A stretch of DNA of 64,000 bases, from assembly GCA_951406725.2 (NCBI GenBank), contig OX597817.1, positions 2,232,001-2,296,000 of the forward strand, read 5' to 3'. Positions within the stretch are counted from its first letter, which is position 1; each line of letters opens with the position of its first letter. This DNA comes from Octopus vulgaris (lineage: Eukaryota). Position numbers and translations under genes: made by a program. The notes under the pieces are model-generated. The model was given only the letters and a program-made list of their open reading frames with translations, was not told the DNA's origin and did no database searches. Below, piece after piece: positions 1 to 64,000 of this stretch.

Positions 1-717
1 GCCTATAATGACATCTATCTATCTATCTAACTGTCTATCTATCATTGTGTGCTAATAAGTATGAAAAGCGATAAATTTTCAGAGTCATCTAAGAGACAGA
101 TAAACGGACCATGTTCCTTTGCTCTGAGCTCAAAGGTCCAGTTCGGCCGAGCCCAGTTTCTCCTCTTGTCCTACCATATCCAATGCAAACTAAACCAATC
201 AAATACTACGATCAATTGTACTCACTCTCTCTCTCTCTCTGTGTCTCTTTCTCTCTCTCTCTCTCTATCTCTATCTCTCACTCATTCTCACTTTCTCCCT
301 AACTCTCCAAATCTCGAAAAGTGTCATAAGGGACTATATACACCAATCCGTTCTCCAGTAAAGGAGAATAGTTGGGGCGAAATGCTACAAACTTTTCTGA
401 TTGCAAATAAATAAATATACAGTGAAATAAATAAACGAAAAAACTGATATTCTACTCTAACTGTCGACGGCAGCCTGATGTGCAGCACAGCAAGGACCGC
501 AAATAAAGAAGAAAAAATAGTGAATGAAATATATATGTGTATGTGTGTGTGTTTATGGTTCCATGAATGGTTGGACGTGTTTATGTGCACACACACACAG
601 ATTTATTAGATTGACTGCAACGGGTCTAGAATACTGTATACATTGATTAATATATCTATTCTATAAACAATATACGAGCGCTTATATTGCTGGATTCTTA
701 GACTGTATAAATATAAG

Positions 718-761
<44 letters not shown>

Positions 762-820
762 ACATAAGAAAATGGAGAAATACATCGTAATCAAATATCA
801 ATTATAGTTAACTTTCTGTG

Positions 821-888
<68 letters not shown>

Positions 889-966
889 CATACATACATA
901 AATACATACATACATGCATACATACATACTTATTGAGGCCCTGGGATATGGAACACACTGGCTAAA

Positions 967-1760
967 TATCAGGTCAAGTATGAAATTTGTAGAAAACAAA
1001 AAAAGTTTGCAAATGTTTTATAAATACAAGGAATAGTTTTATTCATCAACATATGCACCCATATTGCCAATACACTTTTGGTATTTCTGCGGTAGTTCGT
1101 CCAGCACGGAACTGTAGAAGCCTGGCAATCTAGAGTCAATAAAATCTTGGAAGGCCTGTTTTACAGCATTGTCGGAATTAATGGTTTAATGAAATCATAA
1201 TGGATCACACCTACGCCAGACCACCAAACACACACCATCAGCTTCTTTTGATAAATTTTGTTTTTTGGACTGATTTGGTGGCTCGACTTTGTCCAACCAT
1301 CGTTTGCGGTTGTTGTATTGAATCCATTTCTCATCACATGTTACAATTCGATTCAAAAATTATTCATTTTTGTGACGAGAAAATAGCATAATGCAGGCTT
1401 TCAAACGTTGCTGTTTCTGATTTTCATTGAGTTCATATGGAACCCACTTATCCAACTTTTTCACATTACCGATTTGAACTAGGTGAGTCAGCGAACAATA
1501 ACAATGATTCGCGGACACTTTGAGATGGATCTGACTCGATGGTGGCTTTCAATTCGTCATTATCCACTTTTGATTCTGGTCGACCGCGTTGCTCATTTGT
1601 GAGGTCAAAATTACCAGAACGAAATTTTGCCAAAGAACGTGATACTGTCCGCTGTGTAATAACATTAGAGTGGAATACTCCATTAATATTCCGATCTGTC
1701 TGTGATGCTGTATTTCCAAGAAAGAACTTTATAAAGCTTCTCAAAACTAGAAAGGAGAAA
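967..1760 (-). mobile_element. Mariner DNA transposon remnant, internally deleted transposase
   Basis: Minus-strand translation gives the HTH region (KFRSGNFDLTNEQRGRP), KLDKWVPYELNENQK (WVPHEL motif), FLNRIVTCDEKWIQY (first catalytic D), KLMVCVWWS and the C-terminus VKQAFQDFIDSRLPGFY...KYQKCIGNMGAYVDE*. The HDNA and YSPDLAP segments are missing. Confidence 0.85.
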
Positions 1761-1914
1761 ACTGATTCGAAGATTACAGATCCAATCCATCGCTGGAACT
1801 GTAAAAGTCTGTAAAACTTTCAAGAAGTTTATAATTTAAATATATATGTGCATGATTAGATATGCAAGTATGCGCATGAGCATACATACATAAAACAAAA
1901 TTTACAAATCTATA

Positions 1915-2061
1915 TACCTACCTACCTACCTACCTACCTACCTACCTACCTACCTACCTACCTACCTACCTACCTACCTACCTACCTACCTACCTACCTA
2001 CCTACCTACCTACCTACCTACCTACCTACCTACATACATACATACATATATACATACATAC
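1915..2061. repeat. (TACC)n grading into (TACA)n microsatellite
   Basis: Read directly from the sequence. Confidence 0.95.
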
Positions 2062-2172
2062 AAAAATAGCCTGTTGTTGATGTTGAAATTCCAATGAAGG
2101 AGCCTTGGGTCTAGGTTAGAAACCGGTTCTTTCTCTATTGGCAAGAATCTTAAAGTAAAACTGAATAATGAC
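2062..2172 (+). mobile_element. 5'-truncated 3' UTR of an RLE LINE inside (TACA)n
   Basis: ggagccttg...gttagaaaccggttc...cttaaagtaaa aligns by eye with the 3' UTRs of the RLE elements at 27730-27802 and 28843-28895. Flanked by TACA repeats. Confidence 0.65.
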
Positions 2173-2194
2173 ATACATAAATAATACATACATA

Positions 2195-2234
<40 letters not shown>

Positions 2235-3119
2235 TGTGTGTGTGCATGTGTATATATATATATCATATTCGCTTGAAGCTCATGATTCATTCTATATCAT
2301 TACACAGAGGTTTTTAGCTATATACAATCTTCCAGAAATATTGCATTTAGCGAGAAACTGATTAGAGGCAGAGTAAATTCACACACATGCACACACTTAC
2401 ACACACATATGTATGCATAAATGAGTCTATACACACATACATACATACATGAATAAATAAATACATACATGCATAAATAAATACATACATACATACATAC
2501 ATACATACATACATACATAAATACATACATACATACATACATATATATATCACCATTTACAGCAGTGTTTTATGTCTGCTTACAACACCGGGATGAGTTG
2601 GACGGTTGGTTAGGGTTCAAGACTGTTCTTAATTGGAAGACATAACCTGAATAAGAAATGCGTCGATCCGTGACGACACAACCGACCCATGCCAGCATGG
2701 AAAGCAGACTTTAAATGATGATGATAATAATTACACACACACACACACACACACACGGATACACGTACATATACATTTACATAAACATATACATATGTAT
2801 ATATACATATATACATATATACACACATACATATACGTTTATATGTGTGTATATGTGTGTGTATCTATGCATATATGTGTATATGTGTAGGTATGAAGGT
2901 ATGTATGTGTGTTTACATACACATACACTCACACTACTCTGACACCCACCATTTCCCGCGAAACAAACACACAGTTGGTTGTGGATTCCTTGAAAAAGAA
3001 TCGTGTTAAGTTCGCATAAATATAATATGTGAATGACGAAGCTGATAACCGGAGATAACCGGCTGTAAATTGCTGTACCTTTTGCAGAACACACACAAAT
3101 AATTATCAGCTAAGAACTT

Positions 3120-3470
3120 AATGGCAAATAACTTTGTTAGTTTCTCCACCTTAAACTTTAACATAAACACATTAAGAAATTCCTTGCTTCCAATACTTGC
3201 ACATTAAGCATACACGGTAAGTAGAATTTTCCCACTTGGAATCTAGTTGCCTTCAACGTCTCAATTAGTAAATTGTTTATGGAAGTCGCGCAGATTAGGT
3301 GTATGAAAATTTGAAGACTCTTCAATTAAAATAGTGCACCAAGTTGCAGTGACAGACATATGTGGAATGAATACATCTCCTTTACCGTGTTTAGAAAGTA
3401 CTGTAGTCTCGATAACATAGACTTTGATATTTGTATATTCAGCTTTGTTCAATTGTTGAGACGTGAAGAA
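3120..3470 (-). pseudogene. Degraded Helitron Pif1-like helicase C-terminal fragment
   Basis: VIETTVLSKHGKGDVFIPHM resembles the Helitron VIEATILTG..GEDVFIPRI motif. The downstream SINN...TLKA resembles the SINKSQGQTLK motif. Confidence 0.5.
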
Positions 3471-3484
3471 TGTAGTGTATCGTG

Positions 3485-3820
3485 TAGGAGGAACGTTCTC
3501 ATTCGGGCGAAATGCTTAGCGGTATTCCGTCTGCCGTTACGTTCTGAGTTCAAATTCAGCCGAGGTCGACTTTGCCTTTCATCCTTTCGGGGTCGCTGAA
3601 ATAAATACCAGTTACGCACTGGGGCCCATATAATCGACTTAGTCCGTTTGTCTGTCCTTGTTTGTCCCCTCTGTGTTTAGCCCCTTGGGGGTAGTAAAGA
3701 AATAGAAATAAGTATTTCGCCTGTCTTTACGTTCTGAGTCTAAATTCCGCTGAGGTCGACTTTGCCTTTCATCCTTTTGTGGTCGATAAATTAAGTACCA
3801 GTTGCGTACTGGGGTCGATC
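3485..3820 (+). mobile_element. SINE family A, two tandem partial copies
   Basis: Both contain gagt(t)c(t)aaattc.gc.gaggtcgactttgcctttcatccttt..ggtcg...aa.taccagtt, also seen at 19311, 29249 and 44884. The central domain resembles the Deu/Nin SINE domain (from memory). Confidence 0.8.
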
Positions 3821-3829
3821 TGCAGGTGT

Positions 3830-4385
3830 ATGTCTACAGGAGCTTTATGTCCATACATAGACAGCGCTATTAGATTGTGATCCGAGATCATCATCGGTGT
3901 CACTTTAACATTATGGAAAATGTCCGTATTGTTTATGAAGCAGAGATCCAGTATATTATTTGCCCTGGTTGGTTGAAGCACGATTTGCTCCATGAAAGAG
4001 GCATTAGTAAGGTGGAGCAGGGACTCTGCTTGTGCTTGCTGTTGGTTTGTCATTCCTGGGAGAACTTGGCCCCCAGGCCATCCCATGTTTGGGAAGTTAA
4101 AGTTACCCAAAAGGAATACATTGATATGTTGTTCCAGTTTGGTGAGAACTTCTATCCTTGCTTGGCAGTCTTCAAATTTGCCTGTGACTCGGAGCGTCTG
4201 GTAGGCGATATGTAGTATATATATATATATAACAGTATTAAGGTGTCTCATGTGTACAATGTGAGTGTCACACACTGAATTAGAATATGACAGCAGGACC
4301 TGGGGCGTGAGATCCTCTCGGATGTACACAGCAACTCCACCATGGCTCCTCTCCTTTCTATCTGAACGTATGACAACATTGTGGT
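3830..4385 (-). pseudogene. CR1/L2-type LINE apurinic-like endonuclease fragment
   Basis: ORF 3769-4329 contains YIREDL, LLGNFNFPNMGW, QPTRANNILDLCFIN and MISDHNLI, which are EEP endonuclease motifs. Confidence 0.85.
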
Positions 4386-6996
4386 ATATGTAGTTCTGCT
4401 TTCGGGATTATGACACAGCTTCTTTAGTCATAATACCCAGCCACTCACTATCATTTTCAAGCAAGCACTGCATGAATAATGCCACTCTGTTTGTATTACA
4501 CAGGTGGCCTTGGTCTCTTCACAAATCATCGGTGGATGTTTCGCCGTTAACACCATGGACCAGTATACAAAGGTTGCAATACTTGATGGCTTTGATAGAC
4601 AACATCAATATTGTCATTAGTATTCAGAACATTATAGAAATAAGAAAACTGAAGAAATAAAAGTTTAATTTAAGAACAAGATTCTTAAACATTACACTGT
4701 AAACGCAGTATAATAATATAAAATACTTCACTTTGAGAAGCAACAATCCAGTTTAAATACAGTAAAAACATTCTTTTCCTGACAACCAATTAGCACAAAT
4801 TAGCACGAATTCTCTTTACTATAATTAACAACACGTTTTTTTTTCTTCTGATAAATTGACAGTGTAAAATAACTGTTTAACTGGCTAATTTTTTTAATAC
4901 ATTTAACTGAATATGTAATGAAAATAAAAATTATCTGTACTACTTAAATTATTTCAATACTTAACGCTTAATTGCGATATATAAAAATAAATATAATGTT
5001 ATTTTGAGAATTTGACGTCGGTAATTGTTGCAAGTTCATTGACTTGTGATGCTGAAGGTCCAGGGACGAGTGACGCTGATGCGGAAAGGAGGGGTGAGCT
5101 TGTTGGTGTAAGGAGCAGTTAGATGGAGGGATCTCTGACAAAAGCTATGGAAGATTTTGCAGCGTTCGTAACGGTGAATGGGGTTTGCGGTTTTTTTCTT
5201 TTGTAAATTTGTTCAGCGTCTCTCATATATTAGCTTATGGATTCCTTTGCTCACAAAAGAATTCAGTTTTACTGATATGAAACTACCTGACGCTATGTGA
5301 ATTCATTTACTCTGTGAAAGAAATAAACGTATCTAGCGCCTGCTTCGCGGCCTCCATAAAAAAAACAACTACTTTAGAATTGTTTCTTTTTCCTTTTTAT
5401 CCTCAGTGTTGGAGCCCAATAAACTAGAAACTATTTCTTCATCCAAACGTATGGTAACAGGAACATTGATATCTATAGTAATCTAACGATAAAATTTTTC
5501 CTTTCTCATGCCTTACTTTGCCTGCATCTACCAAACCATTTTGCATAACGGCCTTGTTCGAAAACTTTCAAAACCAGCCTCATCATCCTTCTACGTAGAA
5601 ATTGCCGTCGGTTACATTGTTTCATCAATGAGTCTCAGCTATTAAACAAGCCTCAGTTTATAAACAATCCCATACAAGGAACAGCTTAAATTTGGCATCC
5701 TTATATTGAAAAACTTTCCAGAAATCTTCGGTTTTTCCGTTTTCATAGTTAACAAAGTGACATAGTTAACTAGGTGGGCTCAGCTGTTATCCTATACTAA
5801 TACCATGCCTAACCTTATAGCTTCAAGATTTCGATAATGTGATTGTAGGTTTTTAGAAAGACCTTGTAGGATAGGCGTGAGAGACCGGATCTGGCCGGTT
5901 GGAACAGAGAACACAGAATATTTTTGCATGTCATCCAGACATTTGAAAGAACACTGACAAATTTATAAGTTTTCTGAAGCACTTTGGTTGTCTCTATTTT
6001 TTAGTAATACATAATTTCACTTTATAAGTTACTTCTGCATTCCTGCCTACCAACAGAGATAATCTTTCTTTACTCTGCTTAAAACATGAAATAATAATTT
6101 CTGTCTAATTTGTCAATGTTGTCGACGGAAAGCACCAATAAAGCAGTTTAGTGTTATCGTAGTAATAGATATGATGAGGAGATAATTTCGGGTTTTTAAG
6201 TAGGTGTGAGAAAATTTTCCATAAATTCTTCTGCAGACGGCATATCAGCAGACTTTTATTCTCCTAAGATTACAGATGCACCTTACTTTGACGCGCTATG
6301 ACGCAACTTACCTTGTAAGCCATCAAGATGAAAGCGTGCAAAATTCTTGAGCATTTTTATTTCTGAAAAACCCACCGCCTTCTCGACCACAATGAGGCCC
6401 CAGATATATGTTCCATAATTAAGAACCATTCATGCAATATTTTGTCGATGTCTTCAATTCGTGCTTAATGCAACGTGTGGGGGTTCTTCCATTGTTCTAG
6501 ACTCACTGCCTCCAGGAATAATTCCTTTAATTTGCAGCTTTGTATCTTGATGTCATACAAAACATGTAAACAATCCGAAGTTACATTCATTCATGAAAAG
6601 CTCACGACATTTACTCTTCTTTAAAGTGAGAACATACATCCCTCTTCTACATAAGTATGTAATGTTTACATGTATGTATATATATATATATATATAAACC
6701 ATATATCCATCTTAACATACGTATGTACATGCATGTACAGGTAATTCATGGTTGTCATTGGTGTCATGTGATAAAAGCAACAAAAGTAGTCAGTGATGAG
6801 TGATGAGTGATGAGTGATGAGTGAAACAAAATATATTCAAAGCCGGGTCTGTGCGTGTCGCTATAGGGAAACTTTGAAGGGGACGCGGTATACTTTACAT
6901 CCACATAAATACATACATACATGTACACATACATACATACATACATACGTACATGCGTACGTACGTAGTACGTATATACACACCTACACACATACA

Positions 6997-7042
<46 letters not shown>

Positions 7043-7994
7043 TACATACAAACAAACATACATACATACATACATACATACATACATACATACATACATA
7101 CATACATACATACATACATACATACATACATACATACATACATACATACATGTATATATATATATATATATGTGTCTGCTCGAAGAATTTCACGTTTTTC
7201 CGTTTTATTTCTAGCCCCAAATGGCTGATTTTTTATATCTAGCACTATGTCTTTCTCCATTTCTAATTTAAGGGTAGAAATAAAGCAACCCAGCAAAACC
7301 CCACTCATCTTTACACACAGACGGACAGAACAACAGCAATCAAATAACGACAGTGGAGTGCACAACAAACATCAGCGGTCTGACTGTTGCCTGTACTCTT
7401 GACAAGAGATACCAGTTAGTCTTTTACACCCACCAGGCTCGTTCGTATTAGCCCGAGTTGCTGGTTAATTTTTTCGTTCCTTTAAGAATATTGTAGATTA
7501 AGAATATTTTCATAGACTGAAATTTAAATCCTAATCCTTACAGAAACTTATTGTTTCAAGAAAAACATTGAATTTGAACTACTTTTAATTTTTAGGATTA
7601 TAGATAACTGCTCGGGCTGTAACGTGTGAGCCCGAATCAGGAGCGTGCGAACGATGTCGGGAGAACGTTCGCTACGAATGATATTTTTGACACAGGGCAG
7701 CCCTTAGACGATTGCCAGACGCTGAACGAAAAGAAATGTACTGAGACCGAGCTTAATAAAAGGTGCCCGAGGGATTTGCTGCAATTACATAGTTGAAGTC
7801 AGTGTTGGCAGAAATGAAATCAGCTTCCAAATACACGTTCACTTTACGAAATTTATACTCGGGCTGCGCTTGAAAGGCCCAAGTGCCTGAGTCGCCACTG
7901 GTATATATATATATATGTATGTATATTCATATAGATATATATGTTAAAACTTACTGTTAACAAAAGTCGGAATGCGTGGCGTTCAGTATATATA

Positions 7995-8209
7995 CAGGGT
8001 GATTCAAAAGTCTCTATGTATCAGCAACAACAGGTATCACCAGATGTGCTCTTACGAGTTCACAATGAGTTGGGTAAACGTATTGCAATGTGTATTCGAA
8101 ACAATGGTAACCATACGGAGACTCTTAAATAAAACAATACTGTTCTTGTAAACTGTTTTTTATTAAAAAATAAATTGTTCCTATAAGTGGCGACTTTTGG
8201 ATAACCCTG
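7995..8209 (+). mobile_element. Non-autonomous Tc1/mariner-type element (215 bp) retaining the transposase C-terminus
   Basis: Left TIR cagggtgattcaaaagtc matches the reverse complement of the right end, cagggttatccaaaagtc. TA precedes it. The interior encodes SPDVLLRVHNELGKRIAMCIRNNGNHTETLK*. Confidence 0.8.
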
Positions 8210-8263
8210 TGTATATACATATACATACACATATAGATGCATATACATACATACATGCATACA

Positions 8264-8348
<85 letters not shown>

Positions 8349-8350
<2 letters not shown>

Positions 8351-8684
8351 AATGTGAGGATAAAATTCTTTTCGAAAAAAAATATTTTCTCGAAAAAAAA
8401 TTTTATCAATGGCCAGCATATTAAAAAATACCTTTAGCGGTTAAATTTATAAACAATTCATAAATGAGGGCAAAGGAAAACATTTCTAATGCCAAATATG
8501 CCGAAAAATTGGACATATTGTCCATTAACCATATAATTTTTTCACAATACGCACGCTACTCGAAAAGAGGTCGACAGATATTTCTAAAAAATTCCATTAT
8601 TACCATATGGTTAATGGACAATATGTCCAATTTTTCGGCATATTTGGCATTAGAAATTCTTTCCTTTGCCCTCATTTATGAAAA

Positions 8685-8685
<1 letters not shown>
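8349..8685. repeat. (TA)n-embedded element with a ~76 bp inverted repeat
   Basis: 8457-8532 (ttcataaatgagggcaaagg...ccattaaccatat) is a near-perfect reverse complement of ~8604-8681, with a ~70 bp spacer. Long TA tracts flank both sides. Confidence 0.9.
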
Positions 8686-8736
<51 letters not shown>

Positions 8737-8738
<2 letters not shown>

Positions 8739-9112
8739 TCCTTACTCTTTTACTCTTTTACTTGTTTCAGTCATTTGACTGTGGCCATGATGGAGCACCG
8801 CCTTTAGTCGAGCAAATCGACCCCCAGGACTTATTCTTTGTAAGCCTAGTACTTATTCTATCGGTCACTTTTGCCGAACCGCTAAGTTACGGGGACGTAA
8901 ACACACCAGCATCGGTTGTCAAGCGATGTTGGGGGGATAAACCCAGACACACAAACATATACATACACAAACACATATATATATACATTTATACGACGTG
9001 CTTCTTTCAGTTTCCGTCTACCAAATCCCGAGGTTATAGTAGAAGGCACTTGTTGCCCAAGGTGCCTCGCAGTGGGACTGAACCCGGAATCATATGGTTC
9101 GTAAGCAAGCTC
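8737..9112 (-). mobile_element. SINE family B (tRNA-like head, internal microsatellite, gtaaaaga tail)
   Basis: Reverse complement matches the copy at 36103-36527. Confidence 0.85.
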
Positions 9113-9151
9113 CATGCATACATACATATATATATATGTGTATATATATAA

Positions 9152-9214
<63 letters not shown>

Positions 9215-9218
<4 letters not shown>

Positions 9219-9439
9219 GAGTAAACACATAAATGTGAAACAAGGTCGAAAAAAGAGTACTCAAATACCAGAGGTAGAGTAATATGCTTTATTTTAAGCA
9301 GCAGAAAATTCAACAAAACCTGTTACTTGAGTTTCCCGTTACCGTTCGTCGGACAGTTTTTGCTAGAAAAAACTGTCCGACAAACGGCAACGGGAAACTC
9401 AGAGTAACAGGTTTTGTTGAATTTTCTGCTGCTTTAAAT

Positions 9440-9443
<4 letters not shown>
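9215..9443. mobile_element. PLE terminal-repeat-like fold-back in (TA)n with two hammerhead-like motifs
   Basis: Arms ~9287-9361 and ~9367-9441 are reverse complements around a ~5 nt loop. Each has the layout ctgt-CCGAC(G/A)A-acgg(t/c)aacgg-GAAA-ctc..g-TA-acag. Confidence 0.7.
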
Positions 9444-9497
<54 letters not shown>

Positions 9498-9690
9498 TAA
9501 ATATATACATATATACATATATATATATATATGTACATACATACACGATATATATATTTTTTATATATACATCCGTATTGGCAAGCACAAACACTGGTAA
9601 GTTGTTACAAACAGACACGAGTATGTGTGTGATGAATAAAGAGCTCATGCAAGTACATATACGGGCGTGTCGTTTATCCTCCCTCGCTCG

Positions 9691-9733
<43 letters not shown>

Positions 9734-10899
9734 GAGGTACGCATGCACAGACACACCATAAGCATACATACATACATGCATGCGATCACACACGTTAACC
9801 TTTATCAACAGTAACTATGTAGTTGTTCTTGATGTTAAACACCAAACTATAACCATTTCCTTTCGCTTGCTCAAATACCATGTCATGTGGAATGCATATG
9901 TGATGATAGGGACACCGGATTATGATGTATACAGGTTAACACATCCTTGTATTTGGTTGATGATGATGAGGGATGAAGATAATAGTGCTGGCGACCATGA
10001 TGGTGAAGGTGATAGTAAAGATGAGGATTTAAACGACGACGTTGATGATGATGATGATGACGGCGACGAAGATGATTATGATGTCCATGATGGTTGTTAA
10101 GGTAATGCTGATAATGATGTTCATGCCTACGAATACGAAATTACTGGGGATTTGTTTACACGTCTTCCCATCCGCAGTTATTTCCCAAGTGGAGTAGAAA
10201 AATGAATCTAAGGTTATCTCCTACATCATGACACGAACACGAGCCAAAATAATAGATATATAATTACATGAAATAATACTTGGTATGTATTAGGTTTAAA
10301 ATGCTATGTCTGTTATTCTTATTTACTTGTCTTTCCTTCATCACCCTCTTCTTCTTTTCAATGTTTGTAATAAATACTTTGTTAAATTGGCACGAACTCT
10401 CAGGCACACGCGCACACACGAATATACGTACATACATACATACATATGTACATACATAGAAATGCATATTTAATTACACATTCATACACACACATGTACA
10501 CAATCATGCACGCACACAGCCACACACGTGTATATATTTGGAAATTAGTGTGCTGTAGAAGGCTTCGATAACACCAATAAGAAAGCCAATGAAATATTAC
10601 CATACCTAATCTTTCGGGTAAAATACACCTTTGCAATGATGCGAAGAGAACAACGAAAGAGACAGAGAAGAAGGGGGAAAGAAAGCTAAAAAGAAAGAGG
10701 AAACGAAAGAGAACATAGGTTGGCATGCTGGTACCATGCGATTGATACACTACTTGTGAAGCAAATTGGATCAGTAAACTAAATCTCATGGGACTGTGAA
10801 ATGTATGAAGAATTTGTTACAAATACTATGATACGCACTCTAAAGAAAGGTTTCCACTAAAATGTTGCCGGTTAATTACTGATTGTGCTTTTTGAACAA

Positions 10900-11560
10900 A
10901 AAATGGTTTCGTTGATCCAAAGGTTACTTCAGAGACGGTCTATGGATTTCATGGCGAGGCAACGTTTCTGCATTTGCCAATGTTTTTTGAATCATAATGC
11001 GCATGTGCAGATGATTCACAATGCCGATGTAACAATTACCCTATTTGGCGCACTGGACATAATACACTGCATAACTTCGTAGGCACATGGCCCTGTTACA
11101 GATAAGGCAGTTGGCCATCTTGCATATAATTCTGCTATTTTTAGTTACGATTTCCATTGTAAATATCCTGTGTGGGTTACCTGTTTATCTAGTCTATCCC
11201 TGCAGAACAACATGTGCATAGCAGTAGTAATTCTACGTTTCAATGAAATAAGGTAACTTTAGGAAACTGTTGCAGGAAGATTTCTATCAGTCTCCGGCAC
11301 AAGAGGCAACTGGTAACACATGTTGTTTTTCGCTGGTATGCATGGTATGCATGAGTCGATCTGCCGTGTCACTGCCTCTGTCGTAACGACAGGTATATCC
11401 GTTTCGTACCCGGACTTAGATCTGATAATAAGGGTTGAGTTTTAGTGGGCAAGCAGAATTTGCACACGAGTTTCTTGTAGAAATTGCTGCTGATAATAAC
11501 CCCCTCTCTGATTCTTAGATTGAAGTGAGATGAGGAATCCGTGCAGCTGGTGTGGGCAAA
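10900..11560 (-). pseudogene. Old Penelope-like element remnant (GIY-YIG region)
   Basis: The minus strand gives CKMANCLICN followed by AVYYVQCAK*GNCYIG (11023-11070), a Cys-rich linker plus a GIY-YIG-like motif. Confidence 0.5.
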
Positions 11561-11642
11561 GCTGAATTTTGTATGTCATATACTTTTGGAATAATGTATG
11601 ATATTTTCCATGGAGAGAGAGAAATGGAGTGAGAGAGATGGA

Positions 11643-11684
<42 letters not shown>

Positions 11685-13117
11685 GCCCGAGACGACGAGC
11701 TCAACTTTAAAGTAAGCCTGTTGTATTTGAGTAATTATTTTTTATGGGAAATCTTGTAAAGATTAGGTGTATTGCCCACTAATGCTCTCCCCACCTTTAG
11801 AATTACATTAAACGTATGCATAATTCTGTACACGCTAGTTCAATGAGAAAATAGTCTAGCTGATTGAGAGATTAAATATTAATCTTCTACACCGACAGAT
11901 ATCTATTTACTTTACATTTCCAATATTTTCCTATTGATGTCAGTTTCGATCATCTGCAGACAACTTATTCCTAGATCTGTGCTTAGAAGTAGACCAGATT
12001 CTAACTGGGTATCTTTATATCCAAAATAATTCTGCAATTAACGCATAGTTAGTACAGACATTGTGCTCGTTAGCTTTAAAAATAAAATCTCCGAGCTTGA
12101 ATCCATCCAACTTGATCATATATACATAATAATGAATAAACCACCTGATTTCGATTAAACGTGATTCCGATCGAAATGTAGTGTAAATGCTAATGTTAAA
12201 GAAAACCAAAATGACGTTAATTGTCCGAAAAATTGCAATTGTATCCGCAAAATTTCAATCTAACAAACAAGGGAGACAATTTCAGATATGTTCTCTGATG
12301 CTAGACCTCATCAGAAAAAATTAAAGTTTATAAAGTAACCATTCAACAATCTAATTCAAACCACGATATTCTCTGTTTAAATCCGATATTGATTACAGGA
12401 CAGTCTATGCTGTTACTGGTAAGATCTAATAGCATTAAAACATGATAACTATTGCTCCCTGTACTTGATAGAAAATAGCCATTGACTAATATTGTGTATT
12501 CGACACTGCGTTGATATTTCTAATTGGCACTTTTAATGCTCACAGCGTTAGATATGTTATTATAAATTAAATATTGTTTTATCATGTAAAACGACATCCC
12601 TCAGTCATATACTTCCTTATTGCCTTAAGTTGGTTTACTACTAGCACCATAGTGACACCACACGAGACTGGAGCTTTTTGTTTGCTTCTCTTGTATTGTT
12701 AGCGTCCTCAGGGTTTTCATTAACTGTTGTGAGGTCTCATGGGCTAAAACGGGAAGTTTTATTAAGATATTACAGAAGAATTTATCATCTGTCTTAAATG
12801 GTTTCAAAACAAAATGGATATACATGCAAACATACATACACATATATGTACACACACACATATATATATATATGCATATAAAATATAAATATTTAATACA
12901 CAAACATATGCATGCGCGCACGCATACATGTAAAATATGAATATACATACTTACATAAATAGATATGTCTGTATGTCTGAGTATGCATGTGTATGTATGT
13001 ATGTATGTATGTATGTATGTATGTATGTATGTATGTATGTATGTATGTATGCATGTATGTATGTGTATATGTATGTATGAATGTATGTGTGCATGTATGT
13101 ATGTATATACGTATGTA

Positions 13118-13160
<43 letters not shown>

Positions 13161-13202
13161 ATTATCTATCTATCTGTCTGTCTGTCTATTTATTTATCCT
13201 AT

Positions 13203-13262
<60 letters not shown>

Positions 13263-14029
13263 TATATACCTTTGTGTCTGAGTGAGTATATCTGTGTTTG
13301 TTCGTATCTACGAATATATATGCATATATGTATGTGTGTGTATACATACATACACACGTACACACATACATACATACATACATACATACATACATACATA
13401 CATACACACATACATACATACATACATACATACATACATACATACATACATACATACATACATACATACATACACCCTGCCGCATATAGATAAATAGAAA
13501 GGACAGAAATAGATTTTTTTTAAAAAGCGGCAGTTAGTCTCAAAGACAGCTCTGTTGATTAAAAAGCGTAGAAATAACATTGCAATAAATAAAACGAAAG
13601 ATATTGAATATTGAATACACTTGGTTGATATTAAAGTATATTGTATTTGTGTAAGCATGTATGTATGTGTGTACGTATGTATGTATGTATGTATGTATGT
13701 ATGTATGTATGTATGTATGTATGTATGTATGTATGTATGTATGTATGTATGTGTGAATAGATAAGTCTGTAGTTTCTCTTGCAGTATGTGCGACTCTAAC
13801 TTTAATAAGAACGCAACTTGGCATTATATAACACACATACGCGCACAAATATATACATGCTTATATATTATACACACGCAGATTGAATGCGCGATCGTAT
13901 TTATAAATCAATTTTCTTTTTCCGTAGTAAGAAAAAATTGTAGAGGTATGGCAACATTAGTGATACATATCCAATATACAGATTAGATATTGATTCGAAG
14001 TAACTCATCTACAAATTATATTGTATAGA

Positions 14030-14130
14030 TAATGATAATAATAATATCATCATCATCATCATTGTTGTTGTTGTTGTTGTTGTTGTTCTTGTTCTTCTTC
14101 TTCTTCTTCTTCTTCTTCTTCTTCTTCTTC

Positions 14131-14193
<63 letters not shown>

Positions 14194-14218
14194 GTTGTTG
14201 TAATAGTAGTGGTAGTAT
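14030..14218. repeat. Compound trinucleotide microsatellite (ATA/ATC/TTG/TTC/TTA/TAG)
   Basis: Read directly from the sequence. Confidence 0.95.
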
Positions 14219-15199
14219 TTTAATATCTTTCTGAAACACTGCTAGAAAACGATATGTTTCCCAATCGATATATCATTTCAAACAGACAGCAATATTTTTG
14301 TAAATGATATGTAAAGAAAAATAGAAATAGAAAGTTGGTTTTTTTTTTGTAATAGTAATAACTATAATGTAGGAATTGAAAATGTAAACGACCACTATAA
14401 TTAAAGGCCCCTTGGGTACAGTTATACAGGATGCTGACAAACACATAAATCTAAACCGCAGAACCTTGCATCTTTGATGCCAATTCTGGTAGTGTTTATA
14501 TTTACCGAGAGTAACTATTTATATTGATACTGCCCCTGTTGCCTCTCCCGGCGCTGTTATTCGATATATCGCTGGTCGAACATCCAACATTGACAAGACC
14601 AAGGAAGGTCGAAAACACGTGATCTGGTTGTCTCGGCGCTGGATGGGGCGGAGATTTACCTCCTGTTCAGCAATATACATAAGAGAATATTTTTCAACAA
14701 AAGTCATTATGAGAGTTTCTGTCCTGGTATCTAAGAGAACATCCAGATTTCGGTGGCTATAAATATTACCTCTCCGTATTAATAATGCCTCTGTCGCCGA
14801 CACTGGCTAATCGCGATACCAGCGTCCGTTCTGGCTGTGTAATTCTATTTATCTTCCAGATTGCCATAAGAGTGCATCTTGCACCAAAAGATAATATTAC
14901 AGTTTCTCTCAGGGTAACTGGTGCAGTATAGTTTCTTGTAACAGATCATCCGCGGTTAAAGTTGGGATAAATATTACCTATATACTACACACACACACAC
15001 ACACACGCACACATATGTACAATTAAGATTAAGTTGAATTAAATACTTAAGTTGAGGTACCAAGCCAGTCCGGTATGGTCTGCGTACACACACACACACA
15101 CACATACACACACATATATATATATATATATATGTATGTATATATATATAAATGTATGTATGTATGTATGTATGGATATATATAAATATATATATACAA

Positions 15200-15231
<32 letters not shown>

Positions 15232-15333
15232 TTGTGTGTCTCACAGGAGACGATCTGCAAATTTTGCGAATGATTGACCACATATGCATAAATATCTACC
15301 TACATGCGAGCATGCATACATACATGCATACAC

Positions 15334-15450
15334 AGGCGTGGCTGTGTGGTAAGAAGCTTGCTTCCCAACCACATGGTTCCGGGTTTAGTCCCAGTTCGTG
15401 GCACCTTGCGCAGTGGATATGGAAAATAAGGAAACTGGAAGACGCCCGTC

Positions 15451-15494
<44 letters not shown>

Positions 15495-15585
15495 CTGTGT
15501 GTGTGGTCGACTTCTTCAACTAACACCCTCTAAGGCGGTGCTCCAACATGACCACAGTCAAATGAATAGAACAAGTAAAAATAAC
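15334..15585 (+). mobile_element. SINE family B, internally deleted
   Basis: Head ggcgtggctgtgtggtaagaagcttgc...ggttccgggtttagtccc and tail ggcggtgctccaacatgaccacagtcaaatgaa...acaagtaaaa. Confidence 0.75.
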
Positions 15586-15741
15586 AAGAATATATATATA
15601 CATATATACATATACACGCGCATACATACATATATACATATACACACGCATACATACATATATACACAGATACATATATATATACATTCACACACATACA
15701 TATATACATACATACAGTCATACATACATTGATTTATACAT

Positions 15742-17030
15742 ACAAGGTGTATTCCAGAATTTTTAAGGAAAAAACATTAATTCCAAAGAATTACAAAATT
15801 TTAATTTGCTTCAAAGTTTAATTTGCTTCAGTGCACTTTTCTTCTTCTTCTTCTTCTTCTTCTTCTTCTTCTTCTTCTTCTTCTTCTTCTTCTTCTTCTT
15901 CTTCTTCTTCTTCCAATCAAGACTCCCGCCATTAGCCAAAAAGAATAATCTCTAATTCGAGCCTACTCTAAGCTACTAAGAATGCGTGTAGCAACTTGAA
16001 GATCCAACTACCACACGCGATAGACTGGCGGTTGAACGGGCGTGAAAGCTACCTTGTTATCCTCATTCCGTAAACGGTGGCTTTTAACGGGTGGAGAGCT
16101 GAACCATCCTGGGTTACAGTGGATTCGCAATCTAGACTAGGGTCTGAAAGTTCACCACACCATAGTGAGTTACACTATGGTCCCTCTGGTTTGTGGCAGA
16201 AGTAGGAAGGAAGAGTGAGAGAAAGTTGTGGAGTACAGCGGGGTTGACCTCTTCCCCACGGCTGCGGCGGGTGGGGTCGAACCTCGCTGTACTCTTTCAC
16301 CTCGTGGAGCTTAGATGTTTTTGCTCAATAAACACTCACAATGCTCGGTCTGGGAATCGAAACCGTGTTCTTACGACCGCGTGTCCGTCGCCCTAACCAC
16401 TGGGCCATTGCGCTTCCTCAGTGCACTTGTTAGAACGCTCCAGCCATTTCGTGAAGGCAACATGGAAGTCCGCCAAAGTGAACGTGTCCAGTACTCTTGT
16501 CGCAGCCTCCTTCATCTTCAAAGCGACAGCCCCTGAAGGTTTCCTTCAGCTTCGGGAACAACCAAAAGTCAAAGGTAGCAAGATCTGGACTGTAGGGAAC
16601 GTGAAGGTCAGTTTTGATGCACATCTCTGTCGTTTAGTCAGTTACCAATATGCACGGCACTGAGTGAATATCAGTGCAAAACAAATTTTGCACAAATGTT
16701 GCGCGTGATCAAATCTTCATGATTAATTCTGCTTACAGTTGCCACACCAACTCCAAACAACGTACTTTTTGGCTTTATAGACACACAACGGTTCTCATCC
16801 AGAAAATTGCAAATTTTCTCAACCAGCTCTCATGTTTTGACGTTCCTCTCCCTTTCACACTTCTCGTCGTCTCACACCTCCTGTCTACCGTCCTTGAATC
16901 TCTTGTGCAAGCGAAACATTTAATCCATAAACAGTTTGGGGCATGTCACGAGTTTCTGATGCGTTTTGGCCCAATTTAGCACAAAATTTTATTGCATGGT
17001 GAGGTTCAAAACATCCAGACTGCATGCTGA
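15742..17030 (-). mobile_element. Mariner remnant interrupted by a SINE
   Basis: N-terminus HAIKFCAKLGQNASET...HKRFKDGR (16990-16880), catalytic PYSPDLATFDFWLFPKLK (ORF 16430-16624), and the C-terminal end resuming at 15838 across the SINE. Confidence 0.85.
15839..16417 (-). mobile_element. tRNA-derived SINE (~580 bp) with (GAA)n tail and 11 bp TSD
   Basis: Head has A box tggcccagtgg and B box ggtttcgattccc. The tail is (CTT)n on the + strand at 15839-15913. TSD tcagtgcactt lies at 15828-15838 and 16418-16428. Confidence 0.85.
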
Positions 17031-17323
17031 AGCAAGTTATGTTAAGTAGGTTGAGTACAATTACAACCGTCTCCTTCTATATAGAATAACAAAATTTGGC
17101 AGGTCAGCTAATTAAACATAAAGAAATCATATTCTAAAATTACAATAACAGAGAAGCAGTTATAACTGCATCTCTTAAAAAAGAGTATCAAAAGTTTTTG
17201 GAATGCATCTCGTAATTCTATATGCAATCGAATTCCGTCACATCTGCACATGTGTATAATTTATTCTTGTGTAATGAATACAACCCACTAAAAGTTTTGT
17301 AAATATGAGCGGTAAAAAAATTA

Positions 17324-17385
<62 letters not shown>

Positions 17386-17895
17386 GAGTGGGAGAGCAGT
17401 GCATGCCATCAAAGTGACACTGGGGTAAAATATACGAAGCCCAGTATACCCATCATGACTACCCGTCTGATAAAGGTACAGCAGGCACATGCATCACAAC
17501 CATATGTGCGCGACATGGTGATCTCATATCAAGATAAACAGCACATGACCTTGCAGGTGGGGCCCAGTTGGAATTTTCTTCTTGTCGAGTAGCCCATCCC
17601 GCTCAAAAGGTCCCTGAATAAGGGTTGTTTAAGGATGTTGAAAAAACCACCCATGTTTCCAGAGGTGAATTATCCAAACCTCCAAGAATCCCTCTCACCA
17701 CATGGCTATGATGCTCCGCCACTACTTCTGCTCGTGATCAGAGATGTACATATCGTCAGCCACTAAGGGACATGCTCAACTGGTTAAGGTCAAACAACTG
17801 ACAAGCAAATCTGTGGTATTGAGCAGAATATTTGCTGTAGCCCATCTCTTATACCAAAACAAAACAATTGTACGTGATAACACTTCCAATCAGTT
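17386..17895 (-). repeat. Unclassified ~500 bp probable interspersed element abutting (TAA)n
   Basis: GC-richer complex sequence with a sharp boundary against the (TTA)n tract. I recognise no protein motif in it. Confidence 0.35.
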
Positions 17896-17943
17896 GTGTT
17901 ATCATGAACACTGTTTTGTCTTATTATTATTATTATTATTATT

Positions 17944-18062
17944 CAGTAGTTTTATTTTTATAGCGTGCTTTCACTTCACTACCGAGCGCAGCTCTGTGTG
18001 CCTTGGGTATGTGCTGTGATTTGTTGTGATGCTCTGATGGTTATTGTATGGAAAGTGTTCTG
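17944..18062 (-). mobile_element. R4/Dong-like RLE LINE 3' end, copy 1, inside (TAA)n
   Basis: Near-identical to the 3' ends at 18266 and 20640. (TTA)n flanks both sides. Confidence 0.85.
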
Positions 18063-18080
18063 TTATTATTATTATTATTA

Positions 18081-18115
<35 letters not shown>

Positions 18116-18182
18116 GGTGTTGTTGTTGTTGTTGTTGTTGTTATTATCATTATTATTAATATTATTGGTGTTGTTGTTATTG

Positions 18183-18265
<83 letters not shown>

Positions 18266-18268
<3 letters not shown>

Positions 18269-19195
18269 TAGTTTTATTTTTATAGCGTGCTTTCACTTCA
18301 CTACGGAGCGCAGCTCTCTGTGCCTTGGGTGTGTGCTGTGGTTTGCTGTGATGCTCTTATGGTTCTGTATTGAAAGTGTTTTGCGTAGGATGTGTGCAGT
18401 GCCCAGTAGTGCAATTTTTCTGTGTTATATATATTTGTAAGTCCTGGTGTTTTTGTTATGTATTTGTCTGAATATTTTTTATCATACATAATGCACCCAC
18501 TATGATAGGAATTATTTCCGTTTTTAGATTCCTCATTCTAATTATGTCTGTTTCCAGGTCTTTTTATTTTGAGAGTTTCTCCATTTCTTTTAGAGACACG
18601 TTGTCATCTGCCGGTACTGATACATCAATTAGAAAGCATTTTTTTCTTCATGGTCTCTGACAACTATATCTGGTCTGTTGGCCTTAATTTCTCTATCTGT
18701 GTGTATCGGCATATCCCAGAGTATGGTTGCTTTCTCGTTTTCTGTGACCTTTTCTGGTGTGTGCCTATACCATCTTTTTTCTGTTGTTATTCCATAATGT
18801 TGGCATAGCTTCCAATGTATGTAAGTTCCAACTCTGTCATGTCTGTGAACATATTCTTTCTTAGCCAGGACTGGGCAGCTAGAGATAATATGATTTATTG
18901 TTTCTTGTCCATCTCCACATATTCTGCAGTTACTTGTTATATTTCTTTTCATTATATGTTTTTGCTAAGTTCTGGTGGCGAGGTTTTGGTCTTGTGTTGC
19001 AATTAAAAATCCTTCTGTCTCTGCTTTGAGTCCTGAGCTTCTCAACCATTGCTGGGATTTTTCTCTGTCAATTTCTTTTGCGTTTAGTTTTTGCCATGAA
19101 GGGGCTTTTCTTGCCATCGGTTTATCAAGGTCCGTTCCTGTTCTAGTTTTAGTTTGGATTTCATTTGTTTTATAGTTTTTGTTGTTTCTTTCATC
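18266..19195 (-). mobile_element. R4/Dong-like non-LTR retrotransposon, 5'-truncated (CCHC + restriction-like endonuclease)
   Basis: ETEGFLIATQDQ, CRICGDGQETINHIISSC (CCHC), YVHRHD, ILWDMPIHTDREIKANRPDIVV and the downstream IDVSVPAD...EK. The 3' end joins (TAA)n. Confidence 0.9.
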
Positions 19196-19310
19196 ATTTC
19201 GGGGTCGATAATATAAGTACCACTTGAACACTGACGCCAATGCAATGGGCGTATCCCCTCCCCCAAAATTGCTGCCCTTGTGTCAAACTTTGACATCATC
19301 ATTATTATTA

Positions 19311-19493
19311 AGGCGGTGAGCTGGTAGAATCGTTAGCACGCCTGACTAGATGCTTAGTGGCATTTTTCGGTCTTTAATTCTGAATTCAGTATCTGCTGAG
19401 GTCGATAAATTAAGTATCAGTGAAACACTAGAGTCGATGTAATCAACTAGTTCTCTCCCCACAAATTCCAGGCCCCGTGCCTTTAGTAGAAAA
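19311..19493 (+). mobile_element. SINE family A
   Basis: ggcggtgagctggtagaatcgttagcacgcc head, as at 29249 and 44884. Confidence 0.8.
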
Positions 19494-20639
19494 TATTATT
19501 AGTATTATGATAATTACAAAGAAACATCTTTTCATAGCACTAATGAATTGGTGGAAAATAAAATGAAACTCAATCATTTCCGGGATTGCTGCTACAAAGC
19601 TCATCTTTATGAAACTTGGATCAGCTCAGGCGGATAACTGAATAAGCGAGGAAATTTTCGTGAACTTTTAATTGAATAAAAACCGGTATCGATCCTATAA
19701 AAGGGCTAGGAAAGGTCTTTCGGTCGGATACATGAAAAGGATGAAGAATTATTGGAATCTAAAATACTTCAACTATTTTTGTTTTAAAATATTCTGGTTG
19801 TTTCTTATTTAAATCCTCGTTCTTCAGCACAAGCCACCATTCAGCTTCGACTTACTTTCATGTTATTGCTTCCTTGCATATAGTAAAAAAGCTTCTACGA
19901 TTTCCTTATATCCCCTTTCTCCAATATCAGTTTCTCTTTGCCTGCTTCTAAGTGGTTTTCTATTACACTGTTGTTATTTTGTAGCAGTTATCTATTTCAA
20001 TATTAAACTCCCTCTTTCTCGTGAACAGTATTTGTATGCTTCTTTCAGACTTTGGAGTAAGGCCTTCGTAACGCTCTTAGTATATACCAAATTTTTCTAC
20101 GATCTTCATTTCATTTCATTTAAGTTCAAATTATGTTAAAGATGTAATTTATCCCAGGAATGGCATATGTAGTAAAAAACACCAATGGTATATAAATTAG
20201 TATTTCTAGTTGCCAGTAGCTACTAGATTTGATGTATAGATAAGCAGAATAGCTACTCAGTTCTCTGTGATTGTTCAAGTGGTGCAGACACTTTTGATGT
20301 AACCTCAATAAGGATCAAAACTCAATTAAGGCTGTTTATAATTGTTTTCAATTTACCAAGTTATAAGTAAAATCGATATGTTAGTGCTTGAATTTCTGTT
20401 ATATATTTTCTGATTTTTCCCGCCATTTCTATGTGTTGTATGTTGCGTGCTTTATTCGGCTCCGTGTGTTTATAAAGATGGTTCTGGTCTAATTCTCTTA
20501 TTTTGATGTCTCTCTTAATTTAAGGTTTTCAGTTTCAGCCAATTTAACGTTTTACATAATAGTTTTGTCACATTTGACAAGCGCCATATTCGTTGATTCA
20601 TCTTTGCTAAGTGTTGTTATTGCTATTATTATTATTATT

Positions 20640-20931
20640 CAGTAGTTTTATTTTTATTTTTATAGCGTGCTTTCACTTCACTACCGAGCGCAGCTCTGTG
20701 TGCCTTGGGTATGTGCTGTGATTTGTTGTGATGCTCTGATGATTATTGTATGGAAAGTGTTCTGCGTAGGATGTGGGCAGTGCCTAGTAGTGCAATTTTC
20801 TGTATGTTATATGTGTTTGTAAGTCCTGGTGTTTTTGTTATGTATTTGTCTGAATATTTTTTTATCATGCCTAATGCACCTACTATGATAGGAATTGTTT
20901 CTGTTTTCAGATTCCACATTCTAGTTACCTC

Positions 20932-20932
<1 letters not shown>
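20640..20932 (-). mobile_element. R4/Dong-like RLE LINE 3' end, copy 3, inside (TAA)n
   Basis: Encodes TRMWNLKTETIPIIVGALGMIKKYSDKYITKTPGLTNTYNIQKIALLGTAHILRRTLS plus the same 3' UTR. (TTA)n flanks both sides. Confidence 0.9.
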
Positions 20933-20995
<63 letters not shown>

Positions 20996-21021
20996 GTTGT
21001 TGTTGTTGTTGTTTTTGTGTA

Positions 21022-21053
<32 letters not shown>

Positions 21054-21085
21054 GTTGTTGTTGTTGTTGTTGTTGTTTTTGTGTA

Positions 21086-21116
<31 letters not shown>

Positions 21117-21692
21117 ATTCTGTTTTTGTTATTATTATTGTTACATCATTGAATTAGGTATGCTCCATACCGAATCGTAATTTATTTACCAAGTGTTATA
21201 TCAAAAGTCAGCTGGAAATTCTCAAAACTCTGGCATATACATGGATGTGAGTGGTGGTAGTTCAGTCTCTATAACATTAAACAGCTTTCTGTAGCTGCAG
21301 TATTAGACGCAATTGCACTGTGGTTATAAATAATAATGGTATTAGCAGTAGTAATAATAACTCCCTTGGTGTCAGCGCTAATAATACAACAGTGGTGTTG
21401 TCTTGAAGATGTGGCCCCCTTTCACTAATGGACGTCACGACACGTCACAAGTACAAATACATCCGCACACATATACAGCACACAATTAAAACCAACAATT
21501 TTCGCTCCACCTTCCTTTCATCAATGTGCTCTCTGCCATCTTTGTTTCTGTGAGCATATATGGTGTGCATCTCTACTTATATGTGTTCGTATGTGTGTAA
21601 TCTCATGTCTGTATACTATTTTATCTAACCTTGCGGATTTAAAACAATACACGTATAGTGTTGCATTATACATACATATATACATGCATACG

Positions 21693-21724
<32 letters not shown>

Positions 21725-22400
21725 ATCGCAAGCATACACTCACACTCACATACATACACTTGCGTGTGCATGCATGTGTGTAAGTGTGCGTTTGTGTACC
21801 TGTGTATGCTTGTGGTTATGTGTATCTATTACAATATGGCTGCATAGCCACACATCTTAAAGAAACAGCAGCTATAGACATTATCTCTTAATCATAAGAT
21901 TTAAGAAAAATCTGAAAGATATAGCGGCGTCCATTCTCTATGGTGGCAACTAATGTAAATTATGACAAATAAACCACACACAAAAAAGAGAAATATGTAA
22001 AAAAAACAAAAAAAAACAACATAACATAACAGACAGACGCCAAATAATAACAAACGAAATCCATCTCCCTCTCCACTCATCCGATGTACCATTTTGTCAT
22101 ATATATTTTCATGTCATATTTTCAAGTCAGCAACACAATAATGGAAGCAAAGAAAGACGATCTTTGCAGACTTCATACTTATTTATTTAGTTATTAGTTA
22201 TGAAGAGTCTATAAACTGCACAGTGCATTTTATACATTATAATGCGTCTTATCGAATGATGGGATAGGAGTGTTTCCATCTGGTCTTTTAATTTAGATAA
22301 GAAGAAAAGCGAACTGAGAATAATCGACTGTAAGTGAATGGCAGAGGAAGAAAAATGAATGGTTGTTCTGTGTGTCAGTCTCAATGTGCCTGTGCACACA

Positions 22401-22403
<3 letters not shown>

Positions 22404-22488
<85 letters not shown>
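22404..22488. repeat. (CA)n microsatellite, ~85 bp
   Basis: Read directly from the sequence. Confidence 0.95.
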
Positions 22489-22490
<2 letters not shown>

Positions 22491-22712
22491 CTGATGTTTG
22501 TTTTTATGTTCAGTTATAATGAAAACAGTTTCATCTTAATCTAGTGGGTTACTACTCTATATTTTGTAGAGTACAAATTTATTTATTCTTGTAAGAGAAT
22601 GTTGTTGAAAGCGACTTCGAAGTTTCACCCAGCTAAATCATCGATGGCTTAGCTGGCAGGAACTTCGAAGTCACGGTGAATATTCATGTATAAGATACAT
22701 ACATAATATATG

Positions 22713-22759
<47 letters not shown>

Positions 22760-23184
22760 ATGTATGTATGTATGTATGTATGTATGTATGTATGTATGTA
22801 TGCATGCATGTATGTATGTATGTATGTTTCTATGTATATACAAGCTTACACAGGTATACATGTATATAAATATATTATAGATAAACACATACATATACAT
22901 AAATAGCATATTTGTATATTACATACATACACACACATATAATACATACATGCACATACGCATGCATCCATGAAACATAGACGCACATATGTGTATATGC
23001 ACATACGCAAAGGTGCGCGTGCGCAAACACACATATATGTATATACACCCACACACATACATACAAACACACACACACACATATATATATACATACATAT
23101 ATATATATATATATACATACATATATACATACATACAAATATATGATGTCCTGTACATTGTGTACAGGACAAAATATCAAAAGA

Positions 23185-23255
<71 letters not shown>

Positions 23256-23622
23256 CATATACATAAAGAATAGGACCGCAAAAAATCGTCTGTGTGTCAA
23301 AAATAACAAATACATGTAAGAAAAGAAAAACATAGACTGGTGTCAAACAATGGCAGGATGACATTTCATAATGGTGAGAATTTGCGTCCTTAATCCAGCG
23401 AAACGCTTGACTTCACAAGCAAAATATAACTGATGTGAAATGCTGATGAAATGTTTTTATATTTTAGAATTGAAACCATTGTGCTTCTTTGCGCTAAAGA
23501 ACTCAGCAGATTGCAAAATAAGATAAATGAGAAGTAGATATTGCAGGATTTCAAATCATAAGTCTACTGTTTCTTAGGGAATCATACACACGCACGCATA
23601 CATACATACGTACGAATTTATA

Positions 23623-23675
<53 letters not shown>

Positions 23676-24029
23676 TCATATATATATGCATAGGAGTGTA
23701 GTGTGTATGAGCTCATATGGCACTGTTAACATACGAACCTATTGGTCTACATTTTGTTGAAGACATTAAAAGTTACGCGCATGGTGGTATTCAACGGTGA
23801 AGACCACACCGTCACTTCAACAGACGCAGATACTCACCCCACACATATTTACACACACACATATATAATTATATATGTGCGTATATATATATAAGTGTGT
23901 GTGTGTGTGTGTGTGTGTTAGTGTTTGTGTGTCTGTGTGGTGTGTTTATGTGTCATATAAATGAGCAGAAACACTGCCTTCAGGGTCATTTTCTGCTCAT
24001 TTCGATAACACTACACATCATATACATAC

Positions 24030-24079
<50 letters not shown>

Positions 24080-24412
24080 ACAAAGGGTAAAGTTAATTAA
24101 TTAAGAAGTAATCAAAAATTTCACCAAGTAGAATTCGGCATGAAAAAAGGACCATTTCATGGTAAACTTAAGTAATACTTAATAATTAGGGTTCAGCAAA
24201 GATTTGCCTTACCACATACCGAAGTTTAGAAATAGCAGCCAAAAAAACGTTAGCTATTTCTTCTACTTTAAAAAGGGACTCCCAGAAAAACCAAAATCCA
24301 ATTTTATAGTAAAATATTATATAATATAATTCGAGACAAAACCACTATTTTAAAACCAAACAAGGAAAGACTTAATCAATACATAAAATTTTAATATAAA
24401 TTAAATAAACCG

Positions 24413-24456
24413 CCACTACAAATGTTTCATGTCTGCTACCGACAATCTTCAGGTGG
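24413..24456 (-). ncRNA. Type I minimal hammerhead ribozyme motif (mirror copy)
   Basis: Exact reverse complement of 25250-25293. Confidence 0.7.
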
Positions 24457-25249
24457 ATTTTCGATCTAAAAATAGCAATATTTTAAAATATAATTTAAAT
24501 AGCAATATTTTAAAATATAATTTAAAATAATTAAAAATAATAAAATAATAAAATTATCAATGAAAGAATGTAAAAAAATAAAAATATAATCTATATATAA
24601 TCTATATATAATCTATATATAATCAATATATAATCTAAAATAATCTAAAATAAACCCTATAAACAATTGAATATAAAAACCTATTATAAAAGTTCTCATA
24701 TTTAAAAATGTACAAAAACCAAAAAACAACAAGCAAATAAAAAAAAAAACAACCAAAACCTAAAATTTATTTATCTGTATAGGTGTGGGTGTTTATATAT
24801 TGGTATATATCGTGTTCTGTATGTATGTGTATGTATATGTATGTGTGAGCGGGTATATGTATATTGTTTATGAATTGAGTGTTGTATGTGTGTGTGAGGA
24901 AATATGAATAAGTAATGTGTTGAGTGTATGAGCATGTGTGTGTATATATAGTTTATTTTTTGTTTTTTGTTTTTTGTTTTTAGGTTTTGGTTTTTTATTT
25001 GCTTGTTGTTTTTTGGTTTTTGTACATTTTTAAATATGAGAACTTTTATAATAGGTTTTTATATTCAATTGTTTATAGGGTTTATTTTAGATTATTTTAG
25101 ATTATATATTGATTATATATAGATTATATATAGATTATATATAGATTATATTTTTATTTTTACATTCTTTCATTGATAATTTTATTATTTTATTATTTTA
25201 AATTATTTTAAATTATATTTTAAAATATTGCTATTTTTAGATCGAAAAT

Positions 25250-25293
25250 CCACCTGAAGATTGTCGGTAGCAGACATGAAACATTTGTAGTGG
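25250..25293 (+). ncRNA. Type I minimal hammerhead ribozyme motif
   Basis: Stem I CCAC/GUGG, core CUGAAGA, stem II UGUC-GGUAGCA-GACA (closed by U.U), GAAA, short stem III AC-AUUU-GU, and cleavage triplet GUA at 25287-25289. Confidence 0.7.
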
Positions 25294-25465
25294 CGGTTTA
25301 TTTAATTTATATTAAAATTTTATGTATTGATTAAGTCTTTCCTTGTTTGGTTTTAAAATAGTGGTTTTGTCTCGAATTATATTATATAATATTTTACTAT
25401 AAAATTGGATTTAACCCTAAATCTGATTTTTCCCAGTAATTTTGGATTCATTCCCTAATATTTAT

Positions 25466-25497
<32 letters not shown>

Positions 25498-26369
25498 TGC
25501 ATGTATGTATATATGTGTGCATATATATATGTATACTTCTTCCCAGACGTTCCATCTCTTCATTGACCATTGCACGGCTATGTGCACGCATGTGTAGTGG
25601 CTTTTCAGTCAACTTTTGTTCTGCAGCAGCGTTCAGAGACAATGACTTATTTCTCTTTTCAGTAGAAATGTACTGTGGTCAGCTTCCCATAAAATATTTG
25701 TCTGGGCTTCTGTCTTCCATCCTGACAACATGAGTAGTCCACCGTACAAGGGTCAAAGTTATCCCTTTCTAAATAATCGTCTTACCGGCTCTCTCGGCTA
25801 CAACAATATCATAGACGAGTGAGTAGACAAAGACAAGAAAGGGGCACTTTGGTATAAGTTACATAATTGTTTTAATAACAGTCACGCACCAAATGACTTA
25901 AAGTTTCGTGGATCCGTTGTTCGCATCTATTTGGAGAAGCTTCTAGGTATGAAGCTTCTTTTGATTAGCTCAGGTCACGTGGTGTAAATGCTGGGAAAAC
26001 GAAACCAGTATTCTTCTTTTCCTTTAGGCTCAAGTGCTCCAACAGGATGTTGGCATCACTTGGCTACAGGTGTATGTTTAGTGTAACCAGAGATATTAAT
26101 TCCTTGCATTGGGTACTGCAAATGGTAGGGTGGAATATTGGTGCGAGTCCGTAGCTCCATGGTTCAGTGAGTATTAACCTATAGGCGGCAACAATCTTCA
26201 CGTAGGAGTAACCAAATTCGATGGTGTTGGGTTACAACTGAGGCTGGATTGTCAACATGGGTTGGCTGCAGTTTTATACGGGCAGCAGCATTTAATTAGC
26301 CTGCACTTGTGTGTGGGCGGTATATCTGGACTGTCAGTTGCGAATTGCTTGAAGTTCATTAACAGAATG

Positions 26370-26600
26370 CACCTTCCATTGTGAAGTGAACGCTGCAATT
26401 AAGGTTGCTGAGCAGGTGATTTGAAATCATTGATTTCATCGGATCTGTATGTTTATAGAATGAAGCAGTGATCAACATATCGTTGCCAATTATTCACCAG
26501 GTATTTTTTGAAGTTGATACCATACATTGTTTTGGCTTGTTTTTACAGCTGAACCTTCTAGTTATGCCAAATATTCCATTTGACCTAGCTAGAAGAATCC
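26370..26600 (-). pseudogene. Penelope-type reverse transcriptase fragment (YxDD region)
   Basis: YLVNNWQRYVDHCFIL...LSNLNCSVHFTME matches the PLE pattern W.RYxDDCF...LNNL..I.FTME. Confidence 0.6.
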
Positions 26601-27169
26601 AGACAATTGACTCTATTCCGGAAATTTAGAATAAAAGGATCCTAGAATTAAAATGCACTACTTGAAAGAAAATAAACATTCTACTCTTATACAGAATGGA
26701 CTGGAAATTACCAAAGCAATAGATATGAAGAATTACGAAAAGCCAAGAACAGTTGAGGTACACCGAAAACTCTATTTTTAATTACACACACAACCCAAGA
26801 AATCCAGAAACATTCACATTATCCGTCAAAGCATACCATTATATACCAGTGTAAAATTACTTCTTAGTTGCTAAACTTTAACTATAAAACAACCTTTCTT
26901 TAGCTTATCGTACTTCGATACAGGAAAAATGCTCAACCTTCTGCGCCAGTAAACCACAATTGTTCCTGAAAGTTGCTTTTTATATCTTCTACGGAATGCT
27001 TCATGTAAATACATCACGAAGAAGCAAATTAGGCATTTGTCCAGAGATAATAAACTTCATGGACACGCTCAGTTTGAAAATCCAAATTATATCCGTAGCA
27101 GACGAAAATTCTCCATTAGCAGCCAGTGAATATGTGCATATATGTGTATTTCTGTCTCGTCGGACTTAT

Positions 27170-27802
27170 ACATACTTACGTACATTGATTAGCAGCTGTC
27201 CTAAAATGACGTCACGGTACTACCTCCCTATGCGGCACGATGTTGTTGCTAAAACGATTTACAATGCCATCCGCAACAAAACTGTCTTGAAATAAACCTA
27301 GAAAATCCCTGTTATGGAATACTCAGGGAATATTAGTGGAATATTTCCACCAAAACGTCTGTGAAATGTAAACATATCAGGCCGGATATTGTTGTTTGGG
27401 ACAGCCGGGGACAGACGTATGCACCATCATAGAGGTCAGCTGCCCTGAAGATATAAATATCTCTTCGAAAATCAAAGAAAAAGAGTATATTTATGGACAA
27501 CTGCTTCGAAACCTCCAGCTTTTTTATACAGACTATGAATTCATATTCATACCAATCATATTTGGAGCACTATGTTTTGTTAATAAATGCTTAAAGGAGA
27601 ACCTGGATGAACTGGGTTTTTCAGAAAGAGAAACTGACCGGCTGATTTGTACATTACAAATGTAATCTGTGAGTGGAAGAGTAAAAATAAGTTCCAAATG
27701 TGAATTGTCTGTGTTAACTACATCCCAAAGATGGAGCCTTGTATCTTTGTTGGAAACCGGCTCCCACCTTAGTGGAAGATTTATAATAATAAAAATAGAT
27801 GA
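27170..27802 (+). mobile_element. RLE LINE 3' part ending in (TACA)n
   Basis: ISSCPKMTSRYYLPMRHDVVAKTIY, KCKHIRPDIVVWD, CTIIEVSCPEDINISSKIKEKE and FIPIIFGAL, then a 3' UTR running into tacatacatacatac. Confidence 0.85.
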
Positions 27803-27825
27803 TACATACATACATACATACATTT

Positions 27826-27910
27826 ATATATGCAGGGCAGCTGACCTCTATGGCGGTACATAGCTTTGCTCCTCTGTCCCAAACAACAATATCTGGCCTG
27901 TTATGTTTAC
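27826..27910 (-). mobile_element. Inverted short fragment of a related RLE domain between TACA repeats
   Basis: The minus strand encodes CKHNRPDIVVWDRGAKLCTAIEVSCPAYI, a diverged homologue of 27365-27455. Confidence 0.8.
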
Positions 27911-28020
27911 ATACATACATACATACTAATGGAATAACAATAAAAACATCGTAAGGGGTATCAGCCATCTGAATGTGGCTAGCCACTGGGGGGGGGGGGG
28001 TTACTGATGCTTTTAGCCCC

Positions 28021-28330
28021 AGGCGATCAACGTCACCAGAAGGACTTTAGACACTATCTCAGTGTCCTTGTGTTACTTGCAAAGGGAGGTCATCCTCCCT
28101 CGAAGACCCGAGTACAACATACGGACTATAGTTTCAAGGTAATTGCCTCTCGTCAACGCATGGTAAGAATCGGTCTTCGATGAAGGAGTCCCCTCGCAAG
28201 TAATATATAATGTTTTTCACAGTAACTACTGTCACTGATGTAGAAAAACTGTCTGAAAACAATAATAAATGCAAGTAACACAAGGACACTGAGATAGTGT
28301 CTAAAGTCCTTCTGGTGACGTTGATCGCCT
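28021..28330. repeat. Perfect 61 bp inverted repeat (28021-28081 / 28270-28330)
   Basis: aggcgatcaacgtcaccagaagg...gtgttacttgca and its exact reverse complement, with a ~190 bp spacer. Confidence 0.95.
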
Positions 28331-28430
28331 ATAACAGAAGACACTTGCCCAAGATGTCACACAGTGGGACTGAACCCAGAACCATGTGGTTGGTTAGCAA
28401 GCTACTTACCACACAGCCACTCCTGCGCCT
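28331..28430 (-). mobile_element. SINE family B head only
   Basis: Reverse complement reads ggcgcaggagtggctgtgtggtaagtagcttgc...gggttcagtccc. Confidence 0.85.
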
Positions 28431-28431
28431 A

Positions 28432-28895
28432 TATGTACTGTTTTAGAGGTCAACTGCGAAGCGAATGTGAATGTACACTCAAAAGTTCAGGAAATAGAGA
28501 GCATCTTTGGTAAATTATTGCGGAATTTACTGCACGCGTACTCTGACTGAGAATTCTCATTTGTACCTTGCATCATAAAGGCATAAAGTTATGGTACCAA
28601 AAATTTTACTCAGAAATCTTGAAATATTCGGTTTCACCGAAGAACAGCAAAGGAAACTAACGCGGATTCTCCAAATTCAATCTATTAGTGGCACAGTGAA
28701 GATTTGTAAGGCATTCCAAACATTCTCAATGTGAGATTCGTATGTGAATAGATGCTCACAGTTGAGGGATGCAATCAACACGCCAACTCGTCCCCATATT
28801 TACAAATACCGTGAACGCTCTTAACTCAAAAACCGTCTTGTTTTGTTAGCAGCCGGCTTGAACTCTCTTGGAAAACTTAAAGTAAACTCTAAAAT
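28432..28895 (+). mobile_element. RLE LINE 3' part ending in (TCAC)n
   Basis: CTVLEVNCEANVNVHSKVQEIESIFGKLLRNL...LEIFGFTEEQQRKLTRILQIQSISGTVKICKAFQTFSM* is homologous to 27418-27705. The 3' UTR runs straight into (TCAC)n. Confidence 0.75.
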
Positions 28896-29127
28896 CACAC
28901 TCACTCACTCACTCACTCACTCACTCTCTCACTCACTCTCTCACTCACTCACTCACTCACTCACTCACTCACTCACTCACTCACTCACTCACTCTCTCAC
29001 TCACTCACTCACTCACTCACTCACTCACTCACTCACTCACTCACTCACTCTCTCACTCACTCACTCACTCACTCTCTCACTCTCTCACTCACTCACTCAC
29101 TCTCTCTCTCTCACATACACACACACA
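28896..29127. repeat. (TCAC)n microsatellite, ~200 bp
   Basis: Read directly from the sequence. Confidence 0.95.
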
Positions 29128-29248
29128 TTTTGGTAGAATTCGCGGCTGTTGCAATTGTGAGTTATGCCCGTGGGTGCAAAGGGTCTCCTAGCGGAGTAGC
29201 AAGGGACTCACTCGGCCAGAAGATAAACATCATTAATCTCTACTCTCA

Positions 29249-29436
29249 AAGGCGGTGAGCTGGCAGAATCGTTAGCATCCCGGGCGAAATGCTTAGCAGT
29301 ATTTCGTCTGCGCTATGTTCTGAGTTCGAATTCCGCCGAGATCGACTTTGCCTTTCATCCTTTCCCCGTCGATGAAATAAGTACCGGTTACTCATTGGAA
29401 TCGATATAATCGACTTACCCACTTTCCCCAAAATTT
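29249..29436 (+). mobile_element. SINE family A
   Basis: ggcggtgagctggcagaatcgttagc...gagttcgaattccgccgag...gcctttcatccttt. Confidence 0.85.
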
Positions 29437-29528
29437 TCAGGGCATTGAGTAGAAATAATTATTAATCTCTACTCTTTTTTTCCTGGTATCCAGCACTAAA
29501 TGAATGTGTGTGTGGAGGGGAGAGAGAG

Positions 29529-29589
<61 letters not shown>

Positions 29590-29704
29590 ATAAAGAAAAA
29601 GATATATATATATATACGCACATACACACAAACACATAGAGGCAGTGAGGGAGAGAGAGATAAGCATTGAGAGTAGGTGTGAGAAAGTGTGTGTGTGTGT
29701 GTGT

Positions 29705-29746
<42 letters not shown>

Positions 29747-30205
29747 GAGAAAGAGATAAGCAGAACGAAAAGACGATGAAGGAACGATAATAATTTGAAA
29801 TGCATCTTATTTTCCCAATTCGGTTTCTTTTCTTCTTTCTCTTCCGTCTTCAATTGCCAACTGCCAAACAACTTACGTTTCCAGAGAAACAATTCCTCAA
29901 TGGAAATGAATATGACTAATATCTTTACCATTCTTCTAAATATGTATTTGCTATTAATTTACTTGGTTGCTTACGCATGGATTTTGTGTGCCTTTTCTTT
30001 CTTTTTTCTTTTTTTTGATATGTACATACGTAAACTTATTCGCGCTTATTATGCAGACACACACAATTATCTACACATATGCACAAACACATATAAATAT
30101 ATGCATTTCTCCAACACAGACATAAGTAAATATTATTATATATAAATTCATATATATCTATGTATACATAATTATGTATATAAATATTTATATATATACT
30201 TTTGC

Positions 30206-30236
<31 letters not shown>

Positions 30237-30559
30237 CCTATATATTCGTACATGCATTATATATTTACATATACATTTGTGTGTATGCATATACATATAC
30301 ATGCATACATATACATATATATATATATACATTGGAATGTATGTATCTTTTATATTGTATGTATATGTATGTGTGCATGTATGAAGATGAGAAAGAGTTT
30401 ATTTTTAGACATGGTTGAAATGTATAACCGTTCCCTACTTCTTTCCTTTTATGAAGATTAAATTTAAATCTCGTCAGTTCGGTGTTTATGTTTGTTGGGT
30501 GGCTGGTGTTTGCTATTTGTGTGTTTATTTTAGCCTTGTGCTGTGTTATGAGTATTACT

Positions 30560-31340
30560 TCCACCTTTAATCGTCTATGTTTTTGGAGAAATCTTTAGAG
30601 TATAGACGTGTTGTCCCGGAATGTTTTCTTATTTCGTTTCGATTTGTGCTGGATAGAGTAGCTTGCTGCACTTGGTCTTTGATCTAAGAGCATGGTAAGC
30701 CGACAAGAGAGTATGCCATGGCCAATATAGAAATTAGGGTCGGGAAGTTCACAACTTCAACGTTTGAAGTGAAATTTATGAATCACATACGACATTAATA
30801 TATTCTGCAGCATGTTACGAACATGAAATTTATTGCCGATAAAAAGGTTTTGAATTTTCATGTTTTTATTGTTGTACTATTAATGTTATTTTATAGTTTG
30901 AAGTAATGCATTGTGTTGCTATAAATGGTTTTTCATAACGTGTTCATCTATTCTATCGCTAATAGATATTTAATTCATCCAATATATCTTGAGCGTATTT
31001 TTTATAATTTTAATAATTTTGGTGTCCGATGTTTTTGTTGGATTTAATTTATTCTATGTCTTAGTCGATTAGTTTGGTAGAGAATCCGTTGCTGATTACT
31101 ATGATGTATTCTACGAATAAGATAATCTAATATCCGATGAGAATTTAAATGTTCTTTGCACTTGAACATCCTCTGTCTCTGCGTGAGTAAGTGCATTAAC
31201 AGTTACCTGAAGTGATAAATCAAAAACCTGATTAATCGTGTCCAGTGATTTATCCCAATGAAGAAAATGTAAGATGCTTGTTTATAGGGACGATAAATTA
31301 ATTTCCGTCACTAGCAGAATCTCTGTATTTTAGAAAGAAT
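30560..31340 (-). pseudogene. Degraded Penelope-like element (thumb and GIY-YIG)
   Basis: Minus strand gives IVISNGFSTKLID (cf. LINNGFP...D) and PNFYIGH...LSCRLTML (cf. YIG.T...LSRRLTMH). Confidence 0.5.
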
Positions 31341-31399
31341 CAGGAACGACCTCTTGTATTACTCTACGGAAATAAGATTTAGAATAACTATAGAATCGA

Positions 31400-31700
31400 A
31401 CGTTAATGTAATGAATGTTTATGTTGTGATGACAATCATAAACAATGGTTTATATACACCCAATGAAAAATACGAGGAACTCGATTACTCATCTAGAAAA
31501 CACAAAGAATTACTTCTTTTCATAGATAAATATCCTAATAACCCTAGGCCTACTACCAAGAACTTAGCAAAATACATAACTCTAAGACTCTCTAGTATTT
31601 CGGCCAACGGGCAAATTTTTAACGAACTTGCCCTTCTATGCTACACTGAAGCACAATCCGACATGCAATGGAACATCCTTGCAAGAACTAAACAAGTCAT
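31400..31700 (+). pseudogene. Penelope-like RT thumb fragment
   Basis: FIDKYPNNPRPTTKNLAKYITLRLSSISANGQIFN resembles the PLE pattern YI...SNHP....KN....I..RLS..S.N...FN. Confidence 0.5.
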
Positions 31701-32962
31701 AGTGGGCCATATATTTTGTGCATAGAAGTGGTAATGATCGAAGAAATGATTCTGTATTCTGAAAGACGTTTCCAAAGATCTGAGAATGCGACCGCACGCT
31801 GACACAATATCTATAAAATGCATCTGAGCAAAGAACCTGTCTCAGATCCCAGTGGATAAAATGATAAATCAAGAACCAACAGGTTGCTGGTTGTACTAGC
31901 GAAACCCAAGAAATAATTCTATCATTGTTTGGATTCTGCACAATCTAAACTTCAGCTTTCTCAGAACACACATTTGGATACCGATGCTGTCGATAATTGT
32001 AATTTCACTGCTTAATAACCATCTCGTCAATCCGAAACAGTATCTAGTATAGCCACAAATACGGAGACAAATTTTCCCGTCGCTGTAACAGACTTTCTTC
32101 AGTACTCACTATTCTGTTAGTTCTTTAAGACGACTACTTTTGACAGCTTATGCCCTCTTACTCTCAAGGACAAGCATAAGCGAGTATTCAGGAACACCTA
32201 ATACTCTATAACTCATAGATGTCGGCCATAATTTTCTTACTAAATCTGCATTCCTTAAGATGAAACTGATAAAAGAACTTACATCTCTCTATAAAGACGC
32301 CATCTATTTCTTTTCTATTTTGTTTTCTTCTTTTACTTCTAATTTCTCTCTAAATAGATTCTTTTACTCATATCTAAGAAGTCTTCAGAATAAGTGAATT
32401 GATGGTCCTTGCACCATTCAGACAATGGCTGTTTGTACACCAATAGGAAAATATATAACCCACTTACCTTATTTTATACAATCTATTATTTCATCGAGTA
32501 TTTTTAGCAACCACAAGAATTTTATTGATTCTATCATTTATGATACGATTATAAATATCACTGCAGACACACTTGTCTTTTAAATGTTTTTAACTGCTAC
32601 AAGGTTCATCTCTCGTTATGTCCTCCTCCTGCCCCTCCTGCTGCTGCTGCTGATGATGATCCTCCTCCTCGCCACCGCCGCCGCCGCCGTCATCATCATC
32701 ACGTCTATCAGCAACTTCATTACCTTCATCACCAACTTCACCTTATAGGACTTGAACCAGATTAATTAGTTGGAGTTGCATCACTATGATCGTTATGAGT
32801 AAATTTATGTGCTACAATTGTTACTACTATCAACATTTTCCTGAATATTTTGCTGAACATTTTTTAGTTATCTTTTTTATGTCATAAGAATAGAATTAAC
32901 ATTATAACCTATTAAATTGCTGCTTCTTACTACAACGGTTTAAGATGACGACGACGATGATG

Positions 32963-33027
<65 letters not shown>

Positions 33028-33169
33028 GATAATGATTATTATTGTTACTATTATTATTAGTATTATCATTTTCATCATCATCGTCATCATCAGTCACCAT
33101 CATCGTCGTCATCATCATCATCATCATAATTATGATCATCATCATCACCGTCATCATCATTATCATTAT

Positions 33170-34450
33170 CATGCAAAACATCAAAGAGAGGGTACGTAAT
33201 AAATCTGGGTTTGTTGGGGCTCTGATCACGGTAGATCCGACTATCCCTACTTGGCAGCCATCTTAAAAAGGCTGGTCTCTGATATGTTTTCTCGGGTTTG
33301 ATCAATACACAGAGATGACTATCCAGGATTCAGAGCGAACTGTTATTTCTCGAAACTATTTGATATTGCGCGTTCGCTTTGTCAGGGATGTTCTTTCTCA
33401 CAACTTCCTTATGGACTGGTTCTTGAGACATTTCTTTGGAAGCTAAAAGTCTTGAGAGGTATTCTTTCGATCTGGGATGTATACAGACTAGGTCACAGTA
33501 AAGGTCCCATCACTACGGAAGTAGAGTTGGTCGGCACCATTCAAAAGAAATATGAAACGGTGTCAAGAGAAAATAACCCCGACAGACCAGTGGTTTTGCA
33601 GCTCAGCGCCAGGTGAGACGAATTCATGTCGCCACACAGCGTCGTGGTTCTTTGAGCTGACGGACCTGTTAAACTCTTATGGATCAGTCTCATTTCAGGA
33701 CTCCAAACAGAGGGAACAAGGAACTGTTCCCGAAAGGTCGGGCGAATACATACTTCCCCTTCTTCATCATTTACAACCTGATCCTCGTGTCTTGGTCCAG
33801 TTACTGTCTGAATAGAATGAATGGATCGATCATCAGATTTTCTGCTTCCTATAGATGCTGCATGTTGTACAGGCATTTAGAATGTTGTTGAACACTCACC
33901 AATCTTATGGTTAATGTGGTTAGCAGAAGTTACATGTTAGCACTATATGCAGAGCTAGTTGTAGAAACGAGACACGACGAAATGCCTGGTCTGTTTCGAA
34001 GCATTTTCGGACCTGGGATTGCTGTGAATAATTTCCAAATATACTTACTTGGCCTCATAGGGCTACAGAGAGGCATTTCAGGCTTTAGCAAAATGTATAG
34101 GCATTGAAGTGCTGTTGGATGAGACTCTGAGATGTTCACAGAGGGAAGAAACTGTTCAGCGAACACTCGTTTAGTGCTCAGATATCGCTGACATGTTCAC
34201 TTATGTCCAACAGTTGCGGTCAAATGTAGAATAGAACTGGATATTATCTGAGACCCTTGCGAATGATTCAATCGGGTAGGGAAAGTACTGTTCCTCAAAG
34301 AGGAATCTCCAAATTACCAATCACCAAACTAGCTGCATTGAACCAAGGATTCCCAGTTCGTCGTCAAGAGAAAGGGCGCGATGATGTGACAACTTTAAGT
34401 TCAAAATCCCATGGCAATTCAATATCGTCTTTAATGCCTTAAGAGAGATG
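33170..34450 (+). pseudogene. Degraded Tx1/L1-clade LINE ORF2 (RT to zinc knuckle)
   Basis: GALITVD, YLAAILK, FDIARSLCQGCSFSQL..LVLETFL (cf. RSVRQGCPLSPLL..L.LEPL), DGPVKLL, LFRSIFGPG and EETVQRTLV*C. Many stops and frameshifts. Confidence 0.65.
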
Positions 34451-35142
34451 CTAGGAGCGGGTGTTGCGATTTTCAAGAAAACACGTTGGCATAATATTAC
34501 CTGATATCTAAAAAAGACTTACATAATGGCAAGAAATACAAATAAGAGTTGCAATATCCGACTTTCTCATTCACCAGAAATCAACCACAAAAAGAAAGAT
34601 GCGAAAATTATATAAATTGAAAAGAAGATTAATGGTGGTGCCCCGGCGACAGTCTAGATTAATGGTGGTGCCCCAGGCGACAGTTTAGAGCAACTAAAAG
34701 AATATACTACAATCAACATTATTGGTCTTTAGAAGGACATGTATTCTTATTTTCCCTGGCCTCTCTTCATCTTCTCTCTGTCTCTCTCTGTCTTTCTCTC
34801 TCTCTCACGCACTCTTATTTTCTCCCTTTCTCTCTCCCACTGTCCTCCGTCTGATCGGAGTCTCTCTCGGTATATTGCGCTTTTTATTCAGTTGTTCTAT
34901 TTTTCGCACTTCCATTTCTCCATTGTCAGCAAGAACCAGTAATAAATTAGCACAATCTGTAATTCCATTTATGTTACAATGTTATGATGTCAATTGCACC
35001 TAGATGATTGATAAACTACTGGCAGATGTGTGTGTATATGTATGTATGTATACATGTATGTATGTATGTATGTATGTATGTATGTATGTATGTATGTATG
35101 TATGTATGTATCTATCTATCTATCTATCTCTTTCTCTCTCTC

Positions 35143-35199
<57 letters not shown>

Positions 35200-35391
35200 T
35201 GATACACATACATACGTATATACGCACATTCATATACATATGTGCGTGTTTGTGAGCGTGTGTACATCTGTATGGAGAGAGAGAGAGAGAAAGGTAGGTT
35301 GTAGACATACACTGACATATCTGTATATGTATATAAATATCCATCCATCCATCCATCCATCCATGCATTCATACACATATACATACATAGG

Positions 35392-35434
<43 letters not shown>

Positions 35435-36102
35435 GTCTGTGTTTATGTTTCTGCACATGTTTGTAGGTGTTCGAGCGAATGAATGAGCGGAAGAGGGAGA
35501 AAAAAATCGAGAAAGGAAGAACGAAATAAACAAAGAATGGAAAAGAGGTGTTTACGCGATCAAGCATCCTGTCTATCAAGTAACTTACTGTGTCATAACG
35601 AAAAAAAAAGACACAAAAATGAAGACTGTTTCAGTGCTTAAAGGTTCCCCAAGATTGACATCTTTTAATGCTTAAATACTTCAACCTTTGTAAGGTACTG
35701 ACGTCATCAACAGGTCAGAGTTGATGTAACTTTATTCCTTGTGTCTCTAACCTGCCAGTCTTGCTCGGATTCTTTATTCTCAGATTTTAAATATTTATTT
35801 TTTCTGAATATAGGCGCAGAAGCATACAAGATGTTTTATTACTTAATACATACACATATTAGTGTTTTGTGTGTATGTGTGTGTGTGTGTGTTTGTATAT
35901 ACAAATATTTACATTAGGATTTTTTGTTTTGCGACTGTTTCACCATCACTCTTAGGACACGGCTAATTACTGTTACAAATCAGTAAGGGAATTGTGAGAG
36001 TATGTAAAATATTCGAGTTTCGGCTGTTGTCTGTGCATATAGACACTTACAGACAAACATAGTACTTGTGCAATGACCTGCATCTATGCATATACATACA
36101 CG

Positions 36103-36527
36103 TAGGAGTGGCTGTGTGGTAAGTAGCTTGCTTACGAACCACATGGTTCCGGATTCAGTCCCACTGCGTGTCAACTTAGGTAAGCGTCTTCTACTATAGC
36201 CTCGGGCCGACCAAAGCCTTGTGAGTGAATTTGGTAGACGGAAACTGAAAGAATCCCGTCGTATATATGTGTATATATATATATGTGTGTGTGTGTGTAT
36301 GTATGTTTGTGTGTCTGTGTTTGTCCCCCCCCAACGTCACCTGACAACCGATGGTGGTGTGTTTATGTCCCCGTTACTTAGCGGTTCAGCAAAAGACACC
36401 GATAGAATAAATACTAGGCATCCAATGAATAAGTCCTGGGGTCGATTTGCTCGACTAAAGGCGGTGCTCCATCATGGCCGCAGTCAAATGACTGAAACAA
36501 GTAAAAGAGTAAAAGCGTACAAGAGTA
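36103..36527 (+). mobile_element. SINE family B, near full length
   Basis: A-box-like tggctgtgtgg, B-box-like ggattcagtccc, internal (TA)(TG) microsatellite, 3' stem-loop cagtca-aa-tgactg and gtaaaaga repeats. Confidence 0.9.
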
Positions 36528-36569
36528 AATGCACAAAGCATAAATAGAAGCAGACTTCCATCCACAATG

Positions 36570-36840
36570 AAGCAGCAGGACTACATTGCAGCGGGGTTAA
36601 ACTTTTAGAAGCCTTTGATAATATATTGCATGGTTGGACTACCAAAAGATTTCACTTAGCCAATCGCCGCAATGTCGTCATTCATCACTTACTCAACACT
36701 TGGCATACCACTTTACTTCTCAAAAGTGAGGACAAATAAATTAAATCTGATACCAAGCGAAAAGGCATCATGCAGAGCGATAGCTTGTTTGTGCTGCGTT
36801 TTTATCTTCATATTAAACGCCATTTGTCATACTTTCTCGC
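36570..36840 (+). pseudogene. RT fragment of an R4-like RLE LINE
   Basis: EAFDNILHGW...HLA and KGIMQSDSLFVL resemble KAFDSVPH.W and .G.QGDSLS.LLF. Confidence 0.45.
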
Positions 36841-37719
36841 AACACATAGTAATTATAAAAATAAATCCACAAATATCTTTCATATTTTCCGTGTAGACCA
36901 CGTGAAATTGTATAGGCCAAGTATAAACCATTTTACAGGGGAAATCAGATATATCCGATTATAATTTCCTGTCTTTTGTTGTGGAATGGCATGCTTGAAA
37001 CTGGCATGAAAATGGCATGAAAATGGCATACTTACTGATATCACATGACTTGCAAAAGTTACGCATTCTACTTTTGCTGATATTTAAGATTAATGAAAAT
37101 TGATTTCGAAGATAAAGCTTTAACCACATTAAAAATCAATTAGATTTCTAAACTAAGTTTTCCACGAATACTGAGATGAAATTTGATTAATCCAAAAGTG
37201 CATTTTGGGTGATAGACGTGGAAAAACTTGTGTATCTCTGAAATGTGAGTGTGTGCCCGTGTGTATGTGTGTCTGCTTCTGTGTGTGTGTGTGTGTATTT
37301 GAAAATGGCCTAACAACACTGGTGTAGGTAAGAACTCCAAATATCTTGGTCGAATGACAATGTGAAGAATGACACACCCATTAATAGGTCTGCATAAAAT
37401 GTATACCTAAAAAGAGTAAAGATGCGACCATTAGAATTCTAAACCTATTGTAATAAGCATATCTGGCCTTTTGAACTACTAAATACAAGAACTGGAGTTT
37501 ATAACTATAAGAACTCACAAACTACTCAGAACTTACGAGAATTTAAAAAGTCAATGGGGATTTAAATTGATTATATTTCCCAGACTGGATGCCATGGCCT
37601 TAAAATCGGTTTAACACCATACTTGATTTAGATTGTAACTCTGAAGTAACAGCTCTCTTTCACTTTAGTTTGTGAGCACGAAATTAGCAAACATCATAAT
37701 GGCAATAATGAATTTGAGT

Positions 37720-39050
37720 AGAGGTATGAACCACGCACTAACATAAATCAAACATCAGGTAAGAGTACTATTTAATACTGCAGCAAAATAACGTAGAAAG
37801 CTGAGCCCGGTTTTGACATGGTTATCTAAAGTAAAAACAGAAATATTGAGGTAGTAAGTTACAACAATATCTCAATATAGAGTAAGTTTATAATCTATAA
37901 ACACGAAAATCAACTTCATGCAATCTATGAGCAGGAAATTCTGAAAATTTACCTACTGCACAAAATAGAGGAATGATCATCTGAGAGTAAATGTAGATTA
38001 TGAAGAACGAAAATATAAATGCTAAAAAATAATTGCCGATTGTGAAATAATCTCCTCTATTCATTATCTTGCTGTGGGACCTATATTCATAGTCAAAACA
38101 ATCTGGGGAAGGAAAACAACCCCGCCTTCCCCCCAAAAAACACAAATGAATATACTGAAAGTCATTGATTAAAAAGATATTAGTGGAGCCTTTAGGCAGT
38201 AACTAAATTACAACACAGTCGATTTGATATTTGAAAAACACAGAAGATTTGTTTTATACAACTAAAAATATATTAGAATCGGCATAGCAAAAGTATTATA
38301 CAATATTATAGAAAATAAGATTTTTCTTCTAACATTAACCTGTTTTGCTAACGCTTTTCAAAAGTTTGAGTGTTGGATACAATTTGGAGTTAGAGATTTT
38401 ATTTGCTGGGGGGGGGGGGTAATTGTTAACCTAGGTATTTTTCAATAAGGGTGGTGGTGGAAAATCTGTTAGTTTTATTATTGATTTGTATTTGATTCTG
38501 GCTTATATCAATATTAACTTCAATAGATGGGGGTAAATCTTTACTTTTCAATATGGGATTATATTTAATTCTGGTTTATATTTTTCGATAAATGAGGCCT
38601 CTTTGTTTAGTCGCACTTATGTTGAGGTCCAAAGGGCAAAATGATATAATGGGAAGATTAGGAATTGTGGTTGCTGTTGTTCTGCACATCTACCAATGTG
38701 TTCACTGAGATATATCTGGCGATATCGTGGGGAAGATATCTGTTGTCTGTGAACTGTACATCTTCGTCTGACAGACATTATTGTAGATAATATATAGTTT
38801 GTATGGCACCCCGAGCATCTGATTACATAAATGAGGTTTTCAGAAGCGCAAGTGAAGTTGAATTTAATTTTGAAATTTTGTCCTTGTCTAAAATGGAATT
38901 CTGATCCTTCCAAAAGATGGGGACATATTTTGCAGTTAGAACGACCACATTTATTTTACTCTTGCGTCTGTTATTCGTGAGAATAATTTAGCATTTGTGA
39001 GGATCTTCGTTAATGTCTTTCGTTGTTTACTGCTTTTTAATGGTTTTATG
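37720..39050 (-). mobile_element. Penelope-like element 3' part with GIY-YIG endonuclease
   Basis: KCGRSNCKICPHL, then ORF 38617-38913 FTCASENLIYVIRCSGCHTNYI...RRRCTVHRQQI...LSEHIGRC, followed by an AT-rich terminal region. Confidence 0.85.
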
Positions 39051-40215
39051 GATACGTATAATTTCCCTCAGTTTGGAAGTCTAGTAGCATTCATGCTAAA
39101 CAATGACGAACACTACGAAAAAATGAATGATTACAGTCCCACAAAAATAATGAAAATCCTCTTTTCACTAATCCAAACCCACGGAAAAGACCTAACTAAA
39201 AATAGACTATTTAACACACATTAAATGTAAACCCAGCCTATTCTATAGTCTACCAACAATTCACAAAAGTCAAACGATAAATGAAGCCATCAAAAGATCA
39301 CCAAAGGCATACATGCATACAACAGCAACAGGAGTCCTGAAATTGCGACCCATTGTAACTGGACTATCTTGTGAAACGCATCCATCGACTAAGTTGCCTC
39401 ATGGATATCCTCCTGAAACCATTTCTAAAATGCACCAAAATTTATATCAGAGATGACTTAGATATGTTAAATCACCTACCAGAAGAGGTCAAAGAAGAAA
39501 CCTTCATGGTTTCATTTGATGTGATAAACCTATACACTAACATACCATGCAGTTATGGAATAGAAGTAATCCGCTTCTGGCTGGACAAATAATATACCAG
39601 GAGTCCTTTTCAAAATTTGGTAACCACAATGGTTACCAAAATTTGGTAACCATTTTCTAAATTTGGGAAAAGAAAATTAGAAAAGATTTTTGGACAACTG
39701 CTTCAATCTCTGAAATGAAAATATAGATAAACTCCTGGAGTTCAAAAGACTCCTTAATAACATTAACATCAACATACAATTTACAATGGAATACAACGAA
39801 GAACTCCCATTCTTAGACATACTGTTTAAAAAATAATCAAAAAGAAAATAGAAACGGACATTTTTTACAAAACCACATACGCTAAACAATACTTGTTCAT
39901 GCTAACTGAGACATATCAAAATAAATACCCCATCTATTGAAGATAATATTGATATAAGCCAGAATCAAATACAAAGCAATATTAGAAATTACAGACTTAC
40001 TTCCCCTTTAATGAAAAATACCTTGGTTACCAATGATTCATCGCAGCAAACAAAATTCAGAACTCCAAATTGTATCCAACACTCAAACTTTTGAGAAGCT
40101 TTAGCAAAACCGGTTATATTATGTTGGAAGAAGAAAATCTTATTTTGTATAATGTATTATAATTTTGCTATGATGATTCGAATATATTCTTTAGTCGTGT
40201 AAAATAAATCTGTTT
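39050..40215 (+). mobile_element. Penelope-like element RT fragments plus 3' region, opposite orientation
   Basis: LPTIHKS, LKLRPIV, YIRDDLDML, MVSFDVINLYTNIP, IQFTMEYNEELPFLDIL and ETDIFYKT. 39925-40215 is a diverged inverted copy of 38240-38535. Confidence 0.85.
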
Positions 40216-40320
40216 TTCCTTTTTTCTCTTTCCTTGTATATTCAACCACGTTGAATTAACCACCATACACTCTATCTCTCTCTCTCTCTCTCTCACACAC
40301 ACACGCATATATATATATAT

Positions 40321-40540
40321 AACGGGAAGCTTTATGAAAATAGACAAAAGACGAAGACAGGTGGGAAACAAACAAACAATTGTATATATATATATATATG
40401 GTCCAAAACTGTACAAAAAGAAAACAAGAAGACAGGGACAAGTGAGAGTGAGGGGACAATAAACAAGGTGCATTAGATTGATTCTTAGGTAAAATGGATG
40501 AGTCTTTGACGTTTCGAGTCTACACTCTTCTACATGGAGG
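40321..40540 (-). mobile_element. Two short PLE terminal-repeat-like pieces in (TA)n, one with a partial hammerhead-like motif
   Basis: The two pieces share gaagacagg...aaacaa. Minus 40535-40503 reads AUGUAGA-a-GAGU-GUAG-ACUC-GAAA-C-GUC. Confidence 0.45.
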
Positions 40541-42368
40541 AATGAGGGGAAATACAGGGATTAGCGGTTTTACATGCTGCCATCGAAACCGCTAATATCG
40601 AAGGTAAGAAAGAATGGTCAATAACGTATTGCGGGGTAAATACAATAAGGTTTGGAGTCAAAATCTGTGAAACTCCACAATTATATGCACATACGGAGGC
40701 TCGAACAAAACACATATTGCAGTTGCAGATATGTATTTGGTGTGTGTATGTGAGTGTGTGTGTGTGTGTGTGAGTGCCAGTGTACCTATGCGACACTGAG
40801 CGTGTGTGTGAGTGTATGCGTGTATGTGTTTGTTTGTGTGTGTTGTGTGTGTGCACATTTTATATAGATGTGCATGTGCACATACGTGTGTACTTATAAT
40901 TATAAATTTGAATGTGCATGAACGTCTTCACACGAAATGATTAATCAATTCATATCGAACATACCGCTGGCTGATATCAATTTAATCAATTTATGGTGAG
41001 CGCAATTCCTGACAAACATTTCATGGCTAATGTAAGGGAGATAACAATTAGTATTTTCTTATACGTTACCTCCCATGATCTATATATTTATTGTACAGGG
41101 GGTATGTAGGCGCTATTCGAAAGCTGAAAAATGCGAAGCGCATCGTGACGAGCAGTATATAACAGCATCCGATGGTCTGTTTGGTACCGTGATACACACA
41201 CAGACACATACGATACATACATCATACATACAGACATGCTCAGCCGCTACACGCAAGTGAATATGGTTTGATAGCTTGAAGCACCCGCTTCAGGTGCCTA
41301 TTCAGGTACGTATTTAGGTACCTACATATTCTTTTAGATGACAGTGTAGTCACGTTTAAACAGACTTTCACTTGCCGCCCCCATCCTTGCTCCATTGTGT
41401 ATATGACAGTTGAAGAGAGAGAATGATGCACCAATTCTAGGCTGGTACAACTGAGTTGTAAGATAAAGAGAAATGCGGAGTTATATTCAAGGGTACAACG
41501 AGCCACCATGTCTAAAAATCGAACCTACAACTTTATGATCAACAGCCCAACACCCTTACCTCTAGACCACATGTCTTCATAAATTCATACACACACATTA
41601 CATATATACGTACATACTAGAAAGTGTATTGTATCCTTTCAAGACTTCGACAAAATGCTCGCATAACAACCCAGACGGGATGAACTGGGACGTAAACTAG
41701 AAATTATGTACAGAAGTTAAAATCAGTTGCTTTGTAGACGTTGACGTAATGTTAATGAAAAGATTAGAGGAAAAGAAAGCATGTATGCAGAACTGATGAG
41801 AAATTTGCAGTTACTCCATCCGGGTTACTAACTGCCTCAGTACCAATCTTGAGGAGTTGAATTTCATAAAATAGAAGGGGCAGATCTAATCTGGAGATTA
41901 CATCTACAGACTATCAAAAGAAATGCAAAACGTAGAACATTCAAGAAGTTTAGCATGTAATAAGATTCCCATACGCATTGACATCCATTCCTGCATTCAT
42001 GTCTGCCAATGACACACTCGCGATATACATACACCGAGATATAAATACATGCACACCCCCACATACGCATGCATACATGTGTGCAAGCATTCATACACAT
42101 ATACATGCATACATACATATATATTTGTGCACTTGATATAACGTCTTCATACTATCTCGATGTCATTACATCACAGATTTCAACTATGTCTGTAACTAAA
42201 TACTGCAAGGCATTTTGCTCGATGCTTTAACTATTGCACTAATTCGCCACTCTGAGTTGTGCAATAACAACATCCATCTACATTGACCCAACGGGAGGTG
42301 GAGGCTCGGGTTGCTAGAAGTAGAGAAAATTTTCTTTGCAAATTACACGTTCGCACTTTGAAAAATAA

Positions 42369-42531
42369 TGTGGCTGTGTCGTTGTGTCGTTGAGAAGCTT
42401 GTTACTCTGTCGTGAGGTCTTGGGTTCAATCCCACTCCACGGTACCTTAGACAAGTGTCGTCTACTATAGCTCCAGGCCGACCAAAGATATGTGAGCGGA
42501 TCTGATTCATGGAAACTGAAAGAAGCCCGTC
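42369..42531 (+). mobile_element. SINE family B 5' half, diverged
   Basis: gggttcaatcccact...ccttagacaagtgtc...ggaaactgaaagaagcccgtc. Confidence 0.7.
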
Positions 42532-42686
42532 ATTCATTAAGATAGTGCTTTTCGTGGTTATTGAGTTGTTTCGATTGTTATTTCTAGCAATACTGGCTCT
42601 GATTAGTGCTGCTGCCACTTTAGTGACGTATATATTCTGCCTTTAGGTTGTAAAATTGCGAATTAGCCACTCATATTATATATATA

Positions 42687-43625
42687 CAATACCGTGCAAA
42701 AGACTTCGGCCACTTTAAACTATTGTAAATTTCTACTAATTTCCAACTTGTAAATGGATGTTTCACATTGCAATTTTTACAGCCGAAACTTTAGCCCTGT
42801 TGGAGTCATTTCCATACCTAATGTTTTGTAGTAGGGATTCTGAATGACAGGAGAAGATGCGAGACGACTACCAAAAATGGCCGTTAAAAGGTTTTGGCAA
42901 CTTCACACAAACCAATCAAGATACAGTGTTTTAAAACAGAAAAATGTCTATAATGAAAATTTATTACATAATGTTCATTTCAAGAAGTTATTGTACATTG
43001 TTAACATTTCGTGTGGCTCCCCTTAGCTTGAATAATTACTTCAATGCGCCTAGGAAGAGATGCGTACAAAAGCTGGACGTTATCAAAGATAGCTTGAGAG
43101 GCGGTTGGATGGAACCTACACCCGCCTCCTTATGAGAGCTCAAAATCTCTCGTGGAAGCGCCATCCAACCAAATTGCAAATATATGGGAAACTACCACCC
43201 GTGTCATCTCTTGTGAAAGGTAAGAGAGTCCAGTTTGCTGGACATTGTTGTAGAGCTGAAAAAGAGGTAATTTCTACACTTCTCCTCTGGAAGCCATCTA
43301 CTCGCAATACCAGAGGGCGCACACTCTCCTACCCTGATGTAATCTCCAGGGATACAGGCATCCAGCAACAGGACCTCCGTAATGCCATGATGGACCGTGA
43401 AGTCTGGCGTAGCATAGTAGATTCCATTGTCTCGACCACGGTCGAACAATGATGAATGACAAATCCTTCACCATCTTCACAGGTATGAAATGCCATTCCC
43501 TGTGGCTGAGTTCCCTCAACTCTTCAAGATTGCGTGGATTCTTCTGACGAACACTTCTCTTTACCGCTGTCCACATTCGTTCCATGATATTTGAACCAGG
43601 GCTCTGTGCTGGCCAATCTTTATAT
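42687..43625 (-). mobile_element. Tc1-like transposon 3' part, split by an RTE insertion
   Basis: DWPAQSPGSNIMERMWTAVKR...PRNLEELRE...VKDL continues as YASLPRRIEVIIQAKGSHTKC* across the RTE. TIR-like ta-caataccgtgcaaaag at 42687. Confidence 0.8.
43070..43458 (+). mobile_element. RTE-type LINE 3' end, 5'-truncated
   Basis: ORF 43105-43452 DGTYTRLLMRAQNLSWK...RVQFAGHC...LLLWKP...MMDREVWRSIV with a short tga tail. acaaa occurs at both junctions. Confidence 0.85.
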
Positions 43626-43696
43626 CTAGATATAGACATAAATATAAATATATGCACATACATATATACATATATACATATTACATGTGCGTGTGT

Positions 43697-43738
<42 letters not shown>

Positions 43739-43779
43739 CTATGTGTGCGTGCGTGCGTGTGTGTGTGGTATTTGTTCCA

Positions 43780-43960
43780 ACATCGCATGACCACATGTGT
43801 TAGTTTGTTCACGTTCCTATAACTTAGCGGTTCGGCAATGAAAACTAGCTGAATCAACACGAGGCTTAAAAAATATGTACTGACGTGGATTTGTTCAATA
43901 AACCCTTCAAAGCAGCTGTCCGTCATGGCCGCAGTCCAATGACTGAAACAAGTAAAAGGT
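43780..43960 (+). mobile_element. SINE family B 3' half
   Basis: aacttagcggttcggcaa...catggccgcagtccaatgactgaaacaagtaaaag. Confidence 0.75.
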
Positions 43961-44484
43961 AAACGATAAAGATATATAACATAGTCCTGGGTGCACTTTG
44001 CTTGGTAAAAAGATATGATGTCCATGACTGAAATGTTTTTGACCAAAGATTTTGATCACCGGGACTGACCTTGTAGGTAAACAGCAAGAAAGATGACTAC
44101 CGCAATAATTTTCAGCAGTTCTATTACTCTACTTTTTAAGAAACGATACGAAAGGAATTCCCTTCTCACCTAATAAAAATTCTCATGCTTTCTGACTCAT
44201 ATTTGTGTCACATGCTAAAGCCAAACTGCTTGAAAAAAGAGTAAAATTCGGTTGACGCGTATGGGTAGGGGAGCCCTTAACAACCTCCTTTAAATAAACC
44301 GGATGTGGAGGAGAGTGCTTATTTCTGAAAATGCAAGAAATAGGGAGTTTTAAAGGTAGAATACATTTTTCGTACTCCTCCTCCTCCTGCTCCTCGTTAA
44401 CATGTTCACCTACTTCTATTAGAATTCTGTTGCTGTGATAGCAATATGAAGCACGCGCATATATACAAACTTGCATAGACGTTA

Positions 44485-44515
<31 letters not shown>

Positions 44516-44883
44516 CACACACACATATGCGCAGATAGACACTGCGGGGGGACTTCACGAATGCTATGTGAACTTCCTGTCACAATTTTTGTCTTCCCAA
44601 CCCTTTCTGCCAAACATGTCACATTTCAGATCAAATAAAGATAACAACTTTGAAAGACAGAAATGAAGAAATAACCACTAAGGACGCGAAAAGAAAGAAG
44701 AAAAGGAAAAAAACGGAGAAAGGAAAGAGAGAGAATGTAAGAAAGAAAAAAATAGAGAAAAATTACCGAATTGCAGATGCTTCAAATTAATCATTAAGCA
44801 AATGTAATGTACGAGGCAAATTAGTCTGCAACCAAAGCTCACCATATAATGTAGCAGAAGTTCTATTATTATTCTGTCTAGTG

Positions 44884-45098
44884 AGGCGGCGAGCTGGAAG
44901 AATTCTTAGAACGCTGAGCAAAATGCTTTGCGATATTTCGTCCGTCTTTAGGTTTTGAGTTCAAATTCCGCCGAGGTCAACTTTACTTTTCATCCTTTCG
45001 AAGTCGATAAAATAACCATCAGTTGAGCACTGGGGGTCGATGTAATCAACTTACGCCCTCCCCAAGAACTTGCTGGCCTTGTACCAAAACTTGAATTC
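44884..45098 (+). mobile_element. SINE family A
   Basis: ggcggcgagctggaagaa...gagttcaaattccgccgaggtcaactttacttttcatcctttcg. Confidence 0.85.
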
Positions 45099-46899
45099 AT
45101 TATTGTATTGAGTGAAAGAAATTCTAGAAATGGAAAGTGAGTTGTCTCTGTTGGCGTTTTGGTGAAAGATTAAACTTCAGGTTGACTTCTTGATTTCTTG
45201 GAACACTTATCTTTAACTAGTTTCTCGGTGCCTTTTCTAAAACACCCATCTTTAATTATATAGTGTTTCAACTACACACACTTTGCGAGCTAACACCGCT
45301 AATAGTATCTATACATTAAAATCAGAACAGCAGATCCGGCACCTTTTCTGTTCAAGGAAACATTGTATATACAAAATGGACTCATACATCTTTTTATATT
45401 CTAAGTTTGATTAAAATCTATGGATATGTTATGTAATACAGCACAGCATCAAAATAAAACAAAATAAAACACCAAGCAGTACTAATAGTAATAAATATCA
45501 GTATTAGTAAAGCTAAGTGGTCACTGTATATTATGTGCTTTGTTCATGGGCTCAGAAGGAGTATCTATGTGAACGCTCTATCGAATAGAAATAGTAGTTA
45601 AATCTCCATCAAATTACTAACTAAAGGGTTAAAAGGAAGGAGATGTTGGGCAATGTAGTCCACGGTATACTGAAACTCAAATAGTATAGTTATCGTTAAT
45701 TCTTCATGATGAGCACCAACTTGGGGCCAAATATAAAAAAAAAACTGCGCCCTATGACAAGGTAGCGAAATAGGTTGTACGCCACTCGGCTTGATAGAAG
45801 TAGTAGACAAACCGTTTTAAAATGTTATGTAATCGTTGTGGAAATAGGTTTTAAGGATTAAGAGTACATTCGGGTCCATGAGGCTGAAGTTGAGAAAGAA
45901 GTAATTAAGTGCTGGAAGCTTTGTTGCCGTGGGCTAAAAATATACGGGAAGCTTGTTCCTATGCACATCACCCACTTTTCTAAGACCGGTAAGGACACAT
46001 TAGATATTGTTGTCCTGAATGTACCAAAGCTGAATAAAGGATATGAGATAGTCACTCTGTTCTGTGAGGGAAGATACAGGTTCATGCCTTTCTAAAAGGG
46101 ATTTACGTTGTAGCAATTTAAACCTAACCAGAGCTTAAGTGGCAGAACATAATTAAAGATTGTCTGAAAATGAAATATATCTTCGGTTACTTAATTAAAA
46201 ACAAGATTAATGTTCAGAGACATACCACTGAGCAGCTGAATCTAATATCTACTGAGCTCTGTAATCCATGCAACCATACTGAACCAATGTTTATGGGTTC
46301 ATATACTTAAAGGCTCGTAAGTTCCCTCAAAATTCTAACTATATCACTATTTCTCTTATTCTCTCTTTCTCACTCACCCTCTCTTTCTCTAATTCCGTTA
46401 CATGTACTTATTCCCATCCCTGTTTTCTGTTGGTGTAGTCTGTTACAGATTAGGCCTATACATTTCAATCAACACTGTGAGATATTAAATTCATGAAATT
46501 AATTAAATATACTAGGCTATCATAAGCAATCATCTTTCTTATTTGTAATCTCCCTATAAACATAAAAAGAGGGAACAACTGATATCAATAAGGAATAGTA
46601 GATTGGCAAAACTGTGATTTCATTTATTGGGGTAAAGCACCCACAAAGTCTTACTAGGTATAAAAGCTGTTGTTCGCAATTTTTATGACCTTTTACAAAT
46701 TGAGTTATCTCTAGGTGGCAAGATCATGATGTTTCTTGCCGATCTTCGGCTAACATTTCTTAACTTAAAGATAGTTGGCAAAACTACTCTCGTAGCCTTA
46801 GTTTCAAATACATTCTTCATTTTGAAAATCTGCAACTTAGCTTATATATGAGAGTACAAAATGGAGAAGACAGTGAAACTAATTATTTCCAGTTTCGTG

Positions 46900-47110
46900 T
46901 TAGTGGAGGAAAGGACCAGCTGAACAACTGGATTCTGATGAAGAGAGTGAACAACAAGATGATGATGGAAAGTTTGAGATTCCAAAAGACAATGAGTTTG
47001 TGTGGAAACAATTCGAAATGAGAACTGAAGTTTTTGGTCATCTATTGGATAGTGTAAACGTCACAGAACGAGCAAGACTATTCTCTAGAAGAATCTGTTG
47101 AATTCAGGGC
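46900..47110 (+). pseudogene. Possible piggyBac-like transposase N-terminal fragment
   Basis: Open frame DSDEESEQQDDDGKFEIPKDNEFVWK...ARLFSRRI: an acidic tract followed by a KD...W pattern. The resemblance is weak. Confidence 0.3.
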
Positions 47111-48000
47111 GCTTCAAGGAATCTTCAATGGATTTATTTTTACTGAGGTAGACAACCACCAGGACCAGAAATTTTCGAGTTTTAACGAGTAATTCTACCC
47201 TTAAAAACTGCTGGGATCTAGTTTGTTTCATTCGATATGCCCCCTTTAATTTTGCTCAGATTGCTTTCAATTTTGGTGTATCGATGCAACCCTGAATTTT
47301 GATCTGATTTACGAGATAAAGGGTAATTTTAGCCAATCAACAGACAGCGAGGCATTAACAGCTTGTTACCATGACGACCGCACCTTGTGTGTGTTTCACT
47401 TCACCCGCGTGTTTTGTTTTAATAAAAAATTATATTTATCAATTAGAATTTTATTATAGATATTTTTCGTCAGTTGTCTTAATATTTTACATATTTCTCA
47501 TATATAGCAAAAGTTGTTTGCGATGTTTATACAGTTTCCGGCATTATTAAGGTGAATGGAATGTATGAACTTAGTACACAACGGCACATCCACACTTCAA
47601 GCACAGTTCTGACAAAGCATCGGTGACTCATCGACTCAGTATTGTCAAGCTTCAAGGTCTCATTGATTCAGAAAGCTGGATTCATGATTTCACTAGGTTA
47701 ATTCTGTTCATAAAAATTTAAATTAGGAGAATTTCTTAAACTGTTAGCTTCACATTTCAACAGCTTTACTGAAATTTAGCCCAGTTAACAGGAACTGAGA
47801 GGGATATCGTGGAACAGAGAAACTGTGGGTGATACAGATAATTTGACATTCTGTTTGAATTCTGCATGCAAAAACATATAGGATACAGGTATTCTATTTC
47901 TTGGAACAAATTCTTTGTTGAGCAGTATTGTTCTTATCGTAGTTTACAAATTCAAGCATGAAAACGTTACTCAACTTTGATGTTTTGGAGACAGATGCCC

Positions 48001-48049
<49 letters not shown>

Positions 48050-49362
48050 GCACTTATACATTAATGATGTACACAAATATATGACAGGTATACATAATAC
48101 TGAAATACGCATAAACATATGCTGACAGATATATTAATATAACAAGGTTTTAAAAAATAATAAAAGCATAAAGTCAATGAAGAGACAAAAGAAACAGTAA
48201 GATGATTCATGTTGATTTTTTAGGTATTTCTGTTTATTTAGAAACCTACAGTGTACGGGTAAGACGCTAAACTATAAATTTCATAGGGTACAACCTTAAA
48301 ATTGACACCGCTCCGCTAAACGCAGAAAATTTCTGTTTCGCTATTGGCTAAAAATATACAGTTTTTCCGAGTTTTAAACTTCTGTAACTTTTTCCTCCAA
48401 TTTTTTTCTCCACAGCATCATACCTTCATAGCAACGAGACTGGAAGACTACATTATTATAGCCGATTTTCAGATTTTTTACTTCCTTTTTAAAAATGCAT
48501 ATTTTGCGAATGAACAAAAATTAAATCCAACTACTGTTGCTAATTTTATAAATGAGGAAAGCATTGGCTGAAGATGATGGTGATTATTATAACGTAAGAC
48601 GAATAATTATATTGTGCTCAGGTAATGACTTAATTAATGAATGAAGAAAACCTTGCAAAATTTCCAAAACGGAAATGCAAAATAGCGAACTGTAACTTCA
48701 GTTGTCCACGACGGAAAAGGAACCGTCTGTACCACAGTAAATGCGCTAAGACGAAAAAGGTAAATCCACAACAATGAGACGATGTATCTCTAAAGTCGCC
48801 TAATGGAGTCAGTAAAGTGTTTCCCACGTACGAATCAATGTAAGCTTAAATAATATATGATGTTGAGATGAAAAACGTCACATGATAGAACTGTGTCCAC
48901 TTAAGCAATATTTTGTGTCGAGTGAACTGGAGTTGTGTCAGTGATGATGAAAGCAATGTGACAACTAGTGAATGGGCTCCTTAGATAGTTGGGATTTTAG
49001 TGGGGTTCGCTAAAATGCACCTTGTCGGAATTTAAAAGTAAATCAGCAAATATTTAGTAAACCGTTAACATCTTGTTTACGTCTGCTTCACATCGAATTA
49101 TTGTAATTGTCTCCTTTGTCTTTTCCTTTTTGTCTTCTTCCTTAGCAGCGTGTTTTGCTTAAACATCATCTGCTCAAAAGACAACTGACAAACGATCTTG
49201 TTCTTAGCTTGAAAAATAGCAGAACGAATTATTATTTCAACCAAGAAAATTTGGGCAGCTGTATTTAAAAAGATCAGTGGCTTTTATTATAACATTATCT
49301 TAGCTGATCGAGTACTTTTCTACTTTTTGAAGCCTTACCACGTAATATATATATATATATAA

Positions 49363-49700
49363 TTATTATTTGAGGGAATAAAATCCAAACTTACAAGGTG
49401 AAAGAATTCAATTTAGAAATACTAAATCAAATTCCACACAATATAATAAATATATAAAAAATATTAGAAAAAACCCACCTTTTATCAATTCGAAATGAAT
49501 AATTAAATTACACCATCTAGAAAATTACATATAATAGAAAAGTTAAAATTAAAATAACAATAAGTAAAGATTAAGTAAATTACAAAAGTAATAAAAATGT
49601 ATATAATAGGTAGAAAAACGACACGTGTTTCGCTGCTATATTTAAGAAATGATTATAGTAGTAGAGAAATTACTTCCATATAAATATAGTCGCTCATCAT
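49363..49700 (-). mobile_element. PLE terminal repeat in (TA)n with a 5'-clipped hammerhead
   Basis: Minus 49699-49614 reads UGAUGA-GC-ga-CUAUAUUUA-(loop)-UAAAUAUAG-ca-GC-GAAA-CACGUG-UC. Its end (agggaataaaatccaaacttac) resembles the reverse complement of 25430-25460. Confidence 0.7.
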
Positions 49701-49712
49701 TATATATATATA

Positions 49713-50093
49713 CTAGCAGTATCGCCCGGCGTTGCTCAGGTTTGTAAAGGAAATAACTATAAAGCATTTTTAGAGAGTTATAGCCAAAAAATAGCAAAAA
49801 AATGGAAAAAATGATGGTAAATTTTTTTGAGAGTAAAAAAGGTGGAGTTGCGTTCCCTAGACAGTTTGCGGTTTGTGTTTCTGATTCTCGACCCCATGTC
49901 GAATTTATCGATTTTTTTCAGAACTGGGGGAACTTTTCAAAATTTTCGCTGCGTTAGTTTTGAATTATGACATTGGGCTATGTGTGTGTCAAGTTTCATC
50001 AGAATCGGTTGAAAGCCGTGGTCAGGGTGAGGGTACAAGCAAACAGACACACAGAAACACGCACAGACAAACTGCCGTTTATATAGAGAGAGA
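49713..50093 (-). mobile_element. Non-autonomous Helitron (381 bp)
   Basis: On the minus strand it starts A|TC (tctctctctatataaa) and ends with a GC-rich hairpin (cctgagcaacgccggg) followed by CTAG|T, the canonical Helitron termini. Confidence 0.85.
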
Positions 50094-50154
50094 TAATATC
50101 TATACAGCCTTGGTTTTTTATCTTATTACGCAAAAAATTCTTATATATATATAT

Positions 50155-52905
50155 AAACTTAGATAACCTTAGATATGTTTCGACCAAAGATTGGTCCAGG
50201 CCATGTCTAACTTAATAGCACCACCTGATAGGATTATTCGAATCCTGTTTAAGTCAAGTTTTGTTTATGGACCATTCAAGTAGTGAGTTCTTGTTGGGTG
50301 AGTTGTATCCAATTATGGGTGGCTTATCTGGTATTCTTTGAAGGAATCTATCCAGACTCCGTTTAAAGTTGATGGGATCCTGTTCCTCTTTGATCTCTTT
50401 CGGGACAATGTTAAATAGGGCAGGGCCTGTTGAGGAAAAGAAATTATGTTGCAGTGTACATGTATACTGTGCTCTTGAATTGGGCAGGGGACGTATGGCA
50501 CGTGGTCCCAGTCTTGGATGAACCTTGAAGCTAATGTTCAGGTCGTTTGGGCAAAGTTGGCGGTATATTCTCCACATCGTACAAATGATGTACCGCTCAC
50601 AGCGACGCTGGAGAGAGTAAAGTTTCAAGGCTTTAAGGCGATCCCAATAATCGAGAGCAGCCATGCCTTCAATTCGTTTAGTGAGTGCCCTCTGGGGTGA
50701 CTCAATCCTCGAGATGTTTTGTCTCGTATGGGGAGACCACAGTGAGCAGCAGTATTCGAGGTGTGGCCGTACAAAGGAGGAAAAAGTGGTATGATGACAC
50801 CTTGTTCTCTGGACCGGAAAGTTCTTAAGATCCAGGAACTCATCCTACGAGCTATATCGACCTTCTTGTTGATGTGTGCACTCCAACGGAGATCGTCATC
50901 AACAATTACACCCAGGTCTCTGATATTGTTAGAGGCTGTGAGCGGTTCCCCTGAAGGAAGAGAGTATGGCTGTTTTAGTGAGGAATTTCTTCCAAAATGC
51001 ATCAGCTCAAATTTTCCCTCGTTCAGTTGCATTTTGTTTCTGTCTGCCCATTGACTCACAGCATATAGATCAGACTGGAGTTGAGTTCGGTCTGCTTCTT
51101 CATTGACGATTTGCTGGAGCTTAGTGTCATCAGCAAATATTTTCACTTTGCAGTAATGTACGACACTGGAAAGGTCGTTTACGTAAATTATGAAGAGTAG
51201 CGGACCCAAAACAGTTCCCTGGGGAACACCGCTGGTGACTTTTGCTGGGTTTGAGTGGACTCCATCAACTACAACATGTTGTGTTCTATTCGCCAGGAAA
51301 TACTTAATCCAGTGTAGAACTTTTCCACGGATTCCAACATTTGCCAATTTTGAGAGTAGAATGTTGTGGTCTACCCTGTCGAACGCTTTACTGAAGTCAA
51401 GATATATGACGTCAGAGTTCGAACCTGTTCCCAAGGCTTTGAGTACATCTTCAATGTGGTGTAAGAGCTGTGTTAGACAGTCCCTGCCACAGCGAAAGCC
51501 ATGCTGATTTGCATTAAGGAGTTTGTGGGTCTCCAGGAAGTCAGCTATCCTTGATCTTAACACTCTTTCAAACACTTTAATGATGTGGGAGGTGAGTGAG
51601 ATTGGGCGATAGTTGACTGCGAGGGATCTGCTTCCCTGTTTGAAAACCGGGATGACTGACTAGGATAGAAACTGTTTCGGTATATAACCTGCGTCTAACG
51701 AATTTCTCCAGAGGTTGGTCAGAGGGACTGCAAGCTGGTGTCTACATTCCTTCAGGAGACTAGCGGGAAATCTATCAGGGCCTACAGCAGAGTAGTATTT
51801 GACCTCATTTATTGCTGCTACGATGTCAATGGCAGTGAAAGTTATGTCTGAGATTTTATGTTGGGAGTCAACTTCGTTCGCTTCTCTTACGTCAATATCA
51901 GTGGGAACACTAAAGACAGAGCAGTATTGTTTCTGCAGTATTTCTGCCATTTCTTTAGCATCGTGTTGGGGAATGCCGTTATCATCAATCAATGGCCCAA
52001 TGGGTGAGACAGTGGTTCTATGCTTATTTGCATAAGAATAGAACACTTTTGGGTTCTCTTTGATGTTTTTGATTACCCACTGTTCCTCCACAGCTCTTTG
52101 ATTTTCAATGGAGGTTTTCATGTCGGTCTGCAGATGAAGTTTTTCCAGCTTTAGCCTTTTCATTGTTGTTGAATGTGGATGTTGTGTGTGGGAATATTTT
52201 AATTGGTTGATTTTTTTGTTGAGTCTTTTGATGCGCCTGATGAGTGTTTTTTTTCTTTTTAGGGAGCCGGTTTCTGTTTGTGTTAGTAGATTTCGTGGGA
52301 GCGTGTTTAGAGCATGTATAGGTGACAATGTATTCAAAGTGCTGGCATGCGGTCTCAATATGGGTGGAATTGAGAGTAAAAGTCCAGTCGATGAAAGACA
52401 GATCCTTTCTGATTGCTCCCCAGTCCGCTTTGTGGAAGTTTATGTTGTCAAATGGGTGCCATGGAGTGGGATTGGCTGGTTTGGTTTTTATATGTCGGGA
52501 ATTAAAATTGCAGAGTATCATGTCGTGGTCTGAGAGGAGAGTTTTTTCAACTGAAATACTGTTAACGAAGCTAGAGAGATTGGTCAATACCAGATCCAAG
52601 ATCGTTTTATTCTGTCTCGTTGGTTCAAGCACTAGCTGAGTCAGGAAGTATTCATCCATTAGATTAAAGAGCAGTTCTGCTGCTGCTCTATCTGATGTAG
52701 AGCATTTGCCTAACTTCAGAGTATTTGTGGGCCAGTTCACATGAGGGAGGTTAAAATCACCCATCACTAGTATGTTTCCGGAGTGGTACTTCCGAAGGAA
52801 GGACTTGACTTTGCTAAGGCACTCTTCAAAGCACTTTAGAGGTGCTTGGGGAGGCCTGTAAAGACCGACAATGATTATGTCCTTGGCCTTACACACACAC
52901 ATATA
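50155..52905 (-). mobile_element. CR1-group LINE, 5'-truncated, ORF2 (endonuclease + RT) with few lesions
   Basis: EN motifs GLYRPP, MGDFNLP, PTR...LDLVLTN and SDH. RT motifs NYRPISLTS, QHGFR, YLDFSKAFD, GVPQGTVLGPLLF and FADDTKL. The ORF track implies one in-frame stop (51660) and two frameshifts (~52250, ~50770). Short tatctaag tail. Confidence 0.95.
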
Positions 52906-53274
52906 GTTACGGAATGGAATAGATAGGATCCAGGCTACATATGTCTCATAGTGAGCGCAATCTCAGAAGTGGTACATATCCAAGCGAGATGTATACCGCA
53001 GGCTACTCTTCAGGCCAAGGATATCTTGATTACATATTAACGCATGGAAGCTTCAATAAATTCATGTGTTGATATGTACCTCCTTGCGACAATGTAAACT
53101 TTCATTTAATCAAGATATTCTTGTCCCGTAGAATTGCCGGTGGTATACACCACTTCCGAGGTTCTGCTCGTTTTGAAACATATGTAGCCCGGATCTTATC
53201 TACTCCATTCCGTAACTCTTGTATTCTTCTTCGTCTACCATGAAATATAAAAAGAACTTTTTTCAGGTTATACA

Positions 53275-53915
53275 GTTCTGAGGAATTATGTACATTATTT
53301 ACATTCGACGGATATTTGTCCTCATCTTGTTTGTTGTTAACACAACGTTTGGGCTGATATACCTTCTTCAGGTGTCTTGGGGGAAAGGTATTGATTTTGA
53401 TTTTGATTTTTCCAGTTTCAGCTAATGAGCTGTGGCCATGCTGGGGCACCGCCATATTATGATTGTTATTGTTATTATTGTTCAGCTCACTGCTTGGAAT
53501 CGAACTCGGAATCTTGGGGTTAGTAACCCGCGCTCGTAACCACTGCGCCATATACCCGTCAGCAATTATGAAGTGAATTTTAGGGTTTATAAATCTAATA
53601 TTTTTCTATCCTTCCTTAATACCGGTTCCCATATGCTGCTCATATCTGCACTCGGTCTGCTTAGGAGGTTGTTGTGTCCTAGCATACGTGCTGCTTCTTT
53701 TAGTTTTCATATTTTCCAGTGGTGTTCTCCGTCTATTATTTTAACTTCATCCCACAGGGCGAGGTGGTCTCCATTTTTCCATTCATGATCAGCTATACCC
53801 GATTTATCAATATCTCCTCGTGTCACAGTTTGCGATGTTCGTCTACCCTTATTTTGAGGGTGCGGCATGTTTCGCCTTTGTATAACCTACCACAGCTGCA
53901 TGGGATGGAGTACAC
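53275..53915 (-). mobile_element. Penelope-like element 3' end: GIY-YIG, tRNA-like segment and decayed hammerhead
   Basis: VYSIPCSCGRLYKGETCRTLKIRVDEHRK...KSGIADHEW...LWDEVKII...LKEA. tRNA-like segment at 53557-53485. acac-CUGAAGA...caaac-GUU-gugu at 53375-53340. Confidence 0.8.
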
Positions 53916-54294
53916 GCAGCAAATATGCTAGGACACAGCAACCACCTGAGGAAACACAACTGGATCTCATTATGCAAACAAACTGTTGCATAACCAAATA
54001 CTAGGACATTTACGAGAACCACATTGAGTGAAAACAATAACTTCTAACCGTACTCCCTGTCGACTCCAATTTCTTCAATTATATATATATATATATGAAT
54101 CATAGGCAAAGTGAAACTCAGTATTTCTAAAACATAGTCTTCAAATAAAATACACATGTTTCATTAACGAAACTCCTTCATTGGATCACGAATCTTATAC
54201 ATTATCACAAACAGTCACCGATAAACTGGTAAAAATTCTAGTTTTTAGTTAGTGCTTTGTTACTAAAACTTTGGAAAGAGAAGTATTGAGAGTA

Positions 54295-54475
54295 CAGTAA
54301 ACCCTCGCCATATCGCGGTTCACCTACAACGGTTTATTATTTAAGATTACGCCGATTCCTACATGGTGTTGTTTTGCGTTTATAATAAAATAAATATATA
54401 GTACTGTTTCTACTTTGCAGATTTTCACCTATCGTGTGGTGTTTTGGAACGAACGTAACACCAGCGATAGTACTG
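54295..54475. mobile_element. Tigger/pogo-like MITE
   Basis: ta-cagtaaaccctcgccatatcgcg ... gcgatag-tactg-ta. The right TIR is partly deleted, and TA flanks both ends. Confidence 0.65.
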
Positions 54476-56030
54476 TATATTTTATTCATTTTAGAATATG
54501 TCATTCTCTAACGACGCATCTAATGTTTAATCTTCATGTACGTCACTTTTATATTTCATTAGATTATCTTTCCATTTCACTACGTTAAAAAAAGTTTTGA
54601 AGCTATTGCTTTTTATAAACAAAACAAAAGTGCCACCTATAAATTTCATCTGAAGATATATCGAAGGCCAAACATTCCATTAAATTTGTCTAATGAAATA
54701 ATTTCAAGGATACCAAGTGGTAAGTTTTTAATAATATTCGTTCGCATGTCTATATTTTCAATACAAGTTAATGGCAAACTTGTTTGACACTACTGGATAA
54801 TTAATCTTACCTTTTATGTTTGTATTTGATAAAACGTTTTTCGATCAATATATTCTTGGATAACTTCCAGGTCAGCTATTTGCTGAGTTTCAGAAAGTTT
54901 CATATCTAATTTCGCCTTTAAACTCTGCTGCTGTAGAGGTATTATGAAAAAGCTTCTAGTATATTCAAATTCTTTTGAAGGATAAATATAAATTTAGGAA
55001 AAGGACACTAAAAGAGATCAGGAAATAGAATAGAAATTATATAATATTAGTGTCAATACAATTAGATGACAATTTCTTGAATGTCTTGCACAGGGATTGG
55101 GCAGAATACAACAAAAGACTACAAACTGTCAGGAATATCTGTGCATGATCTGTTTGTCTTCTACAAATAGCATTCAAAACTCCTTTAAACTATACTATAC
55201 TACCTTAGAAAAGAATAACACTTCATTAAATGTGGTCCTGGAATTTATGCACAAGAAAGGCTTAAGACTTAATACGAGAGAGACTTGATACTTATGGCAA
55301 GAATATCTTTCGTCAGAAGCTGCTATTTCAGGGCTGACCTGGTGCTGAACATAATAACCTCGGTATCATAAGAACCAGTCTAAGTGAGAAAGTAGATTAG
55401 AGCTAATTTAGTGTAATAAATTAAACTATATACATATCTTACACTATGTGAGTTATTAGAAAGAAATACAATTCTAGCATATGAACCAAAAAATCCCATA
55501 GTTGTTTAGTAAGATTAAGTGTGATTATCGGCTTTATGTGACGATTATAACAATATTACACATATTCATTATTAATTAGCACAGAGGAAGATAAGCAAAC
55601 CACATCTAATATGATATTAAAGAGAGTAAAGTTTTTGCATTACAAAACCAAACAACGTGAAACATAGCCAACATTATCATTGTTGTATATCACTTTCTGT
55701 TCAACTTAGGTTACAATAAATCACAGAATACGAATGCTAATGCCGACAGCATACACGCGCAACTTTCTTCTAAAAGATAATACCAAATTTTCTACTTTTC
55801 CTCGTGAAAGAAGTTAACCTGGTGTCCATTGAATAACGTTAAAGAATTCTCTTTGCCTATCATAAATAAGGATATTGTTTGTACTTATGATAATCTCGTA
55901 CTGTCTTCAAAACTAGTAGGATGTGGAAGGTGCAGTAAATATATAGTTCTTGAATTTATTCTTCATCTCTTTATGAAATAATATACACGCAGCCATATCA
56001 TCACCTGGTACTAAATATATATCTCCACTA

Positions 56031-56400
56031 CATAGGGGTCTATGTAGCTAAATAGCTGAATGTTCTCCCATGCAAGAAGGTTTATAGAGTTATCTCCCTT
56101 CACTAAGTTTCTGGAAGCATCTGTGTCATGAGTCGTGATTCTTAATTATTCAAGAAGCTAGGCGCTTCTCTTGGAAGTTTCTAGAATGTCTAGCGTTCCA
56201 TTAATAAAAACAGCTTGCTAACCCTGCTCTTCGCTTCTTAGTCGATTAGACTTAGAGCCATTCACGTCATTGCTATGTCCGTCTATTTCTCTACGCCACA
56301 TGACTGAAAACCACCAGTTAGCTGTTATTTCTACATTTTCTATCTCTGAACTTTCTTGCAAGGGAGATCATTCAACTATTTAGCTACATGGACCACTACA
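56031..56400. mobile_element. 370 bp element with ~55 bp imperfect terminal inverted repeats (solo-LTR-like or MITE)
   Basis: Left ggtctatgtagctaaatagctgaatgttctcccatgcaagaagg matches the reverse complement of the right end, ggtccatgtagctaaatagttgaatgatctcccttgcaagaaag. The right end is ...ACA. No TSD found. Confidence 0.7.
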
Positions 56401-58069
56401 AGGGCAACGTACACCCATCATCCTCTTCTGTAACATGACCGTCTATAAAACCTCGTGTGTAAGGAACTAATATTGCGACGAATTTAGAGTGCTTTAAGCC
56501 AACAACAATACTACACTAACGTGTCATGGAACATGCCAGCGACTTAAACTACAGTGGCGTAAATGTAGAGAGGTTGTAAAAATCAATTTATACTTATAAA
56601 CAGAATACTCTACAGAATAGCGCATTGAAAAGTCAGGCCATTGCTCGGCTAGTGCATTAATTGTAAATAGTCACGAAAACTTCCGTTAAATTTTGTTTCG
56701 CTATTTCATACTTGACGGTGGTTGTAGGGGGAAACTATTTTCAAAAGACTGGGCAGAATGAGACTTACTTGAATGCTTGATAATACTAAGAACGCAATTT
56801 TATTTATTGTCTTTGTAGCAGGTAAAATAATGTTTAAATATAGAAGTGTATTATCGCCGCAGGGGTATGGAATTATATCGGTCTTCTGGGAAGGTATTTT
56901 AATAAAGACCTTTTTATCATAAATGTAGTAACACAACAAAGGCAGCAGGTGGCAACAAACAAAATTTATCAGGTATTTTGTTGTATTCCTTTACATGATG
57001 AGTTCAAAGCCAACTTGGGTTCGTGTTATGAAAAAGTATTGCGATTGATGTAATCGATTTTCTTTCACAAAATGTATGGGTTTGTGCCAATGTTGATTTT
57101 AAACATGAAAGAAAAGCCACAACTTTGGGTGGATGCATACAGTCAATTAGACTGAGTCTGGTACTTCAATTCTTTTTTTTTTTATTAAAGCGAACCCAAA
57201 GGGATGAAAGTAAATACTGAACTTCGTGAGATTTAAACCAGTACGTTATTAATATGATTTTCATATGGCTGTCAATCTGGGATAGATCGTGGGTTGACTC
57301 AATGCATATTTGACCGGGAAAAAACTGATTGATATAATTGGGAATTTTCTAAGAGACGCAAATATCCATGAGTTTGAAGTCTCACGTATGTTAGGGAGAG
57401 TGAAGGCGTTGATGCATAATCCGAGCATTTGCATATATTGTCTTCAGAAAAATAAAAAAATAGGATGAATAGAAAAGCACTGGGGCCCGTCAGAGATCGT
57501 AAAATAGATTAAATTATACTCTACAGCAATTTGATGCCTTCGTCGTTTGTGTCAAAAGTCTGCTTAGAAATTATACTGTGCGCTCACATATGTATTGTCA
57601 TATCGCAGAATACGGTCTCTGAGACATTTTCAAACGGGTTTTACGTCACGTCCACTTCAGTGGTATTTATGAATGGTGCATTAACTTTCAGAGTATGTAA
57701 GGCCCAACCATGTCATATCTTTAATAGGTTCTTTCTTAAGTAAATATTGTGCAACCAGAGACAATGTACTTATTTCTCCTCCACATACTCTGTAGTTAAG
57801 AAATGTGATCAGCTTCATTGCATGCTTTCAGTTACTTCTGGTACGATGACTTTGAGCATGTACCATAATCATGATCCTTCAGCCCTTGCGTGAGTACATA
57901 CATACACACGTACGCACGCACGCACGCACGCACGCACGCACTCACGCATGCACTCACGCAGCACGCACGTGCACGTACATCTTATTTCTTATCTTTCATC
58001 TTTCACTTGGTCCAGTAATTGGATTGCCTATGTATTTTTGAAGTCCTGGTACTTATTCTGTGAATATAC

Positions 58070-58360
58070 GTGGCTTAGTGGTTAGGGCATGCGGCTCACG
58101 ATCGTAAGGTCGTGAGTTCAATTCCCGGTGATACGTGTCCTTGAGTAAGACGCTATATTTCACTTTGCTCCAGTTCACTTAGCTGATGAAAATGTGTAGT
58201 TATCTCTATGTCAAAGGGCCAACCTTTGAGTCATGCTGAATCTCCTTGAGAACTACGTGAAGGCTATACGTATACGTACATGCACGTTAATTTCATATAC
58301 TGGCTGTTCCATAGATCAGTTCAAATGGAACCCTCGTCGTCGTAACCGACAGACTGCCAT
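58070..58360 (+). mobile_element. tRNA-derived SINE family C
   Basis: A box tggcttagtgg, B box gagttcaattccc, then gtgtccttgagtaagacgct...ttgctccag (CORE/V-like central domain). Confidence 0.75.
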
Positions 58361-59197
58361 TAGTTACTAATTCTTCCAGTCTCTTTTGCAAACCCAATAA
58401 GTTACGGGGACGCAAACACAGACATAAAGAAATACATATTGACAAACACACACACACATACATATTTATATACGACGGGCTTCCACACAGTTTCCGTTTA
58501 CCAAATTCATTCATAAGGCTTTAGTTGGCCAGGGTCTAGAGTCGATGACACATGCCAAAAGTACAGCGCAGTAGGAATGAATCGACATCTCAGTGCTGAT
58601 CATTTTTTGAAATATGATACTTATTCTATCAAGCTCTTTTGGCGAACCGCTAATTTTCGGGAACATAAACGCACCAAATCTGTTTGTGAAGCAGTGAAAG
58701 GGCCAATCACAGGCACAAATAAACTCAGTTATATACCAATACATGCATATGTGTGTATGCGTGTGTGAGTATGTGTGTGTGTGTGTTTGTACGTAGATAT
58801 ATATATACCCACACATATATATCGTCTTCCAAATTCACTCACAAGGGATTGGTCAGGTCAAAGTTATAATAGGCACTTGCTGAAGGCGTTACGCAATGGA
58901 ACTGGACTGGGAAGCATGTAGTTTGTAAGCAGTGAAGCGATGGGATTAGTATTTGTTCAAAATAGCACACTGCATATCTTCCTTAATGTCAGTATACTGC
59001 AGAAAGCCTGGAAATATATATATATATATATATCTCGTATAGACGTATATTGCTTAAAAGCACATCCTGCTTTACTCGAAATGCTGATATACTTTTGTGC
59101 GTTTTAGCACTATACATCAATATAAGATGCTGTCTCAAGATGAGCACCGCAGTTTTCTGGTTTTCTGCAGTAGATCCCCGTTAAGTCATACAGAATG

Positions 59198-59229
<32 letters not shown>

Positions 59230-59230
59230 G

Positions 59231-59263
<33 letters not shown>

Positions 59264-59413
59264 ATATTTCGGAATGGTCATATTGCCAGTTTAGCCAATA
59301 AAAACACACGCACTATATATTTGGTGTTATTTTGCTTCAGTGATATTTATTTTTTACATTAATCTTAATCTTATTTCGGCCAAAGTTCTTTCGTCACACT
59401 CCTGTATTTAAAC

Positions 59414-59466
<53 letters not shown>

Positions 59467-59877
59467 TATATATATATGCATATATATATATGTATATATA
59501 TGCATGTATGTATGTATATATATGTGTGTGTGTGTGTGTACGTAACGTGTGGTGGTAAGCGTGTGTATGAATAATACAGTATATTATAACGTATCACATA
59601 TAGAATTTACATAAACAGGCTATTTTGTGGTGGCGATTCATATCGTATATTCTTAACAAGTGATGTTTTCTGTTTTTATAGATATGCATATTTTTATGCA
59701 TTAATCAAACCCTTTGAAATTGCTTGTTTATATAAACGTCTCAAAACAACAAACCATATTATGACAACATAAGGGAGATCTGATCTGTAAAGAGCTAAAA
59801 CACACACACACACACACACGAGCACATATGTGTGTGTATAAATATATATATATATATATACATGTGTGTGTGTGTCT

Positions 59878-59911
<34 letters not shown>

Positions 59912-60304
59912 GTCTGTGTATATATACATAATTATATACTTGGGGAGATTAGTTAAATGCTACATGAAATATAATACATTTGAGAAGTGGCAAATAAAGT
60001 CGTATAAACATTAAGTAGAAATTATAGAATGTTTAGTAAACAATACCAATGACATACTTCGTCTCTCGTAATCTAATAACTTCTAGTCAAAATCTGTACA
60101 AGGTCATTTTCATATTGAATAGGTTGATAAGGTTTTGTAGGCTTTGAAACTCATAACGTTCGCTCGTCCTGATGTAGTAATGTCGTATGCATCTTTATAG
60201 GCTTCAAAACATGCACACGCACTCAGAAATTCAGTTAAACGCCTACAGATATATATACATGAATACATGCGTACATATAATACATATGCGCGCCATATAT
60301 ATAT

Positions 60305-60367
<63 letters not shown>

Positions 60368-60454
60368 GGGTAAGACCTTCGGTCAACACAAGGTTGTTTT
60401 TATGGAAGACCAGCATGCGCGCGCCATATCCATATATACCTGTGACGTCGCAAC

Positions 60455-60491
<37 letters not shown>

Positions 60492-60639
60492 GAGCATTTT
60501 CTGTTGAGTCTGGAAAAGGTGGTGGGTCAGTGATTGTAACTTGTGCAAGTACTCCGCAACAAATGAGTTTGATGCTATTAACGTTCCGTTTATATCGCTG
60601 CAGTTCAAAGCCTGCAGCAAAGATATAAGTAGAGGTAAT

Positions 60640-62645
60640 TAGGGAAGTATGAAGAGTTTTGTTATCTGCGTCTCTAACTGCGAAGGTGAAACGTTGAAAC
60701 GCCGCTCGTGTCTAGAGTAGAGGTTTGTGAGCCTGGAAAATGTGGAGGATGCTTGTCCAATTCGCCTGTTGATCTCAGGGTCCAGAGAGAGGTTATCAGC
60801 GATGGTAGAGCCGAGATAAGTGAATTGATGGACTACCTCTAGCCTGTAGTAGTTGATAGTGATGGTGGAGTCGTGGTTGACACCTTGACCCATTAATTGG
60901 GTCTTCTTCAGACTGATAGCCTGGTTGAATTCCTGAGAGTTTGTCCACGAGGTACTTCATTTGCTCTTCAGAATGCTCTGTCAGTGCTGCATCGTCTGCA
61001 AACAGCATTTTTCTAACGAGTACCTGACGCATCTTGGATTTTGCTTTCACCCTCGACAGACTAAACAGTTTTACACTTGACCTGAAGTTGATGTAAACAC
61101 CGTCAGTTGATGTCCAAAATGCATGTTTCAGCATGATTGCAAAAAATATGGCAAATAGGGTGGGGGCAAGTACATAGCTCTGTTTCATGCCACTACGTGT
61201 GTTGAAAGCTTCCGAAAAAAAAAGAACCATCAAATTGAACGAATGCCTTTCATGTTTAGGAGGACAGCCAATCTTGGCAAGGATTTTGAACAGGCCGTCT
61301 CTACTGACTAGGTCAAAAGCCTTTGTGAAGTCGATGAAGGTAATAAAGAGTGGTTGTCTCGGTACTTTTTCTGTAGCTGTCGACGGAGGAGCGTTTTGCT
61401 CTGAAACCGCACTGAGATTCGGGGTATATTCTCTCAGCGATTTTCTGTAACCTATTTCGGGCAAAGAACTTCCCTGCGATGCCTAAAAGCGAGATACCTC
61501 GGCAGTTAATGCAGTCGTTTTGCCTCCTTTGTTCTTATATAGGATGACAATATCGCAGTCTCTCACGTCTTGCGGTATTGATTCCTCCTCCAAGAACTGA
61601 TACAGTAGCTTCAGCAAGTGGCTAAGTAGTACTCTCCTTACACATCTGATGATCTCTGGTGCTTTTCCGGTGGACAAGCCATCGATGACTCTGCTCAGTT
61701 CTTCATCAATTGGAAGTGCGTCCAGGTATTCCATGACAGGTAGGTGCTCTACACTGTCTAGTGCACTGACTGAGATGGGTTTTTTTTCTTTGACGTAGAG
61801 TTCGGAATAATGTTTCACTCATTTCTCCAGCTGCTTCCCCTGTTCTGAATTTGAGTGGAGCTAACTTGCTCTGGGTTGGGTCGATGGCTTTCATGATACC
61901 CTCGTTCATTCCACGAATGTTGCCTGTCAAACGACTGTTTGATATCTGCACATAATTGTAACCAGTAATCATTTGTACACCGTTTCACTTTCTTCTGCAT
62001 GTTAGTCTTTGCTGATCTCCATGCGTGCAGTGTTTCCCTGATGGGTTGCTGTTTATGCTTCAGCAGGGTAGCACGCTTCTCCTCCATGGATGTATTGAGT
62101 TCTTTCACATTCGCTTCAAACCAGTCATGTATCATTTTCCTCCTCCCAAAGGCCCATGTATGATGACCTTGAGAGAGTCCAGCATTGCCTTCTGGTGAAT
62201 CTGCAAGAAGAGGATTTTCCAGTGTCTTGAGAAATGTATCTGTCTCAGTTGGTTGTTGGGTTGCAGTAGTACTGATGCGCTGCTTGCCTGGGGACTTGGT
62301 ACAGTGCATCAATTTTGGTTGCAGTTTGAAATTACAGCAAACCAGGCAGTGGCATGTGTCGCCGTCAGCGCTCTGAAAAGATCGAGTCAGGAGAACATTA
62401 TTCAGGTGGTTGCATCTTGTGATAGTCAAATCCAGCTGGTTCAAATGCATTGAGCGAGGGTGACGCCAGGAGACCCTGTGTTGAGCTTTTGGTCTGGAAG
62501 TAGTTGTTGGTGATACAGAGATCAAGCAGCTGCTGCCCATTTTCGTTCATGTTGCCAACCCTGTATCGACCCAGACACCCAGGCCTGTAGTCGTGATCAG
62601 CTCTCACCCTGGCGTTGAAGTTGCCGAGTAGCACCATCTTTTTTG
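60640..62645 (-). mobile_element. RTE (BovB-like) LINE, degraded EN + RT
   Basis: LLGNFNARV...GNMNENGQQLL, SWRHPRS.H..QLD, FIDFTKAFDLVSR, GMKQSYVLAPTLF, MLFADDAAL and FTYLGSTI. Many frameshifts. Confidence 0.9.
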
Positions 62646-63336
62646 CTTTTGAGATTGTATGGATATAACAAGAGTTAAAGAGTGAGTAGTCAACGAAACA
62701 ACTTCGTGCGAGGGAACATTTTTCTGTCGTACATTTAAGGCCATTTCTTTCCTTTCGTTTAAATCGCATAGATTTATAATTAAGCCAGTTGGATCGTTTT
62801 GTACTTTCATTGATTAAATATATATGTATATATGTATGTATGTATGTACGTATGTATGTATGTATGTTTATGCATGTCTCCCCCCACCACTCTCTATTTA
62901 TACAGGTACGTTTATATTGATATATAGGTTATTTTGTTGTGGACAAACCTAAGACTACTTTGTACAAGTTCGTGTTCTGTGTTATACATATATGTTGATT
63001 TGTGTGAGATAAGCCAAGATTAGATATCCAAATTACATTTCTTCGGACGGTCCATCGACCGACTACACACATCAGTAAGTCTTTTAAGAAGAAAATGAAC
63101 TAAGGTGGTTTAAGCAGTGAGCAATAGTGGATGCTTAAGAATTTGAGGGAGGATTTGTGCAGATATACAGTTGTCGGAATAAAGAGATTTGCATCCTAAA
63201 CTGACAGACGATAGAAAACTTTCTACATCACATATACAGCCTTGAGTTTTTCTAGGTTGTATATGTGATGTATATGTTACACTCGCTGACCACAATAACT
63301 ACTGAGGGAAACTGTGCTTAGGGTTGTAATACGCAT

Positions 63337-63703
63337 TTGTTTCAGTCATTTGACTGCGGCTATGCTGGAGCACCGCCCTTAGCCGAAGAAATCGACCCCA
63401 GGACTCATTCCTTTTAAGCCTAGTAATTATTGTATCGGTCACATATGCCGAAACGCTAAGTTACGTGAATGTAAACACACCAGCATCACTTGTCAAGCGA
63501 TGATAGTGATGTGGTGGCGGTGGGGGACAAACACAGACACACATATATACGACAGGCTTCTTTCAGTTTCTGCCTACCAAATCCACTCACAAAAATTTTG
63601 TCGGCCCGAGGCTGTAGTAGAAGACACTTGCCCAAGGTCCCACGCAGTGGGACTGGATCCAGAACCATGTGGTTGGTAAGCAAGCTACTTACCACACAGC
63701 CAC
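63337..63703 (-). mobile_element. SINE family B, near full length
   Basis: Reverse complement matches 36103-36527 from head to the cagtcaaatgactgaaac tail. Confidence 0.9.
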
Positions 63704-63733
63704 TTTAATTTCTTACTTACAATCCTACATAGA

Positions 63734-63770
<37 letters not shown>

Positions 63771-64000
63771 AGACGCACACACACAAACACATACACACAC
63801 ATTCACACACGCATGTGCATCAATCTATCCCTCGAATGAGATGTACCGGAAGAAATTACATAATAGTTCGTACGATATCTTTATTAGCAATACTAGGTTC
63901 TGTAATTGCTACAAAATTAATCATCGAAGACTTTATTCATGTCGTCTGTTTCTTAGCATCGTACACTGCATTAAAGGACAACTTTATAATCGCCATTGCA

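Follow-up and report, generated by a model that had tools for sequence, protein, structure and literature searches.

Non-LTR retrotransposons of the RLE type that sit in a microsatellite, as do the elements described here, include Dong of Bombyx mori, DongAg and DongBg. The accessible sections of two papers give TAA as the target of Dong and ACAY as that of Waldo (PMC3812793), and place Dong elements in the R4 lineage, with an HDV-like ribozyme in Dong (PMC3774820). R2 (R2Bm and R2Tg), with its TPRT model, is, among solved structures, the best match in both structure and sequence for the branch that holds our three Octopus vulgaris families, A, B and C; R2 targets 28S rDNA with zinc fingers and Myb, whereas in alignment A1 the proteins of the A–C branch show no zinc-finger motif at the N-terminus. 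R4-clade elements carry an N-terminal Myb-like domain without zinc fingers. Waldo is an APE-type element of the R1 clade. Families A–C share a target with it through an unrelated endonuclease: the ACAY microsatellite of WaldoAg1, WaldoAg2 and WaldoFs1, as given in those sections, includes the CATA repeat.

Compared with Dong, the RT of the A–C branch is 33–39% identical to a group of insect proteins, one of them from Bombyx, the target is (CATA)n rather than (TAA)n, and the branch stands apart (100/100); TAA-flanked Dong-like copies coexist with A–C in the same window, by which we mean the whole 64,000-nucleotide stretch that was analysed. The supplement of an O. vulgaris paper, in the part available, lists 51 'Dong-R4' families amounting to 92.7 Mb (PMC13282606), and A, B and C are probably among these annotated families. 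The accessible main text of that paper uses neither 'target' nor 'tail', the portion of the supplement searched has no CATA, and literature searches listed no R4 element targeting CATA or CTTA; repeat libraries may already record the families or their targets. We consider it very probable that A, B and C are three decayed sister families of the R4/Dong type that lie in (CATA)n at both ends, likely inserted there by design, and that a TCAC array behind the window's copy of B is a single-locus exception, probably a mutated CATA/CA tract.

Three LINE families in one window

The A copy (27188–27802, plus strand), decayed, 5'-truncated and 82% identical to the long natural copy in locus L092, lies between a degenerate CATA tract at its 5' junction (27170–27187, plus; locus L031) and (TACA)5 as its 3' flank (27803–27822, plus). 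It retains the end of a zinc knuckle, the motifs RHD, RPDIVVWD and IEVSCP (RLE), and a short 3' UTR. After it, within the CATA tract, comes a 91-bp piece of a different family-A copy in inverted orientation (27822–27912, minus; 85% to 27366–27455), which runs contrary to the usual strand rule.

The B copy (28429–28896, plus), also decayed and 5'-truncated, comprises an RLE C-terminus (stop codon at 28732–28734) and a 3' UTR, and has as its one-off 3' flank a CACA-(CTCA/CTCT)n-(CT)n-CACATACACACACA array (28897–29128, plus). Its 5' junction is unreadable in the window because it is overwritten by the opening ~100 bp of a SINE-like repeat present in many copies (28329–28428, minus) and by a MITE-like nested element (28021–28330, no strand assigned) with perfect 61-bp terminal inverted repeats (28021–28081 against 28270–28330, 100%). 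This 310-bp element had only one other match, a partial one, among the own-genome loci examined. Just past the TCAC array, a tRNA-type SINE-like repeat was recognised by eye (29236–29470, plus).

As the original prediction held, the RLE C-termini of A (27417–27690) and B (28431–28734) are homologous (tblastn E 7e-16, 49% over 51 aa), and A, B and C share a 3' UTR motif that reads as first described, each pairwise alignment beating 500 of 500 shuffles. The C sequence at 2062–2172 had been taken for an orphan UTR, which it is not. It is the terminal 111-bp module (plus strand) of a 3' UTR that follows an RLE C-terminus at 1738–1830, with the C-terminal end and first UTR part together spanning 1736–1914 (plus) and an internal repeat tract, mostly (CCTA)29 then CATA, occupying 1915–2061 (plus). 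Both A and C had been said to run directly into (TACA)n; A does so, as (TACA)5, while the CATA flank of C past 2172 (2173–2194, plus) is short and imperfect.

Family C is a full LINE, with an RT 45–50% identical to that of A, and its long copies run from the ORF through ~80 nt of UTR and a CATA tract of variable length to the 111-bp module. The family thereby holds its own target repeat within its 3' UTR (in the window at 1915–2061; also at L125–L128, L129, L130 and L052), and other copies have inserted into this internal tract. C UTR was found within 800 nt upstream of the module at 19 of 30 loci, and none was detectable at the other 11, which are SINE-like in look. An independent SINE is disfavoured as the identity of the module by those 19 loci and by the motif common to A and B; the lone modules are more simply read as truncations within the internal CATA tract.

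Searching the genome (2.8 Gb, 227 contigs) with the DNA of the three ends gave 4245 first-look candidates for A, 1610 for B and 615 for C, and all three are high-copy families with hundreds to thousands of copies. For each family, 40 candidates were scored and the best 30, window copy included, were taken as loci, which are best-scoring matches and no random sample. L092 holds a near full-length A copy of ~3.5 kb with one decayed ORF encoding an N-terminal domain, RT, CCHC knuckle and RLE; a single ORF with RT, CCHC knuckle and C-terminal RLE is likewise present in intact relatives of 1130–1200 aa. This architecture, together with R2 proteins as the best structure and sequence matches, supports the predicted identity as R4/Dong-type RLE LINEs. 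In RT searches the next-best matches past the elements' own branch were a Dong-like group, as placed in trees without named R4, Dong, Rex6, HERO or NeSL references. No intact family-A ORF was found among 150 RT candidates scored, where the longest element-derived stop-free frames reach ~380 aa.

The 5' ends of L153–L173 share with two metagenome relatives, L194 and L195, a short hairpin and then GGAYGTG right behind the target repeat; in A copies and in L194/L195 the hairpin shows no compensatory changes and its folding energy is weak. A search of 5' ends for an HDV-like ribozyme was negative (no Rfam match in 8 loci, 0 descriptor matches in 6 copies), the sample consisting of copies ~20% decayed, whereas R4 and Dong elements carry one.

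Relatives flanked by TAA and CTTA

A search with longer proteins recovered two groups: a close one at 44–58% identity, with Argonauta hians (GAB1597890.1) among its hosts, and a distant one at 33–39%, to which Bombyx mori belongs. In a tree of 27 rows (RT to C-terminus, LG+G4, no outer outgroup; a 66-row quick tree was also built), the three families group as a single clade (100/99), within which A and B pair (95/90), and the split between the close and the Dong-like groups has 100/100. When the tree is rooted on the Dong-like group, CTTA occurs to either side of the CATA clade, most rows being without a known target, and the CTTA elements do not form one clade (p-AU 4.5e-6).

The CTTA elements come from metagenomes, in which 80 loci were found and the ends of 27 inspected. 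Dong-like metagenome loci with a readable 3' end run mostly into TAA and in a few cases into related trinucleotides. Five long loci, L194–L198, fall in the close group. Sense-strand (CTTA)n lies at both contig ends of L195 (1–100 and 4822–4869), at the 5' end of L194 (1–56) and L197 (1–40), and at the 3' end of L198 (4651–4694); L196 has no (CTTA)n at its contig ends. The ORFs of L194, L195 and L197 are intact (1153–1165 aa), and in L194 and L195 the CTTA array adjoins a short hairpin motif resembling the 5' end of A. The 3' CTTA arrays lie ~1.05 kb past the stop codon and could be flank; at the nearer 3' end of L194 there are only about two units. The four CTTA elements may come from one host.

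Dong-like LINE fragments with (TAA)n are present in the window itself, all on the minus strand: at 20640–20931 and, as a 3' fragment, at 17944–18062, both with (TAA)n on both sides, and at 18266–19072, ending in (TAA)n and with an approximate 5' limit. Decayed R4-type fragments (36563–38109 and 41638–41828, plus; 31–50% to protein P0007) and a distant RT fragment (51012–51683, minus; 24% to P0007) were also seen. Among viral contigs, 58 pattern matches included none that was related. Prokaryote genome contigs gave six loci, the two long ones being Dong-like in the tree; L275 (NZ_BMSF01000045.1) and L274, which lie on short contigs in bacterial assemblies, are Dong-like retrotransposons from animals and probably contaminants.

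The original prediction of a lineage diversified across several tetranucleotide targets thus fails for TACA and TCAC but finds a counterpart in another pair, CATA here and CTTA in the metagenome relatives. The actual series would be TAA, CTTA and CATA, of which the CTTA/CATA part is a lead with chances about evenly balanced. We would give equal weight to the truth and the falsity of the fuller proposal that these elements form an undescribed deep R4 branch, sister to the TAA-targeting Dong, that lives on tetranucleotide microsatellites and whose target has changed by one base, with (CTTA)n in several lineages and (CATA)n here.

CATA at the 3' and 5' junctions

At least two CATA units follow the 3' end at 22 of the 30 A loci (six others have one, two are CA-only), at 20 of the 30 B loci (five with one, three CA-only, one with none, and one, the window copy, with CACT) and at 27 of the 30 C loci (two with one, one CA-only). 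Genome-wide, the B anchor followed by (CATA)3 gave 95 matches, which a hand count reduced to ~67 places, including one that is not B-like. With (CACT)3 within 25–50 nt of the B anchor there was a single match in 2.8 Gb, the window copy. The A anchor followed by (CWYW)3 matched 443 times genome-wide, and among the 100 of these matches that were listed none had two consecutive CACT or CTTA units. A ratio of 67 to 1 would be compatible with B accepting CACT as well, because CACT arrays are rare: evenly spaced stretches totalling 200 kb contained 26 CATA, 19 TAA and 16 TAGA arrays and 0 of either CACT or CTTA. B is not TCAC-specific; avoidance of TCAC does not follow from the counts.

These figures bear on the possibility that recognition is relaxed, the protein accepting a loose C-A/T-Y-W or CA-rich repeat, with B having entered a pre-existing CACT array and the difference between CATA and CTTA reflecting the repeats that each host offers. 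The CA-only flanks (6 of 90) would fit, as would the near absence of CACT and CTTA arrays here, and host availability would account for four CTTA families that are not one clade and yet share a repeat. Recognition is not generic, however, since TAA and TAGA arrays are common and no 3' end runs directly into either (0 of 90 loci for TAA, none among the family loci examined for TAGA). Also against this reading, the B junction reads CACA then CTCA, and the array still has a CATA unit at its distal end. We regard relaxed recognition as unlikely.

The 5' junctions speak to whether the repeat is a target or a templated tail. For family A, 59 loci were examined, of which two ran past the locus edge; among the 57 scored over 30 nt upstream, a set that includes the duplicates L036/L037 and L113/L117/L122, 28 are CATA-rich on the sense strand and none on the opposite strand (p 2e-14), against a background for CATA-rich 30-nt stretches of 2.4% in the window and 9.5% locally. 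The corresponding figure for B is 17 of 30, with one on the opposite strand. The junctions without CATA (29 of 57 for A, 13 of 30 for B) belong to truncated copies, and some of these calls, though not all, are alignment stops and not true ends. With about half of truncated 5' junctions free of CATA, targeting is a strong preference, not an absolute one. Full-length A copies have a common start in 18 of 25 loci, which reduce to 14 independent ones after two duplicated trios are merged, and all 14 have 3–7 CATA units in the 32 nt upstream. Copies in the same orientation are nested head-to-tail in one another's CATA flanks. An unbiased 200 kb sample contained three copies, two with CATA on both sides, and is too small for a junction tally.

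Because CATA is found at 5' junctions too, and on the same strand, it appears to be a target and not only a tail, as the original prediction had proposed for the microsatellite; CATA as the sequence-specific insertion site of A, B and C is well supported by the flanking sequence. Were it a templated tail, copied from the 3' end of the RNA, the 5' CATA would have to come from tandem template jumps or co-transcribed flank. Many copies do lie directly behind another's CATA flank (L014, L038, L055 and L091), no empty site was seen, and no target site duplication was detected across 18 pairs (own 12.9 against cross 12.8 nt, p 0.46, with false 3' anchors in two rows). But randomly truncated copies, with break points from 606 to 3121 of the reference, have CATA upstream as well, the upstream partner is often of another family, and no neighbouring element is evident in the flank shown upstream of, for example, L039, L054, L099 and L111. 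We therefore think a templated tail very unlikely.

In the upstream flanks of L065, L071 and L177, another repeat, ending ...GACCTGAC, meets CATA repeats and may be a further CATA-associated family.

The TCAC array and recognition of the repeat

The original prediction was that B belongs to a subfamily whose target switched from (TACA)n to (TCAC)n, and we give this almost no credence: the window copy does end in the only CACT array of the window (against 16 CATA arrays) and is only 73–80% identical to its best genomic relatives, but its (CACT)3 match is unique genome-wide, a second TCAC pattern had 0 matches (it is unable to match the window copy either), none of the 29 other B loci has a TCAC tail, and B 5' junctions are CATA-rich in 17 of 30 cases and CACT-rich in 0 of 30. 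Flanks do not segregate by subfamily, CACT occurring only at this one B copy.

The likeliest origin of the TCAC array is a CATA tract that was converted where it stands, from CATA to CACA to CACT, with expansion. An array is indeed present where the prediction placed it, but (TCAC)n is not all of it: the junction opens with CACA, a CATA unit remains at the far end, and the array closes ...CACATACACACACA. At 13 of 90 loci, at least four units of a non-CATA tetramer (CCTA, CATC, CAGA/GATA, CATG and others) lie within 150 nt of the 3' end; among the 13 are the window copy, two TATG arrays on the reverse strand and a GAAG run that is unrelated. The C tract in the window is itself (CCTA)29. A contig of sequencing run X2 spans 28795–28909, into the repeat, and in X6, from another, more distant organism, single-contig depth reaches 28912 among the differences listed, the mapping of four runs to 28430–28912 being swamped by paralogues. 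These contigs suggest, weakly, that the array is real and old, and they do not catch the conversion in progress.

By analogy with R2, the element's protein would bind the repeat, likely through an N-terminal three-helix domain together with the RT region and not the RLE alone, and would nick the TATG strand. Reverse transcription would be primed on the conserved 3' UTR and would often stop early, and a target duplication inside the repeat would be invisible. After insertion, the flanking repeat would mutate and re-expand as CCTA, CATC or CAGA, or, at B, as CACA and then CACT.

The accessible sections of a paper on R2 ascribe site recognition to its N-terminal domains (PMC11204384). If R2 is a guide, it is doubtful that the RLE domain sets specificity, as had been supposed, and the N-terminal three-helix domain is probably its main determinant. 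The predicted model of the L194 protein (pLDDT 89) has R2 TPRT structures as its best structural match (E 8e-35), R2 is also the best sequence match among solved structures (E 1.6e-51), and the C-terminus of A, used by itself as a query against PDB sequences, gave 0 matches. Three N-terminal helices are modelled at residues 20–73 (pLDDT 82–90 in the full model). A separate model of this domain (pLDDT 56) matches the Sap1 DBD (Z 5.9, rmsd 3.8, 72 aligned), ISWI (Z 5.7) and the Zeste DBD (Z 5.5), all matches being below Z 8, and Foldseek returned nothing below E 0.001 for it; the predicted domain weakly resembles a Myb/SANT-type fold.

LINEs that target microsatellites were already known, and the proposed switch is a single-copy artefact. 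A lone LINE tail is poor evidence of a target, because 13 of 90 flanks contain other repeat units. What remains is a CATA target in three families, for which the literature searches found no record in the R4 clade, with relatives that combine a repeat one base different, CTTA, with intact ORFs. RLE retrotransposons are under development for gene insertion. If the proposed series is real, the CTTA-flanked intact ORFs of L194, L195 and L197 would be a natural series for studying how a single ORF reads a short repeat, and, should the protein encode the difference, the CATA/CTTA pair would offer a clean handle on target recognition by RLE retrotransposons.
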